Below are positions 1-64,000 of a DNA stretch of 64,000 bases, one piece after another. The DNA is taken from positions 160,001 to 224,000 of the forward strand of contig CAVVXN010000002.1 in the NCBI GenBank assembly GCA_963752285.1. The letters are read 5' to 3'. The stretch is from an uncultured Planctomycetota bacterium (GTDB taxonomy: Bacteria > Planctomycetota > PLA2 > JAEUHO01). The notes beneath the pieces are model-generated. The model ran no database searches and was not told where the DNA came from. It saw only the letters and a list, made by a program, of their open reading frames with translations. The number at the start of each line of letters is the position of its first letter. The stretch's first letter is position 1. A program made the position numbers and the translations under genes.

Positions 1-593
1 GACCGGCCGATCGGGAGGTCGATCTCACCGACGTCCTCGGGGGGCGAGCCGTGGACGACCGCGAGGTACGTCTTCTTCACGTGCCGCGCCGCGAACGCCG
101 CCGACAAGCGGCGCTGCACGTACTCGGTCTTCGCGACGACGATGGCGCCCGACGTGTCCTTGTCGAGGCGGTGGACGATGCCGGGGCGGTCCGCCCCGAT
201 CGTCTCGGGCAGCCCGCGCAGCCGGTGGACGAGCGCGTTCGCGAGCGTCCCCGCGGGACGACCGCTCCCGGGGTGCACCGTGAGGCCGCTCGGCTTGTCC
301 ACGACGAGCAGGTGCTCGTCCTCGAAGAGGACCGAGAGGGGCACGTCCTCGGGCTCGACCGTGGCGGGACGCGGCGCCGGGATCGTCACGCCCACGCGTT
401 CCCCGCCCCGGACCCGGTCGCTCCGCCGCCCGGCGCGCCCGTCCACGAGGACCCGCCCCCCGTCGATCCACGCCTGGATCTCCGTGCGGCTGTGCTCGGG
501 CATCCGTGCGGCGAGCGCGCGGTCCAGGCGCTCCCCCGCGGCGTCCGGGGGGAGGCGCAGCTCGAGGCGACGCTCGCCGGCTCTGTCCTTCAT
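1..593 (-). CDS. rluD: RluA/RluD-family 23S rRNA pseudouridine synthase (3' end runs off the window)
   Basis: Not in the ORF track. Hand translation from ATG 593 (AGGAG RBS) gives MKDRAGERR...GERLDRALA (S4 domain)...LLVVDKPSGLTVHPG...GIVHRLDKDTSGAIVVAK, containing the catalytic HRLD motif. Confidence 0.93.
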   Translation of the reverse strand, partial: MKDRAGERRLELRLPPDAAGERLDRALAARMPEHSRTEIQAWIDGGRVLVDGRAGRRSDRVRGGERVGVTIPAPRPATVEPEDVPLSVLFEDEHLLVVDKPSGLTVHPGSGRPAGTLANALVHRLRGLPETIGADRPGIVHRLDKDTSGAIVVAKTEYVQRRLSAAFAARHVKKTYLAVVHGSPPEDVGEIDLPIGR

Positions 594-767
594 GTCTCCT
601 CGGACTCGCCCCGGGGGCTCCGGGACGGCGGGGCCGCCGTCGGTCCCTCGGGCCGTCCTCCCGCCGGGCCTTCGAAGGCACCCGCCGGCGTCTCGGCCGG
701 TCACCGGGCGGCCCGTGGCCCCCGGCGCGGTATTTGTACCCCTCCGGATCCGTGGCGAGGAGACCGC

Positions 768-2284
768 ATGGAAGCGCGACACCCGGCCCAAGACGCCCTC
801 CCCTGGCGGCGCTACGGGATCGTCTCCGCCGTGGTGCTGGTCGTCCTCGGGCTCGCGTTCTGGCTCTTCTATCCGCGCTGGCGCATGGACCGCTGGATCG
901 CCGACCTCCACTCCGACAACACGAAGATCGCCTCGCAGGCGCGGAAGAACCTCCGCGCCGCCGACGGGGCCGACGACGCGCTCCACGCCGCGCTCTTCGA
1001 CCACGACCTGCCGTTCGAGGTCCGGCGGATGGTCGGCGACATCCTGATCGACCGGAACCGGCTTCCGCTCGTGGAGGACGTGCTCCGCTCGAACGACGTC
1101 CTCGCGCGCGAGGCGGCGCTCACCGTGATCTACGGGATCAGCCAGCGCCCGGGCGCGCTCGGCGAGACGTGGTTCCGTCGCGAGTACGTGGACCGGGCCG
1201 AGTACCGCGTGAAGGAGACGCTCGTCGCGTGGCTCGGCCAGGCGCGCGACCCGTCGCGCGGCCAGGCCGCGACCCTCGCCGCCGCCCTCGGGCTCAAGGA
1301 GGCGATCCCACCCCTCCTCGCGATCGTGAAGGACGTCTCGGGGACCGGCAGCACGCGCGAGCAGCGCGCGGTCCTGCCGCGGGCCGCCCAGGCGCTCGTG
1401 CGCCTACACGCGTGCGACGTGCTCTCCGACGTCGCCGAGAGCGCGGATCACGAGACCGACGACCTCGTGCGCCTCCGCCTCGTGCAGGCCGTCCACCAGG
1501 CCGTGCGCGGTCCGCAGCCGAGCTGTCCCGACGCGCTGCCGGAGGCCCGCGTGAAGGAGCTCCTGCTCCGCGCGCTCGCGGACGGCGGACCGCTCACGAG
1601 GAAGGGCGTGGCCCTCGCGCTCCAGAGCGAGCCGAAGTGGGCGAAGGAGGCCGTGCAGACCCTCCTCCACATCCTCGACGACCGCGAGGCGAGCGACACC
1701 GTCCTTCGCCAGGAGACGCTGCGGGCCCTGGCCGCGTCCGGTTCCGAGGAGTTCGCACGGCTCCTGCCCCGCTACTTCCACGACGACAACCCGTACGTGC
1801 GCCGCGCGGCCTCGGAAGGCGCCCTGACGCTCGCCCACCGGCAAGACATCCCGTTCCACTACGTGGACTGCTGGATCGGCCTCCTCCAGCGCGAGACCGA
1901 GAACGACGCGGCCTTCGCGAGCGCCATCGACGGGCTCCGCGACGCGGCGGGACAGCTCCTCGGCGTGCCCAAGGAGGCGGTGGACGCCGCCTCGAGCGAG
2001 GGCCCGGCGTGGACCCGGTTCCGAGACGAGATGTTCGAGAGGGGAGAGAGCGGCGGCCTCTCTCGCGCCGCGTGGGCCGAGATGTGGTGGCGGTGGTGGG
2101 CTCGAAGCAGGGGCTCGACGAGAAGCAGGTGGACGCGGGGTGGGCCGCGCGTACGTCCTTCTGGGAGCACGCCCGCGCGAACGACGCGGCGGGCGCGAAG
2201 GCGGTCCTCGACGCCGCGCCGCGGGCGGAGGAGGCCCTTTACGACTACGAGCTGAGCTGGCTCGACCTGCACGCCACCTCGTAG
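768..2284 (+). CDS. Membrane-anchored HEAT-repeat protein with an apparent frameshift near 2100
   Basis: ATG 768 with GAGGAG RBS, one N-terminal TM helix and helical HEAT-like repeats (e.g. DDNPYVRRAA). Protein-like sequence switches frame at about 2100 (SKQGLDEKQVDAGWAAR...ELSWLDLHATS*). Confidence 0.7.
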
Positions 2285-2446
2285 CCGGATCCGCGCGCCC
2301 GCCCTCTTCGCGCGTCGTCTTACCCCGGACCCGCGTGCCGCGCCGGGCCTGCTCGCCCTGGATGTGACCGGGCGGCGGCGTCGCGCGATCGAGAGTCTCC
2401 GGCACACCTCTGCTTCCTCCTCCTCAGGTCTCGGATTGGAGTGGAC

Positions 2447-2643
2447 ATGTTCGTACGAACACGGCTCGCGGCGGGGCTCGCCTTCGTCCTCGGAGTCGGC
2501 GTGGCCCGAGTCGCGCGCGCCGACAGCGTGACCTCCGGACCTCCCTCTCGCCCGTCCCGATCTCGGATCCGGCCGAGCCCGTCGTTCTCGGCATGACCGG
2601 TGTCGGCGTCGTCGGCGGGCGTCGCGCCGGGGTCGCCCGGGAG
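2447..2643 (+). pseudogene. Degenerate PEP-CTERM gene remnant: signal peptide plus decayed sorting tail, mature domain missing
   Basis: ATG 2447 after GGAG gives MFVRTRLAAGLAFVLGVGVARVARADSVT, matching the ARADSVT of the 3019 gene. A shifted frame from 2545 reads LSPVPISDPAEPVVLGMTGVGVVGGRRAG, similar to VSPVPEPGSAVLVLMGLVGVLWVTERRRA. Confidence 0.5.
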
Positions 2644-2820
2644 CCGGGCGGGCCACGCGTCGGTCTCCTCCGACGTGCGTCCAGCGGACGGGACACCACC
2701 GGGGCCCGTCCGGGCGACGTGGGACGTTCGTCGCCGCGGGTCTCCGGCCGGCCTCCGAGGCCCCTTGGCGGGCCGTCGGCGGCCGCGTGGGGCCGCCGGA
2801 ACCCGAGGGTGCAGTGCGTA

Positions 2821-2836
2821 TGGAACCAAGTTTGCT
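2821..2836 (+). promoter_or_regulatory. Sigma-54 (RpoN) -24/-12 promoter candidate upstream of the PEP-CTERM pair
   Basis: TGGAAC-CAAGT-TTGCT, exact GG-N10-GC spacing, in an AT-enriched intergenic stretch. Confidence 0.6.
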
Positions 2837-3018
2837 TTCGGAGGGGACGGACCGGTCGTACCCACGCCAACTCATGGTCGTATATCGTTCTGCTGCAACG
2901 TATTGGGACGATCTAGGCTCAAGTCCCACTGCGGTCTCGACGACCGGACTTTCCTCGCCCCACCCCTCCGGTGCCGCGAGAATCCCCCTGAAGTCTTAAG
3001 AAAAAGTTTGGAGGCGAC

Positions 3019-3819
3019 GTGCGGCACCGAATCGGCCTGGCCCTGCTGGCTGGGGCGGGCTTCCTGCTCCTCGGGGCGGGGGCGGCCCGGGCGGACAGCG
3101 TCACCATCTCCGACGGCTACGTCGGCGCGGCCCCGACGAGCGGCCTCTACACGGGGGTGGACCGGATCGGGGACGTCACGGAGTACGACGTCTCGAGCCT
3201 CACCGCGAGCTACGACAACGGGTCGTTCGACCTGCGGATCGACTCCTCCTACATGGACAACGTCGGCTCCGACGGCACGCGGCTCGGAGACGTGTTCCTG
3301 AGCTCGAACGGCTGGAGTCCGCACGGCTCGGCGCCCTACATCTACGACGCGAGCACGAACGGCGAGATCTGGGAGTACGCGCTCGTCCTCGACGACCCGA
3401 CGAGCACGACCGGAGGCACCGTCTACCTCTACGAGATCGCGGGCGGCAGCCGCGCGCCCTCGAACGGCGTCGTCGGCCTCTCCGGCGCGCCCTCCGGCTA
3501 CATCTACCGGGCGGGGCAGGAGGTGGACTTCACCCCCTCCGCCAACGTCAGCGCGCTCGCGTCCGGCACGTGGTCGCTCACGAACGGCCCCGGCAACGCG
3601 GACCACATGGACCTCCACATCGACTACGCCGGGCTCCTCGCCGCCGGTTCCACCTCCCTCGGGATCCACTGGACGATGAGCTGCGGGAACGACGTCATCG
3701 AGGGCGCCATCCCCGTCTCGCCCGTCCCCGAGCCGGGTTCCGCCGTCCTCGTCCTGATGGGCCTCGTGGGCGTGCTCTGGGTCACCGAGCGTCGTCGCGC
3801 CGCGCGCCTGCGGGCGTGA
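3019..3819 (+). CDS. PEP-CTERM sorting domain-containing surface protein
   Basis: GGAGG RBS, GTG start, signal peptide (ARA/DS), S/T/G-rich body, C-terminal VPEPGS + TM helix + RRRAAR. Confidence 0.92.
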   Translation: MRHRIGLALLAGAGFLLLGAGAARADSVTISDGYVGAAPTSGLYTGVDRIGDVTEYDVSSLTASYDNGSFDLRIDSSYMDNVGSDGTRLGDVFLSSNGWSPHGSAPYIYDASTNGEIWEYALVLDDPTSTTGGTVYLYEIAGGSRAPSNGVVGLSGAPSGYIYRAGQEVDFTPSANVSALASGTWSLTNGPGNADHMDLHIDYAGLLAAGSTSLGIHWTMSCGNDVIEGAIPVSPVPEPGSAVLVLMGLVGVLWVTERRRAARLRA

Positions 3820-3841
3820 CGTGCCCGCCACGGGCGCCACG

Positions 3842-4635
3842 ATGCGCGTCCTCCTCGGCCTCGTGGGGCTCGCGGGCCTCCTCGCGATCGCCGGCCGGGG
3901 CGCGCGGGCGGACGCGATCACCTTCTTCGGGGAGGACCTGGGCGCGGGCGAGACCACGAGGCTCTCCTCGACGCCGGGGTCGAGCGCCGCCGCGTCGGAC
4001 TTCCTCTCGTACCTCGACGGCGTCGGGACCGAGGACTTCGAGTCGTACGCGCCCGCGTCGTCGCCCTGGTCCTCCTACTCGACCTTCCAGGCGGGATTCC
4101 CGGTGGGCAGCGACACCGTCACCGCGACGAGCACCTCGAGCTCGCTCCGGCGCATCGAGAACGTCTCGAGCGGTACCGACGGAGAGGGCCGCTACCCGAC
4201 CAGCGGCTCGCAGCTATCGAGGTGGGCGCGCGCGCGTCCAGCTACTGGGTCGAGCTCGACTTCTCGAGCCCGGTGGCGGCGATCGGCTTCTACGGGATCG
4301 ACGTCGGCGACTTCGGAGGCCGGCTGCAGGTGCGGACGAAGGCGAGCGACGGAACCTGGACCACGTACCTCGTCTCGCACTCCCTCTACGGCTCCGGAGG
4401 GGACGTCCTCTACTTCGGGCTCGTGGACCCCGACGAGTTCGTGAGCGTGAAGATCGGGATGTGGTCGGTCCCGCCCTCGTCCGCGGACTGGTTCGGGATC
4501 GACGACCTCACGGTGGGAACGCTCGACCAGGTGAGCCCGCCGGTCCCCGAGCCGGCGAGCCTCGCGCTCTTCGGCCTGGGCGCCGCGGGTCTCGTCGTGC
4601 TCTCCCGCCGGCGCCGGCGGGCCGCCCTCGCCTGA
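3842..4635 (+). CDS. PEP-CTERM sorting domain-containing protein with a frameshift near 4214
   Basis: Signal peptide (ARA/DA). The N-terminal half (…GRYPTSGSQ) and C-terminal half (IEVGARASSYW…GFYGIDVGDFGG…VPEPASLALFGLG…RRRRR) lie in different frames and join at about 4213-4216. Confidence 0.85.
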
Positions 4636-4650
4636 GCAAGCCCGGTCCGG

Positions 4651-6159
4651 CTACCGCGCGCCCTCGGGGAGGGGCCAGCGGATCTGGACCTTCGCCTTGT
4701 CCTCCATCTCCCGCTCGAGCCAGTCGTGCGCGTGGCTCTGGGACATGCCCTCGAGGATGATCTCCTGGACCTCCTCGAACGGCGGTGCGGGGATGAACTT
4801 CTCCCGGCGCAGCACGTGGACCTCGGAGAGCGTCTCGAACGGCCGGGAGACGTCGCCGTCCTGGAGCTCCTTCGCCTGCTTGAAGAGCAGGCTGCCCGTC
4901 GAGACGTCGCGGACCCGGAGCCGCTGCGCCTTGAAGGTCGGGTCGCGCTTGGTGTTGACGTCCCGCTCGACCTGCTCGAAGGGGACGCCGCTGTGGAACA
5001 CGCGGAGCAGGTCCTGCGCGGCGTCGAGGGCGTCCTTCCGGGTCCGGCCCCCGCGGGGCTGCCCGAGGAGCGGGTTCTGGGGCGCGAAGTCGATCTCGAC
5101 GTCCGTGACCAGGTACGCGTCGCCGTAGAGCGTGTCCTTGTTCTTCTCCCACTCCGTCCTCACCTCCGCGGGCGTGATCTTCGCCCGCTCCTGCGCGATC
5201 AGGCCGAAGAGGCCGCGGAAGTAGCGGTCCTGGCGCATCTGGTCGAGGTCGAGTCGGTACTGCATCTTGACCCAGTCCTCGTAGGAGACGCTCTTGTAGG
5301 CCTCCTGGGTCGTCATCTCGCGCCACTGGTCCCAGTGCGCGCGCTCCGCGTCGATCACCGCGTTCATCTGCGCCGGCGAGAGCGCCATCGTCGCGGTGAG
5401 GACCGCCTTGCACTCCTCGACGATCACCGAGCGCACGTCCGCGGCCGGGAGCCGCGCCAGGAGCTCGCGGCCGTACTCCTCGACGGAGATCGGGTCGCCG
5501 GGGACGTGGACGCCGTCCTCCCCGGGCTTCTCGTTCGGGTAGACGTGGACGGTGGCGATCACGCCCGCCGCGAGCTTCGCCGGCTTCTCCTGGAAGGCGG
5601 TCGGCCACCCGTAGACCACCTCCACCCGCGGCATCACCTTCTGCGACATCACGAGCTCGGTCTGCTGGATGCGGGCGTTGGGGTCCTTCGGCAGTGTCTT
5701 CCCGAGGTTCGAGGGGTGGCTGGCGATCGCCTCCTTCGCGAGCTGGTGGCGGAGGTTTCGGACGAACTCGCCGTAGGTCGTCTTCTGGTTCTTGATCTCG
5801 TCCCGGAGCGTCTTGTTGCCGCCCGAGAGCGTGCGAACCTGGTGGTCGAGATCGTTGAACGCGGCGTTGACCTGCTCGTCCGTCACCACGATGCCGAGGC
5901 GCTTCGACTCCTGATCGATCACCCGCTCCTCGATGAGCTGGCGGAGGATCGTGGTGGGCCCGCTCGCCTTGTCGAGGAGCCGGAGCCGCATGCGCCACGG
6001 CACGATCCCCGCGAGGCGCGAGAGGTAGAGCGTCTTGTCGGCGACCTTCGCGACCCACGGGTCGCCGGGCCCGCCCTCGGCGCGCGCGCCGGGGAGGAGG
6101 CCGCCTCCGAGGAGGCCGAGCGCGAGGAGCGAGAGCAGGGATGTTCGGGTTCGGGTCAT
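4651..6159 (-). CDS. SurA/PrsA-like periplasmic chaperone with a C-terminal parvulin (PpiC) domain
   Basis: Signal peptide; SurA-N-like LRQLIEERVIDQESKRLGIVVTDEQV; PpiC-like ELQDGDVSRPFETLSEVHVLR. Confidence 0.78.
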   Translation of the reverse strand: MTRTRTSLLSLLALGLLGGGLLPGARAEGGPGDPWVAKVADKTLYLSRLAGIVPWRMRLRLLDKASGPTTILRQLIEERVIDQESKRLGIVVTDEQVNAAFNDLDHQVRTLSGGNKTLRDEIKNQKTTYGEFVRNLRHQLAKEAIASHPSNLGKTLPKDPNARIQQTELVMSQKVMPRVEVVYGWPTAFQEKPAKLAAGVIATVHVYPNEKPGEDGVHVPGDPISVEEYGRELLARLPAADVRSVIVEECKAVLTATMALSPAQMNAVIDAERAHWDQWREMTTQEAYKSVSYEDWVKMQYRLDLDQMRQDRYFRGLFGLIAQERAKITPAEVRTEWEKNKDTLYGDAYLVTDVEIDFAPQNPLLGQPRGGRTRKDALDAAQDLLRVFHSGVPFEQVERDVNTKRDPTFKAQRLRVRDVSTGSLLFKQAKELQDGDVSRPFETLSEVHVLRREKFIPAPPFEEVQEIILEGMSQSHAHDWLEREMEDKAKVQIRWPLPEGAR

Positions 6160-6210
6160 CGTGGGGTCACGGCTCCAACCGGCCGGCGAGGCTATGGACG
6201 CCCCCACGGG

Positions 6211-6249
6211 GGGTCAACCTGCCGGAGGACACCTCCGAGGGGTTGACCC
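6211..6249. repeat. Nested inverted repeat between divergent genes
   Basis: GGGTCAACC..CGGAGG-ACA-CCTCCG..GGTTGACCC. Confidence 0.6.
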
Positions 6250-6302
6250 GGGCCCGGTGGGGGGGCAAGTTCGGACGGCGAAGGTCTTCGAGGAGACATC
6301 CC

Positions 6303-7115
6303 ATGCGGCGGTCACCCTCGGGTCAGGGGCGCTCCCGGCTCCCGCTCCTCCTCTTCGGGCTCGCGGCGCTGCCCCTCCTCGCCGCCTGCGCGTCCCAGGG
6401 GCCCGGCGCGTCGGCGCCGAGACCCGCCTCGAGCGCGGCGCTCGTGCCCCTCTCCAACCCCGACCTCGCCGTTCCGCCCGGCATGATCATGCCCCCCGGC
6501 GGCGAGCGCGAGCTCCAGCGCATGCACTTCGAGGAGCAGGAGCGCCAGCGCGCCGCCGAGGTCTCGGCCCGTTCCGAGCCGGCCGCCGCGCCCGCTACGC
6601 CGACCGGGCCGCAGGTCCGCGTCACGTGGGAGGCGCTCGCCGTCGAGAAGGAGCGCTTCGAGAACCCGCGCGACCCCCGCTCCGACCCGCGCTACCGCGT
6701 GGGCCTCGCGATGCAGCAGAAGGTCGTCATGGTCAACGCGTCGAACGTCGAGGCGCGGGCCAACCAGCTCGGCGTGACGGCCAAGCGCGACCGCGGCGTG
6801 TCGGTCGCGACGATCCCCGACGCCGACATGCAGACCTTCCTCCAGCAGCTCGACCAGCGGGGCTTCTTCCGCGTGGCCTCGCCGACCGACGAGGTCGAGA
6901 GCCTCTTCTCGAGCCCCAACGCGCGGGGTCGCGTCACCGTCGAGAGGGACGGTCGCTCGTGGACGCTCCTGTCGATGCGCGGCCAGGGCCTCAACGCCTC
7001 GACGAAGGAGATCCCCGCGGTCTACTCCGACTCGAAGCGTGCCGTGATCCTGATGCGGAACAGCACGTCCGCGATGAGCGTCGTGGGCCTCCAGGGCGCG
7101 GTGCTCTCGAGGTGA
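6303..7115 (+). CDS. Hypothetical lipoprotein
   Basis: GAGGAG RBS; signal peptide with lipobox LAAC; typical high-GC codon pattern. Confidence 0.75.
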   Translation: MRRSPSGQGRSRLPLLLFGLAALPLLAACASQGPGASAPRPASSAALVPLSNPDLAVPPGMIMPPGGERELQRMHFEEQERQRAAEVSARSEPAAAPATPTGPQVRVTWEALAVEKERFENPRDPRSDPRYRVGLAMQQKVVMVNASNVEARANQLGVTAKRDRGVSVATIPDADMQTFLQQLDQRGFFRVASPTDEVESLFSSPNARGRVTVERDGRSWTLLSMRGQGLNASTKEIPAVYSDSKRAVILMRNSTSAMSVVGLQGAVLSR

Positions 7116-7179
7116 CGCCCATCGCAACCGTGGGTCGTGGACCGCGCGCCGCGCAATCGGTCCTCGGGTCGTACGTCGC

Positions 7180-7902
7180 TTGTCCTCCTACGCGATCCTG
7201 ATCCCCGCGCGCTACGGGAGCACCCGGCTCCCCGGAAAGGTCCTCCTCGACGAGTCGGGGAAGTACCTCGTGCAGCACGTCCACGAGCGGGCGCTCCTCG
7301 CGCCGGGCCAGCCGCGCGTCCTCGTGCTGACCGACGACGAGCGCGTGGAGGCCGCCGTCCGCTCGTACGGCGGCGAGGTCCGCCGGACCCGGGCCGACCA
7401 CGTCTCCGGGACCGACCGCTGCGCCGAGGCGGCGCGCGACCTCGACGTGGACGTCGTCGTGAACCTCCAGGCCGACGAGCCGCTCGTCGAGCCCCTCGAC
7501 CTCGCGCGCCTGGCGGACGAGGCGGGCCGCCCCGGCGTGGACGTGACGACGCTCGGCCACCCCTTCGTGGACCCGCGGGACGAGGCGAACGAGAACGCCG
7601 TGAAGGCGCTCGTCCGGCCCGACGGGACGGCGGTGGACTTCCTCCGCGAGGCCCCCTCCGCCCGGGAGCGCCAGGGCCTCCGGGTGCTCCACCACGTGGG
7701 GATCTACGCGTACCCCCGCGAGCGTCTCCTCGCGCTCTCGGCCCTCCCCCCGACGGAGCGGGAGCAGGAACGGCGCCTGGAGCAGCTCCGGGCGCTCGAC
7801 CACGGCTGGCGCATCGTGGTCCTCCCGGCGCACCGGAAGGGCCGCGGGATCGACACGCGCGAGGACTACGACGCCTTCCTCCGGCTCGTCCGGAAGGCCT
7901 GA
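7180..7902 (+). CDS. kdsB: 3-deoxy-manno-octulosonate cytidylyltransferase
   Basis: IPARYGSTRLPGK, SGTDR, HVGIYAY, EQERRLEQLRAL, GIDT motifs. Confidence 0.96.
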   Translation: MSSYAILIPARYGSTRLPGKVLLDESGKYLVQHVHERALLAPGQPRVLVLTDDERVEAAVRSYGGEVRRTRADHVSGTDRCAEAARDLDVDVVVNLQADEPLVEPLDLARLADEAGRPGVDVTTLGHPFVDPRDEANENAVKALVRPDGTAVDFLREAPSARERQGLRVLHHVGIYAYPRERLLALSALPPTEREQERRLEQLRALDHGWRIVVLPAHRKGRGIDTREDYDAFLRLVRKA

Positions 7903-8028
7903 CCGCCCCTCGCCGGCCCCGGGCGTCCGCGCGCGCGGCCCCGATTTCCGGGCCCCGGCCGCCGTCCCCGCCCTCGGGTAGATGAGGACTCCCGAGCGAG
8001 TAGACTCCGACCTTTCCAGGGGACAGAC

Positions 8029-9657
8029 GTGACGAAGTTCATCTTCGTGACCGGCGGCGTGGTCTCGAGCCTGGGCAAGGGCCTCACGTCGGCCGCGATC
8101 GGCCTCCTCCTGGAGGGCCACGGCTTCAAGGTCCAGCACCAGAAGCTCGACCCCTACCTGAACGTGGACCCGGGGACCATGTCGCCGTACCAGCACGGCG
8201 AGGTGTACGTCACCGAGGACGGCGCCGAGACGGACCTCGACCTCGGCCACTACGAGCGCTTCACCGAGGGCGCGGTCCTCACGAAGGACAGCAACTACAC
8301 GACGGGCAAGATCTACTCGTCGGTGATCGAGAAGGAGCGGCGGGGCGACTACCTCGGGCGGACCGTGCAGGTCATCCCGCACGTGACCGACGAGATCAAG
8401 GCCGCCGTGCGCCGCGGCGCGGGCGACGCGGACGTGCTGATCTGCGAGCTCGGCGGGACGGTCGGCGACATCGAGGGCCTGCCGTTCCTCGAGGCCATCC
8501 GTCAGTTCGTCCTCGACGTCGGGCCGGGCAACGCGATCGTCTGCCACCTGACCTTCATCCCGTACCTGCGCACGAGCGGCGAGCTCAAGACGAAGCCCAG
8601 CCAGCACTCGGTGCAGCGGCTCCGCGAGATCGGGATCATGCCCGACATCCTGATCTGCCGGACCGAGCGGCCGATCCCGCCCGACGCGAAGGCCAAGATC
8701 TCGCTCTTCTGCAACGTCCCGAGCGAGGCCGTGATCGAGGAGCAGGACGTCCCCACGAGCATCTACGAGCTCCCGCAGATGCTCGCGGAGCAGCGCCTCG
8801 ACCGCATCCTCGTGGACCGCCTCCACCTGCCCGACACGAACCTGGAGCTCGGGCGCTACCACCAGCTCCTCGAGCGGATCCACAACCCGCGCCGTCAGGT
8901 CGAGGTCGCCCTCGTCGGGAAGTACGTCGAGCTGACCGACGCGTACAAGTCGGTGTACGAGGCCATCGCGCACGGCGGCTTCGCCGCCGAGACGAAGGTA
9001 CGCGTGCGGCGCGTCCAGTCCGAGGAGGTGACCCCCGCACGGGTGGGGGAGCTTTTGGGTGGGGTCCACGGCGTCGTGGTGCCCGGCGGGTTCGGCGATC
9101 GCGGCATCCAGGGCATGATCGAGACCACCCGCTGGGCGCGCGAGAACGGGACGCCCTTCCTGGGGCTCTGCCTCGGCATGCAGTGCGCGACGATCGAGTT
9201 CGCGCGGAACGTGCTGGGCCTCGCGGGCGCCCACTCGACGGAGTTCGACCCCGACACGCCCTACCCCGTGATCGACCTGATGCCCGAGCAGCAGGGCCTC
9301 CAGAAGGGCGGCACGATGCGCCTCGGCGCGTACCGCTGCGCGCTCCGCGCGGGCTCGATGGCGCGTGCGATCTACGGCGACGAGACCGTGCTCGAGCGCC
9401 ACCGGCACCGGTACGAGTTCAACAACGTGTACCGCGAGCGCTTCGAGAAGGCGGGGCTGTTCGTCGGCGGCGTGAACCCCGAACGGGACCTGGTCGAGAT
9501 CGTGGAGATCCACGACCACCCGTTCTTCCTCGCCGTGCAGTACCACCCCGAGTTCAAGAGCAAGCCGACGCGCCCGCACCCGCTCTTCCGCGCGTGGGTC
9601 GCCGCGGCGCTCGAGCACATGGACTCGGTGGTGCCGCAGCCCGAGGAGCGGGTCTGA
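8029..9657 (+). CDS. pyrG: CTP synthase
   Basis: [58 protein letters not shown]. Confidence 0.99.
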
Positions 9658-9998
9658 TGCCCGACGAGAAGGTGCCGCCCTCCGAGCCCGCCGCCCCGGC
9701 GTCCGGTCCCCCGGGACCCGACCCGGCCGAGCCCACCGCCTTCATGATGCTCTGCGGCGGTCTGGCCGCGCAGGTGCAGATGGCCCTCGGCCTGATCGAG
9801 GACCCCGTCGAGAAGAAGCCCAAGGTCGAGCTCGACGCCGCGCAGCAGGGCATCGACCTCCTGGTCACGCTCCAGCAGAAGACGCGTGGGAACCTCGAGC
9901 CGCGGGAGGAGAAGCTCCTCGGCGGCCTCCTCACGCAGCTCCGTCTGATCTACGTGGAGGTCGCCAAGGCCCGCGCCGCGCTCGCGGAGGGGTCCTGA
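9657..9998 (+). CDS. DUF1844-like protein
   Basis: ATG overlaps the pyrG stop; QMALG..DP...LDAAQQGIDLLVTLQQKTRGNL...E..LL..LRL.YV matches my recollection of DUF1844. Confidence 0.8.
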   Translation: MPDEKVPPSEPAAPASGPPGPDPAEPTAFMMLCGGLAAQVQMALGLIEDPVEKKPKVELDAAQQGIDLLVTLQQKTRGNLEPREEKLLGGLLTQLRLIYVEVAKARAALAEGS

Positions 9999-10011
9999 CC
10001 CGGACGGCTCC

Positions 10012-11322
10012 TCAAGCCTTGAAGTAGTGGGGCTTCCCCTGCAGGCGGGAGGCCAGGGCGTTTCGCGTGTCCACGACGAGACGCGCGTGCTTCGCGATCT
10101 GGTCCCAGTCGAACGCCTTGTGGTCGGTCGCGACGACCACCACGTCCTGCGCGGCGATCGTCTCGGGGTCGAGGTCGAGCGAGACCCAGTCGGCGATGTC
10201 GTGCTCGCGCATCTTGTGGCCGCGCGGGACGTGGGGGTCGGAGTAGCGGACCTCGGCGCCGAGCGCCTTCAAGAGCTCGATCAGGACGATCGCCGGCGAC
10301 TCGCGGACGTCGTCCACGTCGGGCTTGTACGCGAGGCCCAGCACGAGCACCTTCGCCCCCTTGAGCGCCCGGCCCGTCTGGTTGAGTGCGAGCATGGTCT
10401 TCTGGACCACGTAGCGGGGCATCTCGGTGTTGATCTCGCCCGCGAGCTCGATGAAACGCGTCGGCCGCCCGAACTTCCGCGCGACCCACGTGAGGTAGAA
10501 CGGGTCGATCGGGATGCAGTGGCCGCCGAGCCCGGGACCCGGCGTGAACTTCATGAACCCGAAGGGCTTGGTGGCCGCCGCCTCGATCACCTCCCACACG
10601 TCGATCCCCATCGAGTCGAGGATCACCTTCAGCTCGTTCACGAGTGCGATGTTGATGGCCCGGAACGTGTTCTCGAGGACCTTCGCGGCTTCCGCGACCT
10701 CCGCCGTGGACACGAGGTGGACCGACTGGATCGCCGCCCGGTAGAGCTCGTACGCGACCTGGCCGGACGCTTCGTCGATGCCGCCCACGAGCTTCGGGAT
10801 CGTGGAGGTCGTGACGCCCAGGCGACCCGGGTCCTCGCGCTCGGGGCTGTGGGCGAGGAGGAAGTCCTTCCCCATCCGGAGTCCCGTCGCCTCGAGGATC
10901 GGCCCCATGAGGTCGCGCGTCGTGCTGGGGTACGTGGTGGACTCGAGGACGACGAGCTGTCCCTTGCGGAGCGTCTGCGCCACCTGTCGCGTCGAGACCT
11001 CGACGTACGAGAGATCGGGCTCCTGGTGCTCGCCGAGGGGCGTGGGGACGCAGAGGAGGACGGCGTCGGGCTCGCCGAGGCGCGAGAAGTCCCCGGTCGC
11101 CTCGAAGCGTCCGCTGGCCTTCATGCGCTGCGGCATCTCCGGCCCGAGGTGGTGGAGGTACGCCTCGCCCCGGGCGAGCGCCTCGATCTTCCGCTCGTCG
11201 GTGTCGAAGCCGAGCACCCGGAACCCGGCGTCCACGAACGCCGAGGCGAGCGGGAGCCCCACGTACCCAAGTCCCAGGATCCCTACGACGGCGGTCCTGT
11301 CGGCGATCTTCTCGCGGAACAT
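10012..11322 (-). CDS. Nucleotide-sugar dehydrogenase (UDP-N-acetylhexosamine 6-dehydrogenase, WbpA/TviB-like)
   Basis: GLGYVG Rossmann motif, CVPTP, ESTTYP, SPEREDPG, GGHCIPIDP (catalytic Cys), AYKPDVDDVRESP. Confidence 0.93.
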   Translation of the reverse strand: MFREKIADRTAVVGILGLGYVGLPLASAFVDAGFRVLGFDTDERKIEALARGEAYLHHLGPEMPQRMKASGRFEATGDFSRLGEPDAVLLCVPTPLGEHQEPDLSYVEVSTRQVAQTLRKGQLVVLESTTYPSTTRDLMGPILEATGLRMGKDFLLAHSPEREDPGRLGVTTSTIPKLVGGIDEASGQVAYELYRAAIQSVHLVSTAEVAEAAKVLENTFRAINIALVNELKVILDSMGIDVWEVIEAAATKPFGFMKFTPGPGLGGHCIPIDPFYLTWVARKFGRPTRFIELAGEINTEMPRYVVQKTMLALNQTGRALKGAKVLVLGLAYKPDVDDVRESPAIVLIELLKALGAEVRYSDPHVPRGHKMREHDIADWVSLDLDPETIAAQDVVVVATDHKAFDWDQIAKHARLVVDTRNALASRLQGKPHYFKA

Positions 11323-11427
11323 CTCGGTGCTCCCTCCTTCGGAACCCGGGAACATATCCGGAGGCCGGGCACCCGGACCCGTACCGTGGGAGAGCGCGGT
11401 CGGGCCGCCACCGCCTCCGGAGCCATC

Positions 11428-11901
11428 GTGAGCACGAACGAGATCCTGCACCTGACCGTCCGGCCGTCGCGCGCCGACGACGCGGACGTCCTCGCCTCCT
11501 TCAACCTGGCCATGGCCGACGAGACCGAGGGCCTCGCCCTGGTCCCCGAGGTCGTGGCGGAAGGCGTGCGCGGCGTGTTCGCCCGTCCCGACCGCGGCTT
11601 CTACCTCGTCGCCGAGAACGAGGGCGAGGTCGTGGGGGCCCTGATGGTGACCCGCGAGTGGAGCGACTGGCGGAACAGCGACTTCTGGTGGATCCAGAGC
11701 GTGTACGTCCGACCCGATCACCGCCGACGCGGCGTGTTCCGGAGCCTGTACGCGGCCGTTCGCGCGGCGGCGCTGGCCCGCGCGGGCGTCTGCGGCCTGC
11801 GCCTCTACGTCGAGCACGAGAACCGGGAGGCGATGCGCGTCTACGCCGCGCTCGGCATGCGCGAGGCCGCGTACCGGATGTGGCAGGACACGTTCGCCTG
11901 A
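11428..11901 (+). CDS. GNAT-family N-acetyltransferase
   Basis: EWSDWR..WWIQSVYVRPDHRRRGVF, LYVEHEN..A..VY. Confidence 0.9.
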   Translation: MSTNEILHLTVRPSRADDADVLASFNLAMADETEGLALVPEVVAEGVRGVFARPDRGFYLVAENEGEVVGALMVTREWSDWRNSDFWWIQSVYVRPDHRRRGVFRSLYAAVRAAALARAGVCGLRLYVEHENREAMRVYAALGMREAAYRMWQDTFA

Positions 11902-11938
11902 CGCGCGCGCAGGTCGCGCGGCGCGAGGCCCGCCCGGC

Positions 11939-12586
11939 CTAGGCCATGTGCCGCCGGCGCCGCCGCAGCACGAGCCCGACGACCCCGAGCCCCAGCAGCG
12001 CGAACGTCCCCGGCTCGGGCACGGGACTCACGCCCGCGTTGCGGTAGCTGTCGCTCTGGCACTGTGTGCCGATCGCCTGCACGTGGAGCCCGATCGTGTC
12101 GTCGAGCGATCCGTTCGCGAAGCCCGCGGCGAGCTGCGTCCACGTGTGACCGGAGGCGAGATCGAACGTGAAGGTGATCCACTCCGACGCCGTGTCCACG
12201 CCGTTCGGCTCGACCGGAGCGTCGGAGTCCGCGGAATACCCCGTGGAGCCGCCCCAGCCCAGGCCCGGCGGGTGGCCCGGTGTGGCGCCGCTGGAGTACG
12301 CGACGCCGGCCGAGGCCAGGATGGAAGGCGCGCCGTCGAGCCAGGCGTCGTACGTGTCGCGGAAGTAGATGTCGCAGATCGAGGAGCTGATCCCGATCGC
12401 GTTCGAGAACGTGAAGCTCACGGTGCTCAGGTCGCCGTCCACGAGGCACGTGAGCTGGCCGGCGAGGTCCTCGGCGGCGTTCGTCGTGCCGCGCTCGAAC
12501 TGGAGGGTGATCGGCTCGGCCTGGGCCGCCCGGGCCCAGCCGAGGGCCCCGGTCCCGAGGAGCAGCGCGACGGCGCAGATTCGCAT
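11939..12586 (-). CDS. PEP-CTERM sorting domain-containing protein
   Basis: Signal peptide (AQA/EP), IGLHVQAIG, C-terminal VPEPGTFALLGLG + RRRRR; GGAGG RBS. Confidence 0.92.
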   Translation of the reverse strand: MRICAVALLLGTGALGWARAAQAEPITLQFERGTTNAAEDLAGQLTCLVDGDLSTVSFTFSNAIGISSSICDIYFRDTYDAWLDGAPSILASAGVAYSSGATPGHPPGLGWGGSTGYSADSDAPVEPNGVDTASEWITFTFDLASGHTWTQLAAGFANGSLDDTIGLHVQAIGTQCQSDSYRNAGVSPVPEPGTFALLGLGVVGLVLRRRRRHMA

Positions 12587-12634
12587 CCGACCCTCCGAGC
12601 CCGTCCCTCCCCGGGACGGCGACATGTTCAGGAG

Positions 12635-12662
12635 ATATTAACGGGCGCCCAGCCCCCGACAA
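12635..12662 (-). promoter_or_regulatory. Sigma-70-type promoter candidate for the PEP-CTERM gene
   Basis: Minus strand TTGTCG-N16-TAATAT. Confidence 0.45.
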
Positions 12663-12778
12663 TGGGCGGCCGGCGGGCCGTGGATTCGTATCGTGCTAGG
12701 CACGACGCGGCGGGGGCGCTCGGGGGCGGTCCGATCCGGCCGCCCGGGACGGCCCCTCCACGCCGGTCGCGGCGCGGG

Positions 12779-15700
12779 TCAGCGGCCGGCCGCGCGGGTG
12801 CGGGCGCGCAGGGTCTCGACGTACCGGGCGACCTCGTGGTTCAGGGGGTTCAGTCGGGCCACGTGCTCGTAGGCCCGGAGCGCGCCCTCGGCGTCGTCTC
12901 GGAGGTCCGCGGCGGCGCCCACCCGGAACCAGCGGAGGTCGTCGTCGGGGACCCGCTCCGCGTCCTCGAGGAGGACGGGGACGATCGCGTCCAGGAGCGC
13001 CCGGTTCGCCTTCACCCGCTCGTATCCGTCGAGCGCCGTCTGGGCCGCCGCGCGGCGGACCGCCCAGGAGGGGTCGTCGAGGGCCGAGCGGAGCCGGGCG
13101 TCCACCTCGTCCCCGCGCGCGCCCGCCAGCGCGCGCACCGCGCTCCGTCGGATCAGCGAGTCGGGGTCCTCGCTCGCCCGGAGGATCGTCCCGAGCACCT
13201 CCGCCCGCGCCTTCCCCACGTAGCGGCCGAGGAGGAGCGCCGCCGTCGCGCGGGCCTCGCGCGGGGCGGTCTCGTCGTCCACGCCGAGGAGCAGGCCCTT
13301 CCAGGCGTCGTCGTCGCCGCGGCGTGCGGCCGCGATCCGTCCCATCCACGGTCTCGGCCACGTGCGCGCGGGCCACCACGACTCGTACGCCTTCTCGATC
13401 TGGCCGTCGTCGAGACGCGGCACGTCGTCGGGCGCGTCGTAGCCCCCCTGGTGACACCAGGTGCACGCGTCCGTCGTCATGCGGTCGGATCGGAGGCCGA
13501 GGCGCGGGATGCCGATCGTGTGGTCCGCCACCGCGCCGTGCCCTCGTTCGATCGTGAGGAAGGGCATGTGGCACGGGACACACTGCCCGCCCTCGCGCCC
13601 CGGGTCGTGGTGGCTGTGGAGCCCGGCCTCCTCCACGTGCTCAGGATGGCACTTCACGCAGAACGAGCCGTCCTCGGGCGCGTGGCGTAGCAGCGAGCGC
13701 ACCCCGCTCCCGTGCGGCGCGTGACAGGTCGAGCAGGTGAGCCCGCCCTTTCGCGCGCACTGGCTCGTCGCGAGCGGCAGGCCGTCGTAGACGAGCTCGA
13801 GCGCGCGACCCGTGGCGTCCACGCGCTCCGGGTCCACGATCAGGGACGGGTCCTTGTAGTCGTAGAGGTCCTTCTCCGCCGTCCACGGCGGGTCGAGGAC
13901 CTCGCCCTCCTGGTGACAACGGGTGCACGTCGCCGTGCGCCGCGCGAGCGGCAGTTCCTCGAGGCGGGGCATCGCGCGGTCCATCTCGAGCCGCTCCCAG
14001 GCCTCGGCGTGCTTCCTTCCCGGCCCGTGACACGCCTCGCAGTCCACCGCGTACGCGCGCCACACGGAGCGGGGACCCCGGTCCGTCGGCCCCGGGTCGC
14101 GCCACGTACGACCGCTCATGTGGCACACGGCGCACCGCGCGTCCCACGAACGTTCGGGTCCGGTCCAGAACGAGCCGTCTCCGGGGTTCACGACCGGCGG
14201 CGTCATCCAGTCCTTCGTCGGCGCCCCGAAGATCAGCGCGGTGTAGTCGAACCACGAGTCCGTCGGGAGCTCGTACATCGGCGGCAGCACCTGCAGCCGG
14301 CCGTCGTCGAGTCGCGTCACGAAGAACCGCACGCGCAGGTGCCCCGCCACCATCGAGATCGGGTAGCGGTGGACCTCCCCGTCCTCGGCGACGACGTCGG
14401 CGAACCACCGGTCGCCCTCGGCCTCGAACCGCGTCCGACCCGGCGGATGCGACGCGACACCGCCCTCGAGCACCTCGGCGGGCATGTCCGCGGCCGTCGG
14501 GAAGTACGACGTCCTCGCGTGGCTCGACTCGTGCCACGCCTCGTACGCCTGCTTGTGGCACCGCGCGCACCACACGGTGCCCGCGAACTCGCCGCGGTGG
14601 GGGGGCGCCTCGCGCGCGGGGGGCCGGGGCGGCGGCGCCGGGGCCGGGCCGGCCGGCGACCGGTCGAGGAGGACCACGCGCGGCGCGAGGTCCTGGTCGA
14701 GGAGCGCGAGCCGTTTGCCGTCGGCCGAGAGGCGGGCCGCGATCGTGTGCCCGCTCTCGTCGGGGATCCGGCAAAGCAGGCGCCCGTCGGGCGTGTAGAG
14801 CGCCGGCCCGCCGTGCTCGAACGGGAGCGCGAGCAGGAACGAGCCGTCGGGCGCGAAGCGAACGTCCGCGACGGGGTCCGTGGCGCCGCCCATCGTGGCG
14901 AGGAGACGACCGCCGAGGTCGTAGCGGCGCGCCGCGCGGTCGAGGCCGAGCGTCACGACGCTCTTCGCGTCGGGCGCGAACACGACGCGATGGAGCGGCA
15001 TCTCGGGGCCGGCCAGCACGGCCATGGCCCGGCCCGCCTTCGCGTCGAAGAGCCTCGCGGTCTGGTCGAGCGACGCGGTGGCGACGAGCGCGCCGTCGGG
15101 CGAGAAGGCGATGTCCACGACCGGCGCGACGTGGCCGTCGAGACGCGCGACGAGACCGCCGTCCGCGTCGTAGAGCGCGACCGTGTTCCCCGGACCGCGG
15201 AGCGCGAGCCGCGAGCCGTCGGGCGAGAACCACGCGCGGTCCGCACCTCGCGCCGCCTCGTCGTCGAGCGTCGCGACGTCGTCGCCCGCGGCGGTCACGA
15301 GGCGCGCCGTGCCGTCGGGAACCAGCAGCACGATCCGGTCGCCCGCCGGCGACGTCTCGAGGCCCTCGATGTCGTGCCGGTCGCGGAGGTGCTTCGTGCG
15401 CTCGCCCTCGGCCGACCAGAGGATCACCGTGCCGTCGAGCGAGAGGGTCGCGACCACCGGCTGCTCGGCCGTGCCGGCGAAGCGCGCCTCCACGACCTCG
15501 CGCTTGTGGCCGAGGAGCCGCGCGATCTCCCGATTCGCGCCGAGGTCGAAGAGACGTGCGTCCTCGTCGGCCGAGACCGTCACCAGGAGCGGGGGGAAGC
15601 CCCGCGGCGCGACGGCGAGTCGCGACACGGAGTCCAGGTGCCGCCCGAGGAGCCGCTCGGTCTTCCCGTCCGGCGCGAAGAGGCGCACGACGCCGTCGAG

Positions 15701-15892
15701 GCCCGAGGTCACGAGACGCCCGTCCGGACCGGCGAACGCGAGGCAGAGCGTGACGCCGCGCGCGGCGTCCCACGGGAGGGGCTGCGGGCCCGCCTCGTCG
15801 CGGTCGCACGCCGCGAGGAGGAGCGCCAGGAGGAGGGCGGCCCGGCGGAACGACACCAGGAAGGATTGTCGGGCCGTCGCGCGCGGCGGCAA
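12779..15892 (-). CDS. Lipoprotein: WD40 beta-propeller + octaheme cytochrome c + HEAT/TPR repeats
   Basis: Lipobox LLAAC; WD40 repeats (GHVAPVVDIAFSPDGALVATASLDQTARLFD); 8 CxxCH motifs (CARCH, CAVCH, CEACH, CTRCH, CSTCH, CVKCH, CVPCH, CTWCH); HEAT repeats (DPDSLIRRSAVRAL, DPSWAVRRAA); C-terminal TPR. Confidence 0.9.
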   Translation of the reverse strand: MPPRATARQSFLVSFRRAALLLALLLAACDRDEAGPQPLPWDAARGVTLCLAFAGPDGRLVTSGLDGVVRLFAPDGKTERLLGRHLDSVSRLAVAPRGFPPLLVTVSADEDARLFDLGANREIARLLGHKREVVEARFAGTAEQPVVATLSLDGTVILWSAEGERTKHLRDRHDIEGLETSPAGDRIVLLVPDGTARLVTAAGDDVATLDDEAARGADRAWFSPDGSRLALRGPGNTVALYDADGGLVARLDGHVAPVVDIAFSPDGALVATASLDQTARLFDAKAGRAMAVLAGPEMPLHRVVFAPDAKSVVTLGLDRAARRYDLGGRLLATMGGATDPVADVRFAPDGSFLLALPFEHGGPALYTPDGRLLCRIPDESGHTIAARLSADGKRLALLDQDLAPRVVLLDRSPAGPAPAPPPRPPAREAPPHRGEFAGTVWCARCHKQAYEAWHESSHARTSYFPTAADMPAEVLEGGVASHPPGRTRFEAEGDRWFADVVAEDGEVHRYPISMVAGHLRVRFFVTRLDDGRLQVLPPMYELPTDSWFDYTALIFGAPTKDWMTPPVVNPGDGSFWTGPERSWDARCAVCHMSGRTWRDPGPTDRGPRSVWRAYAVDCEACHGPGRKHAEAWERLEMDRAMPRLEELPLARRTATCTRCHQEGEVLDPPWTAEKDLYDYKDPSLIVDPERVDATGRALELVYDGLPLATSQCARKGGLTCSTCHAPHGSGVRSLLRHAPEDGSFCVKCHPEHVEEAGLHSHHDPGREGGQCVPCHMPFLTIERGHGAVADHTIGIPRLGLRSDRMTTDACTWCHQGGYDAPDDVPRLDDGQIEKAYESWWPARTWPRPWMGRIAAARRGDDDAWKGLLLGVDDETAPREARATAALLLGRYVGKARAEVLGTILRASEDPDSLIRRSAVRALAGARGDEVDARLRSALDDPSWAVRRAAAQTALDGYERVKANRALLDAIVPVLLEDAERVPDDDLRWFRVGAAADLRDDAEGALRAYEHVARLNPLNHEVARYVETLRARTRAAGR

Positions 15893-15946
15893 CGTTCGCC
15901 CGCCCGCTGGGGACCTCCCACCGGTTCGCGTCGCCCGTGGCTCTCG

Positions 15947-18016
15947 CTAGAGGAGGTCGAGCAGGGCCGCCACGACCTCGTTCGACGCGAGGTACTGGAC
16001 GGTCCAGCGCGTCTCGGCGAAGGTCGGATGGACCTCCTCGTCTCCGAGCAGGCCGAGGGCCGCGCAGGCCATCGTCCGGTTGAGGTTCGGCTCGTCCTCG
16101 CTCTCGAGGACCTCGATCAGGGGCTTTGCGGCGCGTCCGTCGCCGATCCGTCCCAGGGTGATCGCGATCTGGCCCTTCGTCGCCTGGAGCGGCGTGTGCC
16201 GGAGCTCGCCGATCAGGAGCGCGAGGGTCTCCTCCCGACGGTCGGCCTCGCCGCCGCCGAGCAGACCGAGCGCCGTCGCGGCGCGCATCTGGAGCACGGC
16301 GGAGCGCGGGTCGCGGACCGCCTGGGTGATCGCGTCGATCACCTCGCGGCGTCCGTCGTCCATGAGGCCGAGACCCAACGCGGCGTACGCGCGGAGCTCG
16401 GGCGGACGGTCGGCGTCGGTCAGCCGTGCGAGGAGACGCGACGCGCTGTTCCCGTCGCGCGCGAGCCCGAGCGCCGTCGCGTACGCGGAGAGCGCGACAG
16501 GGTCGCCGGCCTCGCGGTCCCACGCGTCCCGGATGGCGTCGAGCGCCTGGCGCCGAAACGCGTGCCACGCGGCCGTGCGGACCTCGCCGCCCACGGCGCG
16601 CGCGGCGAGGGCCAGCGCGAGCGCCGCGAAGGGCCGCTCCTCCACGCCGCCCTTTTGCAGCGCTGCGAAGAGCGGTCGGTCGGCGTGGCGGTCCACGAGC
16701 AGGTACTCGCCGTCGTGATCGGCCTCCGAGGCGAGCAGCCGGCCCAGCGCGAGCAGGAGGAGGCGACGGCCCGCGGGCTCCTGCTCCTTCGCCAACGCGT
16801 TCACCACCGCGCGGCACAGGAGCCCGCGCGCCGCCGGCTGGCGCTCGCCGAGGCGCGCGGCCGCCATCGCGGCCGCCTGCCCGAAGAGCGCGGGCTCGTT
16901 CCGGGCCAGGAGCGCGGTCGTGACGGCCGGCACGTTCGTCGTGTCGCCCAACTCGGCCAGCGCGAGGAGCGCGTGCGCCCGGACGACGGGCGAGCGCGCG
17001 TTCGGCCAGTCGCGGCCGCGGAGCGCGCACCCTTCGAGCACGAGGCGCACGATGCGCGACGAGAACGCCGGGTCCGTCCGAGCGAGGCCGAGGAGGATTC
17101 CCACCTGCACGTCGTCCGGCAGGTCGTTCGCCGTCCAGGTCTCGAAGAGGCGCGCCACGGTGTGGGGCCCGACCTGGGGATCGGTCGCCGGCTGGTCGGC
17201 GAGGAGGGCGAGGGCCAGCGCCGCGTACGCGCGCGTCGTCGGTCGTTCGCTCTCGCGCCCGAGGACGTCGAGTAGCGTGTCGCGCACGCGGTCGAGGACG
17301 TGCGGCGGCAGGCGGTGGGCGGGGTCGGTGCGTCTCAGGTTCGCGAGGCCGAGCGCCGCCGACTCGCGGAGGTAGGCAGAGACGCCGGACCGCGGCGCGA
17401 GCGCCGCGAGGTGCGGGGCGACGTCGGAAGCCCCGACCGCCATCTTGCCGAGCGCGACGTACGCCGCGGCCTTCGTGTAGAGCCAGTGCTCGTCGGTGTC
17501 CCGGAGCACGCCCTCGAGCGCGCGGAGCACCTCGCGGCGCACGCCGGGCGCGAGCTGCTGCTCGGGCTGTCCGACGTGCGGGCCCAGGGCGTTTCCCACG
17601 CCGAAGACGGGGCTCGTGTCGGTGAGGAGACTCCGCATGCGGATGTCCTCGTAGAGCTCGCGATTCGCCTCGTACCAGTGGACCCACGACGCCGCGCCCG
17701 TCGTGCCCGTGACCCCGCCCCTGGGGATCGCGCGCCGTCCCGTGGAGCCCGGCGGCAACGTCGAGGGGGTGGGCGGCGGCGTAGGGGTCGGGGGCGCCTG
17801 CGGCTCGGCCTCGGGCGGCGTGGGCCTCGCGGGCGCCGCGGGCTCGGGCTCCGTCGGCGTCGCGGGCGCCGGCGTGGCCCCGCGGGCGCTGCCCCCGGAC
17901 CCACCGGTCGCGGAACGACCTCCCCGCGCTTCGGCGTCCGTCGCCGAGAGGAGCGGCAGGAGCGCCAGGAGCGAGGCCGCCAGGAGAAGGACGAAGAGAC
18001 GAGGACGCCGCGGCAT
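15947..18016 (-). CDS. Exported HEAT-repeat protein with an N-terminal Pro/Thr-rich linker
   Basis: AAGGAGG RBS, signal peptide, P/T-rich segment, SWVHWYEANRE motif, many AALALG-type HEAT repeats. Confidence 0.85.
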   Translation of the reverse strand: MPRRPRLFVLLLAASLLALLPLLSATDAEARGGRSATGGSGGSARGATPAPATPTEPEPAAPARPTPPEAEPQAPPTPTPPPTPSTLPPGSTGRRAIPRGGVTGTTGAASWVHWYEANRELYEDIRMRSLLTDTSPVFGVGNALGPHVGQPEQQLAPGVRREVLRALEGVLRDTDEHWLYTKAAAYVALGKMAVGASDVAPHLAALAPRSGVSAYLRESAALGLANLRRTDPAHRLPPHVLDRVRDTLLDVLGRESERPTTRAYAALALALLADQPATDPQVGPHTVARLFETWTANDLPDDVQVGILLGLARTDPAFSSRIVRLVLEGCALRGRDWPNARSPVVRAHALLALAELGDTTNVPAVTTALLARNEPALFGQAAAMAAARLGERQPAARGLLCRAVVNALAKEQEPAGRRLLLLALGRLLASEADHDGEYLLVDRHADRPLFAALQKGGVEERPFAALALALAARAVGGEVRTAAWHAFRRQALDAIRDAWDREAGDPVALSAYATALGLARDGNSASRLLARLTDADRPPELRAYAALGLGLMDDGRREVIDAITQAVRDPRSAVLQMRAATALGLLGGGEADRREETLALLIGELRHTPLQATKGQIAITLGRIGDGRAAKPLIEVLESEDEPNLNRTMACAALGLLGDEEVHPTFAETRWTVQYLASNEVVAALLDLL

Positions 18017-18061
18017 CGCGGTCCTCCTTTCCGGGCGAAGACCGCGCCCGCTTCGTGAGAG

Positions 18062-18077
18062 ATCAAAGCGCGTGCCA
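18062..18077 (-). promoter_or_regulatory. Sigma-54 promoter candidate for the HEAT/octaheme genes
   Basis: Minus strand TGGCAC-GCGCT-TTGAT: perfect -24 element, -12 C>A variant, 45 bp upstream of the ATG. Confidence 0.55.
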
Positions 18078-18152
18078 GGGCGACCCACCGCCCGCGCGCG
18101 GGAAGAAGTCGCCGTCCGTCGCGGTCCTCGTCCCATGCGCCGCCCCGCGGGT

Positions 18153-18179
18153 GGTCACCGCGTGACCGTGCGCGTCACG
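18153..18179. promoter_or_regulatory. Overlapping palindromes, candidate enhancer (UAS)
   Basis: GGTCAC-CGC-GTGACC overlapping CGTGAC-N7-GTCACG, about 75-100 bp upstream of the -24 element. Confidence 0.4.
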
Positions 18180-18290
18180 GAAACGCAACGCCCCGTGGAC
18201 GCGACGACCTATTTCGATGGGACGCGCGGGCGCGGCCGGGGTCGCGTTCGGGAATCGGTACCAACGGGCCGTGGCCCGCGCGCGCCTCCC

Positions 18291-19676
18291 TCAGGCGCCG
18301 TCGCGGTCCCGCGACAGGAGCCGCTCCGCGACCCCCGTGGCCTTCGCGATGCAGTCGGGGACCGAGATCCCGCCGAGCACGTTGCCGTCCAGCACGAGCC
18401 CCGGGCATCGCGCCTCGATCCGCGACGCGAGGTCCAGGACGCGTCCGTGCCCGAGCTCGTACTGCGGGATCGCGCTCGGCCAGCGGCGGATCGCGACCGC
18501 GACGGGGCGGCGCCGGAGCCCGAGCGCGCGGTCGAGGTCCGCGAGGGCGCGGTCGAGGAGCGCGGCCTCCTGGAGGACGACCGCGTCCGGGTCGGTGCGT
18601 CCACCGAGGAACGTCGCGAGGGCCACGTGTCCCTCGGGGGCGCGCCGCGGAAAGATCGACGAGCAGAAGAGGCAGCCGAGGACCCGGAGCCCTTCGCCCC
18701 GCGGCGCGAGGAAGCCGAAGCCGTCGAGCGCGTGTCGCACGTCCTCGCGCCGGAAGCCCAGGGCCAGCAGCGCGACGGGCGCGTAGGGGAGGTCTTGGAG
18801 CGGCGTGAGGTCGAGCGCGGGCCCGGCGTCGGTCTCCGAGGCGAGGGGCGCGAGCATGCGGGCGGCGGCGTCGGCGGGCACCGCGAGCACCACGCGGCGC
18901 GCCGCGACGTCGCCGCTGGCGGTCGTCACCGCGAACCCGTCCGCGGCGCGCCGGACGGCCTGCGCGGCGGTCCCGAGCCGGACGTCGGAGAGACGCTCGG
19001 CGAGCCGATCGGGGAGCGAGGCGAGGCCCGCCTCGAACGTGAACATCTTCCCGCCGGGCTGCGGGCCCTTCCGTCTCGCGACCGCGCCGCGGATCAGACT
19101 CCCGTGCTCCTGCTCGAGCCGATAGAGCTTCGCGACCGCGTGACGCATCGAGAGACGCTCGGGGTCGCCGGCGTACACGCCCGACACGAAGGGGCCCACC
19201 GCGACGTCGAGCACCTCCCGGCCGAGCCGGCGGCGCACGAACGCGCCGACGGTCTCCTCCTCGTCCGGCGACGCGCGGCGCACGAACGGCTCGCGGGCGA
19301 TGCGCCACTTTGCGGCGCTCGTGAAGAGGGACGTCCGGAGGAACGAGACGGGACCGCTCGGGAGCGCGACCAGCCGGCCGCGGCGGTAGACGAATCGGCG
19401 TTTCGCCAGGGGCGACGCCTCGAGGCGCACCGGCTCGAGCCCGACGTCCCGGATCAGGTCGCCGACGGCGGCGCGGCTCTCGAGAACGGTGTTCGGTCCC
19501 AGCTCGAACCGAAACCCGTCCTCGTGCCGCGACGTGATGGCGCCGCCGACGCGATCGGACGCCTCCAGGAGGGCGACCCGTGCGCCGCCCCGCTCCAGGC
19601 GAAACGCGGCCGTCAAGCCGGAGATGCCGCCTCCGACGACGAGGGCGTCGAGCGAATCGGTACGAGCGCGGTCCAT
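18291..19676 (-). CDS. hemG: Protoporphyrinogen/coproporphyrinogen oxidase (HemY-type)
   Basis: GGGISGL FAD motif, EASDRVGG, FELGPNT, SGVYAGDPERLS, AIPQYELGH, GISVPDCI. Confidence 0.93.
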   Translation of the reverse strand: MDRARTDSLDALVVGGGISGLTAAFRLERGGARVALLEASDRVGGAITSRHEDGFRFELGPNTVLESRAAVGDLIRDVGLEPVRLEASPLAKRRFVYRRGRLVALPSGPVSFLRTSLFTSAAKWRIAREPFVRRASPDEEETVGAFVRRRLGREVLDVAVGPFVSGVYAGDPERLSMRHAVAKLYRLEQEHGSLIRGAVARRKGPQPGGKMFTFEAGLASLPDRLAERLSDVRLGTAAQAVRRAADGFAVTTASGDVAARRVVLAVPADAAARMLAPLASETDAGPALDLTPLQDLPYAPVALLALGFRREDVRHALDGFGFLAPRGEGLRVLGCLFCSSIFPRRAPEGHVALATFLGGRTDPDAVVLQEAALLDRALADLDRALGLRRRPVAVAIRRWPSAIPQYELGHGRVLDLASRIEARCPGLVLDGNVLGGISVPDCIAKATGVAERLLSRDRDGA

Positions 19677-19735
19677 GATCGAATCCGAGGCCTTCGGGCG
19701 CCGAGGGTATCCTGAGAAGGTTGGAGGAACCGACC

Positions 19736-21718
19736 ATGCGGCGTCTCGCGATCGTTCTCTCGGCGGCGGCGTTGCTGTCGTGCGGCGGAGGGAGCCACGC
19801 GACCACGGTCACGCCCCCCGGCCTCGCGCCCCTCCTCGCGGCCGGCCCCGTCCGCCTCGACCCCTCGGCGTCCGTGGCGAGCGTGAAGCCCGACGTGGAC
19901 CTCGGCGCCCTCGGCATCACCACGGTCGCGGCCGCGTACGACCTGACGACGCCGGCCGGCGAGCCCTTCGCGCTCGACGTGATCTGTCGCAGCCCGGGCA
20001 ACGCGGGCTACGCGCGCGTCTCGTGGGTCCACGCCGCGTCCGGGGGCGCCTCGCCCGAGTCGGAGTCCGACCCGCGCGAGCGCGCGCCCGTCACGATCGA
20101 GGCCCGCGGCCGCACCACGCGCGGTCCCTGGACCGACGCGGTGGGGGACGGTTTCGCGCGTCTCAGCGTGCGGGGCCAGGTGAACGTCGATCACGTCTTC
20201 GCCGCGCAGGCGGACGTCGGGAACGGGCCCGCGACGGTCCTGATCCGCGTGCGCATCGGACCGCCTTCGCCCATCAACGCCGCCGCCGCCCCGGGCACCG
20301 ACCACCCCGGCGTGCTCGAGGAGGCGACGCTCTACTCGAGCGACTCGTGGGGCTTCGGGCTCCCGGCCATCGCGACGTCGGGCGACAAGACGAGCGTCGT
20401 CTGCTACGAGGGCGACCGCACGGACCCCGCGATCTGGACCCGCTACGAGATGCGTCTCCAGTACGACCGGGTGTCGGGCGAGGTCACGGGCGGGGGGAGC
20501 GACGAGACCAGTCCCGACTCGGGGAACTGGCGCGACCACGAGGTGGCGGCCCTCTACAACGTGCTCGCGCGCGCGCACGGAGGCTCCGACGCGGTCGCCC
20601 TCGCGATCTCGTACGACCGCGGCGCGACGTTCGCGCAGACGGAGACCTTCCCGAGCCCCGGGACCGCCTGGCGGCCCCGGCTCGTGCAGGTCGCGATCGC
20701 GCTCGACTACTCGCTCGCCCTCCTCTACTGGCGGTCCAACGTGGACGGCACGACCGACCTCGTCCTGGTCGAGGGCGCGCCGTCGGCCTACGACCCGCAG
20801 AACCCCGGTTCGCCCAGCGCGTACCGCTTCGACCCCGCGGTGGTGCTGCATCACGTGGGCGGCGACGTGACGCCCGCGCTCATGGGCGCGACGTGGTCCG
20901 TGGGCGGCGACCTCGTGATCGGGTTCGCGTACACGTCGTTCACGAGCCGGCCCGACTTCACCTGGCAGAACCGGACCGACACGCACGTGCTCGTGCGGCC
21001 GTGGGGCGGCGCCGTGCGCGACACCCTGGTCGAGGAGGACGTGGTGGTCGGGAAGGACCCGAGCGTCGCGGTGGTCGGAGAGGGCGACACCCTCCGGGTG
21101 TTCCTCGCGTACGAGGCGCGGGACGGCGTTCGCGTCGCCGTGAGCGACGACGCCGGCCGCACGTTCTCCACGCCGGTGTCGCTCGGCGACCCCTCGGCGA
21201 ACGCGCCGACGATCTTCGCCCGCGAGAAGGACGCCGCGACCGTCGTGGACGTGCTGTATCTGGCGCAGGCGCCCGAAGGCCTGGAGCTCCACGTGGCGCA
21301 CTGGGACGACGGGGTCACGGGCGCGATCGAGACCTGGCGGCTGACGCGCGCGAAGAGGGACGACGCGGGCCTGCTCCCGCCCGACCGTCCGCTCCCCGGC
21401 GCGCCAACCGGCGCGCTGCCTCCGGCGTACGGCTACCGACAGACCCAGATCGCGTGGCTCGGCTACGACGCGACCGAGGACGACGACGGCCACCTGGTCG
21501 TGGTCTACGACGAGGAGACCTGGGAGGACCTGGTGATGGTCTACGACGTCGGCATGCCCCCGATGCCGCCCATGATGGGGGCGGGGGGGATGCCGAGCGC
21601 CGCGGACCCCCGCTTCGTCCCCGTGGACCCGCCGCCGCTCGCGCCGGGCATGACCATGCAAATGCCCCCGCCCGACGGCGCCCAGATGCACCAGCTTCGC
21701 TGGATCCGGCTGGAGTGA
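19736..21718 (+). CDS. Lipoprotein with BNR/Asp-box repeats (sialidase-like propeller)
   Basis: GGAGG RBS; lipobox LLSC; Asp-boxes SYDRGATF and SDDAGRTF; Met/Pro-rich C-terminus. Confidence 0.72.
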   Translation: MRRLAIVLSAAALLSCGGGSHATTVTPPGLAPLLAAGPVRLDPSASVASVKPDVDLGALGITTVAAAYDLTTPAGEPFALDVICRSPGNAGYARVSWVHAASGGASPESESDPRERAPVTIEARGRTTRGPWTDAVGDGFARLSVRGQVNVDHVFAAQADVGNGPATVLIRVRIGPPSPINAAAAPGTDHPGVLEEATLYSSDSWGFGLPAIATSGDKTSVVCYEGDRTDPAIWTRYEMRLQYDRVSGEVTGGGSDETSPDSGNWRDHEVAALYNVLARAHGGSDAVALAISYDRGATFAQTETFPSPGTAWRPRLVQVAIALDYSLALLYWRSNVDGTTDLVLVEGAPSAYDPQNPGSPSAYRFDPAVVLHHVGGDVTPALMGATWSVGGDLVIGFAYTSFTSRPDFTWQNRTDTHVLVRPWGGAVRDTLVEEDVVVGKDPSVAVVGEGDTLRVFLAYEARDGVRVAVSDDAGRTFSTPVSLGDPSANAPTIFAREKDAATVVDVLYLAQAPEGLELHVAHWDDGVTGAIETWRLTRAKRDDAGLLPPDRPLPGAPTGALPPAYGYRQTQIAWLGYDATEDDDGHLVVVYDEETWEDLVMVYDVGMPPMPPMMGAGGMPSAADPRFVPVDPPPLAPGMTMQMPPPDGAQMHQLRWIRLE

Positions 21719-21742
21719 GGGGCGTGGCCTCGGAGCGGGCCC

Positions 21743-22639
21743 CTACGGGATCAGGTAGCTCGTCACCACCAGCGCGGCGAAGGCCGTCGTGACCGCGAGC
21801 TGGTGGACTCCGATCCGGCGGGGCATCGCCGGCGGGGTCGGGTGGCGCGCCACGAGCGTGGCGTCGGCCAGCGGGAGAAGTGTCGCCCACGCCGCGCCCC
21901 ACGGCACCAGGTCGAGGGCGGCGAGCGCGGCGGTGCCGAAGAGCGCCGCGGCGTCCACGAGGAGGGCCGGCCGGGCGAGCGCGAGGGCGCCGGGCGGGGC
22001 CCTCTCCCCGCGTGCGCGGCGCGGGTCGAGACGCCGCTGCGCGAGGCGCAGGTACACCGTCTGGATCGCCCCCGCCGAGTGGCTCGCGCCGATCCACCAG
22101 AGCGCCCAGGGCTCGGGATACCGGGTCCCGCCGGCGACCCAGTACGCCGCCGGCGCCCAGAGCGCGAGCACGGCGGCGCCGAGCATCTCGACGAGACGCT
22201 GTCGCCGCTCGCCCGCGCGGGCCACGAGCGCCAGGTGCCAGGCGAACACCAAGCCGCCCGGGAGGGCGAGCCCGAGGAACCGCCGGTGCCCCTCGAGGAC
22301 CAGCGCGACCACGGCCACGAGCGCGAGGACCCCGTACGTCGAGGCCGCGACGAGGGCGGGACCGAGCTCGGCGCGCGCGCGGCGGCCCGCGAGGACCCGG
22401 ACCAGGGTGGTCGCGGGCTGGTGGAGGAGGAAGGTCGCGAGCGCCGCCCCGACGAGGAACGCGACGTCCGGAGGTGCGCGCCCCGCCGCGGCGAGCCCGA
22501 CGGCGACCGGGAGGATCCACCAGGCCCAGGCGCCGTGCGCCTGCGGCACCCACACGTGACGGCGCGCCCAGCGGCGGGGTCGCGGCGGCGTGCGCGCGCC
22601 CAGACGCGGCACGCGGGGTTCGTCGGCCCGCGCCGTCAC
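21743..22639 (-). CDS. YwiC-like membrane protein
   Basis: PQAHGAWAW motif typical of YwiC, multiple TM helices, IGVHQL near the C-terminus; start codon uncertain. Confidence 0.75.
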   Translation of the reverse strand: MTARADEPRVPRLGARTPPRPRRWARRHVWVPQAHGAWAWWILPVAVGLAAAGRAPPDVAFLVGAALATFLLHQPATTLVRVLAGRRARAELGPALVAASTYGVLALVAVVALVLEGHRRFLGLALPGGLVFAWHLALVARAGERRQRLVEMLGAAVLALWAPAAYWVAGGTRYPEPWALWWIGASHSAGAIQTVYLRLAQRRLDPRRARGERAPPGALALARPALLVDAAALFGTAALAALDLVPWGAAWATLLPLADATLVARHPTPPAMPRRIGVHQLAVTTAFAALVVTSYLIP

Positions 22640-22641
22640 CT

Positions 22642-23675
22642 TCAGGGCGTCGCGGGAACCGGGTTGTAGCGCTGGATGTAGGTCTCGACGTCGCGCACGT
22701 TCTCGACCGAGCCCGCGAAGAAGGGAACGCGCTGGTGGAGGTCGGTCGGGACGAGGTCCAGGATGTCGCCGCGCCCCGTGCTCGCTGCGCCGCCCGCCTG
22801 CTCCATCACGTACGCGATCGGCGCGCACTCGTAGATCAGGCGCAGCTTCCCGCGTGGCTTCTGCGGGTCCTTGCGGTCCTTCGGGTACATGAAGATGCCG
22901 CCGTAGAGGAGCGTGCGGTGGACGTCGGCGACCATCGACCCCACGTACCGCGCGGAGTACGGACGGTCGGTCGCCGGGTCCTTCTCCTTGATGTGGTTCA
23001 CGTACCGGCGGATGCCCTCGGACCAGTACGGGTAGTTGCCCTCGTTGACCGAGTAGATGCGCCCGCGGGGGGGATCTTGATGTCGGGATGCGAGAGCAGG
23101 AACTCGCCGACCGACGGGTCGAGCGTGAAGCCGCTGACCCCCTTGCCCGTGCTCATCACGAGCATCGTCGCGCTGCCGTAGAGCACGTAGCCCGCGGCGA
23201 CGATGCGGCGTCCCGGCTGGAGCAGGTCCTCGATGGCGCCCACCTGGCCGGGGCTGATCTTTCGGTGGACCGCGAAGATCGTCCCGATGCTGACGTTCGC
23301 GTCGATGTTCGACGATCCGTCGAGCGGGTCGAACGCGACCGCGTAGGGCCCGTGGCCGTACGGCTCGGGGATGGGCACGACGTCCTCGATCTCCTCGGAC
23401 GCCATGAGGCAGAAGTGCCCGGAGTGGCGAAACGTGTGCACGAACACGTCGTTCGCGTACTCGTCGAGCTTCTTGACCTTCTCGCCCTGGACGTTCGTCT
23501 CGCCCGTGAAGCCGAGCAGCTCGACGAGCCCCGCCTTCGAGACCTCGCGCGAGACGATCTTCGCCGCGAACGCGATGTCGCGGAGGATGCCCGAGAGCTC
23601 GCCGCGCGCTTCCGGGTGCTCGCGTTCCTGCTCGAAGATGTGGCGCGTGAGGGTCACGCCGTACCGGGCGTCCAT
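22642..23675 (-). CDS. fbp: Class I fructose-1,6-bisphosphatase, frameshifted at the G7 run 23067-23073
   Basis: NVQGEKVKKLD, SEE, FDPLDGSSNID in one frame; YSVNEGN, RYVGSMVADVHRTL, GKLRLIYEC in the other. Adding one C to the run restores IPPRGRIYSVNEG. Confidence 0.92.
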
Positions 23676-23766
23676 GACGATCTCCCGTCCTGGAGGAGGG
23701 GGCGAACCCGTCTCCCGGCCAGAGCCGGGAGTATAGCCGTCAGCGGTCGTGAGGGACGCGGCCACC

Positions 23767-24849
23767 CTAGAGCAGCGCTCGCAGGCGGTCCGCCACTTCG
23801 TCCGGCGAGGGCACGATCCCTCCGGCCGTGCCGTGGAACACGATCTCGCGCCGGCCCTCCGCGGCGAGACGGACGTCTTCCAGCATCTGTCCCATGTTCA
23901 TCTCGACGCAGAGAACCTTCGCCTTCTCGGGAAGGGCGTCGATCGCGCTTCGGAGCGCGGCGTACGGATACGGGTTCACGGTGATCGGACGGAACAACGC
24001 GACGCGTCCGCCGTCCGCGCGGATCTCGTCGATCGCCGTCTTCGCGATGCGCGCCATCGTCCCGAACGCGACGACGAGCGCGTCGTAGCCGTCCTCGGCT
24101 CCGTACAGCTCGTGACGGACCTCGTTTCGCGCGACCTCGTCGTACTTCGCCTTGAGCCGGTGGTTGTGTCGGTTCAGCTCCTCCGGGTCGAGGAAGAGCG
24201 ACGTCACGATGCGCCGCGGGCGCCCCTCGGCGCCCGTGAGGGCCCACCCGTCGTCCTTCATGGCCGGACCGCGTCCCTCGACCGGGAACGTGACGGGCTC
24301 CATCATCTGCCCGATCATTCCGTCCGCGACGATCATCACGGGGTTCCGGTAGCGCTCGGCGAGCTCGAACGCGAGGAACATGAGGTCCACCGCCTCCTGG
24401 ACCGACGACGGCGCCAGCACGATCAGGCGGTAGTCCCCGTGCCCGTGGCCCTTCGTCGCCTGCCAGTAGTCGCCCTGCGCCGGCAGGATCCCGCCGAGTC
24501 CGGGGCCTGCGCGCATGATGTTGATGAGTACGCACGGCAGCTCGCACGCCGCGATGTACGAGAGCCCCTCGGCCATGAGCGCGATGCCGGGCGAAGAGGA
24601 CGAGGTCATGCACTTCACGCCCGTCCCCGCGGCGCCGTAGATCATGTTGATCGCCGCGATCTCGCTCTCGGCCTGCACGAAGGTGCCGCCCACCTCGGGC
24701 AGGCGCTTCACGAGGTACTCGGGCACCTCGGTCTGCGGCGTGATCGGATAGCCGAAGAAGTGCACGCATCCCGCGCGGATCGCCGCCTCGCCGAGCGCCT
24801 CGTTGCCCTTCATCAGCACCGGCGCGGCCACCTCGGTCACGGTCGTCAT
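23767..24849 (-). CDS. vorB: 2-oxoacid:ferredoxin oxidoreductase alpha subunit (VorB-like)
   Basis: MKGNEA, FGYPITPQTE, QAESEIAA, TSSSSPG, RAGPGLG. Confidence 0.88.
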   Translation of the reverse strand: MTTVTEVAAPVLMKGNEALGEAAIRAGCVHFFGYPITPQTEVPEYLVKRLPEVGGTFVQAESEIAAINMIYGAAGTGVKCMTSSSSPGIALMAEGLSYIAACELPCVLINIMRAGPGLGGILPAQGDYWQATKGHGHGDYRLIVLAPSSVQEAVDLMFLAFELAERYRNPVMIVADGMIGQMMEPVTFPVEGRGPAMKDDGWALTGAEGRPRRIVTSLFLDPEELNRHNHRLKAKYDEVARNEVRHELYGAEDGYDALVVAFGTMARIAKTAIDEIRADGGRVALFRPITVNPYPYAALRSAIDALPEKAKVLCVEMNMGQMLEDVRLAAEGRREIVFHGTAGGIVPSPDEVADRLRALL

Positions 24850-25433
24850 CTCGAGTCTCCGCGGGACGCGCCCTCGGGCGTCTCCCGTACCTTCTCGCGA
24901 CCCGCCTCGAGGCCCTTGCGGAAGGCCTCCACGTTGGCGGGCACGAACTTCTCCTTGCCGCCCTCGAACTCCTCGGCGATGGATCGCTCGATCGCCTCGG
25001 GCGGGACCACCTCGGTGGCGCCGACGTACGCCCCGAGCATCACGAAGTTCGCGGCCCGGTCGGTCCCGGCGTCGGCCGCGAGGCGGCGCGCGTCGATGCC
25101 GATCACCACGCAGTCGGGGCGCTCGGCGTCCTTCCCGACGAGAGACGTGTTCACGACGATCACGCCGCCCGGCTTGACCTTCGGCGCGAACTTCTCGAGC
25201 GACGGCAGGTTCATCACGAGCAGGGCGTGCGGGTTCGTGACCAGGGGGCTGCCGATCGGCTTGTCCGAGAGGCAGACCGTCACGTTCGCGGTGCCGCCGC
25301 GCATCTCGGGGCCGTACGAGGGCAGCCACGACACGTACAGGTCCGCGGCCATCGCCGCGTGGGCGAGAACCTTGCCGGCGAGCAGCATGCCCTGCCCGCC
25401 GAACCCGGCCATCAGGACGTCGGTACCCATCAT
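24846..25433 (-). CDS. 2-oxoacid:acceptor oxidoreductase gamma subunit
   Basis: AGFGGQG, PSYGPEMRGGTAN, NFVMLGA. Confidence 0.92.
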   Translation of the reverse strand: MMGTDVLMAGFGGQGMLLAGKVLAHAAMAADLYVSWLPSYGPEMRGGTANVTVCLSDKPIGSPLVTNPHALLVMNLPSLEKFAPKVKPGGVIVVNTSLVGKDAERPDCVVIGIDARRLAADAGTDRAANFVMLGAYVGATEVVPPEAIERSIAEEFEGGKEKFVPANVEAFRKGLEAGREKVRETPEGASRGDSR

Positions 25434-25449
25434 CGTCCCCTCCTCGGCG

Positions 25450-26424
25450 CTACGCGGTCACCGCCTCGGGCTTCGCCGTCGCCGGCTCCTTCACGACCCC
25501 CAGGGGGTAGTACGGGATCATCGCGTCCTGGAGCCACGTGACGCTCTCGGCCGGCGAGAGTCCCCAGTTCGTGGGGCAGACCGAGAGCACCTCGACGAAC
25601 GAGAAGCACACGCCGTCGCGCTGGGCCTCGAACGCCTTCTGGATGTAGCGCTTCGTCTTGATCGTGTTCTTCGCGTCGTGGACCGAGCCCCGCGCGATGA
25701 AGGCGGGCGTCTCGAGGTTCGAGAGGAGCTCCGCGACGCGGAGGGGATACCCGGAGTCCTCGACGTCGCGGCCGAAGGGGGAGGTCGTCGTCTTCTGCCC
25801 GGGGAGCGTGGTCGGGGCCATCTGGCCGCCCGTCATGCCGTAGATGGCGTTGTTGATGAAGATGACCGTGAACTTCTCGCCCCGGTTCGCGGCGTGGAGG
25901 ATCTCGTTCCCGCCGATCGAGGCGAGGTCGCCGTCGCCCTGGTACGTGAAGACGATCCGGTCGGGGCGCGCGCGCTTGGCGCCCGTCGCGACGGCGGGCG
26001 CGCGGCCGTGCGCGGCCTCGAACATGTCGAACGAGAAGTAGTCGTACGCGAGCACGGAACAGCCTACGGGCGCGATCCCGATCGTGCGCCCGTGGAGCCC
26101 CAGCTCCTCGACGACCTCCGCCACGAGGCGGTGCACCACCCCGTGGGTGCAGCCCGGGCAGTAGTGCGACATCTTCTCGGTCAGCCCGGCGGTGTTCGTG
26201 AAGGTCTGCTTGCCCTTGTGGTTCCAGGCCTCGATGCCCTGGTCGGGGCACGAGATCGCGCAGAGCGAGCACCCGGTGCAGTCCTCCTCGCTTCCCGTGA
26301 AGACGACGTAGCGGTAGCCCCGCTCGTTCAGGTCGTCGGACATCTCGATGAGGCCCTTCGGACAGGCCACGATGCAGCGACCGCAGCCCTTGCAGCGTCC
26401 GCGCTCGATCTTGATCTCACCCAT
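25450..26424 (-). CDS. Fused 2[4Fe-4S] ferredoxin (delta) + TPP-binding beta subunit of 2-oxoacid oxidoreductase
   Basis: CKGCGRCIVACP and CTGCSLCAISCP, followed in frame by HYCPGCTHG, VGCS, HGRAP, QGDGD, NNAIYGMTGGQ, CPTNW. Confidence 0.9.
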   Translation of the reverse strand: MGEIKIERGRCKGCGRCIVACPKGLIEMSDDLNERGYRYVVFTGSEEDCTGCSLCAISCPDQGIEAWNHKGKQTFTNTAGLTEKMSHYCPGCTHGVVHRLVAEVVEELGLHGRTIGIAPVGCSVLAYDYFSFDMFEAAHGRAPAVATGAKRARPDRIVFTYQGDGDLASIGGNEILHAANRGEKFTVIFINNAIYGMTGGQMAPTTLPGQKTTTSPFGRDVEDSGYPLRVAELLSNLETPAFIARGSVHDAKNTIKTKRYIQKAFEAQRDGVCFSFVEVLSVCPTNWGLSPAESVTWLQDAMIPYYPLGVVKEPATAKPEAVTA

Positions 26425-27271
26425 GAGCCTCTCCATCGGGGGCCGGGGAACCGGGTTCGCGCCGGGGCGTCTTCCGCCCGACCGTCACGCGGCCGGGCAC
26501 GCCGAGGGGCACCGGGCGGGCCGCCGGCAGAGGCCCCTCGGCGCCGTCGTCGGCGGCGCGGCGTACGAGCCACGGCGGGAGCATGTGGCGCCGCATGACG
26601 AGCCGCGGCACGCCGCAGGCGACGAGGCGCGGGTCGTCGGCGAGGTGCTCCATGACCGCGACCGCGCGCACGGGCGCCCCGGTCTTCTCGGCGACGGCGC
26701 ACGCGAGACCGATCCCGTGGAGGACGGTCTCGACGGTCGTGTCGGTCACGAGGTGCGCGTTCGCGACGTACCCCGTGACGGCGAGCCGGGAGGACGCCTC
26801 GATCGCCCGTTGCACGCCGAGGCAGCCCTCGACGTCCCGCGTGAAGGGCCGCATGGCGTTCACGACCTGCCACAGCTGGTACGGCGCGTCGCCGATCGCC
26901 GTGCGAAACGACGCGAGCGCGCGCGCCCCGACGTCGTCGCCCCCGACGTCGAAGACCGTCGTGGTCCCCGGCCCCGGACGAAGCATCCCGGCGATCTCGG
27001 GCAGCACGATCGGCAGGTCGGCGAACGCTTGCGCGCCCGGCGGAACCACGACGCGGATCCCGTGGTCCCGGAGGAGCGCGGCCGCCTCGCGCGAACGGAA
27101 GTAGGGGTTCACGAGGTCGAGGTCGGCGATCTGGACGCCGCGCCCCGAGTCGGCGAGCGCCAGGGCCAGGTTCACGGCGACCTCGGTCTTTCCCGAGCCG
27201 TAGTTCCCGACGACCATCACGAGCCGCTCGCTGGGCTCCAGGACGTGAGAAACCGGCGTCGGGGCGGCCAT
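26417..27271 (-). CDS. P-loop NTPase (MinD/CobQ-like) associated with the oxidoreductase operon
   Basis: GNYGSGKTE Walker A, DLDLVNPYFRSRE, DVGGDD.GA. Confidence 0.82.
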   Translation of the reverse strand: MAAPTPVSHVLEPSERLVMVVGNYGSGKTEVAVNLALALADSGRGVQIADLDLVNPYFRSREAAALLRDHGIRVVVPPGAQAFADLPIVLPEIAGMLRPGPGTTTVFDVGGDDVGARALASFRTAIGDAPYQLWQVVNAMRPFTRDVEGCLGVQRAIEASSRLAVTGYVANAHLVTDTTVETVLHGIGLACAVAEKTGAPVRAVAVMEHLADDPRLVACGVPRLVMRRHMLPPWLVRRAADDGAEGPLPAARPVPLGVPGRVTVGRKTPRREPGSPAPDGEAHG

Positions 27272-27325
27272 TGCCCGAATTGTAGCCCTGACGTCCCTTC
27301 GCGACCCGATCTGCGCGGTCCGTCC

Positions 27326-28375
27326 TCAGGTGGTCGCCGGGCGGTCCGTGAAGAAGAGACGAAGCATCCACGCGATCAGGCCGAGCGCGAGGAGGAAGCA
27401 GACGAGGAAGATCGCGAAGACGCCCCACTGGGGCCGGACGGGGATCGTCGCGGGGTCGTACGCGCCCTCGAGCACCACGAGCCGGAGCACGTGTCGCGCG
27501 ACGACCATGCCGAGCACGGCGACCAGGTTCAGCACGCCCGCGAGCACGAAACGCCGCTGGAAGAAGAGCGCGAGCGCGCCGAGGCCTGCGAGCAGCCCCG
27601 CCATCACGCCCCAGATCCCGGCGGACCGCATGAACGCGGGCAGGACGTCGCCCAGCGTCGCGAGGTAGGCCACGCCCACGATGGCGGCGCCGACGAACCC
27701 GTGGAGGTAGATCTTCTTCGCGCCCGCGAACGCCGCCTCGTCGTTCCTCGCGAGCCAGCCGAAGAAGAACGCGCCGACGGCCAGCGCGCCCGTGATCATG
27801 TGCAGCCACCTGACGATCCACGATCCCACGTCCGGGTTCAGGACCAGTCCGCTCTGCGACGACGCGTAGAGCTCCTTCTGGAACGCGGGATGCTCGGCCA
27901 GCGAGAACACCGAGGAGTAGACGACCGAGACGTACAGGAGGCCGAGGACCGCGACCCAGAGCCATACCTTGACCTTCGGGCTCCCCTCGCGCGCCAGGGC
28001 GGCGCCGTAGAGGAAGTAGTACGCGACGATCACGACGATCGGGATCAGGACCCAGAACCAGCCGCTCACGATGGCCGCGCTGTAGAGCGGCTCCGGGAAG
28101 ACGAGCTGGGCGAAGAGGAGGGGGGCCACGCCGAGCGTCACCGTGGCGGCCATCGCGATCGGGAAGAGCCGGAGGTAGAGCCGGACCGTCGGGTTCCGCC
28201 AGCGGTCGGGGATCCGGGCCACGAGGGTGGTCAGGAGCCCCCCGAGGAGGAAGTTCATCGCGAGGAAGTGGAGCGCGAGCGTGAGGAGGTGGAGGGCCGT
28301 CACGAGCCAGAGCGGCGCGGGGAGGGCGTCCACCGTCGGCGGCGGCGTGGACGAGGCGGCGGCGAGGAAGATCAC
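27326..28375 (-). CDS. Polytopic membrane protein, CydA-like partner subunit
   Basis: GTG overlaps the upstream stop; many TM helices; LHFLAMN, TLGVAPLLF.Q, RWLHM, GMVVARH motifs. Confidence 0.72.
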   Translation of the reverse strand: MIFLAAASSTPPPTVDALPAPLWLVTALHLLTLALHFLAMNFLLGGLLTTLVARIPDRWRNPTVRLYLRLFPIAMAATVTLGVAPLLFAQLVFPEPLYSAAIVSGWFWVLIPIVVIVAYYFLYGAALAREGSPKVKVWLWVAVLGLLYVSVVYSSVFSLAEHPAFQKELYASSQSGLVLNPDVGSWIVRWLHMITGALAVGAFFFGWLARNDEAAFAGAKKIYLHGFVGAAIVGVAYLATLGDVLPAFMRSAGIWGVMAGLLAGLGALALFFQRRFVLAGVLNLVAVLGMVVARHVLRLVVLEGAYDPATIPVRPQWGVFAIFLVCFLLALGLIAWMLRLFFTDRPATT

Positions 28376-29877
28376 GGCTTCTCCTTCGAGAGCCACGGGC
28401 TCATGTACTCCACCAGGGCGTCGAGCGACGCCTTCGGCCCCGAGAAGACCGGCATGCCCTCGATCCCCTCGGGGTCGGTGAGGAGGTCCCTCAGGTCCCC
28501 GGGGGTGTAGTCGGCGAGCTTCTCGCGCTTGTCGTTGAAGCCTCCGACCTCGTGGCACCGGCTGCACCGCTGCTCGTACACGCGCGCGCCGAGCGCCGCG
28601 CCCTCGAGACCCGACGCCTCGGCGAGCGGGCTCGGGTCCACCCGCTCCCAGATCCAGTCGGCGAGGCGGTCGGCCTCCTCGGCGTTGCCCAGGAAGGGCG
28701 GCATCTTGGCCTTCATGTGCCCGAGGTCCGCGATGGTCGCGCGGACGAACGCGCGGTCCGTGTGCGCGAAGGCCGGGGCGAGCGAGAGGTAACCGCCCAT
28801 CGTGTGGCACGACGCGCACGCGTAGCGGAAGACGTCGGCGCCGGGGTGTCCGGTCGTGAACGTCGTGTGGGCGAGCAGGCCGTCCTTTTGGAACGCGGGC
28901 TCCATCGCGACCGGCTGACCGTTTCCGTACATGTACCCGTAGATCACGTAGGGCTTCCGCGCCGACTCGCGCGCCCACTCGAACGCCCCGAAGCCGACCA
29001 AGCCGAGGGCCAGGAGGGCCACGCCGACGGGGCGGCGGAGCGCGCGCGGCACGGCGTAGCCCAGGACGGCCACCGCGAGGGCCAGGGCCACGCCTGCCCA
29101 CCCGAGCACGCGGAGGGCGTTCTGGGTCACCGCGAGGCGTCCGGTCGCGACGTCGCGGACGTCCACCGGGACGGCGTGCGCGTACCAGAGCGCCCCGAGG
29201 CCCGCGAGCAGGAGGCCCGCGACCGCCCACGTCGCGTCGGTCCGCGCGAAGCGCCGCCTCACGTCCGCGGCGAACCCCGATCCGACGAAGAGGGCCCAGA
29301 GGCCGGCCAAGGCGAGGCACACGCCCGTCCTCAGGACCAGCGACGGGAAGTACGTCGGGTTGAACAAGCCGTCCCAGAAGCCGCCCGTCTCGAGCCACGC
29401 GCCCGGCGTCAGCATGAACGTGACGATGCCGTTGATCACCACGAGGGAGAGCCACGCGAAGACGAAGTAGATCCAGCCGAGCGCCTGGTGCCCCCGCGCC
29501 GACATCCGGTCCCAGCCGTAGAAGTAGAGGATCGCGGAGGTGATCTCGACGAGGAAGAACGTCCACTCGATCGCCCAGCCCCAGACGAACGTGTGGATCA
29601 GGGCGGCGGTCGCGTTGGGGCCGATGAGCCCGATGATGAACCAGATGCCGACGCCCGTGAGCGCGCCGAAGACCAGCGTCACGAGGATGAACGTCTTGGA
29701 GAGACGGCGCACGAAGCGCAGGCGTTCCGCGTCACCGCTTCGACGCGCGCTCCGTTCCACCACCACGAGGTAGAGGCCGCCGCCGATCGCGAAGTGCGAG
29801 ACGAAGACGTGGAGGATGGCGAAGGTCGCCATGAGGACCCCGTAGCCGAGGCCCACGTCCCAGAACGGATACGGCAT
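28372..29877 (-). CDS. Cytochrome bd subunit I (CydA)-like membrane protein fused to two cytochrome c domains
   Basis: HVFVSHFAIGG, GALTGVGIWF, WAIEWTFFLVE, INGIVTFMLTP, FEWARESARKPY; C-terminal CASCH..MPP and CSRCH..MP. Confidence 0.8.
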   Translation of the reverse strand: MPYPFWDVGLGYGVLMATFAILHVFVSHFAIGGGLYLVVVERSARRSGDAERLRFVRRLSKTFILVTLVFGALTGVGIWFIIGLIGPNATAALIHTFVWGWAIEWTFFLVEITSAILYFYGWDRMSARGHQALGWIYFVFAWLSLVVINGIVTFMLTPGAWLETGGFWDGLFNPTYFPSLVLRTGVCLALAGLWALFVGSGFAADVRRRFARTDATWAVAGLLLAGLGALWYAHAVPVDVRDVATGRLAVTQNALRVLGWAGVALALAVAVLGYAVPRALRRPVGVALLALGLVGFGAFEWARESARKPYVIYGYMYGNGQPVAMEPAFQKDGLLAHTTFTTGHPGADVFRYACASCHTMGGYLSLAPAFAHTDRAFVRATIADLGHMKAKMPPFLGNAEEADRLADWIWERVDPSPLAEASGLEGAALGARVYEQRCSRCHEVGGFNDKREKLADYTPGDLRDLLTDPEGIEGMPVFSGPKASLDALVEYMSPWLSKEKP

Positions 29878-29970
29878 CGAAGGCTCCGGAAGACCGACGC
29901 GCCCGGCACCGTACGGCCGACGGCGCCCACCCCCAAGCGGCGGCGGGACGGTCGGGTCGCGCCGGCTCGG

Positions 29971-32457
29971 TCAGGCGCCGTCGCCAGCCGCGTCCGGAGC
30001 CTCCTCGCCCTCCGCCTCCCCGACCTCCTCGCCCGCGCCCTCGTCCAGCGACCCGCCGGCGGTCTGGACCGCGCGCCGCCAGTACTGGCGCGCCTGCGAG
30101 ACCGCGCGGCCGAGGAACGTGAGGGGGTCGTAGCGCACGTCGGGGCCGCGCTGGCCGGGTTGGATGCCGGTGAAGAGGCCGAGCGCCTCGTGGATCGTGT
30201 CCACCGCGAAGACGTGGAAGTCGCCCTGCCGGCACGCCTGCACGACGTCCTCGCGCAGCATGAGGTCGCCGACGTTTCGGCGCGGGATGATCACGCCCTG
30301 CGTGCACGTGAGCCCGCCCGCCAGGTCGCGGCACGTGTCGAAGTAGCCCTCGATCTTCTCGTTGACCGCCCCGACCGGGAGGATGTTCCCGACCTGGTCG
30401 ATCGCGCCCGTCATCGCGAGGTCCTGCCGGAGCGGGACGTCGGTGAGCGCCGAGAGGAGGCAGCACATCTCGGCACCGGACGCCGAGTCCCCGTCGATGC
30501 CGCCGTAGCTCTGCTCGAACGCGACCGAGGCGTCGAACGCGAGGGGATGGTCCGTGCGGAGCAGGTACCGCATCAGGCCGCCCAGGATGTAGAAGCCCTT
30601 GTTGTGGATCGCGCCGGAGAGCTCGGACTCCCGCTCGATGTTGATGGCGCCGGCCGTCCCCGGGCCGATCGTCGCGGTGATGCGCTGCGGGAAGCCGTAC
30701 GTGAGCGGGCCGGCCGAGATCACGGCGAGACCGTTGATCTGCCCCACGGCCGTCCCCTGCGTGCGGATGCGGATCGTGCCGTCGGCGATGCGCTCGCGGT
30801 AGCGGCGCGCGGGGAGGTCGGCGCGACCCTTCGTGCGCCGGACGGCCTCGCGCACGTCGTCGGCCGTGACGATGCCCTGCCCGCGGCGCGTGGCGAGGAA
30901 CGAAGCCTCGCGCGCGATGTCCGCGAGGCGGCCGAATCGCACGGTGAGCTTGTCCTGCTGCGCGGCGATGCGCGCGCCGTGCTCGCAGAGGAGGGCCGTG
31001 GCCGTGCGGTCGAAGGGGGCGAGGCTCTCCTCGCGCGCGAGCCGGGAGAGGACGCCCGCGTAGCAGGCGAGCGTGTCGTCGGTGCGCGGGATCACGGAGT
31101 CGAAGTCGGCCAGCACCTTGAAGAGGTGCGGGAAGTCCGCGTCCATCGCGTCGAGCAGGTAGTAGAGCTGCGCGTCGCCCAGCAGGACGACCTTCACGTG
31201 CACCGGGATCGGCTCGGGCTTCACGACCGGGATGCGCCACGGCACGGGCAGGTCCGGCGGCACCATCTCGAGACAGCCCGTGCGGAGGGTCCGGATCAGC
31301 ACCCGCCACGCCCCCGGCATCGTGAGCACGTCGCGCGCGTCCAGGATGAGATAGCCGCCGTCGGCGCGGAGCAGCGACCCGCCGCGCACCATCTGGTGCG
31401 GGATCGCCGAGCCCTCGTCTCGGCCGACCGCGAGGTCCACGGTGCCGACGAGCGTCTGCACCGACGGCGCGTTCTCCACCACGACCGGCACCTGTTCGCC
31501 GTCCTCGTGCGACTGGATGAGGTTCACGTGGTAGAAGCGCGTGAATTCGAGGTTCTCCTCCAGAGAGAGGAGCTGGCGCGTCGTGACGTCCTGGATCACC
31601 TCGTCGAGGAAGGACTGCACGCGCGGCTCGGGAAACGCCCGGCGGAGCGGCCGCGCGGCCTCCTCGAGGAGGGCGCGCGCCTCGCCCTGGAGCAGGTCGC
31701 GATACGCCTCGCGTCCCTTCGCCTGGATCTCCTGGATCTTCTCACCGATCGCCTGCAGGCGCTGGTGGAACTCCCCGATCTTCGCCTTCAGCTTCTCGAT
31801 CTCCTCGTCGGAGATCTTCCCCTCGCGCCGGAGCGTCTCGATCTTGTCGGGCGAAGCCGGCTCGCCGTCCACGAGGGGCACGATCAGGGGCCGGGTGATC
31901 TGCCCCACCTGGATCTGGACGAGCGCGAGGCCCGCGGCGCGGAGCTCGTCGTCGAAGGGCTTGCCGACCGCCTCCAGGGTGGACGACGTCTCGCGCTCGA
32001 TGCTCGCCGACTTGCTCCGCACGACCTCCGAGCCGAGCCCGCCCTTCAGGTCCTCCCGGACGAACCGCACGAACTCGTCGATGCCGCGGCGGAACGCCGC
32101 GCCGCGTCCTCGCGGGAGGGTGATCAGGCGCGGGCAGTCGGGCTCCTCGAAGTTGTGCGTGTAGAGCCGGTCCGGCGCGCGCGGCGAGCGCGGTCGGATC
32201 GACTCGAGCAGTCGCTTCAGAAGCGTCGAGCGCCCCGTGCCGGTGAGCCCGCGGACGAAGATGTTCTGTCCCGGCGCATCGACCTCGAGCCCGAACCGGA
32301 GCGCCTCCACGGCCGCGTCCTGGCCGACGACGCCCTCGAGCGGCGGCACGTCGTGCGTCGTCTGGAAGGAGAACACGTCCGGGTCGCAGTGCCATCGGAG
32401 CTGGTCCGCGACGAGCGGCAGGTGCTGGTAGGGAGGCGGGACCGGCGGGGTCGTCAT
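29971..32457 (-). CDS. Lon-like (LonC/COG1067) protease with AAA-like region
   Basis: GQDAAVEAL.FGL, GTGRST, GSLLRADGGYL, GQINGL, catalytic Ser-Lys dyad GDSAS / NEKIEG. Confidence 0.9.
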   Translation of the reverse strand: MTTPPVPPPYQHLPLVADQLRWHCDPDVFSFQTTHDVPPLEGVVGQDAAVEALRFGLEVDAPGQNIFVRGLTGTGRSTLLKRLLESIRPRSPRAPDRLYTHNFEEPDCPRLITLPRGRGAAFRRGIDEFVRFVREDLKGGLGSEVVRSKSASIERETSSTLEAVGKPFDDELRAAGLALVQIQVGQITRPLIVPLVDGEPASPDKIETLRREGKISDEEIEKLKAKIGEFHQRLQAIGEKIQEIQAKGREAYRDLLQGEARALLEEAARPLRRAFPEPRVQSFLDEVIQDVTTRQLLSLEENLEFTRFYHVNLIQSHEDGEQVPVVVENAPSVQTLVGTVDLAVGRDEGSAIPHQMVRGGSLLRADGGYLILDARDVLTMPGAWRVLIRTLRTGCLEMVPPDLPVPWRIPVVKPEPIPVHVKVVLLGDAQLYYLLDAMDADFPHLFKVLADFDSVIPRTDDTLACYAGVLSRLAREESLAPFDRTATALLCEHGARIAAQQDKLTVRFGRLADIAREASFLATRRGQGIVTADDVREAVRRTKGRADLPARRYRERIADGTIRIRTQGTAVGQINGLAVISAGPLTYGFPQRITATIGPGTAGAINIERESELSGAIHNKGFYILGGLMRYLLRTDHPLAFDASVAFEQSYGGIDGDSASGAEMCCLLSALTDVPLRQDLAMTGAIDQVGNILPVGAVNEKIEGYFDTCRDLAGGLTCTQGVIIPRRNVGDLMLREDVVQACRQGDFHVFAVDTIHEALGLFTGIQPGQRGPDVRYDPLTFLGRAVSQARQYWRRAVQTAGGSLDEGAGEEVGEAEGEEAPDAAGDGA

Positions 32458-32534
32458 GGCGCCGAGGGTAGGCCGGACGCCGCGTGCCGAGAACCCCCCT
32501 CCGAGAGGTCGGGCCCGCCCTCGGGACGACGGGT

Positions 32535-33008
32535 TCAGACCGAGTGCTCCGGCGCCTCCCCCTTGTACGTGTCCAGCCACGCCCAGTACGCGTCCACGAG
32601 CTCCCGCGTCGTTTCTCCGAGGCGCGCGTCGTCGTGTTCGTCCACGGCGTGGACGAAGCGGCGGAGCGCCTCGCCGAACGCGGCGCGCGCGTCCTCGAAG
32701 CGCGCGACGTCGGCGTCGCGGAGGTCGTGGGGGAGCGTCGCGCCGAGGAGCCCCAGGCCGTGCGCCACGACCTCGCCGCGACGGGCCCGGATCGCCGGCA
32801 GGTCGCCCGTCTGGGCCGCGCTCGCGAGGGCCACCACGACGGTCCGCATGCCGCCGAACGCCGGCGTCACGTCGCCCGGGGGCGGCGCCTGGCGTACGCC
32901 GACCGGCGCCGCGGCGCCCGCGCCCGCGCAGCCGGCCCACGCCAGGGCCGCGGCGAGGAGCGCGCCGAGGGACCGCGCGCCGCGCGTCCGGCCGGCGCCC
33001 GGCCTCAA
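32535..33008 (-). CDS. Hypothetical lipoprotein
   Basis: TTG overlaps the glyQS stop; lipobox WAGC; helical-bundle-like body. Confidence 0.55.
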   Translation of the reverse strand: MRPGAGRTRGARSLGALLAAALAWAGCAGAGAAAPVGVRQAPPPGDVTPAFGGMRTVVVALASAAQTGDLPAIRARRGEVVAHGLGLLGATLPHDLRDADVARFEDARAAFGEALRRFVHAVDEHDDARLGETTRELVDAYWAWLDTYKGEAPEHSV

Positions 33009-34354
33009 GCTTCGTCGTCCTTCCGCGTCCAGGCGCGGATCCGGTCGCGCAGGAAGGCCTCCAGGCCCGCCTCGGGGACGCGCGGCTGCTCCATCGTGTC
33101 GCGGTCGCGCACCGTGACCGTGCCGTCGGCGAGCGTCTGGCTGTCCACGGTGACGGAGAACGGCGTCCCGATCTCGTCCACGCGGCTGTACCGGCGGCCG
33201 ACCGTCCCGCCCTCGTCGTAGAGCGCGCGGAAGGACCCCCGAAGCGTCTCGTAGAGCGTCCGCGCCCGCTCCGGCATGCCGTCCTTGCGGACGAGCGGGA
33301 ACACGCCCACCTGCACGGGCGCGAGGCGGGGGTGGAGGTGGAGCAGCACGCGGGTCTCCCCGTTCGGCTTGACCTCCTCGTCGTACGCGTCGCAGAGCAG
33401 GGTCAGGAAGCAGCGGTCCACGCCGGCCGAGGGCTCGATGACGTACGGCACCACCCACGTCTTCTTCTCCTCGTCGCGGTAGGCGAGCCCGCGCCCGCTC
33501 CCCTCCTGATGGCGCTGCAGGTCGAAGTCGGTGCGGTTCGCGACGCCCTCGACCTCGTCCCAGCCCCACGGATAGCGGTACTCGACGTCGGCGCACGCTT
33601 TCGCGTAGTGCGCGCGCTCGTCCAGCTCCTGCTCGCGGAGGCGCAGGTGCGAGGGCCGGATGCCGAGCGAGCGCCACCAGGCGAGACGCCGATCGCGCCA
33701 GTAGAGGAACCACTCGTCGTCGGTTCCCGGCTCGCAGAAGAACTCGAGCTCCATCTGCTCGAACTCGCGCATGCGGAAGAGCTGTCCGCCCGTCACGATC
33801 TCGTTTCGAAACGCCTTGCCGATCTGCGCGATGCCGAACGGGATCTTGACGCGCGTCGTCTCGAGGACGCTCTTGAAGTTGACGAAGATGCCCTGCGCGG
33901 TCTCGGGGCGGAGGTACACGACCGACGCGTCGTCCTCGACGGCGCCGACGCGGGTCTTGAACATCAGGTTGAACTGCCGCGGCTCGGTCAGCTCGCCGCC
34001 GCACTCGCCCGGGTGCTTCGAGGGCTTCTTCGGGCACGCCGCCTCGCCGAGGCGGTCGGCCCGGAACCGCGATTTGCACGTCTTGCAGTCCACGAGGGGG
34101 TCGCTGAAGCCCGCCACGTGCCCGGAGACCTCCCAGACGCGGGCGGCCATGAGGATCGAGGCGTCGAGGCCCACCACGTCGTCGCGCTCGAGCACCGTCG
34201 TGCGCCACCAGTCGTCCTTGATCTGGCGCTTCAGCTCGACCCCGACCGGGCCGTAGTCGTACGTGGCCTGGAGACCGCCGTAGATCTCGGAGGAGGGGAA
34301 TACGAACCCCCGCCGCTTGGTCAGGGCGACGACGCGGTCCAGGGTCGTGGTCAT
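33005..34354 (-). CDS. glyQS: Glycine--tRNA ligase (homodimeric alpha2 type)
   Basis: KRRGF..PSSEIYGG, LRPETAQG, FRNEI, REFEQME, IEPSAGVDR, anticodon-binding domain. Confidence 0.97.
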   Translation of the reverse strand: MTTTLDRVVALTKRRGFVFPSSEIYGGLQATYDYGPVGVELKRQIKDDWWRTTVLERDDVVGLDASILMAARVWEVSGHVAGFSDPLVDCKTCKSRFRADRLGEAACPKKPSKHPGECGGELTEPRQFNLMFKTRVGAVEDDASVVYLRPETAQGIFVNFKSVLETTRVKIPFGIAQIGKAFRNEIVTGGQLFRMREFEQMELEFFCEPGTDDEWFLYWRDRRLAWWRSLGIRPSHLRLREQELDERAHYAKACADVEYRYPWGWDEVEGVANRTDFDLQRHQEGSGRGLAYRDEEKKTWVVPYVIEPSAGVDRCFLTLLCDAYDEEVKPNGETRVLLHLHPRLAPVQVGVFPLVRKDGMPERARTLYETLRGSFRALYDEGGTVGRRYSRVDEIGTPFSVTVDSQTLADGTVTVRDRDTMEQPRVPEAGLEAFLRDRIRAWTRKDDEA

Positions 34355-34466
34355 GGCGCTCCTCTTCGCGCGGTCCCGCGCGCGGCCGAGGGCGCGATTC
34401 CTACCATCCCGTTCTCGGCGCGCGAGGCGTGAAACGACCTTCCGGCGGGGATGACCGCCGCATGAC

Positions 34467-34514
34467 GCCCCGGGTATTGGGTTCCTATCAACTTGCGAAC
34501 CCAATATGTTGGGG
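34467..34514. promoter_or_regulatory. Tandem NrdR-box-like operators, 32 bp apart
   Basis: ACCCAATATGTTGGGG (34499-34514) resembles the NrdR consensus acaCwAtATaTwGtgt; a degenerate inverted copy GCCCCGGGTATTGGGT lies at 34467-34482. Confidence 0.5.
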
Positions 34515-34782
34515 CATTCCCCGGCGACCCCGCGGCTTTCACGCCAGCCGTGGGGTGAGGGAGGACCGCGGGCCTCTCTTGCTAACCCCCTGCCCCACAA
34601 TGATTTTCGGCTTTGCACTCCGCGCAGCGTCCTTCAGAATCCGCGCGGTGGCGGATTCCCGGAGGCCCTTGACGTTCTCGGGCCGCCCGGGGATCGGATC
34701 GCACGGGGCGCCGGCCGGGGCGGGCGGCGCCGACGGGAGGGTGGCGGCGGGGGCCGCCGAGCGTCGGAGGGGTCGGGCCGAG

Positions 34783-35046
34783 ATGACGAGCAGCGTCGGG
34801 TCGAGGAAGGGGCCGTGGCGGCTCGGCGAGGTCGCCCGGGTCGTGGGGCTCTCCCGACAGACGCTCCACCACTACGCGGCGCTTGGGCTGATCCGGCCCG
34901 TGGCCACCACGCCGGGCGGGCACCGCCTCTTCGGCGGGAGCGTGTTCCGCCGCGTGGAGGAGATCCAGGCCGGCAAGCGGACGCGACCGCTGGCCGAGCT
35001 CGCACGCCCGTCCTCGCCCGCGCCGCGTGGGAGGAAGCACAGATGA
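34783..35046 (+). CDS. Short MerR-family HTH protein with no effector domain
   Basis: GGAGG RBS; WRLGEVARVVGLSRQTLHHYAALGLI.P..T.GGHRLF; stop overlaps the next ATG (ATGA). Confidence 0.82.
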   Translation: MTSSVGSRKGPWRLGEVARVVGLSRQTLHHYAALGLIRPVATTPGGHRLFGGSVFRRVEEIQAGKRTRPLAELARPSSPAPRGRKHR

Positions 35047-35888
35047 CACAGCCCGTGGCGAGTCGTCGTCGGGAGCCGGAACCCTCGGGCCGGGTCGCGC
35101 GCCGCGCGCGCGGTCCCGACATGACGGAGGTCTGGCGCGCGTTCAAGACCACGGGAGACGAGGGGCTCCGAAACCGGCTCGTCGAGCACTACCTCTACCT
35201 CGTCAAGGTCATCGGCAACCGGGTGGCCGCGCGCCTGCCCCGTTCGATCGACGTCCAGGACCTGAGGAGCGCGGGCGTGTTCGGGCTGATGCGCGCGGTC
35301 GAGAACTTCGACCTCGACCGGGGCACGCCCTTCGAGTCGTACTGCGCCACGCGGGTCCGCGGCGCGATCCTCGACGAGCTGCGCGCGCAGGACTGGGTGC
35401 CGCGGCTGGTCCGCCACCGCGCGTCGCGCTACCAGGAGGTCCTGGGCGGACTCCGGCGCGACCTCGGCCGGGAGCCCTCGACCCACGAGGTCGCCGGCCG
35501 CCTCGGCACGACCACGGAGCAGGCCGAGAGCATGCGCCGCGAGTCGAACCTGACGAGCGTCTACAACCTCTCTCCGGTGGAGGAGCGCGACGACGACCCG
35601 CGGATGCTCCGGCACCTCGACGTCCTGATGGACCACGACAGCGACGTCCCCTTCGACCGGTACGTCGCGCACGACCTGGCCCACGCCCTCCAGGGCGTGC
35701 TCGCCGGCCCCGAGCGCACCGTGATCGCCCTCTACTACTACGAGGGCCTCACGATGAAGGAGATCGGCCGCGTCATGGGGATCTCCGAGAGCCGCGTCTG
35801 CCAGATCCACACGAAGACGCTGAAGAAGCTGAAGCGTCACCTGGACGAGCTGGGCGAGACCGCGCGGCGGCTGGCCGTCGCGTCGTAG
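35043..35888 (+). CDS. fliA: FliA/WhiG-family RNA polymerase sigma factor
   Basis: RNRLVEHY, DLRSAGVFGL, RVRGAILDELRAQDWVPR, LYYYEGLTMKEIG.VMGISESRVCQIH. Confidence 0.92.
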   Translation: MTQPVASRRREPEPSGRVARRARGPDMTEVWRAFKTTGDEGLRNRLVEHYLYLVKVIGNRVAARLPRSIDVQDLRSAGVFGLMRAVENFDLDRGTPFESYCATRVRGAILDELRAQDWVPRLVRHRASRYQEVLGGLRRDLGREPSTHEVAGRLGTTTEQAESMRRESNLTSVYNLSPVEERDDDPRMLRHLDVLMDHDSDVPFDRYVAHDLAHALQGVLAGPERTVIALYYYEGLTMKEIGRVMGISESRVCQIHTKTLKKLKRHLDELGETARRLAVAS

Positions 35889-35988
35889 GGACGCGCGAAG
35901 CGCCCTCCTCGCCCGAGGACGAGGACCCGGGCGAGCCCGACCGGCGAGGGGGGGGCGTGGGCCTCCGGCGCGGGGAGAATCTCTCCCG

Positions 35989-37290
35989 ATGGACCACTTC
36001 GCCCACCGGGAGGGCCGGCTCTTCTGCGACGGCGTGCCGCTCGACCGGCTCGCCGACGCCGTCGGAACGCCCGCCTACGTCTACTCCGCGGCGACGGTCC
36101 GCCACCACGTCCGGCGGCTGAGGGAGGCGTTCCGGGGTCTCGACCCGCTCGTCTGCTACGCGGTCAAGGCGAACGCCAACCTGGCGCTTCTCCGTCTCTT
36201 CGTCGAGGAGCGCACGGGATTCGACATCGTCTCGCAGGGCGAGCTCGAGCGCGTGCTCTCGGTCGGCGCCGACCCCGCGACCGTGGTCTTCTCGGGCGTG
36301 GGCAAGACGGAGGCCGAGATGCGCCGCGCCCTCGAGGTCGGCGTGCTCCGCTTCAACGTCGAGAGCGAGGAGGAGCTGGAGGCCCTCGCGAAGGTCGCGG
36401 CGTCCCTGGACCGCGTGGCGCCCGTCGCGATCCGGGTGAACCCGGACGTGGACCCGCACACGCACCGCTACATCGCGACGGGCCAGCGCGAGACGAAGTT
36501 CGGCGTGGACCTCGCGCGGGCCGTGGCCCTCGCCGCGCGCGCCCGCGCGCTCGGGAGCGTGCGCCTGCTCGGCATCCAATGCCACATCGGGAGCCAGATC
36601 ACCGAGGTCGAACCCTACGTCGCGGCGGTCGAGCGCACGCTCGAGCTCGCCCGGCGGTGGAGGGCCGAGGGCGACGCGATCGAGACGCTCGACATGGGCG
36701 GCGGGTTCGGCATCGTGTACGACGACCCCGACGTGCCGGGCTTCGACGCGTACGCCGAGGCGGTCCGGCCGATCGTCGAGGGCTCGGGCCTCCGGCTGGT
36801 GCTCGAGCCGGGTCGCGTCATCGTCGGCAACGCCGGCGTCCTGCTGACGCGCGTGCTCTACCGGAAGGTCTCGGGCGCGCGGCGCTTCGTGATCGTGGAC
36901 GCCGGCATGAACGACCTGATCCGTCCCGCGCTCTACGACGGACACCACCGGATCTGGCCCGTCGTGGGACCGCCGCCGCCCCCGCCCGGGACGACCCCCG
37001 ACCTCCCGACCTCGGACGTCGTCGGCCCCGTGTGCGAGACGGGGGACTTCCTCGGCAAGGACCGTCCGCTGCCGGAGGTCCGCCCCGGCCAGGTCCTCGC
37101 CGTGATGAGCGTCGGCGCGTACGGGTTCGCGATGTCGAGCAACTACAACGAGCGGCCCCGGCCCGTGGAGGTCCTCGTGGACGGCGACCGGTTCGGCGTC
37201 GTCCGTCGGCGCGAGTCGTACGCGGACCTCGCCCGCCTCGACGTCGCCGAGCCGGCGATGCGGAGCTTCGCCGCGGAGATCTCCTCGTGA
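35989..37290 (+). CDS. lysA: Diaminopimelate decarboxylase
   Basis: YAVKAN (PLP Lys), [33 protein letters not shown]. Confidence 0.97.
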
Positions 37291-38111
37291 GCGACGTCCG
37301 CCCCTGCCGCGTCGGCTCGCTCTCCGTCGGGACGGGCGAGCGACCCTTCCTGATCGCCGGCCCGTGCGTCATCGAAGGCCGCGACATGGCGCTCACGCAC
37401 GCCGAGCGGATCCGCGACGTCGCCCACGCGCACGGCTTCGACTACTGCTTCAAGTCGTCCTACGACAAGGCGAACCGCACGAGCCTCTCGTCGTTCCGCG
37501 GCCCGGGCCTCGAGGACGGCCTCGCGGTGCTCGCCGAGGTGCGGCGCGAGGCGGGCGTGCCCGTGCTCACCGACTTCCACTCCGCAGCGGAGGCCGCGCC
37601 GGTCGGGGAGGTCGTGGACGTCCTGCAGGTGCCGGCCTTCCTGTGCCGTCAGACCGACCTGCTCGTGGCCGCCGCGGCGACCGGCAAGGCCGTGAACGTG
37701 AAGAAGGGGCAGTTCCTCGCCCCCGAGTCGATGGGGAGCGTCGTCGAGAAGCTCGAGGGCTCGGGGTGCCAGGACGTGCTCCTGACGGAGCGCGGGGTCT
37801 CGTTCGGCTACGCCAACCTGGTCGTGGACTTCCGCTCGCTCCCGCTCATGCGCACGTTCGGACACCCGGTGATCTTCGACGCGACGCACAGCGTGCAGCG
37901 GCCGGGCGGTCTCGGCGACCGGACGGGCGGAGACCGCCGCGAGGTGCCCGCGCTCGCGCGCGCCGCCGTCGCGGTCGGGGTGGACGGCCTCTTCATGGAG
38001 GTCCACGAGGATCCCGACCGCGCGCTCTCGGACGGTCCGAACCAGCTCGCGCTGGCGACGTTGCCGGAGCTCCTCGGTCGGCTCCGACGGCTCTGGGAGG
38101 CGGGGAGGTAG
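37287..38111 (+). CDS. kdsA: KDO 8-phosphate synthase
   Basis: [45 protein letters not shown]. Confidence 0.97.
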
Positions 38112-38133
38112 GCCCGCGTCGGGCGCGCGCCCC

Positions 38134-39048
38134 TCATCTCCTCATCGGAAGCCTGAGGAGGGTCAGCGCGGCCGGGCGCACGCGGACCTCGACGTCGGTC
38201 CGGCCGGCCGCGTCGCCGTCGATCTGCACCTCGAGCGGGCGCGGCGTGCGGATCCGGACGCGCTGCGCCGTGGCGAACCGGACCTGCCGGTCGAGGTGGA
38301 AGCGGCCGGTGCTCGCCCGCAGCCCCAGGCGGAGGAGGTCGCGGCGCGTCCGCGAGCGCACCGTGACGAGGTCGAGGCGGCCCGAGTCGAGGCGCGCCGT
38401 GGGCGAGAGGGAGAAGAGACCGCCGTAGTGGCGGCTGTTCTGGACGATCACGAGCGGGGTCGTGAAGGCGGGCCGGTCGTCGGGCCGGACCTGGATCGCG
38501 GGGAACCCGTAGCCGCCGAAGGTCTTGAGCACGGGGGCCACCCAGCGGGCGTACCCGCCCGACGACATGCCGTGCTCGCGGACGACGGCGACCGCGTGCA
38601 CCATCGCCCCGTCGAGCCCGATGCCCACCGAGGTGATGGCGCGCTCGGACGAGCCGTCCGCGCGCGTCACCTCGAGCACGTCCACCGGCCAGCGTTCCGC
38701 GCGGGGGAGCGCCGTCGCGAGGTCGTCGGCGGATCCGCTCTTCCAGAACCGCGTCTCTCGCGCGACGAGGTTCGCGGTCCCGGTCGGGACGACGCCGATG
38801 GGCCAGGGCGGAAGGTCCTGGGCGGCGTTCAGGAGCGCCCGAACCGTGCCGTCGCCGCCGGCGACGAGCAGCGCGTCGAGGTCCGCCGTGCGGATCTCGA
38901 GGAGGTGCCGTGCGAGGTCCCCGGGGGCGTCGCCGACGTACGTCGTCACGCGGTGCCCGGCGCGCGAGAGCGCGTGCACCAGCGCCTCCACGAACGCGTG
39001 ACCGCCGCGGCGCCCGGCGGAGGGATTCTCCAGGAGGTAGATGCGCAC
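38134..39048 (-). CDS. Diacylglycerol/lipid kinase family protein
   Basis: NPSAG, GGDGT, PTGTAN, GIGLD, QIDGD. Confidence 0.9.
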   Translation of the reverse strand: MRIYLLENPSAGRRGGHAFVEALVHALSRAGHRVTTYVGDAPGDLARHLLEIRTADLDALLVAGGDGTVRALLNAAQDLPPWPIGVVPTGTANLVARETRFWKSGSADDLATALPRAERWPVDVLEVTRADGSSERAITSVGIGLDGAMVHAVAVVREHGMSSGGYARWVAPVLKTFGGYGFPAIQVRPDDRPAFTTPLVIVQNSRHYGGLFSLSPTARLDSGRLDLVTVRSRTRRDLLRLGLRASTGRFHLDRQVRFATAQRVRIRTPRPLEVQIDGDAAGRTDVEVRVRPAALTLLRLPMRR

Positions 39049-39114
39049 GCCGCGGCCCCCTACGTGGGGGGCACAGGGTACCGGGACGCATCGGAGCGGG
39101 CGAGCGGGCTCGCC

Positions 39115-39143
39115 TTGACCACGCGTCCGGGCGCCCGTACGCT
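39115..39143 (+). promoter_or_regulatory. Sigma-70-type promoter candidate
   Basis: TTGACC-N17-TACGCT. Confidence 0.5.
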
Positions 39144-39275
39144 TCGCCGCGGGCGCCGAAGGACCGCGTCCCGTCCCGGAGAGGACGGGTCGGCGCGCCG
39201 AGGGTCGGCTCGTCGGATCCCGCGCGGGGCGCCGGCGAGCGTCGCCCCGGACGACGCCGAACGGCGGGAGGCGCG

Positions 39276-39737
39276 ATGCGACACCATCGCTTCGAGGACG
39301 GTCGTTACGTGGTCCGCCTGGATGCGGGCGAGGACGTCATCGCCTCGCTCACCGCGTTCGCGACGGAGGCGCACATCGAGGCGGGCTTCCTGTCGGGCAT
39401 CGGCTCGGTGGACCGACTCGTGCTCGGCTTCCTCGACCCCGAGGCGAAGGAATACCAGAAGCGCACCTTCGAGGAGCCGATGGAGGTCGCGAGCTTCACC
39501 GCGTCGATCTCGATGCAGGAAGATCGACCGATGATCCACGCGCACGCGGTGGTGGCGCCGCGCGAGCTCCTCGCGTACGCGGGTCACGTGCACAGCGCTC
39601 GGGTCGGGGCGGTGCTCGAGGTCGTCGTGCTGCCGTTGCCCGGCCGCCTCGAGCGCCACCCCCTCCCGGACCAGCCCTTCCTGGGGCTCATCCTGCCGGG
39701 GGAGACGCCGCCACAGGCCGCCGCCGGAACCCGATGA
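39276..39737 (+). CDS. PPC-domain (DUF296) protein
   Basis: VVRLDAGED, SGIGS, E..S, HAH, GHV motifs; GGAGG RBS. Confidence 0.88.
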   Translation: MRHHRFEDGRYVVRLDAGEDVIASLTAFATEAHIEAGFLSGIGSVDRLVLGFLDPEAKEYQKRTFEEPMEVASFTASISMQEDRPMIHAHAVVAPRELLAYAGHVHSARVGAVLEVVVLPLPGRLERHPLPDQPFLGLILPGETPPQAAAGTR

Positions 39738-40927
39738 GGACCCTGGTGGTCGTCATGGCGGGCGCGGCGGACCGTCCGCTGGAGGACCTCGGCGGTCGAA
39801 CGCCCCTCGAAGCCGCGGGTACCCCGAACCTCGACGGACTCGCGGCCGAGGGCCGCCTCGGCCGGATCGGGACGGCGCCCCCGGGCCACCGGGCCGAGGA
39901 GGGCGCGTTCGCGCTGTCGCTCTTCGGCCTGGACCCCCTCTCGTACGGCGAGGTCGGCGGCGTACTCGACGCCGCGGCGTTCGACGTACCCGTCGGCTCG
40001 CTCGACCAGGCGTTTCGCCTCGCGCTCGTCACGGCCGACGCCACCACCATCTTCGACCCCACGGCGGGACACGTCTCGAAGGACGAGGCGACGCTGCTCC
40101 TCGACGCCCTCTCCGACGTCTTCTCGGACCCCGACCTCTCCTTCCGGCCCGGCGACGGCTGGCGGAACGTCCTCCTCTGGAAGGGCGCGCGGGACGTCCG
40201 CGTGAAGACGGTCCCGCCGTACGAGGTGGTCGGCAAGTCGCTCCGCGCCGCGATGCCGCGCGGGACCGGCATCGGGCGTCTGCTCGCCGCCATCGAACGG
40301 AGCGCGGAGATCCTCGGGCCACACGAGGTGAACGCGTGCCGGCGCGACCTCGGCGAGAACCCCGCGACGCTCGTGTGGCCGTGGGGACCCGGCGTGCTGC
40401 TCCCGCTCCCCGACTTCCTCGCGCGGACGGGCATCCGCGCCGCCGTCGTGGGCCGCAACCCGAGCGTGATCGGTGCGGCGAAGCTGCAACGCATCGAGCA
40501 CCTCCCCGTGGACGGCGCCACGGGTCGCGCCGACACGAACCTCAAGGCGAAGGCCGAGACCGCGCTCCAGGCGCTCGAGACGCGCGATTTCGTGCTGCTC
40601 CACGTGGACGCGCTCGCGGCGACGAGCCACGCCCGCGACTTCGTGCTCAAGGTCGAGACGCTCGAACGCGTGGACGGGTACCTGCTCCCGCCGCTCCGGG
40701 ACGCCGCCGCGCGCGGGGACGTGCGGCTCGTGGTCATCGCGGGCGAGGCGATCTCCGTCGAGACGGGTCGCCACCTCCCCGACCCCGTTCCGTTCGCGAT
40801 CTACGGGCCGGGCGTCCGGAGCCACCGGGGCAAGGGGGGCGTCACGGAGGTCGCGGCCCAGGGCGCGGGCTTCTTCGTGGAGGAGGGGCACGAGCTCCTC
40901 GACTTCCTCCTCCACCTGCCCGACTGA
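39734..40927 (+). CDS. ApgM-like (cofactor-independent phosphoglycerate mutase fold) protein with substituted catalytic residues
   Basis: Scaffold motifs D.P..LGGRTPLEAA.TP.LD, HEVN..R...G.NPA..W.WG.G, GATG..DTN, PVPF are present; several metal ligands are replaced. Confidence 0.8.
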   Translation: MRTLVVVMAGAADRPLEDLGGRTPLEAAGTPNLDGLAAEGRLGRIGTAPPGHRAEEGAFALSLFGLDPLSYGEVGGVLDAAAFDVPVGSLDQAFRLALVTADATTIFDPTAGHVSKDEATLLLDALSDVFSDPDLSFRPGDGWRNVLLWKGARDVRVKTVPPYEVVGKSLRAAMPRGTGIGRLLAAIERSAEILGPHEVNACRRDLGENPATLVWPWGPGVLLPLPDFLARTGIRAAVVGRNPSVIGAAKLQRIEHLPVDGATGRADTNLKAKAETALQALETRDFVLLHVDALAATSHARDFVLKVETLERVDGYLLPPLRDAAARGDVRLVVIAGEAISVETGRHLPDPVPFAIYGPGVRSHRGKGGVTEVAAQGAGFFVEEGHELLDFLLHLPD

Positions 40928-41209
40928 GAGCCTGTGCTTCACAGACTCCGAGGTGCCCGCCGGCGGTCCGCGCGGGGCGCCGCGCGGGGCGGGAAACGCG
41001 CACCGGTCAAGATCCGGGGCCGCGATGACCGAGATACATGGGGCTCCCGGTGGGCGGCGAGCCCGGCCCGCGGGACGAAAGAGCGCGACGGGCGGGACGC
41101 GAGGTCCGAGCGGGGAGGTCCTTCCGTGTCACGCGCCGTCTCCCGCCCGTACGATCGACGCGCCGTAGACGGGCGCTTGCGCCCGCAGCGAAGAGGACCG
41201 GTCCGTACG

Positions 41210-44200
41210 GTGAGCGCCTCCCGTGCCCGCATCGTGATCGAGCTCGCCGGTCAGGCGTTCGAGAGCGACCTCCCCGACCGACCGGTCGTGGTGGGCCGGG
41301 GCGAGGGGACCGACCTGAGGCTCCTCGACGACGACATCGGGCTCACCCAGTGCCGGATCGAGGCGCTCGGCGACGGCCGACACGTCGTGAGGGACCTCGC
41401 GAGCGGCCGTCCCACCCGCGTGAACGGGCTCGAGGTCCAGCAGGTCTCGCTCGCGGACGGCGACGTCGTGGAGGTGGGGACCGCGCGGATCACGTACCGC
41501 GCGGCCGTCGAGACGCCGGCGGCGGGATCCGACCGCGCCGAGCCCGCGCCGGCCGCCGCCCCCCGCGGCGCCCTGCGCGAGGCCCCCCCGCGCGATCCCC
41601 TCGCGGACGGCGCGGGGCGGCCGCCGACCCCGTCCCGCCACGTGTCGCACCACGACCTCAAGAAGGCGATGCTCGGCCTCGGGGCCGCCGCGGTGGTCGC
41701 CATCGTCGTCGCCGCCGTCCTCTCGAGCGGCGGCGCCTCCGACGACGCGGCCGCCGCGGAGCGTCGCCTCCAGTCGGCGCTCGACCTCTACCGCGGCCAG
41801 GACTACGTCGCGGCCGCGAGCCTCCTCGAGGACCTGGACCGCGCCGGGACGCCGTTGACCGTGCGCGAGAAGGCGGGCCGGTACCTCGAGCTCGCCCGCG
41901 CGGCGCTCGCCGACGCGGCCGACGACGCGGACCGGCTCTCGGCGCACCCGCTGGACGTGGACACCGAGCACCTGGACACGCGCCGCGAGCTCTTCGTACG
42001 GCGGCACGGCGCCCTCCTCGTCTCGCGCTTCGACGACGCGATGAACAAGGTCGAGGCGGCGCAGTCCGCGTGGCGCCAGGACCAGCTCGAGGACGCGCGG
42101 AAGGCGGCCGAGCGGCGGCTCGCGAGCCAGCAGTGGAGCGAGGCCCGGCGCGTGTGGACGGGTCTTCGCGCGAAGGGAACGCCCGGCGTCCGCTTCGACG
42201 ACGAGGTCGAGTCCGCGCTCCAGGCGATCGAGAGCCGCGCCGGCGAGGACGCGTCGAAGCTCCTCGAGGCCGCGAACGCCGCGGCCGCGACATCGGGGCC
42301 CGAAGCGGGAATCGCGCGCGTCGAGGCGCGCCTTCCGGACTTCGAAGGGACGGCCGCCCACGGCCGCCTCGTCGGCGCGGTCCAGGACTGGCAGCGCGAG
42401 ATCCGCGACCGGCTCGCCGCGGGCCACGTGCCCGACGTGTCGGGTCCGACCACCGCGCCGGGGCCGACGGCGCCCACGCCGGCGCCGGCCCCCGCCACGG
42501 ACGCGCGGGTCGCCGAGGTCGAGAAGGCCCGGGCCGACGCCGAGAAGAGGGCCCGGGACCGGGCGTACGCCGCGGCCGCCGAGGCGCTCGCCGCGGCGCT
42601 CCGTCCCGACGACGCGGGGCCCGCCGTGGACCGCGCGCGGGCGCGGCAGGCGGACCTCGTCCTCGCCGGCCGCGGTCTGGGCCTCCTGATCGCCGACATC
42701 TCCGCGCGGCCCGAGGCCTACCGCCACGTCGAGATGGGCGCGCAGGTCGTGGTCTCGCTCGAGGCCGCGGACGCGGAGGGCGTCACGGGCTCGGTCACCG
42801 GCGGGCGCGCGCGGTACCGCTGGTCGGCGCTCCCCACGACGCGCCTGGTGGGGCTCGTCCTCGAGGTGAAGGGCCATGGGGAGGACCTCGTGGCCCTCGC
42901 GGGCCTGCTCCACGAGCTCGGCGCCGAGGCGCCGGCCGACCAGCGTCTCGTCGAGGCCGGCTCCGAGGGCGTCCCGACCGCCACGATCTTCCCGCTCGTC
43001 GCGCGGTGGCGCCAAGAGCCGGTGCCCGAGGGCGGCTACGTCGCGTGGAAGGGCCGCTACGTCTCCCCGGCCGAGCGCGACCGCCTCGCCCGGCTCGAGC
43101 AGCTCGACGGGCTCGCGTCGAAGGCGCACCAGGCCGACGCGAAGGTGTGGAAACCGGCGGCGGAGGAGCTCCTCTCGCTCGGAGACGACGGCCGCGCCCG
43201 ACTCGCGGACGTGCTCACGACCCGTCGCGGCGCGCTCGTCGAGTCGATCGCGGCCTCCAAGGCGTTCGACAGCGGGAAGACCCGCGCGAAGCTCTACGAC
43301 GAGCTCCAGAAGCGCCGCGCGTACGCGCTCCTCCTGATCGAGGACGCCAACGCCTGGCCCTACCCGAACCCCAGCGGGCAGAACACCGACGAGGTCGTGC
43401 GCCGGGTGGACGCGGTGCGCGAGGTGTGGGAGCACCCCTTCTCGCTCGTGGCCTCGTGGAACGCCTCGCTCAAGTCCCGCCTCGCCGAGGTCGCGGACCT
43501 CGACGCGTTCCTCGTCCGCGCGGACCCGTCGTACAAGCCGGACCTCGCCGATCTCGACCAGCGCGTGGGCAAGCGGATCGACATGCCGTCGTACACGCCC
43601 GACGCCGGCTCCGCCGGGCTGCGCCAGTACTCGCTGAAGGTGCTCGCGTTCAACGAGCGGGTCGCGACGACGTCCACGCGCGAGGAGAAGGACTGCGTCC
43701 GGGCGGTGAACGAGTACCGGATGATGATGGGACGGCGGGCGGTCCGCATCAACGAGCGGCTGGTCCGCGCCGCGCGGGGCCACAGCATCGACATGCGAGT
43801 CAACGGCTACTTCGCGCACGACACGCCCGCGCCGTACGCGACCCCGGACAGCCGGACGCCCGGCGATCGCGTGCGGAAGCAGGGGTACGGGGGCGGCGTC
43901 GGCGAGAACATCGCGATGGGCACGTGGTCCGGGCGCGACGCGTTCGCAGCCTGGTTCCACTCGAGCGGGCACCACCGCAACATGGTCGCGGCGGGCTGGA
44001 CCGAGATGGGCGCGGGGCGGAGCGGCGGGAGCTGGTGGACGCAGAACTTCGGCGCCGCCGGTGGCACGTCCCTGAAGGAGCCCGACGAGCTGCCGCCGCC
44101 CGAGAAGGCGTTCGCGCCCGAGCCCGAGGACGACTCGGGCCGACCCCTCGACCGGGGCGGCGAGAGGCTCCCGAACGAACCGCCGCCCGGCTCGCCCCCG

Positions 44201-44242
44201 CCCGCCGCCCCGCCCGACGAACCGGGCGCCCCCTCCGACTGA
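41210..44242 (+). CDS. FHA domain + TM helix + helical/TPR region + C-terminal CAP (SCP) domain protein
   Basis: FHA-like VVGRG..D...VNG...L.DGD..EVG; TM helix; CAP motifs NEYR, ARGHS.DM..YFAH, GENIA, W..S.GH..NM, WTQNF. Start codon uncertain. Confidence 0.82.
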   Translation: MSASRARIVIELAGQAFESDLPDRPVVVGRGEGTDLRLLDDDIGLTQCRIEALGDGRHVVRDLASGRPTRVNGLEVQQVSLADGDVVEVGTARITYRAAVETPAAGSDRAEPAPAAAPRGALREAPPRDPLADGAGRPPTPSRHVSHHDLKKAMLGLGAAAVVAIVVAAVLSSGGASDDAAAAERRLQSALDLYRGQDYVAAASLLEDLDRAGTPLTVREKAGRYLELARAALADAADDADRLSAHPLDVDTEHLDTRRELFVRRHGALLVSRFDDAMNKVEAAQSAWRQDQLEDARKAAERRLASQQWSEARRVWTGLRAKGTPGVRFDDEVESALQAIESRAGEDASKLLEAANAAAATSGPEAGIARVEARLPDFEGTAAHGRLVGAVQDWQREIRDRLAAGHVPDVSGPTTAPGPTAPTPAPAPATDARVAEVEKARADAEKRARDRAYAAAAEALAAALRPDDAGPAVDRARARQADLVLAGRGLGLLIADISARPEAYRHVEMGAQVVVSLEAADAEGVTGSVTGGRARYRWSALPTTRLVGLVLEVKGHGEDLVALAGLLHELGAEAPADQRLVEAGSEGVPTATIFPLVARWRQEPVPEGGYVAWKGRYVSPAERDRLARLEQLDGLASKAHQADAKVWKPAAEELLSLGDDGRARLADVLTTRRGALVESIAASKAFDSGKTRAKLYDELQKRRAYALLLIEDANAWPYPNPSGQNTDEVVRRVDAVREVWEHPFSLVASWNASLKSRLAEVADLDAFLVRADPSYKPDLADLDQRVGKRIDMPSYTPDAGSAGLRQYSLKVLAFNERVATTSTREEKDCVRAVNEYRMMMGRRAVRINERLVRAARGHSIDMRVNGYFAHDTPAPYATPDSRTPGDRVRKQGYGGGVGENIAMGTWSGRDAFAAWFHSSGHHRNMVAAGWTEMGAGRSGGSWWTQNFGAAGGTSLKEPDELPPPEKAFAPEPEDDSGRPLDRGGERLPNEPPPGSPPPAAPPDEPGAPSD

Positions 44243-44296
44243 GCGGCGGGCGCCGGCCCGGCGCCGCGGGGGGACCCCGTCGGTATCGTCCGGGCC

Positions 44297-45706
44297 GTGC
44301 TGGCCCACCCGCTCCTCGTTCCCGCCATCCGCCTCGACCGCGCCGAGGCGCGGGACGAGGAGACGCGCCGGGCGCTCGAGCGCGCGCGGGCGCCCTGGTG
44401 CGCGGGCTTCCTCCTCTTCGGCGGCGAGGCCGAGGAGGTCCGGGGGCTCACCGAGCGTCTCCGCGACGCCGCGGGGCGGGACCTCCTGGTCGCGTCCGAC
44501 ATGGAGCGCGGCGCGGGCCAGCAGGTGTCGGGGCTCCCGCGGCTGCCCGAGGCCGGGGTCTTCGGGCGCGCCGCCTCGCCCGGCGAGGTCGCGCGCGCCG
44601 GCTGGATCACGGCGCGCGACGCGCGGTCCGTGGGCGTGGACGTCCTCTTCGCGCCCGTGCTCGACGTGCCGAGCGTGGTCGAGAACCCGATCGTCGGGGA
44701 GCGCGCGTTCGCGTGGGACCCGCTCCGCGTGGCGACGCTCGGTCGCGCGTTCCTCGCCGGCGCGCTCGCGGGCGGGGCCCTCCCGGTGGCGAAGCACTAC
44801 CCGGGCCACGGCGCGACGCGCACCGACTCCCACGTGGACGTCCCGGTCGTCACCGACGACGAGGACACCCTCTCCCGGCGCGACCTGCTCCCGTTTCGCG
44901 CGGCCCTGGCCGCGGGCGTGTGCCCCGCGGTGATGACGGCGCACGTCTCGTACCCGGCGCTCGACGACTCGGGGACCATCGCCACGTTCAGCCGGCCCGT
45001 GCTCGACCGCCTGCGCGGCCACGCGCGGCCCCGCGAGGTCGTCGTGTTCACGGACGCCCTCCTGATGGACGCCGCGTGCCGCGAGCACGGGACGGCGGGC
45101 GCCGCGCGCCGCGCGCTCGACGCGGGGGCGGACCTCCTGCTCTACGCGGGCGACGAGGAGGCGGTGGCGCGGGCGCTCTCGGACGTGCCCGCGGATGTGC
45201 TCGACGAGCGCGCCGACCGCGTGGCGCGGTTCCTCTCGGGGCGGGCCGAGACGACGCCGGCCTCGGGGTCCGACGCGGAGGCGCTCGCCCGGGAGGTCGC
45301 GACGCGCGCGGTGCTCCTCTCCTGGTGGGGCGACGTCGAACGCCGGTCGGTCCTGGTCCTCGACGACGACGGCACGCCCGGCCGCGGCGAGGCGCTCGCC
45401 GCGGGCGCGCGGCGCGCGGGGGTCCCGCTCGAGGTGCTCGCCCTGGGCGACGAGGGGGTCGATCGGGGCCGGCTCGCGAAGGCCTCTACGCTGGTCCTCT
45501 TCGCCTCCGTGCGCGCGGCGAAGGGCCCGGGCGGGCTGGGCCCCGGGGCGCGGCGCACGCTCGAGCGCCTCGCCTCCCTTTGCCCTCGGCCGCGCCTCCT
45601 CGCCCTCGGGGCCTTCGTGCCGGAGGCCGACGTGCACCTCCCCGGGACGCACCCCGCGCTCGAGGCCGCGCTGGCCCTCCGGCTCTTCGACGTCGAGGGG
45701 ACGTGA
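44297..45706 (+). CDS. Glycoside hydrolase family 3 (NagZ-like beta-N-acetylhexosaminidase)
   Basis: DMERG, APVLD, KHYPGHG...DSH, MTAH, TDALLM. Confidence 0.88.
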   Translation: MLAHPLLVPAIRLDRAEARDEETRRALERARAPWCAGFLLFGGEAEEVRGLTERLRDAAGRDLLVASDMERGAGQQVSGLPRLPEAGVFGRAASPGEVARAGWITARDARSVGVDVLFAPVLDVPSVVENPIVGERAFAWDPLRVATLGRAFLAGALAGGALPVAKHYPGHGATRTDSHVDVPVVTDDEDTLSRRDLLPFRAALAAGVCPAVMTAHVSYPALDDSGTIATFSRPVLDRLRGHARPREVVVFTDALLMDAACREHGTAGAARRALDAGADLLLYAGDEEAVARALSDVPADVLDERADRVARFLSGRAETTPASGSDAEALAREVATRAVLLSWWGDVERRSVLVLDDDGTPGRGEALAAGARRAGVPLEVLALGDEGVDRGRLAKASTLVLFASVRAAKGPGGLGPGARRTLERLASLCPRPRLLALGAFVPEADVHLPGTHPALEAALALRLFDVEGT

Positions 45707-45805
45707 AGCGCCCGGCCACGAGCACGGTGGGCGCACGGACCTTGGACGAGCCTAAGCGGCTGGAGCGGCAGGGGATACGAGGGGTCCCGATCGCGTGGCG
45801 CATCC

Positions 45806-45835
45806 TTGACACTCGGGACCTCCGACGCATAAGAT
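45806..45835 (+). promoter_or_regulatory. Sigma-70-type promoter candidate
   Basis: TTGACA-N18-TAAGAT. Confidence 0.55.
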
Positions 45836-45950
45836 CCCGCATCCATCGACCCCCGTCAGCGGGGTGTGGGTGGCGTTTCGGAGGTGGCAGGATGACGGCG
45901 TGCCGGCGCGATTCGTCCCGGCCCGTACGACCGTCGAAGGGAGGGCTCGT

Positions 45951-48149
45951 ATGAAGGCAGCACGCCTTCGTGCTGGACATTTCGTGCTCGTGGCAGCGCT
46001 GCTCGCATTCGGCATCGTCGCCGTGCGTCCCGTGCCTGCGTTCGCGGCGGCGGAGGACCTCCAGTCGGCGCTCGACGACTACGCTGCGGGTCGCTACGAG
46101 GTGGCGCTGAAGAAGCTCCGCGAGTACGTGGCGAGCAATCCCGGCGACGAGGAGGTCTACCAGGTCCTCCGGTCGGCGGACGAGCACCTGCTCCTCAAGG
46201 TCCTCGCCCTCCAAGGCGACAACGAGGCCCTGATGAAGGTCCTCTTGAACCAGATGAAGCCGGTGTCGCGCGCCCGCCACCTCGACACCGCCAAGATCCA
46301 GGAGCTCGTGAACACGGCCGTCACGGACCCCCGGCTCGACAACCGCCGCGAGGCGCAGCTCGAGCTCCGGTCGGCCGGGGACCTCGCGGTGCCGTATCTC
46401 TACGGCTACCTCGCGCGGTCCGACGCCGAGGTCGTGGTCAACGCGATGTTCGCCCTGCACCGGCTCGGCTCGAGCGCCGTGATGCCGCTCGTACAGGTCC
46501 TGAAGTCGGACAACGCGCGCATGGCCGCGACGGCCGCGGCGGTCCTCGGCGACATCGGCGACCCCGTCGCGCTCCCGGGTCTCCTGGCCCTCGCCGGGAC
46601 CACCCAGGACCCGGGCGCCAAGGAGAAGGCGATGGTCGCCGTCCAGAAGATCGTGGGCGACCGAGCCGCGACCCTCAAGGCTCCCGACTCCTACGTCCGC
46701 TGGGGCATGAAGTTCTACGCGAACGACCCCTCCGTGATCATGGGCTTCGACGACGTGCGGAACCTGTGGCGCTGGGAGGACGGCGACCTCGTCCGCTACA
46801 CCATCCCGTCCTGGCTGTTCCCGGGGCAGATGGCCGAGCAGATGGCCCTCGACGCCCTGAGCATCGAGCCCCAGAACCGGGACGCCCAGGCCCTCCTCGT
46901 CCGCTCGCTCCTCCTCCAGAAGGTCGAGGCCGAAGCGACCACGTCGAATGGGGGCACGGTCCCCGACGCCCTCCAGGGCGTCCAGGACGTCGCGGCCAGC
47001 CAGGGCTTCGACGCGGCCACCGAGGCGCTGCGCGGCGCGCTGCGCGACCGGGACTGGGACGTCGCGGTCCAGGCGATCCAGGTGATGGTCCAGACCTACG
47101 CCGGAGAGCCCCTCGCGAACAGCCCGCTCGGCGCCGCGCTCGTCGCGCCCGAGACGCGGGTCAACTACGCCGCGGCGATCGCGGCGCTCCAGATGAGCCC
47201 GCAGAGCGGTCTCCCCAACGCCGACAAGGTCGCGAACCTCGCGGCCCGCGCGGCATCCGAGCGCGCGGTGCGCCAGGTGCTGGTCATCGACCCGCACGAC
47301 GACGCGCGCAGCAAGCTCGACGTGGACCTCGCGCACGCCGGCTACGTGGTCGCAGGCGTGCGGAGCGGCGCCGAGGGCGTCGCGCGCGCGAAGCTCGCCC
47401 CGACGCTGGACGTGATCATCGTCCGCGCGGACCTCTCCGATCCCCAGCACACGCCGACCTCGCAGCAGCTCGACTCGGCGATCGGCGTCATCGACGAGCT
47501 CAAGTCCGACGTGCGTACGAAGGAAATGAGGGTGATCGTGCTCCTCGGCGGCATGGAGGGGCAGGGCGTAGACACGCTGAAGGACTTCTTCCAGAAGCGC
47601 TACGGCGACAAGGTCGCCGGCTTCCTCAACGTGCCGCTCGACACCTCGGTGGTGGCCGAGACCGTGAACGCGGCCGCCGAGGCCGGGAACCTGAACCCGG
47701 ACCGCGAGCGGGCGAACCAGCTCGCGGCGCGCGCGGCCGAGGCCTTCGCGACGACCGACTTCACGTGCCGCGCGTTCGACCTCAGCGTCGCCGTGGACCC
47801 GCTCTCGACCGCCGCGACCGAGGGGCCCACGCCCGACGTGAAGCTCTGGGCGACGCGCGCGCTCGGGAACGTCTGCCTGGGCGGCGCCGACGCGCTCGTG
47901 AAGAACCTGAGCGAGGGCGCGGACGACGCGCTCAAGGCGGCGGCGGCCACGGCGCTCGGTCGCGTGCTCGCGAAGCAGCCGGGTACGCCCGAGCAGATCC
48001 AGGCGTTGATCGACGCCGCGGCCGGCGAGGGCGACGTCGCGAAGGCGGCGCTCGAGGCGCTCGGCACGGCGCGCGGCCTCACCCCGGAGCAGCGTCGCGA
48101 CCTGTTCAAGGCGCACCGCCCCGGCGTCGCCGAGAAGGCGCCGCTCTAG
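45951..48149 (+). CDS. Exported HEAT-repeat protein with an embedded receiver-like domain
   Basis: Signal peptide (AFA/AA), HEAT repeats (AAAVLGDIGD), REC-like segment RQVLVIDPH..GYVV...SGAEG...DVIIV...VIVL. Confidence 0.78.
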   Translation: MKAARLRAGHFVLVAALLAFGIVAVRPVPAFAAAEDLQSALDDYAAGRYEVALKKLREYVASNPGDEEVYQVLRSADEHLLLKVLALQGDNEALMKVLLNQMKPVSRARHLDTAKIQELVNTAVTDPRLDNRREAQLELRSAGDLAVPYLYGYLARSDAEVVVNAMFALHRLGSSAVMPLVQVLKSDNARMAATAAAVLGDIGDPVALPGLLALAGTTQDPGAKEKAMVAVQKIVGDRAATLKAPDSYVRWGMKFYANDPSVIMGFDDVRNLWRWEDGDLVRYTIPSWLFPGQMAEQMALDALSIEPQNRDAQALLVRSLLLQKVEAEATTSNGGTVPDALQGVQDVAASQGFDAATEALRGALRDRDWDVAVQAIQVMVQTYAGEPLANSPLGAALVAPETRVNYAAAIAALQMSPQSGLPNADKVANLAARAASERAVRQVLVIDPHDDARSKLDVDLAHAGYVVAGVRSGAEGVARAKLAPTLDVIIVRADLSDPQHTPTSQQLDSAIGVIDELKSDVRTKEMRVIVLLGGMEGQGVDTLKDFFQKRYGDKVAGFLNVPLDTSVVAETVNAAAEAGNLNPDRERANQLAARAAEAFATTDFTCRAFDLSVAVDPLSTAATEGPTPDVKLWATRALGNVCLGGADALVKNLSEGADDALKAAAATALGRVLAKQPGTPEQIQALIDAAAGEGDVAKAALEALGTARGLTPEQRRDLFKAHRPGVAEKAPL

Positions 48150-48164
48150 AGTCCCCCGGGACGC

Positions 48165-48196
48165 GCCCCGCGCGTCGCGGAAGCGACGCGCGGGGC
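48165..48196 (+). terminator. Strong hairpin after the HEAT/REC gene (no U-tract)
   Basis: GCCCCGCGCGTCGC-GGAA-GCGACGCGCGGGGC, 14-bp stem. Confidence 0.5.
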
Positions 48197-48400
48197 CCCC
48201 CAGTCGCCGGCGGGCCGGCCCGCGTCGTCCGCCGGGCCGACGGCCCGCCCGGCTGCCGTCATCACGGGCGTGTCTCCGTCATAGCGCCTTGTGAGGACGT
48301 ACAGCCGCCTACGAGCGCGCCCCCCGGCTCGTTCCCGAACGCGGGAGGCTCCACCTTCGCGGCCGTACGGCCGATGACGGTAGGAGAGGCTCGGGCCCCC

Positions 48401-48429
48401 TTGCCGGGCCGGCCCTCCATCCGTAGGAT
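48401..48429 (+). promoter_or_regulatory. Sigma-70-type promoter candidate for the small Cys-rich ORF
   Basis: TTGCCG-N17-TAGGAT. Confidence 0.45.
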
Positions 48430-48451
48430 GCTTGATCCGGCGCGCGAGACC

Positions 48452-48646
48452 ATGGCGAAGAAGAAAGACTGCTTCGGTTCCGAGACCTACGTCTGCCGGA
48501 CGCAGAGCTGCCCGTACGTGTCCGAGTGCGTGCAAGCCGTCTGGGAGAAGAAGCTCCGACGGATCATGACCCGCAAGGGCGCCCGTCTCGACGCGCGCGC
48601 GGACTCGTCGATCCGCGTGCGGTCGAAGGAGTTCCTCGCGCGCTGA
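48452..48646 (+). CDS. Small basic four-Cys protein (64 aa)
   Basis: MAKKKDCFGSETYVCRTQSCPYVSECVQAVWEKKLRR...; coding-like GC3 pattern; candidate promoter upstream. Confidence 0.65.
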   Translation: MAKKKDCFGSETYVCRTQSCPYVSECVQAVWEKKLRRIMTRKGARLDARADSSIRVRSKEFLAR

Positions 48647-48709
48647 CGCGGGACGCGTCGCTGGGCGGGCCTCGCCCTTCGCGTCGGCGCGGGCGGCAAG
48701 CGGAACGCC

Positions 48710-50017
48710 TCAGCCCGTCCAGCTCCCGCGCATCCACAGCCGGAAGCCGACGTCCTCGAAGCGTGCGCCCTTGTCGCGGTAGCCCAACGAGTCGGGCTCG
48801 GTGGTGACCGTGCAGTCGAGGATGCCGTCGAGGTACGAACCGCCCACGGTGGGCGCCGTGGACGCGTCTTCCTCGGGCGGGTTGTCGGGCGCGGCGATCC
48901 CGAAGATCACCCCGCCGTCCGACGTCCTCTGTTCGACGAGGCGGTCGTTCCGGACCCACTCGCGCGCGTTGCCGCTCATCGCCCAGATGTCCTCGGGCGT
49001 CACGCCGCCGCCGTCGTCGCTGTAGCGGTAGTCCACCGGGAGCAGCTCGGCCGTCTGGTCCTCGTGCCAGAAGCTTTGACTGTTGCACGCATACACGAGC
49101 GGCTCGTCGCCCCACGGGTAACGGCGCTTGCCGTCGCCCGCGCGTCCCGCGCGGAGCCACTCCCTCAGCGTCGGCAGACGAAGACGGTCGTTGGCTTCCA
49201 GTCCCAGCACGTCGGACGCCCAGGCCGCGAACGCTTCCGCGTCGAGCCACGAGACGTCGGTGACGGGCAGGTTCTCGGGGATGGGGCCCTTCGCCGCCGG
49301 CAGCTCCCAGCGCAGCTCCTCGTACGGCGTCAGGAAGATCCACGACGGCGGGACCACGATCAGCGTGTCGTACCTCTCGGGAAGCGGTGCCGCGAAGTCG
49401 CGAGGGCGGGGGGGATCGCGACCGGAACGTTCGCGCACGACGTCGCGGACGCGGGCCCACCAGTGGTCCACGAACGCCCGTGCGAACCGGAGCCTCTCGG
49501 CGTCCCGCTCCTCCTGGCCCGTCTTCTTCGGACGCCAGGCGTCGCGCAGGAACGCCGGGATCCTCGTGGGGTCTTCCTGGCACGCCTCCACGTACTCCGC
49601 GTACATGCCGCGCGTCACCTCGAACTTGAGCATGCGCTCGGCCCCGACGTGGACCCACTTCAACCCCTCCTTCGACTCCACGTAGTCGGCGAACCCGGCG
49701 TCGAGGGAGACCATGAGCCGTCGCAGGTCGTCCCGCACCGTGAGGCGCGACCGGATCGGGACGACCGCGGGCGTCCCCTTGGCGTGCTCGGGCCCGCGGA
49801 AGGTCCGGATCCCCAGCTGCACGACGCCGACGACCAGGAGCGCGAAGACCAGGAGGACGAGGGCCTGCAGCCAGCGGCCACCCGAACGACGGTCGTCGCG
49901 AGGGGGGACGGGCGTCGGCGCGAGCCGGTAGGCGCAGGCCGGGCAGAACTTCATCGCCCCGGTGACGGGTGTCCCGCAGCGCGGGCATCTCCCGACGTGG
50001 GGCACGGTCTCCGTCAT
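48710..50017 (-). CDS. Zinc-ribbon + TM + formylglycine-generating enzyme (SUMF1)-like domain protein
   Basis: CPRCG...FCPAC; TM helix; FEVT, PVTDVSWLDAEAF, RLPT..EW, YPWG, MSGNAREW, GFR. Confidence 0.85.
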   Translation of the reverse strand: MTETVPHVGRCPRCGTPVTGAMKFCPACAYRLAPTPVPPRDDRRSGGRWLQALVLLVFALLVVGVVQLGIRTFRGPEHAKGTPAVVPIRSRLTVRDDLRRLMVSLDAGFADYVESKEGLKWVHVGAERMLKFEVTRGMYAEYVEACQEDPTRIPAFLRDAWRPKKTGQEERDAERLRFARAFVDHWWARVRDVVRERSGRDPPRPRDFAAPLPERYDTLIVVPPSWIFLTPYEELRWELPAAKGPIPENLPVTDVSWLDAEAFAAWASDVLGLEANDRLRLPTLREWLRAGRAGDGKRRYPWGDEPLVYACNSQSFWHEDQTAELLPVDYRYSDDGGGVTPEDIWAMSGNAREWVRNDRLVEQRTSDGGVIFGIAAPDNPPEEDASTAPTVGGSYLDGILDCTVTTEPDSLGYRDKGARFEDVGFRLWMRGSWTG

Positions 50018-50101
50018 GACGGGCTCGGGCACGGTGTTGGGGGGCGGCGGGGTTGACTCCCGGGCCGCAGCGTCTAGGGTACCCTCCCGCATCCGCGGCG
50101 G

Positions 50102-50176
50102 GCCCTGGTAGCTCAGCGGTAGAGCACCGCTTTCGTAAAGCGGGGGTCGTGAGTTCGATTCTCACCCGGGGCTCCA
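50102..50176 (+). tRNA. tRNA-Thr(CGT)
   Basis: Acceptor stem GCCCTGG/CCGGGGC, D-arm GCTCAGCGGTAGAGC, anticodon arm CCGCT-TTCGTAA-AGCGG, T-arm GTGAG-TTCGATT-CTCAC, encoded CCA. Confidence 0.97.
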
Positions 50177-50302
50177 TCCCCGCGTTCGCCGTACGAGGGC
50201 GCGTGGGGGAGGGCGCGATGCGCCCCTCGCCGGCTCGGGCCGACCGCGGAGGGTACGGCCGACCGGGACCCCGCCCGCCCACGGGCGGCGCGCTCTCGAA
50301 CG

Positions 50303-50335
50303 ACCGCGGGCCGCCGGGTTCCGGCGGCCCGCGGT
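50303..50335. terminator. Perfect hairpin between the convergent tRNA and small ORF
   Basis: ACCGCGGGCCGCCGG-GTT-CCGGCGGCCCGCGGT, 15-bp stem. Confidence 0.55.
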
Positions 50336-50371
50336 ACATGGGGCTTTCGTTCCGCTCGTCTGCTCGGGGGG

Positions 50372-50671
50372 CTAGAAGCCGAGGTGGAACCGGAAGCCCG
50401 CGCGCGGCCACCACCCGTAGGTCCGCGGGGCGTAGTAGTACGTCCGCGGCGCGTAGGAGTACCGGGGCGTGGCGTAGTAGTAGGTCGGGGTCGAGTACCC
50501 GTACCTGGGCGCCGTGTCGTAGTAGCTCTGCGGCGTGTAGAACCGGAACGTCGGCACCGGCAGTGAGATCCCGCCGCCCACGTACAGGTCGGCGCGCGCC
50601 GGCGGTGCCGTCACCAGGGTCGAGGCGGTCAGCACGGCCAGCGCAGCAACGGTCACGAGTAGAGTACGCAT
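50372..50671 (-). CDS. Small secreted Tyr/Pro/Thr-rich repeat protein (99 aa)
   Basis: GGAGG RBS, signal peptide (ARA/D), repeats of the YxYAPRT type, C-terminal GFRFHLGF. Confidence 0.75.
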   Translation of the reverse strand: MRTLLVTVAALAVLTASTLVTAPPARADLYVGGGISLPVPTFRFYTPQSYYDTAPRYGYSTPTYYYATPRYSYAPRTYYYAPRTYGWWPRAGFRFHLGF

Positions 50672-50873
50672 GATCAAACCTCCAATCGTCTGGCCGCATC
50701 CCAACCTAGCCATCTCGCGCGGGGTCGATAACCGACTGGGGGACAACGAGTTGAGAGGGTCGTGCCCCGCACGTGGCGGAGGGCTCAGAGCCCTTCGCCC
50801 CAAGGTCGGCGCGGGTGTGCGCGACGCGTAGCGCGCGAGGGGGCTTGGTCCGCGGCGTGCGAGCCGTCGCCGG

Positions 50874-52694
50874 ATGCGACCCGACGCGGACCGTTCCCCG
50901 ACCGACAGCCCGACCTCGTCTCGCGGCGTGCTCGCCGGCCGCGCGGCGATCCCGTCCACGCCCCGGTCCACGATCTTCCTGACGGCGCTCCTCGCCGTCG
51001 CCGCGCTCTACCTCGGTCGCGTCTTCTTCGTCCCGCTGGCTCTCGCCGGCCTGTTCGCGTTCCTGCTCGCGCCCATCGCGGAGTTCCTCGAGAGGAGGAT
51101 CCGCGTGCCGCGCGTTCCCGCGTCGATCCTCTCGATCGCCGGCGCGACCTGTCTCTCTGCGGGACTCGCGTGGATGGTGGCGATCCAGGCCTTCTCGATC
51201 CTCGAGCAACTGCCGACGTACCGCGACAACATCCAGGCCAAGTTCCGCACGTTCCAGGGCATCCGCGAGAACATCGAGTCGGTATCGGAGAACCTGGACC
51301 AGGTCCGCAAGCACCTCGACGGCACCGCGCCTCCGGACAACGTCGGCCCGGAGCCGCTGCCCGAGCCGAAGCCCGAGGAGACGCCGCAGAGGGTGGCGAT
51401 CGCCACGCCGCCCCCGACCCTTCTCCAGACGGCGACGAGGTACCTCGGTCCCTTGCTCGGCCCGCTCTCCACCGTGGGCCTGGTCCTCGTGCTGACGCTC
51501 TTCATGTTGCTCGGCCGCGAGGGCCTGCGCGACCGCATCGTCCGCATCCTCTCGCGCGACCACGCCACCCTCACGAACCGCGCGCTCGACGAGGCGACGC
51601 GACGCGTGAGCCAGTACCTCCTCACGACCCTCGCCGTCAACGGCGTGTACGGGATCGCGATCGGGACGGGCCTGGTCCTGCTGGGCATCCCGAAGGCGTT
51701 CCTGTGGGGGCTGCTCGCGACCCTCCTGCGGTTCATCCCGTACGTCGGACCGTTCGTGGCCGCCTCCCTTCCGATCGTGCTGTCGCTCGCCGTGTTCGAG
51801 ACGTGGAGCCACGCGCTCTCCGTCCTCGCGCTCTTCCTGGTCGTGGACGCCACGACGGCCAACTTCGTGGAGCCGCACGTGTACGGCAGGCGAACCGGGC
51901 TCTCCTCGCTCGCGATCCTCCTCGCCGCCTTCTTCTGGGTCTGTCTCTGGGGCGTGCCCGGGCTCTTCCTGTCCGTGCCCCTCACCCTGTGTCTCGCGGT
52001 CGCGGGGCGGTACGTGCCCGAGTTCGGCTTCCTACACCTGCTCTTGTCCGACGACCCGAGCGCGGTACCCCCCACGCGCTTCTACCAGCAGCTCGCCACG
52101 GGTCGCCAGCACCGCATGTTCGACCTCGCGATCCGCCACCGCGAGGTCCACGGACTGCTCTCCCTCTACGACGACCTCGTCCTTCCCGTCGAACGCATCG
52201 TCGAGGACGCGGAGGAGCGGGGCCACATCTCGTCGAGGACCCGTGCGCAGATGCAGAGCGACCTCGAGTCGCTCCTCGCGAGACTGTGCGAGTCGTCGCC
52301 GGCGAGCGCCCCTCTCGTGGCGCGTGGACGCGCTGTGTGCGTGCCCGTGCACGCCGACGCCGACGACCTGGTCACGCGGGCGCTCTCCCACGTGCTCGCG
52401 GACGCGGGTTACCGGGTCGAGCGGCTCGCGTCCCTGGAGGGCCCGACGCCGCCCGTGGACCGCGACCCGCCCGATGCCGACGTGCTCCTCCTGGTCGCGT
52501 CGCCGCGCGACGTGAAGCGCCTGGGCCCGCTGCTCGCCTGGCTGAAGCCCCCGGGGGCGCGCGCCCGGGTCGTGGCCGTGGTGTGGAGCCGCGCGCGACT
52601 CTCGGAGGAGATGGCGACGCGCCTCGAGGCGCTCGGCGCCGACCATGCGAGCGCCACGCTCCGCGGGGCGCTCGGCTTTGCCCTGACCCTGTGA
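50874..52694 (+). CDS. AI-2E (PerM) family transporter with a C-terminal soluble extension
   Basis: LRDRIVR, RVSQYL, LRFIPYVGP, EPHVYG..TGLS, WGVPGLFLSVPLT. Confidence 0.9.
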   Translation: MRPDADRSPTDSPTSSRGVLAGRAAIPSTPRSTIFLTALLAVAALYLGRVFFVPLALAGLFAFLLAPIAEFLERRIRVPRVPASILSIAGATCLSAGLAWMVAIQAFSILEQLPTYRDNIQAKFRTFQGIRENIESVSENLDQVRKHLDGTAPPDNVGPEPLPEPKPEETPQRVAIATPPPTLLQTATRYLGPLLGPLSTVGLVLVLTLFMLLGREGLRDRIVRILSRDHATLTNRALDEATRRVSQYLLTTLAVNGVYGIAIGTGLVLLGIPKAFLWGLLATLLRFIPYVGPFVAASLPIVLSLAVFETWSHALSVLALFLVVDATTANFVEPHVYGRRTGLSSLAILLAAFFWVCLWGVPGLFLSVPLTLCLAVAGRYVPEFGFLHLLLSDDPSAVPPTRFYQQLATGRQHRMFDLAIRHREVHGLLSLYDDLVLPVERIVEDAEERGHISSRTRAQMQSDLESLLARLCESSPASAPLVARGRAVCVPVHADADDLVTRALSHVLADAGYRVERLASLEGPTPPVDRDPPDADVLLLVASPRDVKRLGPLLAWLKPPGARARVVAVVWSRARLSEEMATRLEALGADHASATLRGALGFALTL

Positions 52695-52730
52695 CGGGGC
52701 CTTCCTCCGTGGCGATGGACCGCGCCGGGC

Positions 52731-52770
52731 CGTGCCGATTCGGCGTCGTCCCGCGTGCCGATTCGGCGTC
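52731..52770. repeat. Two identical 17-bp direct repeats, each internally palindromic
   Basis: CGTGCCGATTCGGCGTC at 52731 and 52754 (period 23 bp); core GCCGA-T-TCGGC. Confidence 0.8.
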
Positions 52771-52869
52771 TTCTTGCGCGCCGAACGGCAGATCCTGCCC
52801 GAGGGGCAGGGCGCCCTCGGGGCGCCGCGCCGGGCCCCGCGCGCGGGACGGCACGGATTCGCGGGGACG

Positions 52870-52885
52870 CGGCATGGGCTTTGCG
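52870..52885 (+). promoter_or_regulatory. Sigma-54 promoter candidate for the yqjD/E/K-like cluster
   Basis: CGGCAT-GGGCT-TTGCG, GG-N10-GC spacing. Confidence 0.55.
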
Positions 52886-52937
52886 ACCGCTTCTTGTTTG
52901 TCGGCGCCCCCTGTCCGTCGGGTGCGAAGGAGCGGTG

Positions 52938-53270
52938 ATGATCATGTCGAGCAAGACCGAAGACGCCAAGTCGGACCTGAAGCAGCTTCGCGAGGACCTC
53001 GCGCAGGTGCGCTCGGACCTCGGCGAGCTCGCCCAGACGCTGTTGTCGATCGGCCGCGGGAAGGTCTCCTCGGCCCGCGAGGGCGTGAGCGACGCCGCGG
53101 ATGCCGGGCTCGGCAAGCTGAAGGACGTGCTCGAGGGGATCCGGGAGCGCAACCGCGCCGCCCGGGAGAAGCTGCGCCACCAGGTGGAGATGCACCCGGC
53201 GGCGAGCGTCTTCGCCGCGCTCGGGCTGGGATTGGTGCTCGGGAAGATCCTGAGCCACCGTCGGAACTGA
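52938..53270 (+). CDS. DUF883 (ElaB/YqjD)-like tail-anchored protein
   Basis: AAGGAG RBS; coiled-coil; C-terminal HP..SV..ALGLGLVLG + basic tail. Confidence 0.8.
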   Translation: MIMSSKTEDAKSDLKQLREDLAQVRSDLGELAQTLLSIGRGKVSSAREGVSDAADAGLGKLKDVLEGIRERNRAAREKLRHQVEMHPAASVFAALGLGLVLGKILSHRRN

Positions 53271-53272
53271 GG

Positions 53273-53560
53273 TTGGCCACCGTCGTGGGTCGTCTCGCCG
53301 AGCTCCTGCTCGTGGGCGCGGACCTCCTCGCCAACGAGTGGAGGAGGCTCGCGCGCGCGCAGGTCCGCGTCCTCCGCGCGGCCGCGTTCGCGTGCGTGTT
53401 CGCCGCGCTGCTGCTCGTGGGGCTCGGGTTCCTCGTCGCGGCGGTGTACCTCGCGCTCGAGCCTGCGGTCGGCCCTCCGCTCGCCGCGTTGTTCACGGGG
53501 ACGGGGACCGCGGTCGCCGGGCTCCTCGGGCTGCTCCTCCTGCGCGGGACCCGCGGATGA
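53273..53560 (+). CDS. YqjE/holin-X-like two-TM protein
   Basis: Two TM helices; position directly after the DUF883 gene; start codon uncertain. Confidence 0.6.
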   Translation: MATVVGRLAELLLVGADLLANEWRRLARAQVRVLRAAAFACVFAALLLVGLGFLVAAVYLALEPAVGPPLAALFTGTGTAVAGLLGLLLLRGTRG

Positions 53561-53742
53561 CGGAGTCGGAGGCCCGCGAGAAGCTCGAGTCGATCGCGGC
53601 GAGGGGCGCCTCGGCCCGCGCGTGCCCATGGACCGCGGTCGCCTGGGGGTTCGGCGTCGGGTTCGCGCTGGGGCGCTTCCCGTGGCTCGCGCGACGGGCA
53701 CGCGGGGTCCTCGAACGGGCGCTCCGGGTCGTGCTCGGGTAA
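53557..53742 (+). CDS. Small membrane protein (YqjK-like)
   Basis: ATGA overlap with the upstream gene; PWTAVAWGFGVGFALG helix. Confidence 0.55.
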   Translation: MTESEAREKLESIAARGASARACPWTAVAWGFGVGFALGRFPWLARRARGVLERALRVVLG

Positions 53743-53807
53743 TCGCGCGTCCCTCGCGCGCCGGGCTCCGCCGGCCGCCGGCCGCCGGGCGCCGGCGCTC
53801 CGAGACC

Positions 53808-54758
53808 TCACCGCGCGCGGACGAGCTCCCACTCGTCGATGCCCTCGGCGGCGAGGAGCGGGCGCACGTCGTCCAGGAAGCGCCCGCCGTCGCCGCGATA
53901 GCCCGCGGTCGGCGCGAGGTCCGGGAGCCGCTCCGAGAACCACGCGTTCAGCCGGTCCATGTAGAGCTCCCGCACGAGCTTCGCGGCCATCGAGGCCCAG
54001 CCGACGAGCAGGGCGCGGGCGTCGCCCGAGGTCAGGACGCGCACGTCGAACCTCCGCCCCGGGAGGACGAGGACGTACCGCGCGTCGCCCTTTGGCGCGG
54101 GTCGCGGGTCCACGGACGCGAACGGGAAGAGGCCCGAGAGCCACTCCGCGTAGTCGAGCCGCCCGCCCTGACGGTCGAGGACGATCTCGGCCTCGGCGTC
54201 GTCGGTCGTGTCGAGGAGGCGGAGCAGCACCTCGCCCGTCGCGAGCGCGAGCGCGCGAGCCTTGTTGCCGAGCCGGTCGATCGTCCGGTTGAGCTCGCCG
54301 GCGCCCATGGGGCGAAGCGCGAGCCCCGCAGCCGAGACTCCGTGCTTCGAGACGTGCTGCCGGAGACGCGCCGGCGGCGCCTCGGGGAACGGGACGCCCT
54401 CCAGGCCCGCCGCCCAACGCGGCGGTGCGAGGTCGGACGCGCCGAAGACGCCGTAGCATGCCAGCGCGTCGGCGAGGGACCGCGGCGGCGCGTGCCCGAG
54501 CGCCTCGACGAGCGCGTGCACGCCGCGGACGAGCCCGGCGCGTCCCAACCGGCCGTGTACGACCTTCGAGTCGTCCACCACCACGGGGCGCCCCGCGTCG
54601 AGAGCGCCGGCCACCCGGCGGGGGCGCCGGATGACCCGTCGTGCGAGCGCCCGCGCGAGGTCCCCGGCGCCGTTCGGCGTCCGCCAGGACACGCCGGCGA
54701 CGACGAGCGGACCGAGCAGCGGGCCGTAGCCCGCTTCGTCGATGCCGATGTGGAGCAC
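53808..54758 (-). CDS. Ribonuclease HII-like protein
   Basis: GIDEAGYGPLLGPLVV, DSK, D.QGGR, ASMAAK..RE, GY. Confidence 0.82.
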   Translation of the reverse strand: MLHIGIDEAGYGPLLGPLVVAGVSWRTPNGAGDLARALARRVIRRPRRVAGALDAGRPVVVDDSKVVHGRLGRAGLVRGVHALVEALGHAPPRSLADALACYGVFGASDLAPPRWAAGLEGVPFPEAPPARLRQHVSKHGVSAAGLALRPMGAGELNRTIDRLGNKARALALATGEVLLRLLDTTDDAEAEIVLDRQGGRLDYAEWLSGLFPFASVDPRPAPKGDARYVLVLPGRRFDVRVLTSGDARALLVGWASMAAKLVRELYMDRLNAWFSERLPDLAPTAGYRGDGGRFLDDVRPLLAAEGIDEWELVRAR

Positions 54759-54837
54759 GAGGCCTCCCCGAGCGTGGCGGGCCGAGGGTACCGCTCTCCG
54801 GGGACGCCGAGCGCGGATCGGCCGAAGCCGGGGGGGG

Positions 54838-55548
54838 TCAGAGCCTCTCCACCCCGAGCGAGGCGATTACCGCTTCCAGGGCGTGCGCGAGCTCCTTCCG
54901 GTCGCGACCCGCCGGCTCGATGAGGGGCGCGATGCGGATCTCGACGCGACCGCCGCGCCGCGGTCCCCAGGAGCCCTTGGGCATGACCGCGCCGGTTCCG
55001 AAGATCGCGACGGGCTGGATCGGGAGGTCTCCGAGGACGGCGATCTGGAAGGAGCCCGGCTTGAAGGACCGCATCCGGCCGTCGGTGCTCCGCGTGCCCT
55101 CCGGGAACACCGCCGCGGCCAGGCCCCGGTCGCGCGCGCGGCGCGCGGCCTGCTCCACGACGTCCTTCCCGGCGCGTGCGCGGCCCCGGTCGAGGAAGAA
55201 GTGACCCGAGGTCCATGCGTACCAGCCCACGAGCGGCAGCCGCCGAAGCTCCTCCTTCAGCACGAATCGCACGCGAAGCGGGAGGAGGTAGCTGAGGAGG
55301 AGCGGCGGATCGAGGAACGAGTTGTGGTTCGCGACGACGAGACGGGCGCCCCGGCGCCCGAGGTTCTCCCGGCCCGTCACGACGACGCGGCAGCCCGCCG
55401 CGAACAGGAGGCACCGGCCCCACGCGGCGACGACGAGCTCCTCGACGCCCAGCCGCGGAAAGAGGACGTGCGTGAGCATCGAGAGGACGAAGCCCACCGC
55501 CGTGAGGGGGACCACGACCAGGAAGAAGACGAGGTGACGGAGGACCAT
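54838..55548 (-). CDS. plsC: 1-acyl-sn-glycerol-3-phosphate acyltransferase
   Basis: NHNSFLD (HX4D), FLDR, FPEGTRS. Confidence 0.9.
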   Translation of the reverse strand: MVLRHLVFFLVVVPLTAVGFVLSMLTHVLFPRLGVEELVVAAWGRCLLFAAGCRVVVTGRENLGRRGARLVVANHNSFLDPPLLLSYLLPLRVRFVLKEELRRLPLVGWYAWTSGHFFLDRGRARAGKDVVEQAARRARDRGLAAAVFPEGTRSTDGRMRSFKPGSFQIAVLGDLPIQPVAIFGTGAVMPKGSWGPRRGGRVEIRIAPLIEPAGRDRKELAHALEAVIASLGVERL

Positions 55549-55644
55549 TCGGACTCACTGCCGGCGACCGGGCCCGGGCCGAGGGCGCGCGGGGCCCGCG
55601 CCCCGACCCCCCGTCCCGTTCCCGTCCGGCGATCGCGAGGCCCG

Positions 55645-57990
55645 CTACGGCCTCAGGCTCGTGCTCTCGGTCTCGTTCGAGAGGTCCATCTGGTCCGAGG
55701 CGCGCGCCACCACGGCGGTCGTCTTCACGAGCGACGAGGGCGGCGCCGACAACACCCGGACGGTGATGTCGAACGTGATCAGCTCCTTCAGGCCGAGCGA
55801 GAAGGCCGCGCTCGTCGCCGTCTGGCCCTGTCCGCTGACCTGGGCGTCCTTGTCGCTGCGGCCCGAGACGAACTCGAGCTCCGGGGGCAAGGTCCAGGAG
55901 ACGACGAGGTCCGGAGTCACCTCGGTCCCGATGTCGTTCAGGACCGTCAGGCGATAGAGGAACGTCTCCCCGACGCGGAACACGCCCTGCTCGGAGCCGT
56001 CGAGGGCCTTGTCCACCATCTCGACCTGGAGGGCGGGGAGGCCGGTGACGCGGAGCGAGACGTCGCGTCGGATCTGGCAGCGCGCGCCGCAGTCGGACGA
56101 AGCCTGCACCTCGCACGACCCGACCGCGGTGCCGTTCACCGAGAAGTCTTGCGTCCACGACTTCCCCGGCCCGAGCGGGCCGACCTCGAAGTCGCGGACG
56201 ATGTTCCCGAGGCAGGCGCCGGTCGTCACGCGCACCACGCAGCCCTCGGCGTCGCCGTCGCCCGCGTTCCGGACGACCAGCGTGAAGTTCGCGGGCTCGT
56301 TGAAGTAGACCTGGTCGGGTCCGGTGAGGTCCATCTCGAGCCGGCAGGTCACGACCTCCACGGTGCAGGAGGCCTCCTTCTCCTCGACGCCGTCCGCCAC
56401 GGCGCGCGCGTGGTTCACGTGCTCGCCGGGCGTCTCCGCGACGCCGGAGAACTGGACCTCCTTGCTCTCGCCGGCGGCCAGCGTCCCGAGACTCACGTGG
56501 TCCTGACTCGTCGGCTCGATGCCGTCGGGGTAGATGTCGCGGACCTCGACGTTGTCGAGGGGGCCGCGGCCCGTGTTCGACACCAGCACCACGAACGTCA
56601 CCGTCTGGCCCGCGTTCACGCGCGACGGCTGGCACGTCTTCGTGATCTCGAGCTGACCGGCGACCACCTCGACCCCGCACGTGTTCTCGACCTTCGCGCC
56701 GCCGGCGGAGCTCGTCGCGCGAACGGTGTCCACGTACGAGCCTGCCTCGTGCGCCATGACGCGGACGGTCTGGGTGTGGGTCGCGCCGGGCGCGAGGGTC
56801 CCGACCTGGACCGGGAACGGGCTCGTGTCGGCGAAGACCAGGCCCGGCGCCGGTTCGTCGTCGAGCACGACGTCCGTCGCGGGCGCGTCGCCCGTGTTCG
56901 TGACCGTGATCGTCTTGTCGAAGGGCTTGCCCACCGACGGCAGCCCGCCGGCGGGGAACGAGCAGGCGACCTCGAGCGCGACCTTCCGCCACGTCTTCGT
57001 GACGATCCGGGTGCGCGGGCACGTCTCGCCGTAGAAGCTGCCCTGCGCGGTGAGGCGCACGCGGTTCACGCCGGGTTGGCCCGTCGTGTTCTTGAGCACG
57101 ACCTCCGCGACGCCGTTCGCGTTCGTGAGGACCTGGGCCACGCGGTCGCCGGAGGAGGCGAACACGGCCGCGGGACCGTCGAGCACCTCCGCCTCGACGG
57201 GCTGCCCGGGGATCCCGGACCCGTCCGTGCGGAAGACGCGGACCGGGAACGTGTGCTCGTCCTCCGGGAGGACGTTCGTGGCGTCGGCGGGGAACTCGAC
57301 GTCGTAGTCGGCCCAGATCTTCCGCGCGAAGATCTTGTGCTTCGTGCCGTCCCGGATGGCGGGGACGTACACGATCAGGTCGGTCACGCCCTCGCGCGAC
57401 GAGGTGATCGTGACCCAGGACTGGCCGGGGCCCACCGTGATGTCCGGCAGGCGCGCGCCGTTCGGGCCCTGGTACGGATGGTTGTTCGCGGCGTCGATGA
57501 GCTCGGAGCCGTAGTTGGTCACCGAGACCGCGTACTGGTTGTCGATCTTGTTGCCTGCGTTCGACGGGATCGCGTTCGCGAGCGGTGCGATCACGCCCGC
57601 GCCGTACTGGTCGTCCACGGCGACGATGTCGCCGACGGCCTCGGGATACCGGGCGAGGATCCACTCGACGCGCTGCCCGGGCATCGGGTTCCCGCAGCTG
57701 TCGAACACGGTCACGACCAGCGTGTGCTGGGTCCGGACGGGGTTGCAGTCCACGGCGGGCGACACGCGCTCGTCCACCTCGACCCGCGCGGGGACGCGCC
57801 CCACCGGCTGGACGACGCGTGCCGGCGCCGTCGCCACGACGGGACCCGTCGCGGGCGCCGTGGCGCAGGGGGCGCAGCCCGGCCAGATGTTGTCGAGCGG
57901 CGTGGTCCGGCAGGCCCCGAGGAGGACGAGGGCCATCGAGGCCCAGGCCACGGGACCGAGCCGGGGCACGAGACGAAGGTGCCGTCGCAT
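55645..57990 (-). CDS. Cys-rich lipoprotein with Ig-like and DUF11 repeats (OmcB-like)
   Basis: Lipobox LLGAC; repeats ITVTNTGDAPATDVVLDD, LVSNTGRGPLDNVEVRD, VVRNAGDGDA, TVLNDIG; 16 Cys by my count. Confidence 0.82.
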   Translation of the reverse strand: MRRHLRLVPRLGPVAWASMALVLLGACRTTPLDNIWPGCAPCATAPATGPVVATAPARVVQPVGRVPARVEVDERVSPAVDCNPVRTQHTLVVTVFDSCGNPMPGQRVEWILARYPEAVGDIVAVDDQYGAGVIAPLANAIPSNAGNKIDNQYAVSVTNYGSELIDAANNHPYQGPNGARLPDITVGPGQSWVTITSSREGVTDLIVYVPAIRDGTKHKIFARKIWADYDVEFPADATNVLPEDEHTFPVRVFRTDGSGIPGQPVEAEVLDGPAAVFASSGDRVAQVLTNANGVAEVVLKNTTGQPGVNRVRLTAQGSFYGETCPRTRIVTKTWRKVALEVACSFPAGGLPSVGKPFDKTITVTNTGDAPATDVVLDDEPAPGLVFADTSPFPVQVGTLAPGATHTQTVRVMAHEAGSYVDTVRATSSAGGAKVENTCGVEVVAGQLEITKTCQPSRVNAGQTVTFVVLVSNTGRGPLDNVEVRDIYPDGIEPTSQDHVSLGTLAAGESKEVQFSGVAETPGEHVNHARAVADGVEEKEASCTVEVVTCRLEMDLTGPDQVYFNEPANFTLVVRNAGDGDAEGCVVRVTTGACLGNIVRDFEVGPLGPGKSWTQDFSVNGTAVGSCEVQASSDCGARCQIRRDVSLRVTGLPALQVEMVDKALDGSEQGVFRVGETFLYRLTVLNDIGTEVTPDLVVSWTLPPELEFVSGRSDKDAQVSGQGQTATSAAFSLGLKELITFDITVRVLSAPPSSLVKTTAVVARASDQMDLSNETESTSLRP

Positions 57991-58209
57991 CAGATCGAGC
58001 CCTCCCGGCGGCCGGCGCCGCCCTCCCTCCGACCCCTCGCGACCGGGGGGCCCTGAAGACCCCCTGGCCACCCGGGCGCACTGCCCCCCGGGTACCGCGG
58101 TCCATCGGCCGGGGGGAGGGAAAAGAAGACCCCGACGCTGTCTCTGCCCTGTCATCGCGCGGGGGCCCGGCCGGCCGGACTCCGGGTGAAGTGGGCAGGG
58201 GCGAGCCGG

Positions 58210-58250
58210 AAAAGAACGCGGCCCCTCGCGCTTCGAGTCGCGAGGGGCCG
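58210..58250 (-). terminator. Rho-independent terminator
   Basis: Minus strand CGGCCCCTCGCG-ACTCGAAG-CGCGAGGGGCCG followed by CGTTCTTTT. Confidence 0.7.
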
Positions 58251-58338
58251 GTCACCCGTTCGTCCCGCGGTCGAGGATCCGTAGCCCAAAGGGGGAAGCC
58301 AAAGGGAGAGGCCCCGGGTAGGACCGTCCTCGAACCGC
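58210..58338 (-). ncRNA. Candidate small RNA
   Basis: Upstream TGGCCA-N17-TATGCT, 5' closing stem, CU-rich repeats and a terminator; no known family recognised. Confidence 0.3.
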
Positions 58339-58424
58339 CCGGAGCATACCTCGACTCGCACAGTATGGCCACTCGCAAGGTGTGCACGCGAAGTGGGCCT
58401 AAAGGCCCTGATGGCCCGGCCCTC

Positions 58425-58748
58425 CTACCCGGCCCGGGCCGGGCGGTGGGGACAGGCGCACGGCGTGTGGTCGCAGCGGGGGCACCCGTCCCGATAGCGG
58501 GCGGCGGCGCCCGCGAGGTCCACGCCGGCGAGCGAGGCGAGCGTCGCGAGCCACGCGAGGACGTCGGAGACCTCTTCCTCGAGGTTCGCCCGCTCGCCGC
58601 GCTTGAGCGCGCGAGCGAGCTCGCCGACCTCTTCGACGAACCACACGAACGTCGCGTCCGCGCCGCGCGCGCGGTCGCGCGGTCCGTAGAGGCGCTCGAT
58701 CGCGGCCTGGAAGGCCGCGATCGTGAGCGGCGTGTCGTTCGCCGCCAT
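58425..58748 (-). CDS. MazG-like nucleotide pyrophosphohydrolase with a C-terminal CxxC..CxC motif
   Basis: EEVGELA, EEEVSDVLAW, GCPRCDHTPCAC; ATG overlaps the upstream stop. Confidence 0.88.
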   Translation of the reverse strand: MAANDTPLTIAAFQAAIERLYGPRDRARGADATFVWFVEEVGELARALKRGERANLEEEVSDVLAWLATLASLAGVDLAGAAARYRDGCPRCDHTPCACPHRPARAG

Positions 58749-60880
58749 CAGCGGAGACGCTTCACCGTCGAGATCGTGATGTCGTCGTTCTGTGGCGCGT
58801 CGAGGTGGAACTGGTCGATCGCGCTGCCGACGAAGTTCACGAAGGCCTGCGAGTTCTTGGGCGCCTCGCGGGCCACCGCCTGATAGAAGCGCGGCTCGCC
58901 GAACTCCTGGCCGTCGCTGCTCTGCACCTTGAGCGCGCCGTCCGTGTAGAGCACGATCCGGTCGCCCACGTTCACGGGCAGGTCGCCCTCCTCCAGGGCG
59001 CGGTCGAACACGGGACCCACGTCGAGCCCGAGGGCGATGCCCTCGGGGTTCACCTTCGCGACCTTCCCGCTCGCGTGGCGGTAGACGAGCAGCGGGAGGT
59101 GGCCCGCGCTCGCGATGGTCGCCTTGCCCGCGTTCGTGTCGATCACGACGTAGACCGCCGTGACGTGGCGGCCGGGCGGCAGCTCGCCCGCCAGGTTCTT
59201 GTTGACCTGACGGAGCACCTCGGCCGGGGAGGCGACCCCGGGGGCCGCGGCCCGCACGTACGACCGCGCGCTCGCCATCACGAGCGCCGCGGTCAGGCCC
59301 CGCACGTTCGTGTCGAGGAGGATCACGCCGACGTGGTGGTCGTCGATGCGGAAGTACTCGAAGTGGTCCCCACCGATCTCGAAGCCGGGCTTGAAGAGCG
59401 TCTCGACCTCGTAGTCGGAGAGCCGCGGCGGGTTCTTGCTCATCAGCGCGCCGTGGATCTCTTCCGCGACCTTCTGTTCGCGGTCCACGATCTCCGGCAG
59501 GTCCTGGTCGCCGTGCTGACTGCGGAACTCGAGGTTCGAGACCATTCGCTCGACCGCGCGGGCCACCGCGCCCGCCTCCGCGCCGCGCGCGCGGAGCGTC
59601 CGCGACGGGTCGCCGCGCGTGCCCAGGCGGTCGACCTCGCGCGCCAGCTCGCGCACGCTCGCCGTGTGCGCGTTCGCGACGGCGAACGCGAGGCCGCCTA
59701 CGAAGAGCGGGCCGATGAGCAGCATCGCGAGCCCGATCCCGTTTCCGGCGTCGTCCCCGCCGGAGCCGGCCCACAGGGCGACGTACGCGCGCATGGGGTG
59801 GTCGCGGGGCGCGCCGCGGACGTCGGCGCCGTAGATCTCGGCGTCCCACATCCGCATGTCCGAACCCCGGACCTTCCCGGTCGTGTGCGTCTGTGTCGCG
59901 GCCAGGCTGTGGTCGTACCGGAGCCCGTCCCCCGACGGGAACGAGGCGATCTCCTGCGCGTCCGCGCCCTGGCCCTCCGTGATCCACGCGCCGAGCACCC
60001 GCACGTCGCCGTCGAGCGCGGCCGCGAGCGAACGGAGGGCGGCGATGCGCTGGTTCGCGTCCGCCCGCGACGTGCCCGTGCCCGACGACACGGCCTTCTT
60101 CCACTTCTCGACCGCCTGGTTCCAGCGCGCCTTCGCCTCCTTGAGCTCCCGCCGCTCCTCCTCGTCCATGCCGGCGGGGAAGTCCTGCTTCACCGCGTCG
60201 GCGTGGCGATTCCAGAAGGTCTTGCCGGCGTCGCCGAAGAGATCCTCGACGATCTTCTGGGTCTGCTCGACGGGGTCCTCTCCCTTCGCGGCGGTCTCTC
60301 CCGTCCAGAACGACGCGGGCACGAGCCCGAGGCTCTGCGCGGCGCTCGCGCCCGCGCGGTCGATGTCCACGGAGCCGGCCTTCTTGCCCGTCAGGAGCAC
60401 GGCGGCCGCGACCACGGCGAACGTCAGTACGGCGGAGACGAGCCCGACCTTGAGGGCGATCGTCATCCCGCCCCCCGAGGCGGCGCGCGTCGAACGCCCG
60501 GTCGCGCGTCCGCTCCGGCCGGTGCGTCCGACCTCGACCTCGGCCATGTCGTCGCCGCGGCGGGCGCCCCGTCCGGCGCCGCCGCGGGGCGCGGCGGGCG
60601 GGACGGGCGCACGCGCCGGCGACGCCACGACCGGCGCGACCGGGGGCGTGACCGGCGCCACGGCGGGCACGACCGGAGGCGGCATGGCGGGCCTGACCGG
60701 CGTCGCCGCCGGGGGCACGACGGGCGGACGCACGGGCGGACGCAGGGGTGCCTTCGCCGGCGGGACCACGGGCGGCACGACCGGGCGCACCGGCGCGGGC
60801 TCCTCGCCTCGTCCGCGCCCGGCTCCCTCCCGCCGTCGCTCGGGACCGCGTTCGCGGCGCGGCCGTCTCTGATCCGCCAT
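58748..60880 (-). CDS. Membrane SpoIIE/RsbU-family PP2C phosphatase with a Pro-rich N-terminus
   Basis: Two TM helices with an extracytoplasmic loop, HAMP-like segment, GGD, LLD...G..AAL, SAGH, YTDG, DDIT. Alternative start at 60547. Confidence 0.88.
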   Translation of the reverse strand: MADQRRPRRERGPERRREGAGRGRGEEPAPVRPVVPPVVPPAKAPLRPPVRPPVVPPAATPVRPAMPPPVVPAVAPVTPPVAPVVASPARAPVPPAAPRGGAGRGARRGDDMAEVEVGRTGRSGRATGRSTRAASGGGMTIALKVGLVSAVLTFAVVAAAVLLTGKKAGSVDIDRAGASAAQSLGLVPASFWTGETAAKGEDPVEQTQKIVEDLFGDAGKTFWNRHADAVKQDFPAGMDEEERRELKEAKARWNQAVEKWKKAVSSGTGTSRADANQRIAALRSLAAALDGDVRVLGAWITEGQGADAQEIASFPSGDGLRYDHSLAATQTHTTGKVRGSDMRMWDAEIYGADVRGAPRDHPMRAYVALWAGSGGDDAGNGIGLAMLLIGPLFVGGLAFAVANAHTASVRELAREVDRLGTRGDPSRTLRARGAEAGAVARAVERMVSNLEFRSQHGDQDLPEIVDREQKVAEEIHGALMSKNPPRLSDYEVETLFKPGFEIGGDHFEYFRIDDHHVGVILLDTNVRGLTAALVMASARSYVRAAAPGVASPAEVLRQVNKNLAGELPPGRHVTAVYVVIDTNAGKATIASAGHLPLLVYRHASGKVAKVNPEGIALGLDVGPVFDRALEEGDLPVNVGDRIVLYTDGALKVQSSDGQEFGEPRFYQAVAREAPKNSQAFVNFVGSAIDQFHLDAPQNDDITISTVKRLR

Positions 60881-60961
60881 GACCCGCTCCTTCCCGGCGC
60901 CCCGGACGCACGAACGAGGGTGCGAGCGGGGAGTATAGGCCGGCCGAGGTTCGGGGCCCCT

Positions 60962-61453
60962 TCAGCGGGCGAAGAGGCCGGCCCACGAGAGACCGAGGAC
61001 CACCGCGCCCGCGACGCACCCCGCGGCGAGGTCGTCGGCGAGCACGCCGACGCCGCCGGGGAGCCGTTCGAGCCGGGCGATGGGCCCGGGCTTCATGATG
61101 TCGAGGACGCGGAAGAGAACGAGGGCCGCGGCGGCCGCGACGAGGCCGCCGTGCACGGCCACCGCGACGCCCGACGCGATCGCCTGCCCCGCGACCTCGT
61201 CGGAAACGACCCACCCCGGGTCGCCGCGGCCGTCGGGCCGCAGCGCGCGCCCGCCCCAGACGAGCGTCACGGCGGAGCCGAGGACGACCAGCGCGATCGC
61301 GCCCGGGAGGCCGAGGCCCGCGCGGTCCAGGAGGACCACGGCCGCCGCGGTCACGATCGAGCCCGCCGTGCCGGGCATCCCCGGCGCATAGCCCGCGCCG
61401 AGCGCGGCGAGGAGGAGACGCGCGGTTGCCGAGAGCGGGCGCGCCTCAGGCAT
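60962..61453 (-). CDS. pgpA: Phosphatidylglycerophosphatase A
   Basis: PGTAGS, DP..VV.DEVAG, FRVLDI.KP.PI, GVLADD. Confidence 0.92.
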   Translation of the reverse strand: MPEARPLSATARLLLAALGAGYAPGMPGTAGSIVTAAAVVLLDRAGLGLPGAIALVVLGSAVTLVWGGRALRPDGRGDPGWVVSDEVAGQAIASGVAVAVHGGLVAAAAALVLFRVLDIMKPGPIARLERLPGGVGVLADDLAAGCVAGAVVLGLSWAGLFAR

Positions 61454-62054
61454 CGGCGAGGAGCCGCGCGGCCCGGAACGCGTAGTCGACGCCGGAGACC
61501 ACGGTCAGGATCGTCGCCCCCCACACGAGCGCGTGCGCGAGGCTCCACGTCGTGGGTCCGCCGGGCAGTCGATCGAGCACGGGCACGGCCCATCGTGCGA
61601 GCGAGAAGCCGGCCTCGTACAGCAGCACGCCGCCGACCGCGAACACCTGGAGGAGCATCTTGGCCTTGCCGAGGGGCAGGGCCTGGAACGAGGTGCCGAG
61701 GCCCTCGACCGCGCCTCGGAGCGCGGTCACGAGCAGCTCGCGCGCGAGGATCAGCGCGACCGCCCACGCCGGCAAGACCGCCGGAACCCCGTCCACGCCC
61801 AGGAGCACGATCATCGTCCCGAGCACGAGCAGCTTGTCCACGAGCGGGTCGGCGATCCGCCCGAACACGCTCACCTCGCCGAAGTGGCGGGCGACGATCC
61901 CGTCTACCGCGTCCGTCGCGGCGGTCAGGGCGAAGAGGCCGAAGGCCCAGTACCACGTGGCGCGTGTCGGGTCCGGCGCGGCGAGGGCCAGGATCGTCCA
62001 CAGCGCGAAGGTCAGCACCGCCCGGAGCAGGGTGATCCGGTTCGCCCAGCCCAT
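61446..62054 (-). CDS. pgsA: CDP-diacylglycerol--glycerol-3-phosphate 3-phosphatidyltransferase
   Basis: N.IT..R, TDAVDG.VAR..G.VS.FG...DP..DK, RE..VT.LR, GKAK. Confidence 0.92.
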   Translation of the reverse strand: MGWANRITLLRAVLTFALWTILALAAPDPTRATWYWAFGLFALTAATDAVDGIVARHFGEVSVFGRIADPLVDKLLVLGTMIVLLGVDGVPAVLPAWAVALILARELLVTALRGAVEGLGTSFQALPLGKAKMLLQVFAVGGVLLYEAGFSLARWAVPVLDRLPGGPTTWSLAHALVWGATILTVVSGVDYAFRAARLLADA

Positions 62055-62064
62055 GGCGCCGATG

Positions 62065-63444
62065 CTACCGCGCGAGCCCCGCCACGGGGCCACCCGTCGC
62101 GAGCGTCCCCACCAGGTCGTACCCCGCGCTCTTCGTCACCCGCACCGGCAGGATCTCGCCGACGCGCCGCGCCCCCCCGTCCGCGATCTCGACCGTGCCG
62201 TCCACGTCGGGCGCGTCCCAGCGGCTCCGCCCGATCGCGACCCCGCGGACTGGATCGACCTCCTCGACCAGGACCTCGATCGTCCGTCCGACCCGGCTGG
62301 CGTTCGAGGCGAAGTGCACGGCCTGCTGCGCCTCCATCAGCTCCGCGCGGCGTGCCTCGGCCACGGCCTCGGGCACGGGGTCGTCCATCGTGAAGGAGGG
62401 CGTCCCCCGCTCGCGGCTGAAGCAGAACACCCCGAGGCGGTCGAAGAGGCCCTCGGACACGGCGCGGAGGTTCTCGTCGTGGTCGGCGTCGGTCTCGCCG
62501 GGGAAGCCGGTGATCAGGGTCGTCCGGACCGCCACGTCCGGCACGCGGTCGCGGATTCGCTCGAGGAGCGCCCGTTGGCGCTCGGCGGTGATGCCGCGGC
62601 GCATGCGCCTCAGCACCGGCGTGCTCATGTGCTGCAGGGGCAGGTCCACGTACTCGACGACGCGCTCGTTCGAGGCGATCTCGTCGATCACGTCGTCGCG
62701 GAGGATCGACGGGTAGAGGTAGAGGAGCCGCCACCACCTCGGCCCGTCGATCTTCGTGAGGGCCCGCACGAGATCGACGAGGCGCGGACGGCCGTAGCGG
62801 TCGCGGCCGTACGCCGTCGTGTCTTGGGAAACGACGCAGACCTCCGAGACGCCGAGCTCGGCGAGGCGCGTGGCGTCCTCGACGTTCTCCTCGATCGTCC
62901 GGCTCGCGAGTCGCCCGCGGAACGAGGGGATCGCGCAGAATGCGCATCGTTGGTCGCATCCCTCGCTGATCTTCAGGTACGCGTACGCGGTGGACGGCGT
63001 CAGCAACACGCGCCGCGGCGGCGCGAGCGCGATCGGCTCGAGGCCCATCAGCGAGGTCGCCGCGTCCACGATCTCGGGGTAGTCGCGGAAGGGGAGCCAG
63101 CGATCGACCTCGGGCAGGCTCTTCTCGAGCGCCGCGCCGTCGCGCTGGACGAGGCACCCCGACACGATGAGCCCGCGGAGGCGACCGTACTCCTTGTGCC
63201 GCGCGACCCGAGCGATCGTCTCGACGCTCTCGCGCCGCGCGGGGTCGATGAAGCCGCACGTGTTCACGAGCGCGAGGTCGGCCTCGTCCATCGTCTCGGC
63301 GAGCGCGAACCCCGCCGACTCGAGGCGCGAGACGAGCCCCTCGCTGTCCGCGAGGTTTTTCGCGCAGCCGAGCGATATCAACGCGACGCGCCCGCGCGGG
63401 GGCGCGGAGCGGGCGGGGGGGGCGGGGCCGTCCGGGGTGTTCAT
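62065..63444 (-). CDS. rimO: Ribosomal protein S12 methylthiotransferase
   Basis: SLGCAKN..DSE, NTCGFI, KISEGCDQRCAFCAIP (radical SAM), C-terminal TRAM domain (DAPDVDG). Confidence 0.96.
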   Translation of the reverse strand: MNTPDGPAPPARSAPPRGRVALISLGCAKNLADSEGLVSRLESAGFALAETMDEADLALVNTCGFIDPARRESVETIARVARHKEYGRLRGLIVSGCLVQRDGAALEKSLPEVDRWLPFRDYPEIVDAATSLMGLEPIALAPPRRVLLTPSTAYAYLKISEGCDQRCAFCAIPSFRGRLASRTIEENVEDATRLAELGVSEVCVVSQDTTAYGRDRYGRPRLVDLVRALTKIDGPRWWRLLYLYPSILRDDVIDEIASNERVVEYVDLPLQHMSTPVLRRMRRGITAERQRALLERIRDRVPDVAVRTTLITGFPGETDADHDENLRAVSEGLFDRLGVFCFSRERGTPSFTMDDPVPEAVAEARRAELMEAQQAVHFASNASRVGRTIEVLVEEVDPVRGVAIGRSRWDAPDVDGTVEIADGGARRVGEILPVRVTKSAGYDLVGTLATGGPVAGLAR

Positions 63445-63478
63445 CGGCCCACCAAGGGTCCGGTGCGGCCCGGGTCGG

Positions 63479-64000
63479 TCAACCGCGCGCGTCCCACTCC
63501 TCGCGCGAAACGAGGAGCGGACGGGCGCCGCTGGGGGTCATCTCGCCGAGGACCCCAGCCTTCACGAGGCTCTCCATCAGGGCCCTCGCGCGCGCGTACC
63601 CGATGCCGAGCTTCCGGGAGAGGAGCACCGAGGAGGCGGCGCCCCGCTCGAACGCCACCTCCACCGCCTTCGCCGACAGGTCGTCCTGCGGGAGGGCCGC
63701 GCCCTTCCGGCGGGGCGCGGCGTCGTGCTCGCGCCCCGCGTCGTCCCGACCCGGGGACCTCGGCGGCGCGTGCCGCTTCGCCGGGGCCTGGGCCGGGGCC
63801 TTCGCCTCGGGGCGCGCGGGGGCGTCCGCGTCCGCGCCGGCCGTTCGCCGCGACTTCTTCGCCTTCGCGGGACGGGCCTTCCCGTCGGTGGCCGCCGCGC
63901 GGGTCCCGCCGCGGGCCTTCGCGCCCGCCTTCGTCGGGGCCGTCTCCGCGGGGGCGGCCCGGGCGGTACGCCGCGTCTTCTTGGCCTTCCCGCCCGGGCC
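63479..64000 (-). CDS. ftsK: C-terminal part of an FtsK-gamma domain protein (5' end outside the window)
   Basis: Frame open to 64000: A/K/R/P-rich linker, then DDL...AV...G.AS..LL.RKLGIGY.RA..L...L...GV.G....G.R..L (FtsK gamma winged helix). Confidence 0.75.
   Translation of the reverse strand, partial: GPGGKAKKTRRTARAAPAETAPTKAGAKARGGTRAAATDGKARPAKAKKSRRTAGADADAPARPEAKAPAQAPAKRHAPPRSPGRDDAGREHDAAPRRKGAALPQDDLSAKAVEVAFERGAASSVLLSRKLGIGYARARALMESLVKAGVLGEMTPSGARPLLVSREEWDARG

Follow-up and report, generated by a model that had tools for sequence, protein, structure and literature searches.

An A+T-rich island in a planctomycete genome, lying between glyQS and a divergent gene pair for a MerR-type protein and a sigma factor, carries a palindrome that resembles the operators of NrdR, which is described as a ribonucleotide-reductase-specific repressor sensing dNTP levels. 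This raises the question whether such a regulator could act between genes that do not encode a reductase, through which boxes it would do so, and which of the two neighbours it would control. The island lies within a stretch of 64,000 nucleotides, referred to here as the window, which covers C2:160001-224000 of assembly G000 (4.64 Mb, 73% G+C, 89% complete, with contigs of 72–74% G+C).

Within the window, a 428-bp spacer separates glyQS on the minus strand (33005–34354, start at 34354), which encodes the dimeric glycine-tRNA ligase (NF003211, 619 bits), from the gene pair on the plus strand. The first gene of the latter operon in this genome (34783–35046) codes for a small MerR-type protein of 87 aa, which consists of the HTH part alone (PF00376, 42.3 bits at a cut-off of 28.2) and in which a profile search matched no effector domain. 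Its stop overlaps with the start of the sigma factor gene in the sequence ATGA. This second gene (35043–35888) encodes a member of the FliA/WhiG family (TIGR02479, 219.9 bits at a cut-off of 189.6), here called sigma-A type, in which regions 2, 3 and 4 are present, with matches of PF04542, PF04539 and PF04545. All gene boundaries given are crude ORF and tblastn calls. The G+C content of the spacer dips to 53% at 34460–34519, compared to the 72–74% of the contigs, bearing out the A+T-rich island with a box at 34499 that the first-pass annotation had described, and the distances to the flanking genes hold as well, with the glyQS start 113 bp from 34467 and the MerR-HTH gene 268 bp past the main box. 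A search of the intergenic region against Rfam returned only three rows at chance level at E up to 10, and ten related loci, including glyQS and nrdJ leaders, gave no match at E up to 0.5, which leaves a T-box or another known leader unsupported.

To judge the palindrome, we compared it to the sites upstream of the reductase gene in the same group of genomes. Class II nrdJ is the single ribonucleotide reductase gene found in this genome, the NrdD and NrdB families not being found in the 89% complete assembly, and the regulator itself is encoded at C5:1468635-1469069 (TIGR00244, 194.2 bits at a cut-off of 124.65), as the earlier proposal presupposes; nrdR is also present in 41/41 relatives. Upstream of nrdJ the genome carries the boxes CCACGATCGGTTGTGG and CCACGAGATATAGTGG, 31 bp apart. 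Upstream regions of nrdJ were taken from 30 relatives, and 26 of them, each 200 bp or longer, yielded 40 sites for a symmetrical matrix of 16 columns, which was seeded with the NrdR consensus of the first-pass annotation and scored against a background of 73% G+C, with matches in loci of lower G+C content checked by shuffling. In 19 of these 26 regions the two best sites lie 31–32 bp apart, which argues that the matrix describes real NrdR operators.

On this matrix the main box, box A (ACCCAATATGTTGGGG, 34499–34514), reaches 16.5 bits, far above the genome background, in which 167 positions in 4.64 Mb score at least 10 bits. The two nrdJ boxes rank at the top of the genome with 22.5 and 20.0 bits, and box A is tied for ranks 6–7 of 4.64 million positions. 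If sites of at least 8 bits are ranked together with a partner box at an allowed distance that keeps all four critical bases, the nrdJ pair comes first and box A second. In a recent mutational study of NrdR boxes, C4 and G13 are described as critical and A6 and T11 as seemingly critical, the lower limit for A+T between C4 and G13 is given as 63%, and a lone box is stated not to be bound by NrdR (PMC13584703). Box A carries C4, A6, T11 and G13 and has 88% A+T from C4 to G13. Match and rank thus support its assignment as an NrdR-type box, well above chance, at the position first proposed. Other sites of 15–17 bits exist in the genome, which have no partner box; one unpaired high-scoring site lies 24 bp upstream of an OmpA-family gene.

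The pairing of box A is less clear-cut. In the first-pass annotation, it was drawn as a tandem with a degenerate inverted copy starting at 34467, which turned out to be the weaker of the two possible pairs. This element C (34467–34482) is a half-site with the right half TTGGGT and forms a 9-bp inverted repeat with box A (TATTGGGTT / AACCCAATA) across a linker of 16 bp. It scores −4.7 bits, a value reached or exceeded by 0.64% of genome positions, and holds three of the four critical bases, C4, T11 and G13, without A6, at 50% A+T between C4 and G13. Among the relatives, only the half that faces box A is kept (TTGTGT, TCGTAG), with the exception of a few loci in which a good full box is found at this position (9.9 bits in L080, 12.6 bits in L083). 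Directly adjoining element C, at 34451–34466, lies a direct repeat ATGACC-N5-ATGAC, which reads GTCAT-N6-GTCAT towards glyQS; a repeat of the form (G/A)T(G/T)AC, 5–8 bp, (G/A)T(G/T)AC is found at this position in 14/23 family loci.

A partner search, in which the 23 family loci were anchored on the main box and each offset from −70 to +70 was scored, gave one clear peak at +41 to +44, on the side of the sigma gene. At these offsets all four critical bases are present in 20/23 loci, where base composition lets about 0.24% per position be expected, and the site scores at least 0 bits in 15/23 loci compared to a background of 0.34%; at −31 to −33, on the side of element C, the four bases are found in 5/23 loci. 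In the window, the peak corresponds to candidate box B (ACGCCAGCCGTGGGGT, 34541–34556), which keeps all four critical bases at a score of −1.6 bits and is separated from box A by a 26-bp linker (42 bp centre to centre). Linkers of 25–27 bp constitute a working NrdR geometry according to two reports, four NrdR proteins being reported to bind linkers of 26–27 bp (PMC12051234, PMC13584703). The A+T content of box B between C4 and G13 amounts to 25% and so falls short of the published 63%. The 63% limit may nevertheless be invalid in the clade of the window, since box 1 of the genome's own nrdJ has 50%; bona fide second boxes upstream of the relatives' nrdJ are as G+C-rich as box B. Each of the two partners is individually weak in this genome, at a chance level of about 1%. 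As the left element is the better box in L080 and L083, the family seems to use either partner, B or C, with the genome studied here carrying weak versions of both.

The box is kept throughout the family. Upstream of the sigma orthologue, a box of at least 10 bits was found in 23/23 family loci, with scores from 10.0 to 26.2 bits and a chance expectation of about 0.02 per 500 bp, a count to be read with the relatedness of the genomes in mind, which are not independent samples. In the 20 related loci in which glyQS and the sigma gene are divergent, the spacer contains such a box without exception, and the box sequence varies within the limits of the motif across the family while its flanks diverge. 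Three conditions that would have refuted the first-pass proposal, namely a genome lacking nrdR, a score at background and loss of the box in relatives, were thus checked and do not apply. The MerR gene was found by tblastn in 6/20 related loci; in the others the sigma gene follows directly after the leader. In f2, the sister family, glyQS is separated from the sigma gene; no box of at least 10 bits was detected there upstream of the sigma orthologue (0/7 loci) and none before glyQS either, so that f2 is uninformative as to the target.

For the position of the boxes relative to transcription, it should be noted that every promoter named here is a phylogenetic footprint. Before the sigma operon, footprinting gives a promoter-like pair on the plus strand (34613–34640), made up of TTGCAC (34613–34618) and CAGAAT (34635–34640) with a spacing of 16 bp, at which a scan with the E. 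coli consensus finds nothing; an E. coli-type promoter and terminator scan of 34300–34850 likewise gave nothing. The pattern TTG(C/G)NN, 15–18 bp, (C/T)A(G/T)(G/A)A(T/C) matches in 19/23 loci, and its distance from the start of box A is 111–115 bp in 13 loci, 124–126 bp in five and 102 bp in one, the longer spacing of 124–126 bp being one helical turn beyond that of 111–115 bp. The boxes of the family thereby sit 55 bp upstream of the conserved −35 element, and their centres fall near −98 and −140 counted from the start predicted for the pair. A further promoter overlapping the boxes, with its −35 element from element C and its −10 element from the left half of box A, can be read in 12/23 family loci; the same rule finds no match in the window. 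Two other promoter readings were rejected. For a sigma-28 promoter at TTTTCGGC (34604–34611, reverse complement GCCGAAAA), no TAAA-type −35 element was seen by eye at the right distance, and the canonical −10 motif GCCGATAA is unenriched in this genome, with 3 occurrences found compared to 55 expected from composition. A sigma-54 reading of the motif close to glyQS fits, by eye, one relative alone.

Boxes upstream of FliA/WhiG-type sigma genes are also found beyond the family. In another planctomycete, G041, two boxes precede the sigma gene, one of 10.3 bits and one of 16.4 bits with 42 bp between them in position, and this pair lies about 40 bp ahead of an element TTGACC, 16 bp, TACACT and the sigma gene. 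The upstream gene is co-directional in this locus and glyQS is not part of it; in G041's own reductase promoter, a box is located between TTGACA and TATGCT. Sigma loci were taken from 40 relatives of G041, and in 11 of the 29 loci scored the 400 bp next to the gene contain a box that reaches 10 bits or more; for none of these boxes did more than 9 of 500 shuffles attain its score. Furthermore, glyQS was found in 0/30 of the sigma loci of G041 relatives, and the glyQS type of the window in 1/17 genomes nearer to G041.

The distribution of these boxes follows the phylogeny of the sigma factors. In a tree of 61 FliA/WhiG proteins (quick IQ-TREE), with whose clades a careful tree of 36 rows agrees, and at a box threshold of 9.5 bits, three clades bear boxes, at 22/30 loci combined, with no settled branching order among them: the G041 group (4/4 loci), a 12-row clade (9/12) and the clade of the window, in which family f1 has them at 9/9 loci and family f2 at 0/5. 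The clade that contains the genome's second paralogue (C1:75023-75778) together with sigma genes 2–5 kb from flhA is separate from the sigma-A clade and carries boxes at 0/23 loci; the outliers show them at 0/8. In the 12-row clade, a pair of the form TTGNNN, 17 bp, TANNNN ends at most 2 bp from the start of the box in 11/12 loci, a position which, on the footprinted promoter, is that of a classical repressor site over the transcription start. What we observe directly is thus a motif match, a high rank in the genome, conservation, and a paralogue-specific spread over planctomycete lineages.

The sigma factor concerned does not appear to serve motility. The 89% complete genome of the window yielded neither FlhA (PF00771) nor flagellin (PF00669); FlhA above its cut-off was found in 0/29 family genomes and in 0/17 genomes around G041, a set that includes every box-bearing one, and the 24 remaining, more distant genomes contain FlhA in 18 cases. 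Since FlhA was not found in the box-bearing genomes, the box-bearing sigma factor is, as judged from gene content, a non-flagellar member of the FliA/WhiG (sigma-28) family. The suggestion that the boxes gate swimmer-cell formation consequently has no basis here.

With these data, the question of the target gene can be addressed, for which either the sigma operon or glyQS had been proposed. Control of glyQS, alone or mainly, would tie glycyl-tRNA synthetase to dNTP status and would act through a leftward promoter with the right half of box A as −35 element (TTGGGT/TTGTGG) and element C as −10 element (CCCAAT/CACAAC), blocked by NrdR. The inverted repeat in the window is symmetrical and reads TTGGGT, 17 bp, CCCAAT in both directions, so that the same boxes might also cover a promoter that points left, towards glyQS, and by eye a TTGTGG, 16–17 bp, CACAAC-like pair pointing to the left is present in many relatives. 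A promoter-like TTGCAT, 16 bp, TATTC at a similar distance before glyQS in the sister family f2 also speaks for this reading. However, the distance from box A to the glyQS start is variable and ranges from 145 to 425 bp, and glyQS has its own conserved motif GGTA(C/G)AA, seen by eye 40–60 bp ahead of its start. It also speaks for glyQS that this gene adjoins the spacer divergently wherever a family locus shows both genes (20 loci), yet synteny within the family cannot pick the target, since the divergent arrangement of the two genes is invariable. Outside the family, 7 of the 8 glyQS loci scored have no box reaching 10 bits upstream of this gene, and the one exception (L027) comes from a further family of the phylum, outside f2; for glyQS of G048, the 216 bp of upstream sequence available hold no box. 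Conversely, the sigma paralogue retains its boxes in lineages where the glyQS type was not found in 16/17 genomes and is absent from all 30 sigma loci. We therefore regard glyQS as an unlikely sole or main target.

The sigma operon is, from the comparison of loci, the likelier target, because the boxes follow the sigma paralogue into lineages without a nearby glyQS, because they spread in a paralogue-specific manner, and because box A keeps a fixed spacing to the promoter-like pair ahead of the sigma operon. Of the two options raised initially, the link to the sigma factor thus gains support from boxes that persist where glyQS is not nearby, and control of glyQS is less favoured. Co-control of the divergent glyQS together with the sigma operon is possible.

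A second alternative concerns the protein rather than the gene. The palindrome could be read by another regulator, either the small MerR-type protein or an unnamed factor that also acts at nrdJ, and it would suit this explanation that, in the window, neither box B nor element C makes a good NrdR box and that the position ahead of the promoter-like pair is not a usual one for NrdR. On the other hand, the MerR gene is missing from 14/20 related loci that keep the box, a matrix derived from nrdJ upstream regions alone ranks box A near the top of the genome, and the published critical bases C4, A6, T11 and G13 as well as allowed linkers are kept (PMC13584703, PMC12051234), rendering a different regulator quite improbable. 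Finally, weak partner boxes in the window and other unpaired sites of 15–17 bits in the genome might suggest a chance or decaying palindrome that has no function in this genome, but its conservation in 23/23 relatives amid diverging flanks, its variation within the motif and its place in the second best pair of the genome make this very improbable indeed.

We consider it fairly probable, from the sequence comparisons described, that the island is a conserved NrdR operator whose main target is the merR-sigma operon with its non-flagellar FliA/WhiG sigma factor. That NrdR is the protein bound at the boxes we infer from their match to the nrdJ operators. NrdR proteins bind foreign operators in vitro. 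In the proposed model, NrdR would bind box A with a weaker partner, either box B across the 26-bp linker or half-site C across the 16-bp linker. Rising dATP would bring NrdR onto A plus B (or C) and thereby alter transcription of the merR-sigma operon in parallel to that of nrdJ, so that the same dATP/ATP state which shuts off nrdJ would also set the level of the alternative sigma factor and, through it, of a secondary regulon. Repression is suggested as the effect on the sigma operon, as a working guess by analogy, since the box in the sister lineage abuts the −10 element of the sigma promoter. With the family boxes located 55 bp upstream of the conserved −35 element, the mechanism may take one of two forms: either the second, box-overlapping promoter is the one gated by NrdR, through occlusion, or NrdR acts from upstream in a manner that depends on helix phase. 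A non-repressive action from upstream is thinkable, too, with the activation of topA in Pseudomonas aeruginosa as a precedent (PMC4409342).

Going further, one may tentatively envisage, for planctomycetes lacking flagella, a spare sigma-28 paralogue that has come under NrdR. The dATP/ATP ratio, which reflects replication and dNTP status, would then provide a checkpoint at which ribonucleotide reductase and an entire sigma-dependent programme of the cell cycle or of development are switched jointly. Such a link would be old, spanning at least three clades, and in the family of the window the operator would have shifted away from the transcription start to a helix-phased site further upstream, from which NrdR may act otherwise than by simple occlusion. 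This wider scenario is conceivable, and we lean towards doubting it.

In the freely accessible literature covered, no NrdR site upstream of a gene for a sigma factor was found to be described, and the text files of the supplement to a Waddlia NrdR ChIP study contain no row with sigma, fliA or glycyl (PMC4989314). The topA gene of Pseudomonas is the one tested exception that we found to a reductase-only control by NrdR. If the model holds true, an operator before an alternative sigma factor would put NrdR at the top of a regulatory cascade and would connect dNTP pools with a gene programme by a direct molecular route. In this phylum, the cell cycle and cell division are as yet poorly understood. 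The occurrence of the site before sigma genes in several related lineages suggests that nucleotide status governs an entire gene programme in addition to ribonucleotide reductase, and it points to a role for sigma factors of the FliA/WhiG type that persist in bacteria without detected flagellar genes.

WhiG of Streptomyces and sigma-28 of Chlamydia drive late developmental genes. As in these systems, the locus described here encodes a FliA/WhiG-family sigma factor in organisms where flagellar genes were not found. It is set apart by the canonical −10 motif GCCGATAA being unenriched in the genome, and no report of upstream control by NrdR was found for WhiG or the chlamydial sigma-28. With reductase operators, which are known at nrdAB, nrdHIEF and nrdDG of E. 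coli and at nrdRJ and nrdAB of S. coelicolor (PMC13584703), the site shares the partially palindromic 16-bp box that carries C4, A6, T11 and G13, the pairing of boxes at a distance of whole helical turns, and the occurrence of the same motif before the genome's own nrdJ. Unlike these operators, it is flanked by non-reductase genes and has a weak second box, and the boxes of its family are located 55 bp upstream of a conserved −35 element and not over the core promoter. Its 26-bp A–B linker, known here from sequence comparison, resembles the long-linker NrdR sites of Streptococcus, for which 25–26 bp between the boxes are given (PMC12051234). In contrast to Streptococcus, the long linker occurs here at a non-reductase site, and nrdJ of the same genomes keeps 15–16 bp. 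The closest parallel for an NrdR-type box at a non-reductase gene is topA of P. aeruginosa, where mutation of a single box alters expression and NrdR acts as an activator (PMC4409342). Unlike this single box before a topoisomerase gene in one species, the site before the sigma factor gene is conserved across several lineages.

Between the putative NrdR-type boxes and the promoter-like pair at 34613–34640 of the window lies a conserved CGTCGTAAG-like motif (34583–34588, TAACCC), which recurs at the equivalent position in relatives and keeps a constant spacing of 25–26 bp downstream of box B (34541–34556) in most family loci. At the other end of the spacer, 40–60 bp upstream of the glyQS start, a GGTA(C/G)AA motif is present on the minus strand (window ~34393–34400, GGTAGGAA). 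As judged by eye, this motif is conserved in most family loci (L004–L024), and it is possibly the –10 element of glyQS itself. In the sister family f2 (L025–L032), the region upstream of glyQS features a conserved promoter-like pair, TTGCAT and TATTC separated by 16 bp, with two hairpins downstream of it: first GAGTATTC/GGAATAC, then one that is rich in G+C and has a run of T residues. The pair and both hairpins together are located 230–290 bp upstream of glyQS. An Rfam search with this f2 structure gave no match; it is a putative leader, attenuator or small RNA.

Additional elements were observed around nrdJ, the sole ribonucleotide reductase gene found in the genome of the window. Upstream of its tandem NrdR boxes, CTGTC and TA(G/C)A(G/C)T, separated by 12 bp, form an element that is conserved between this genome (L034; contig C3, ~339,700–339,770) and relatives (L036–L058), and in several genomes the hairpin CCCCCAAGGCGGAGGAGGCCTTGGGG follows. 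Element and hairpin could constitute a second nrdJ promoter and a leader structure. A tandem repeat with a unit of ~33 bp (GGGGACGCCCACCGTGGCGTC...) is located ~600 bp upstream of nrdJ, at ~339,215–339,330 of the same contig. Four unpaired NrdR-like sites of 15.7–17.2 bits reside outside long ORFs on contig C5 (positions 2117071, 790180, 908642 and 2339210), the first of them 24 bp upstream of an OmpA-family gene; two of the four are situated in stretches without high-GC3 ORFs.

The genome encodes a second FliA/WhiG paralogue on the minus strand (8991–9935 of locus L094, which spans 66000–85000 of contig C1), with a secretin-domain gene (PF00263) ~1.6 kb away and no flagellar genes nearby. FlhA was found in none of the 29 genomes of family f1, nor in the planctomycete genomes G041, G042 and G047–G061, and each searched genome of this FlhA-less set carries one or two sigma genes of the FliA/WhiG family. 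Loci L103 and L105 share, in both genomes, a short conserved reading frame beginning with ATGAAGGGCA (MKG...), which lies downstream of the promoter-like element and ahead of the sigma gene and is at first sight not MerR-like.

Adjoining element C (34467–34482), a direct repeat of the form (G/A)TGAC-N5–8-(G/A)TGAC with a period of ~11 bp occupies positions 34451–34466 of the window, and 14 of the 23 family loci (L064–L086) display it at the equivalent position. Read towards glyQS, the repeat becomes TGTCAC-N6-GTCA(C/T), which we take to resemble the direct repeats bound by response regulators of the OmpR/PhoB type.
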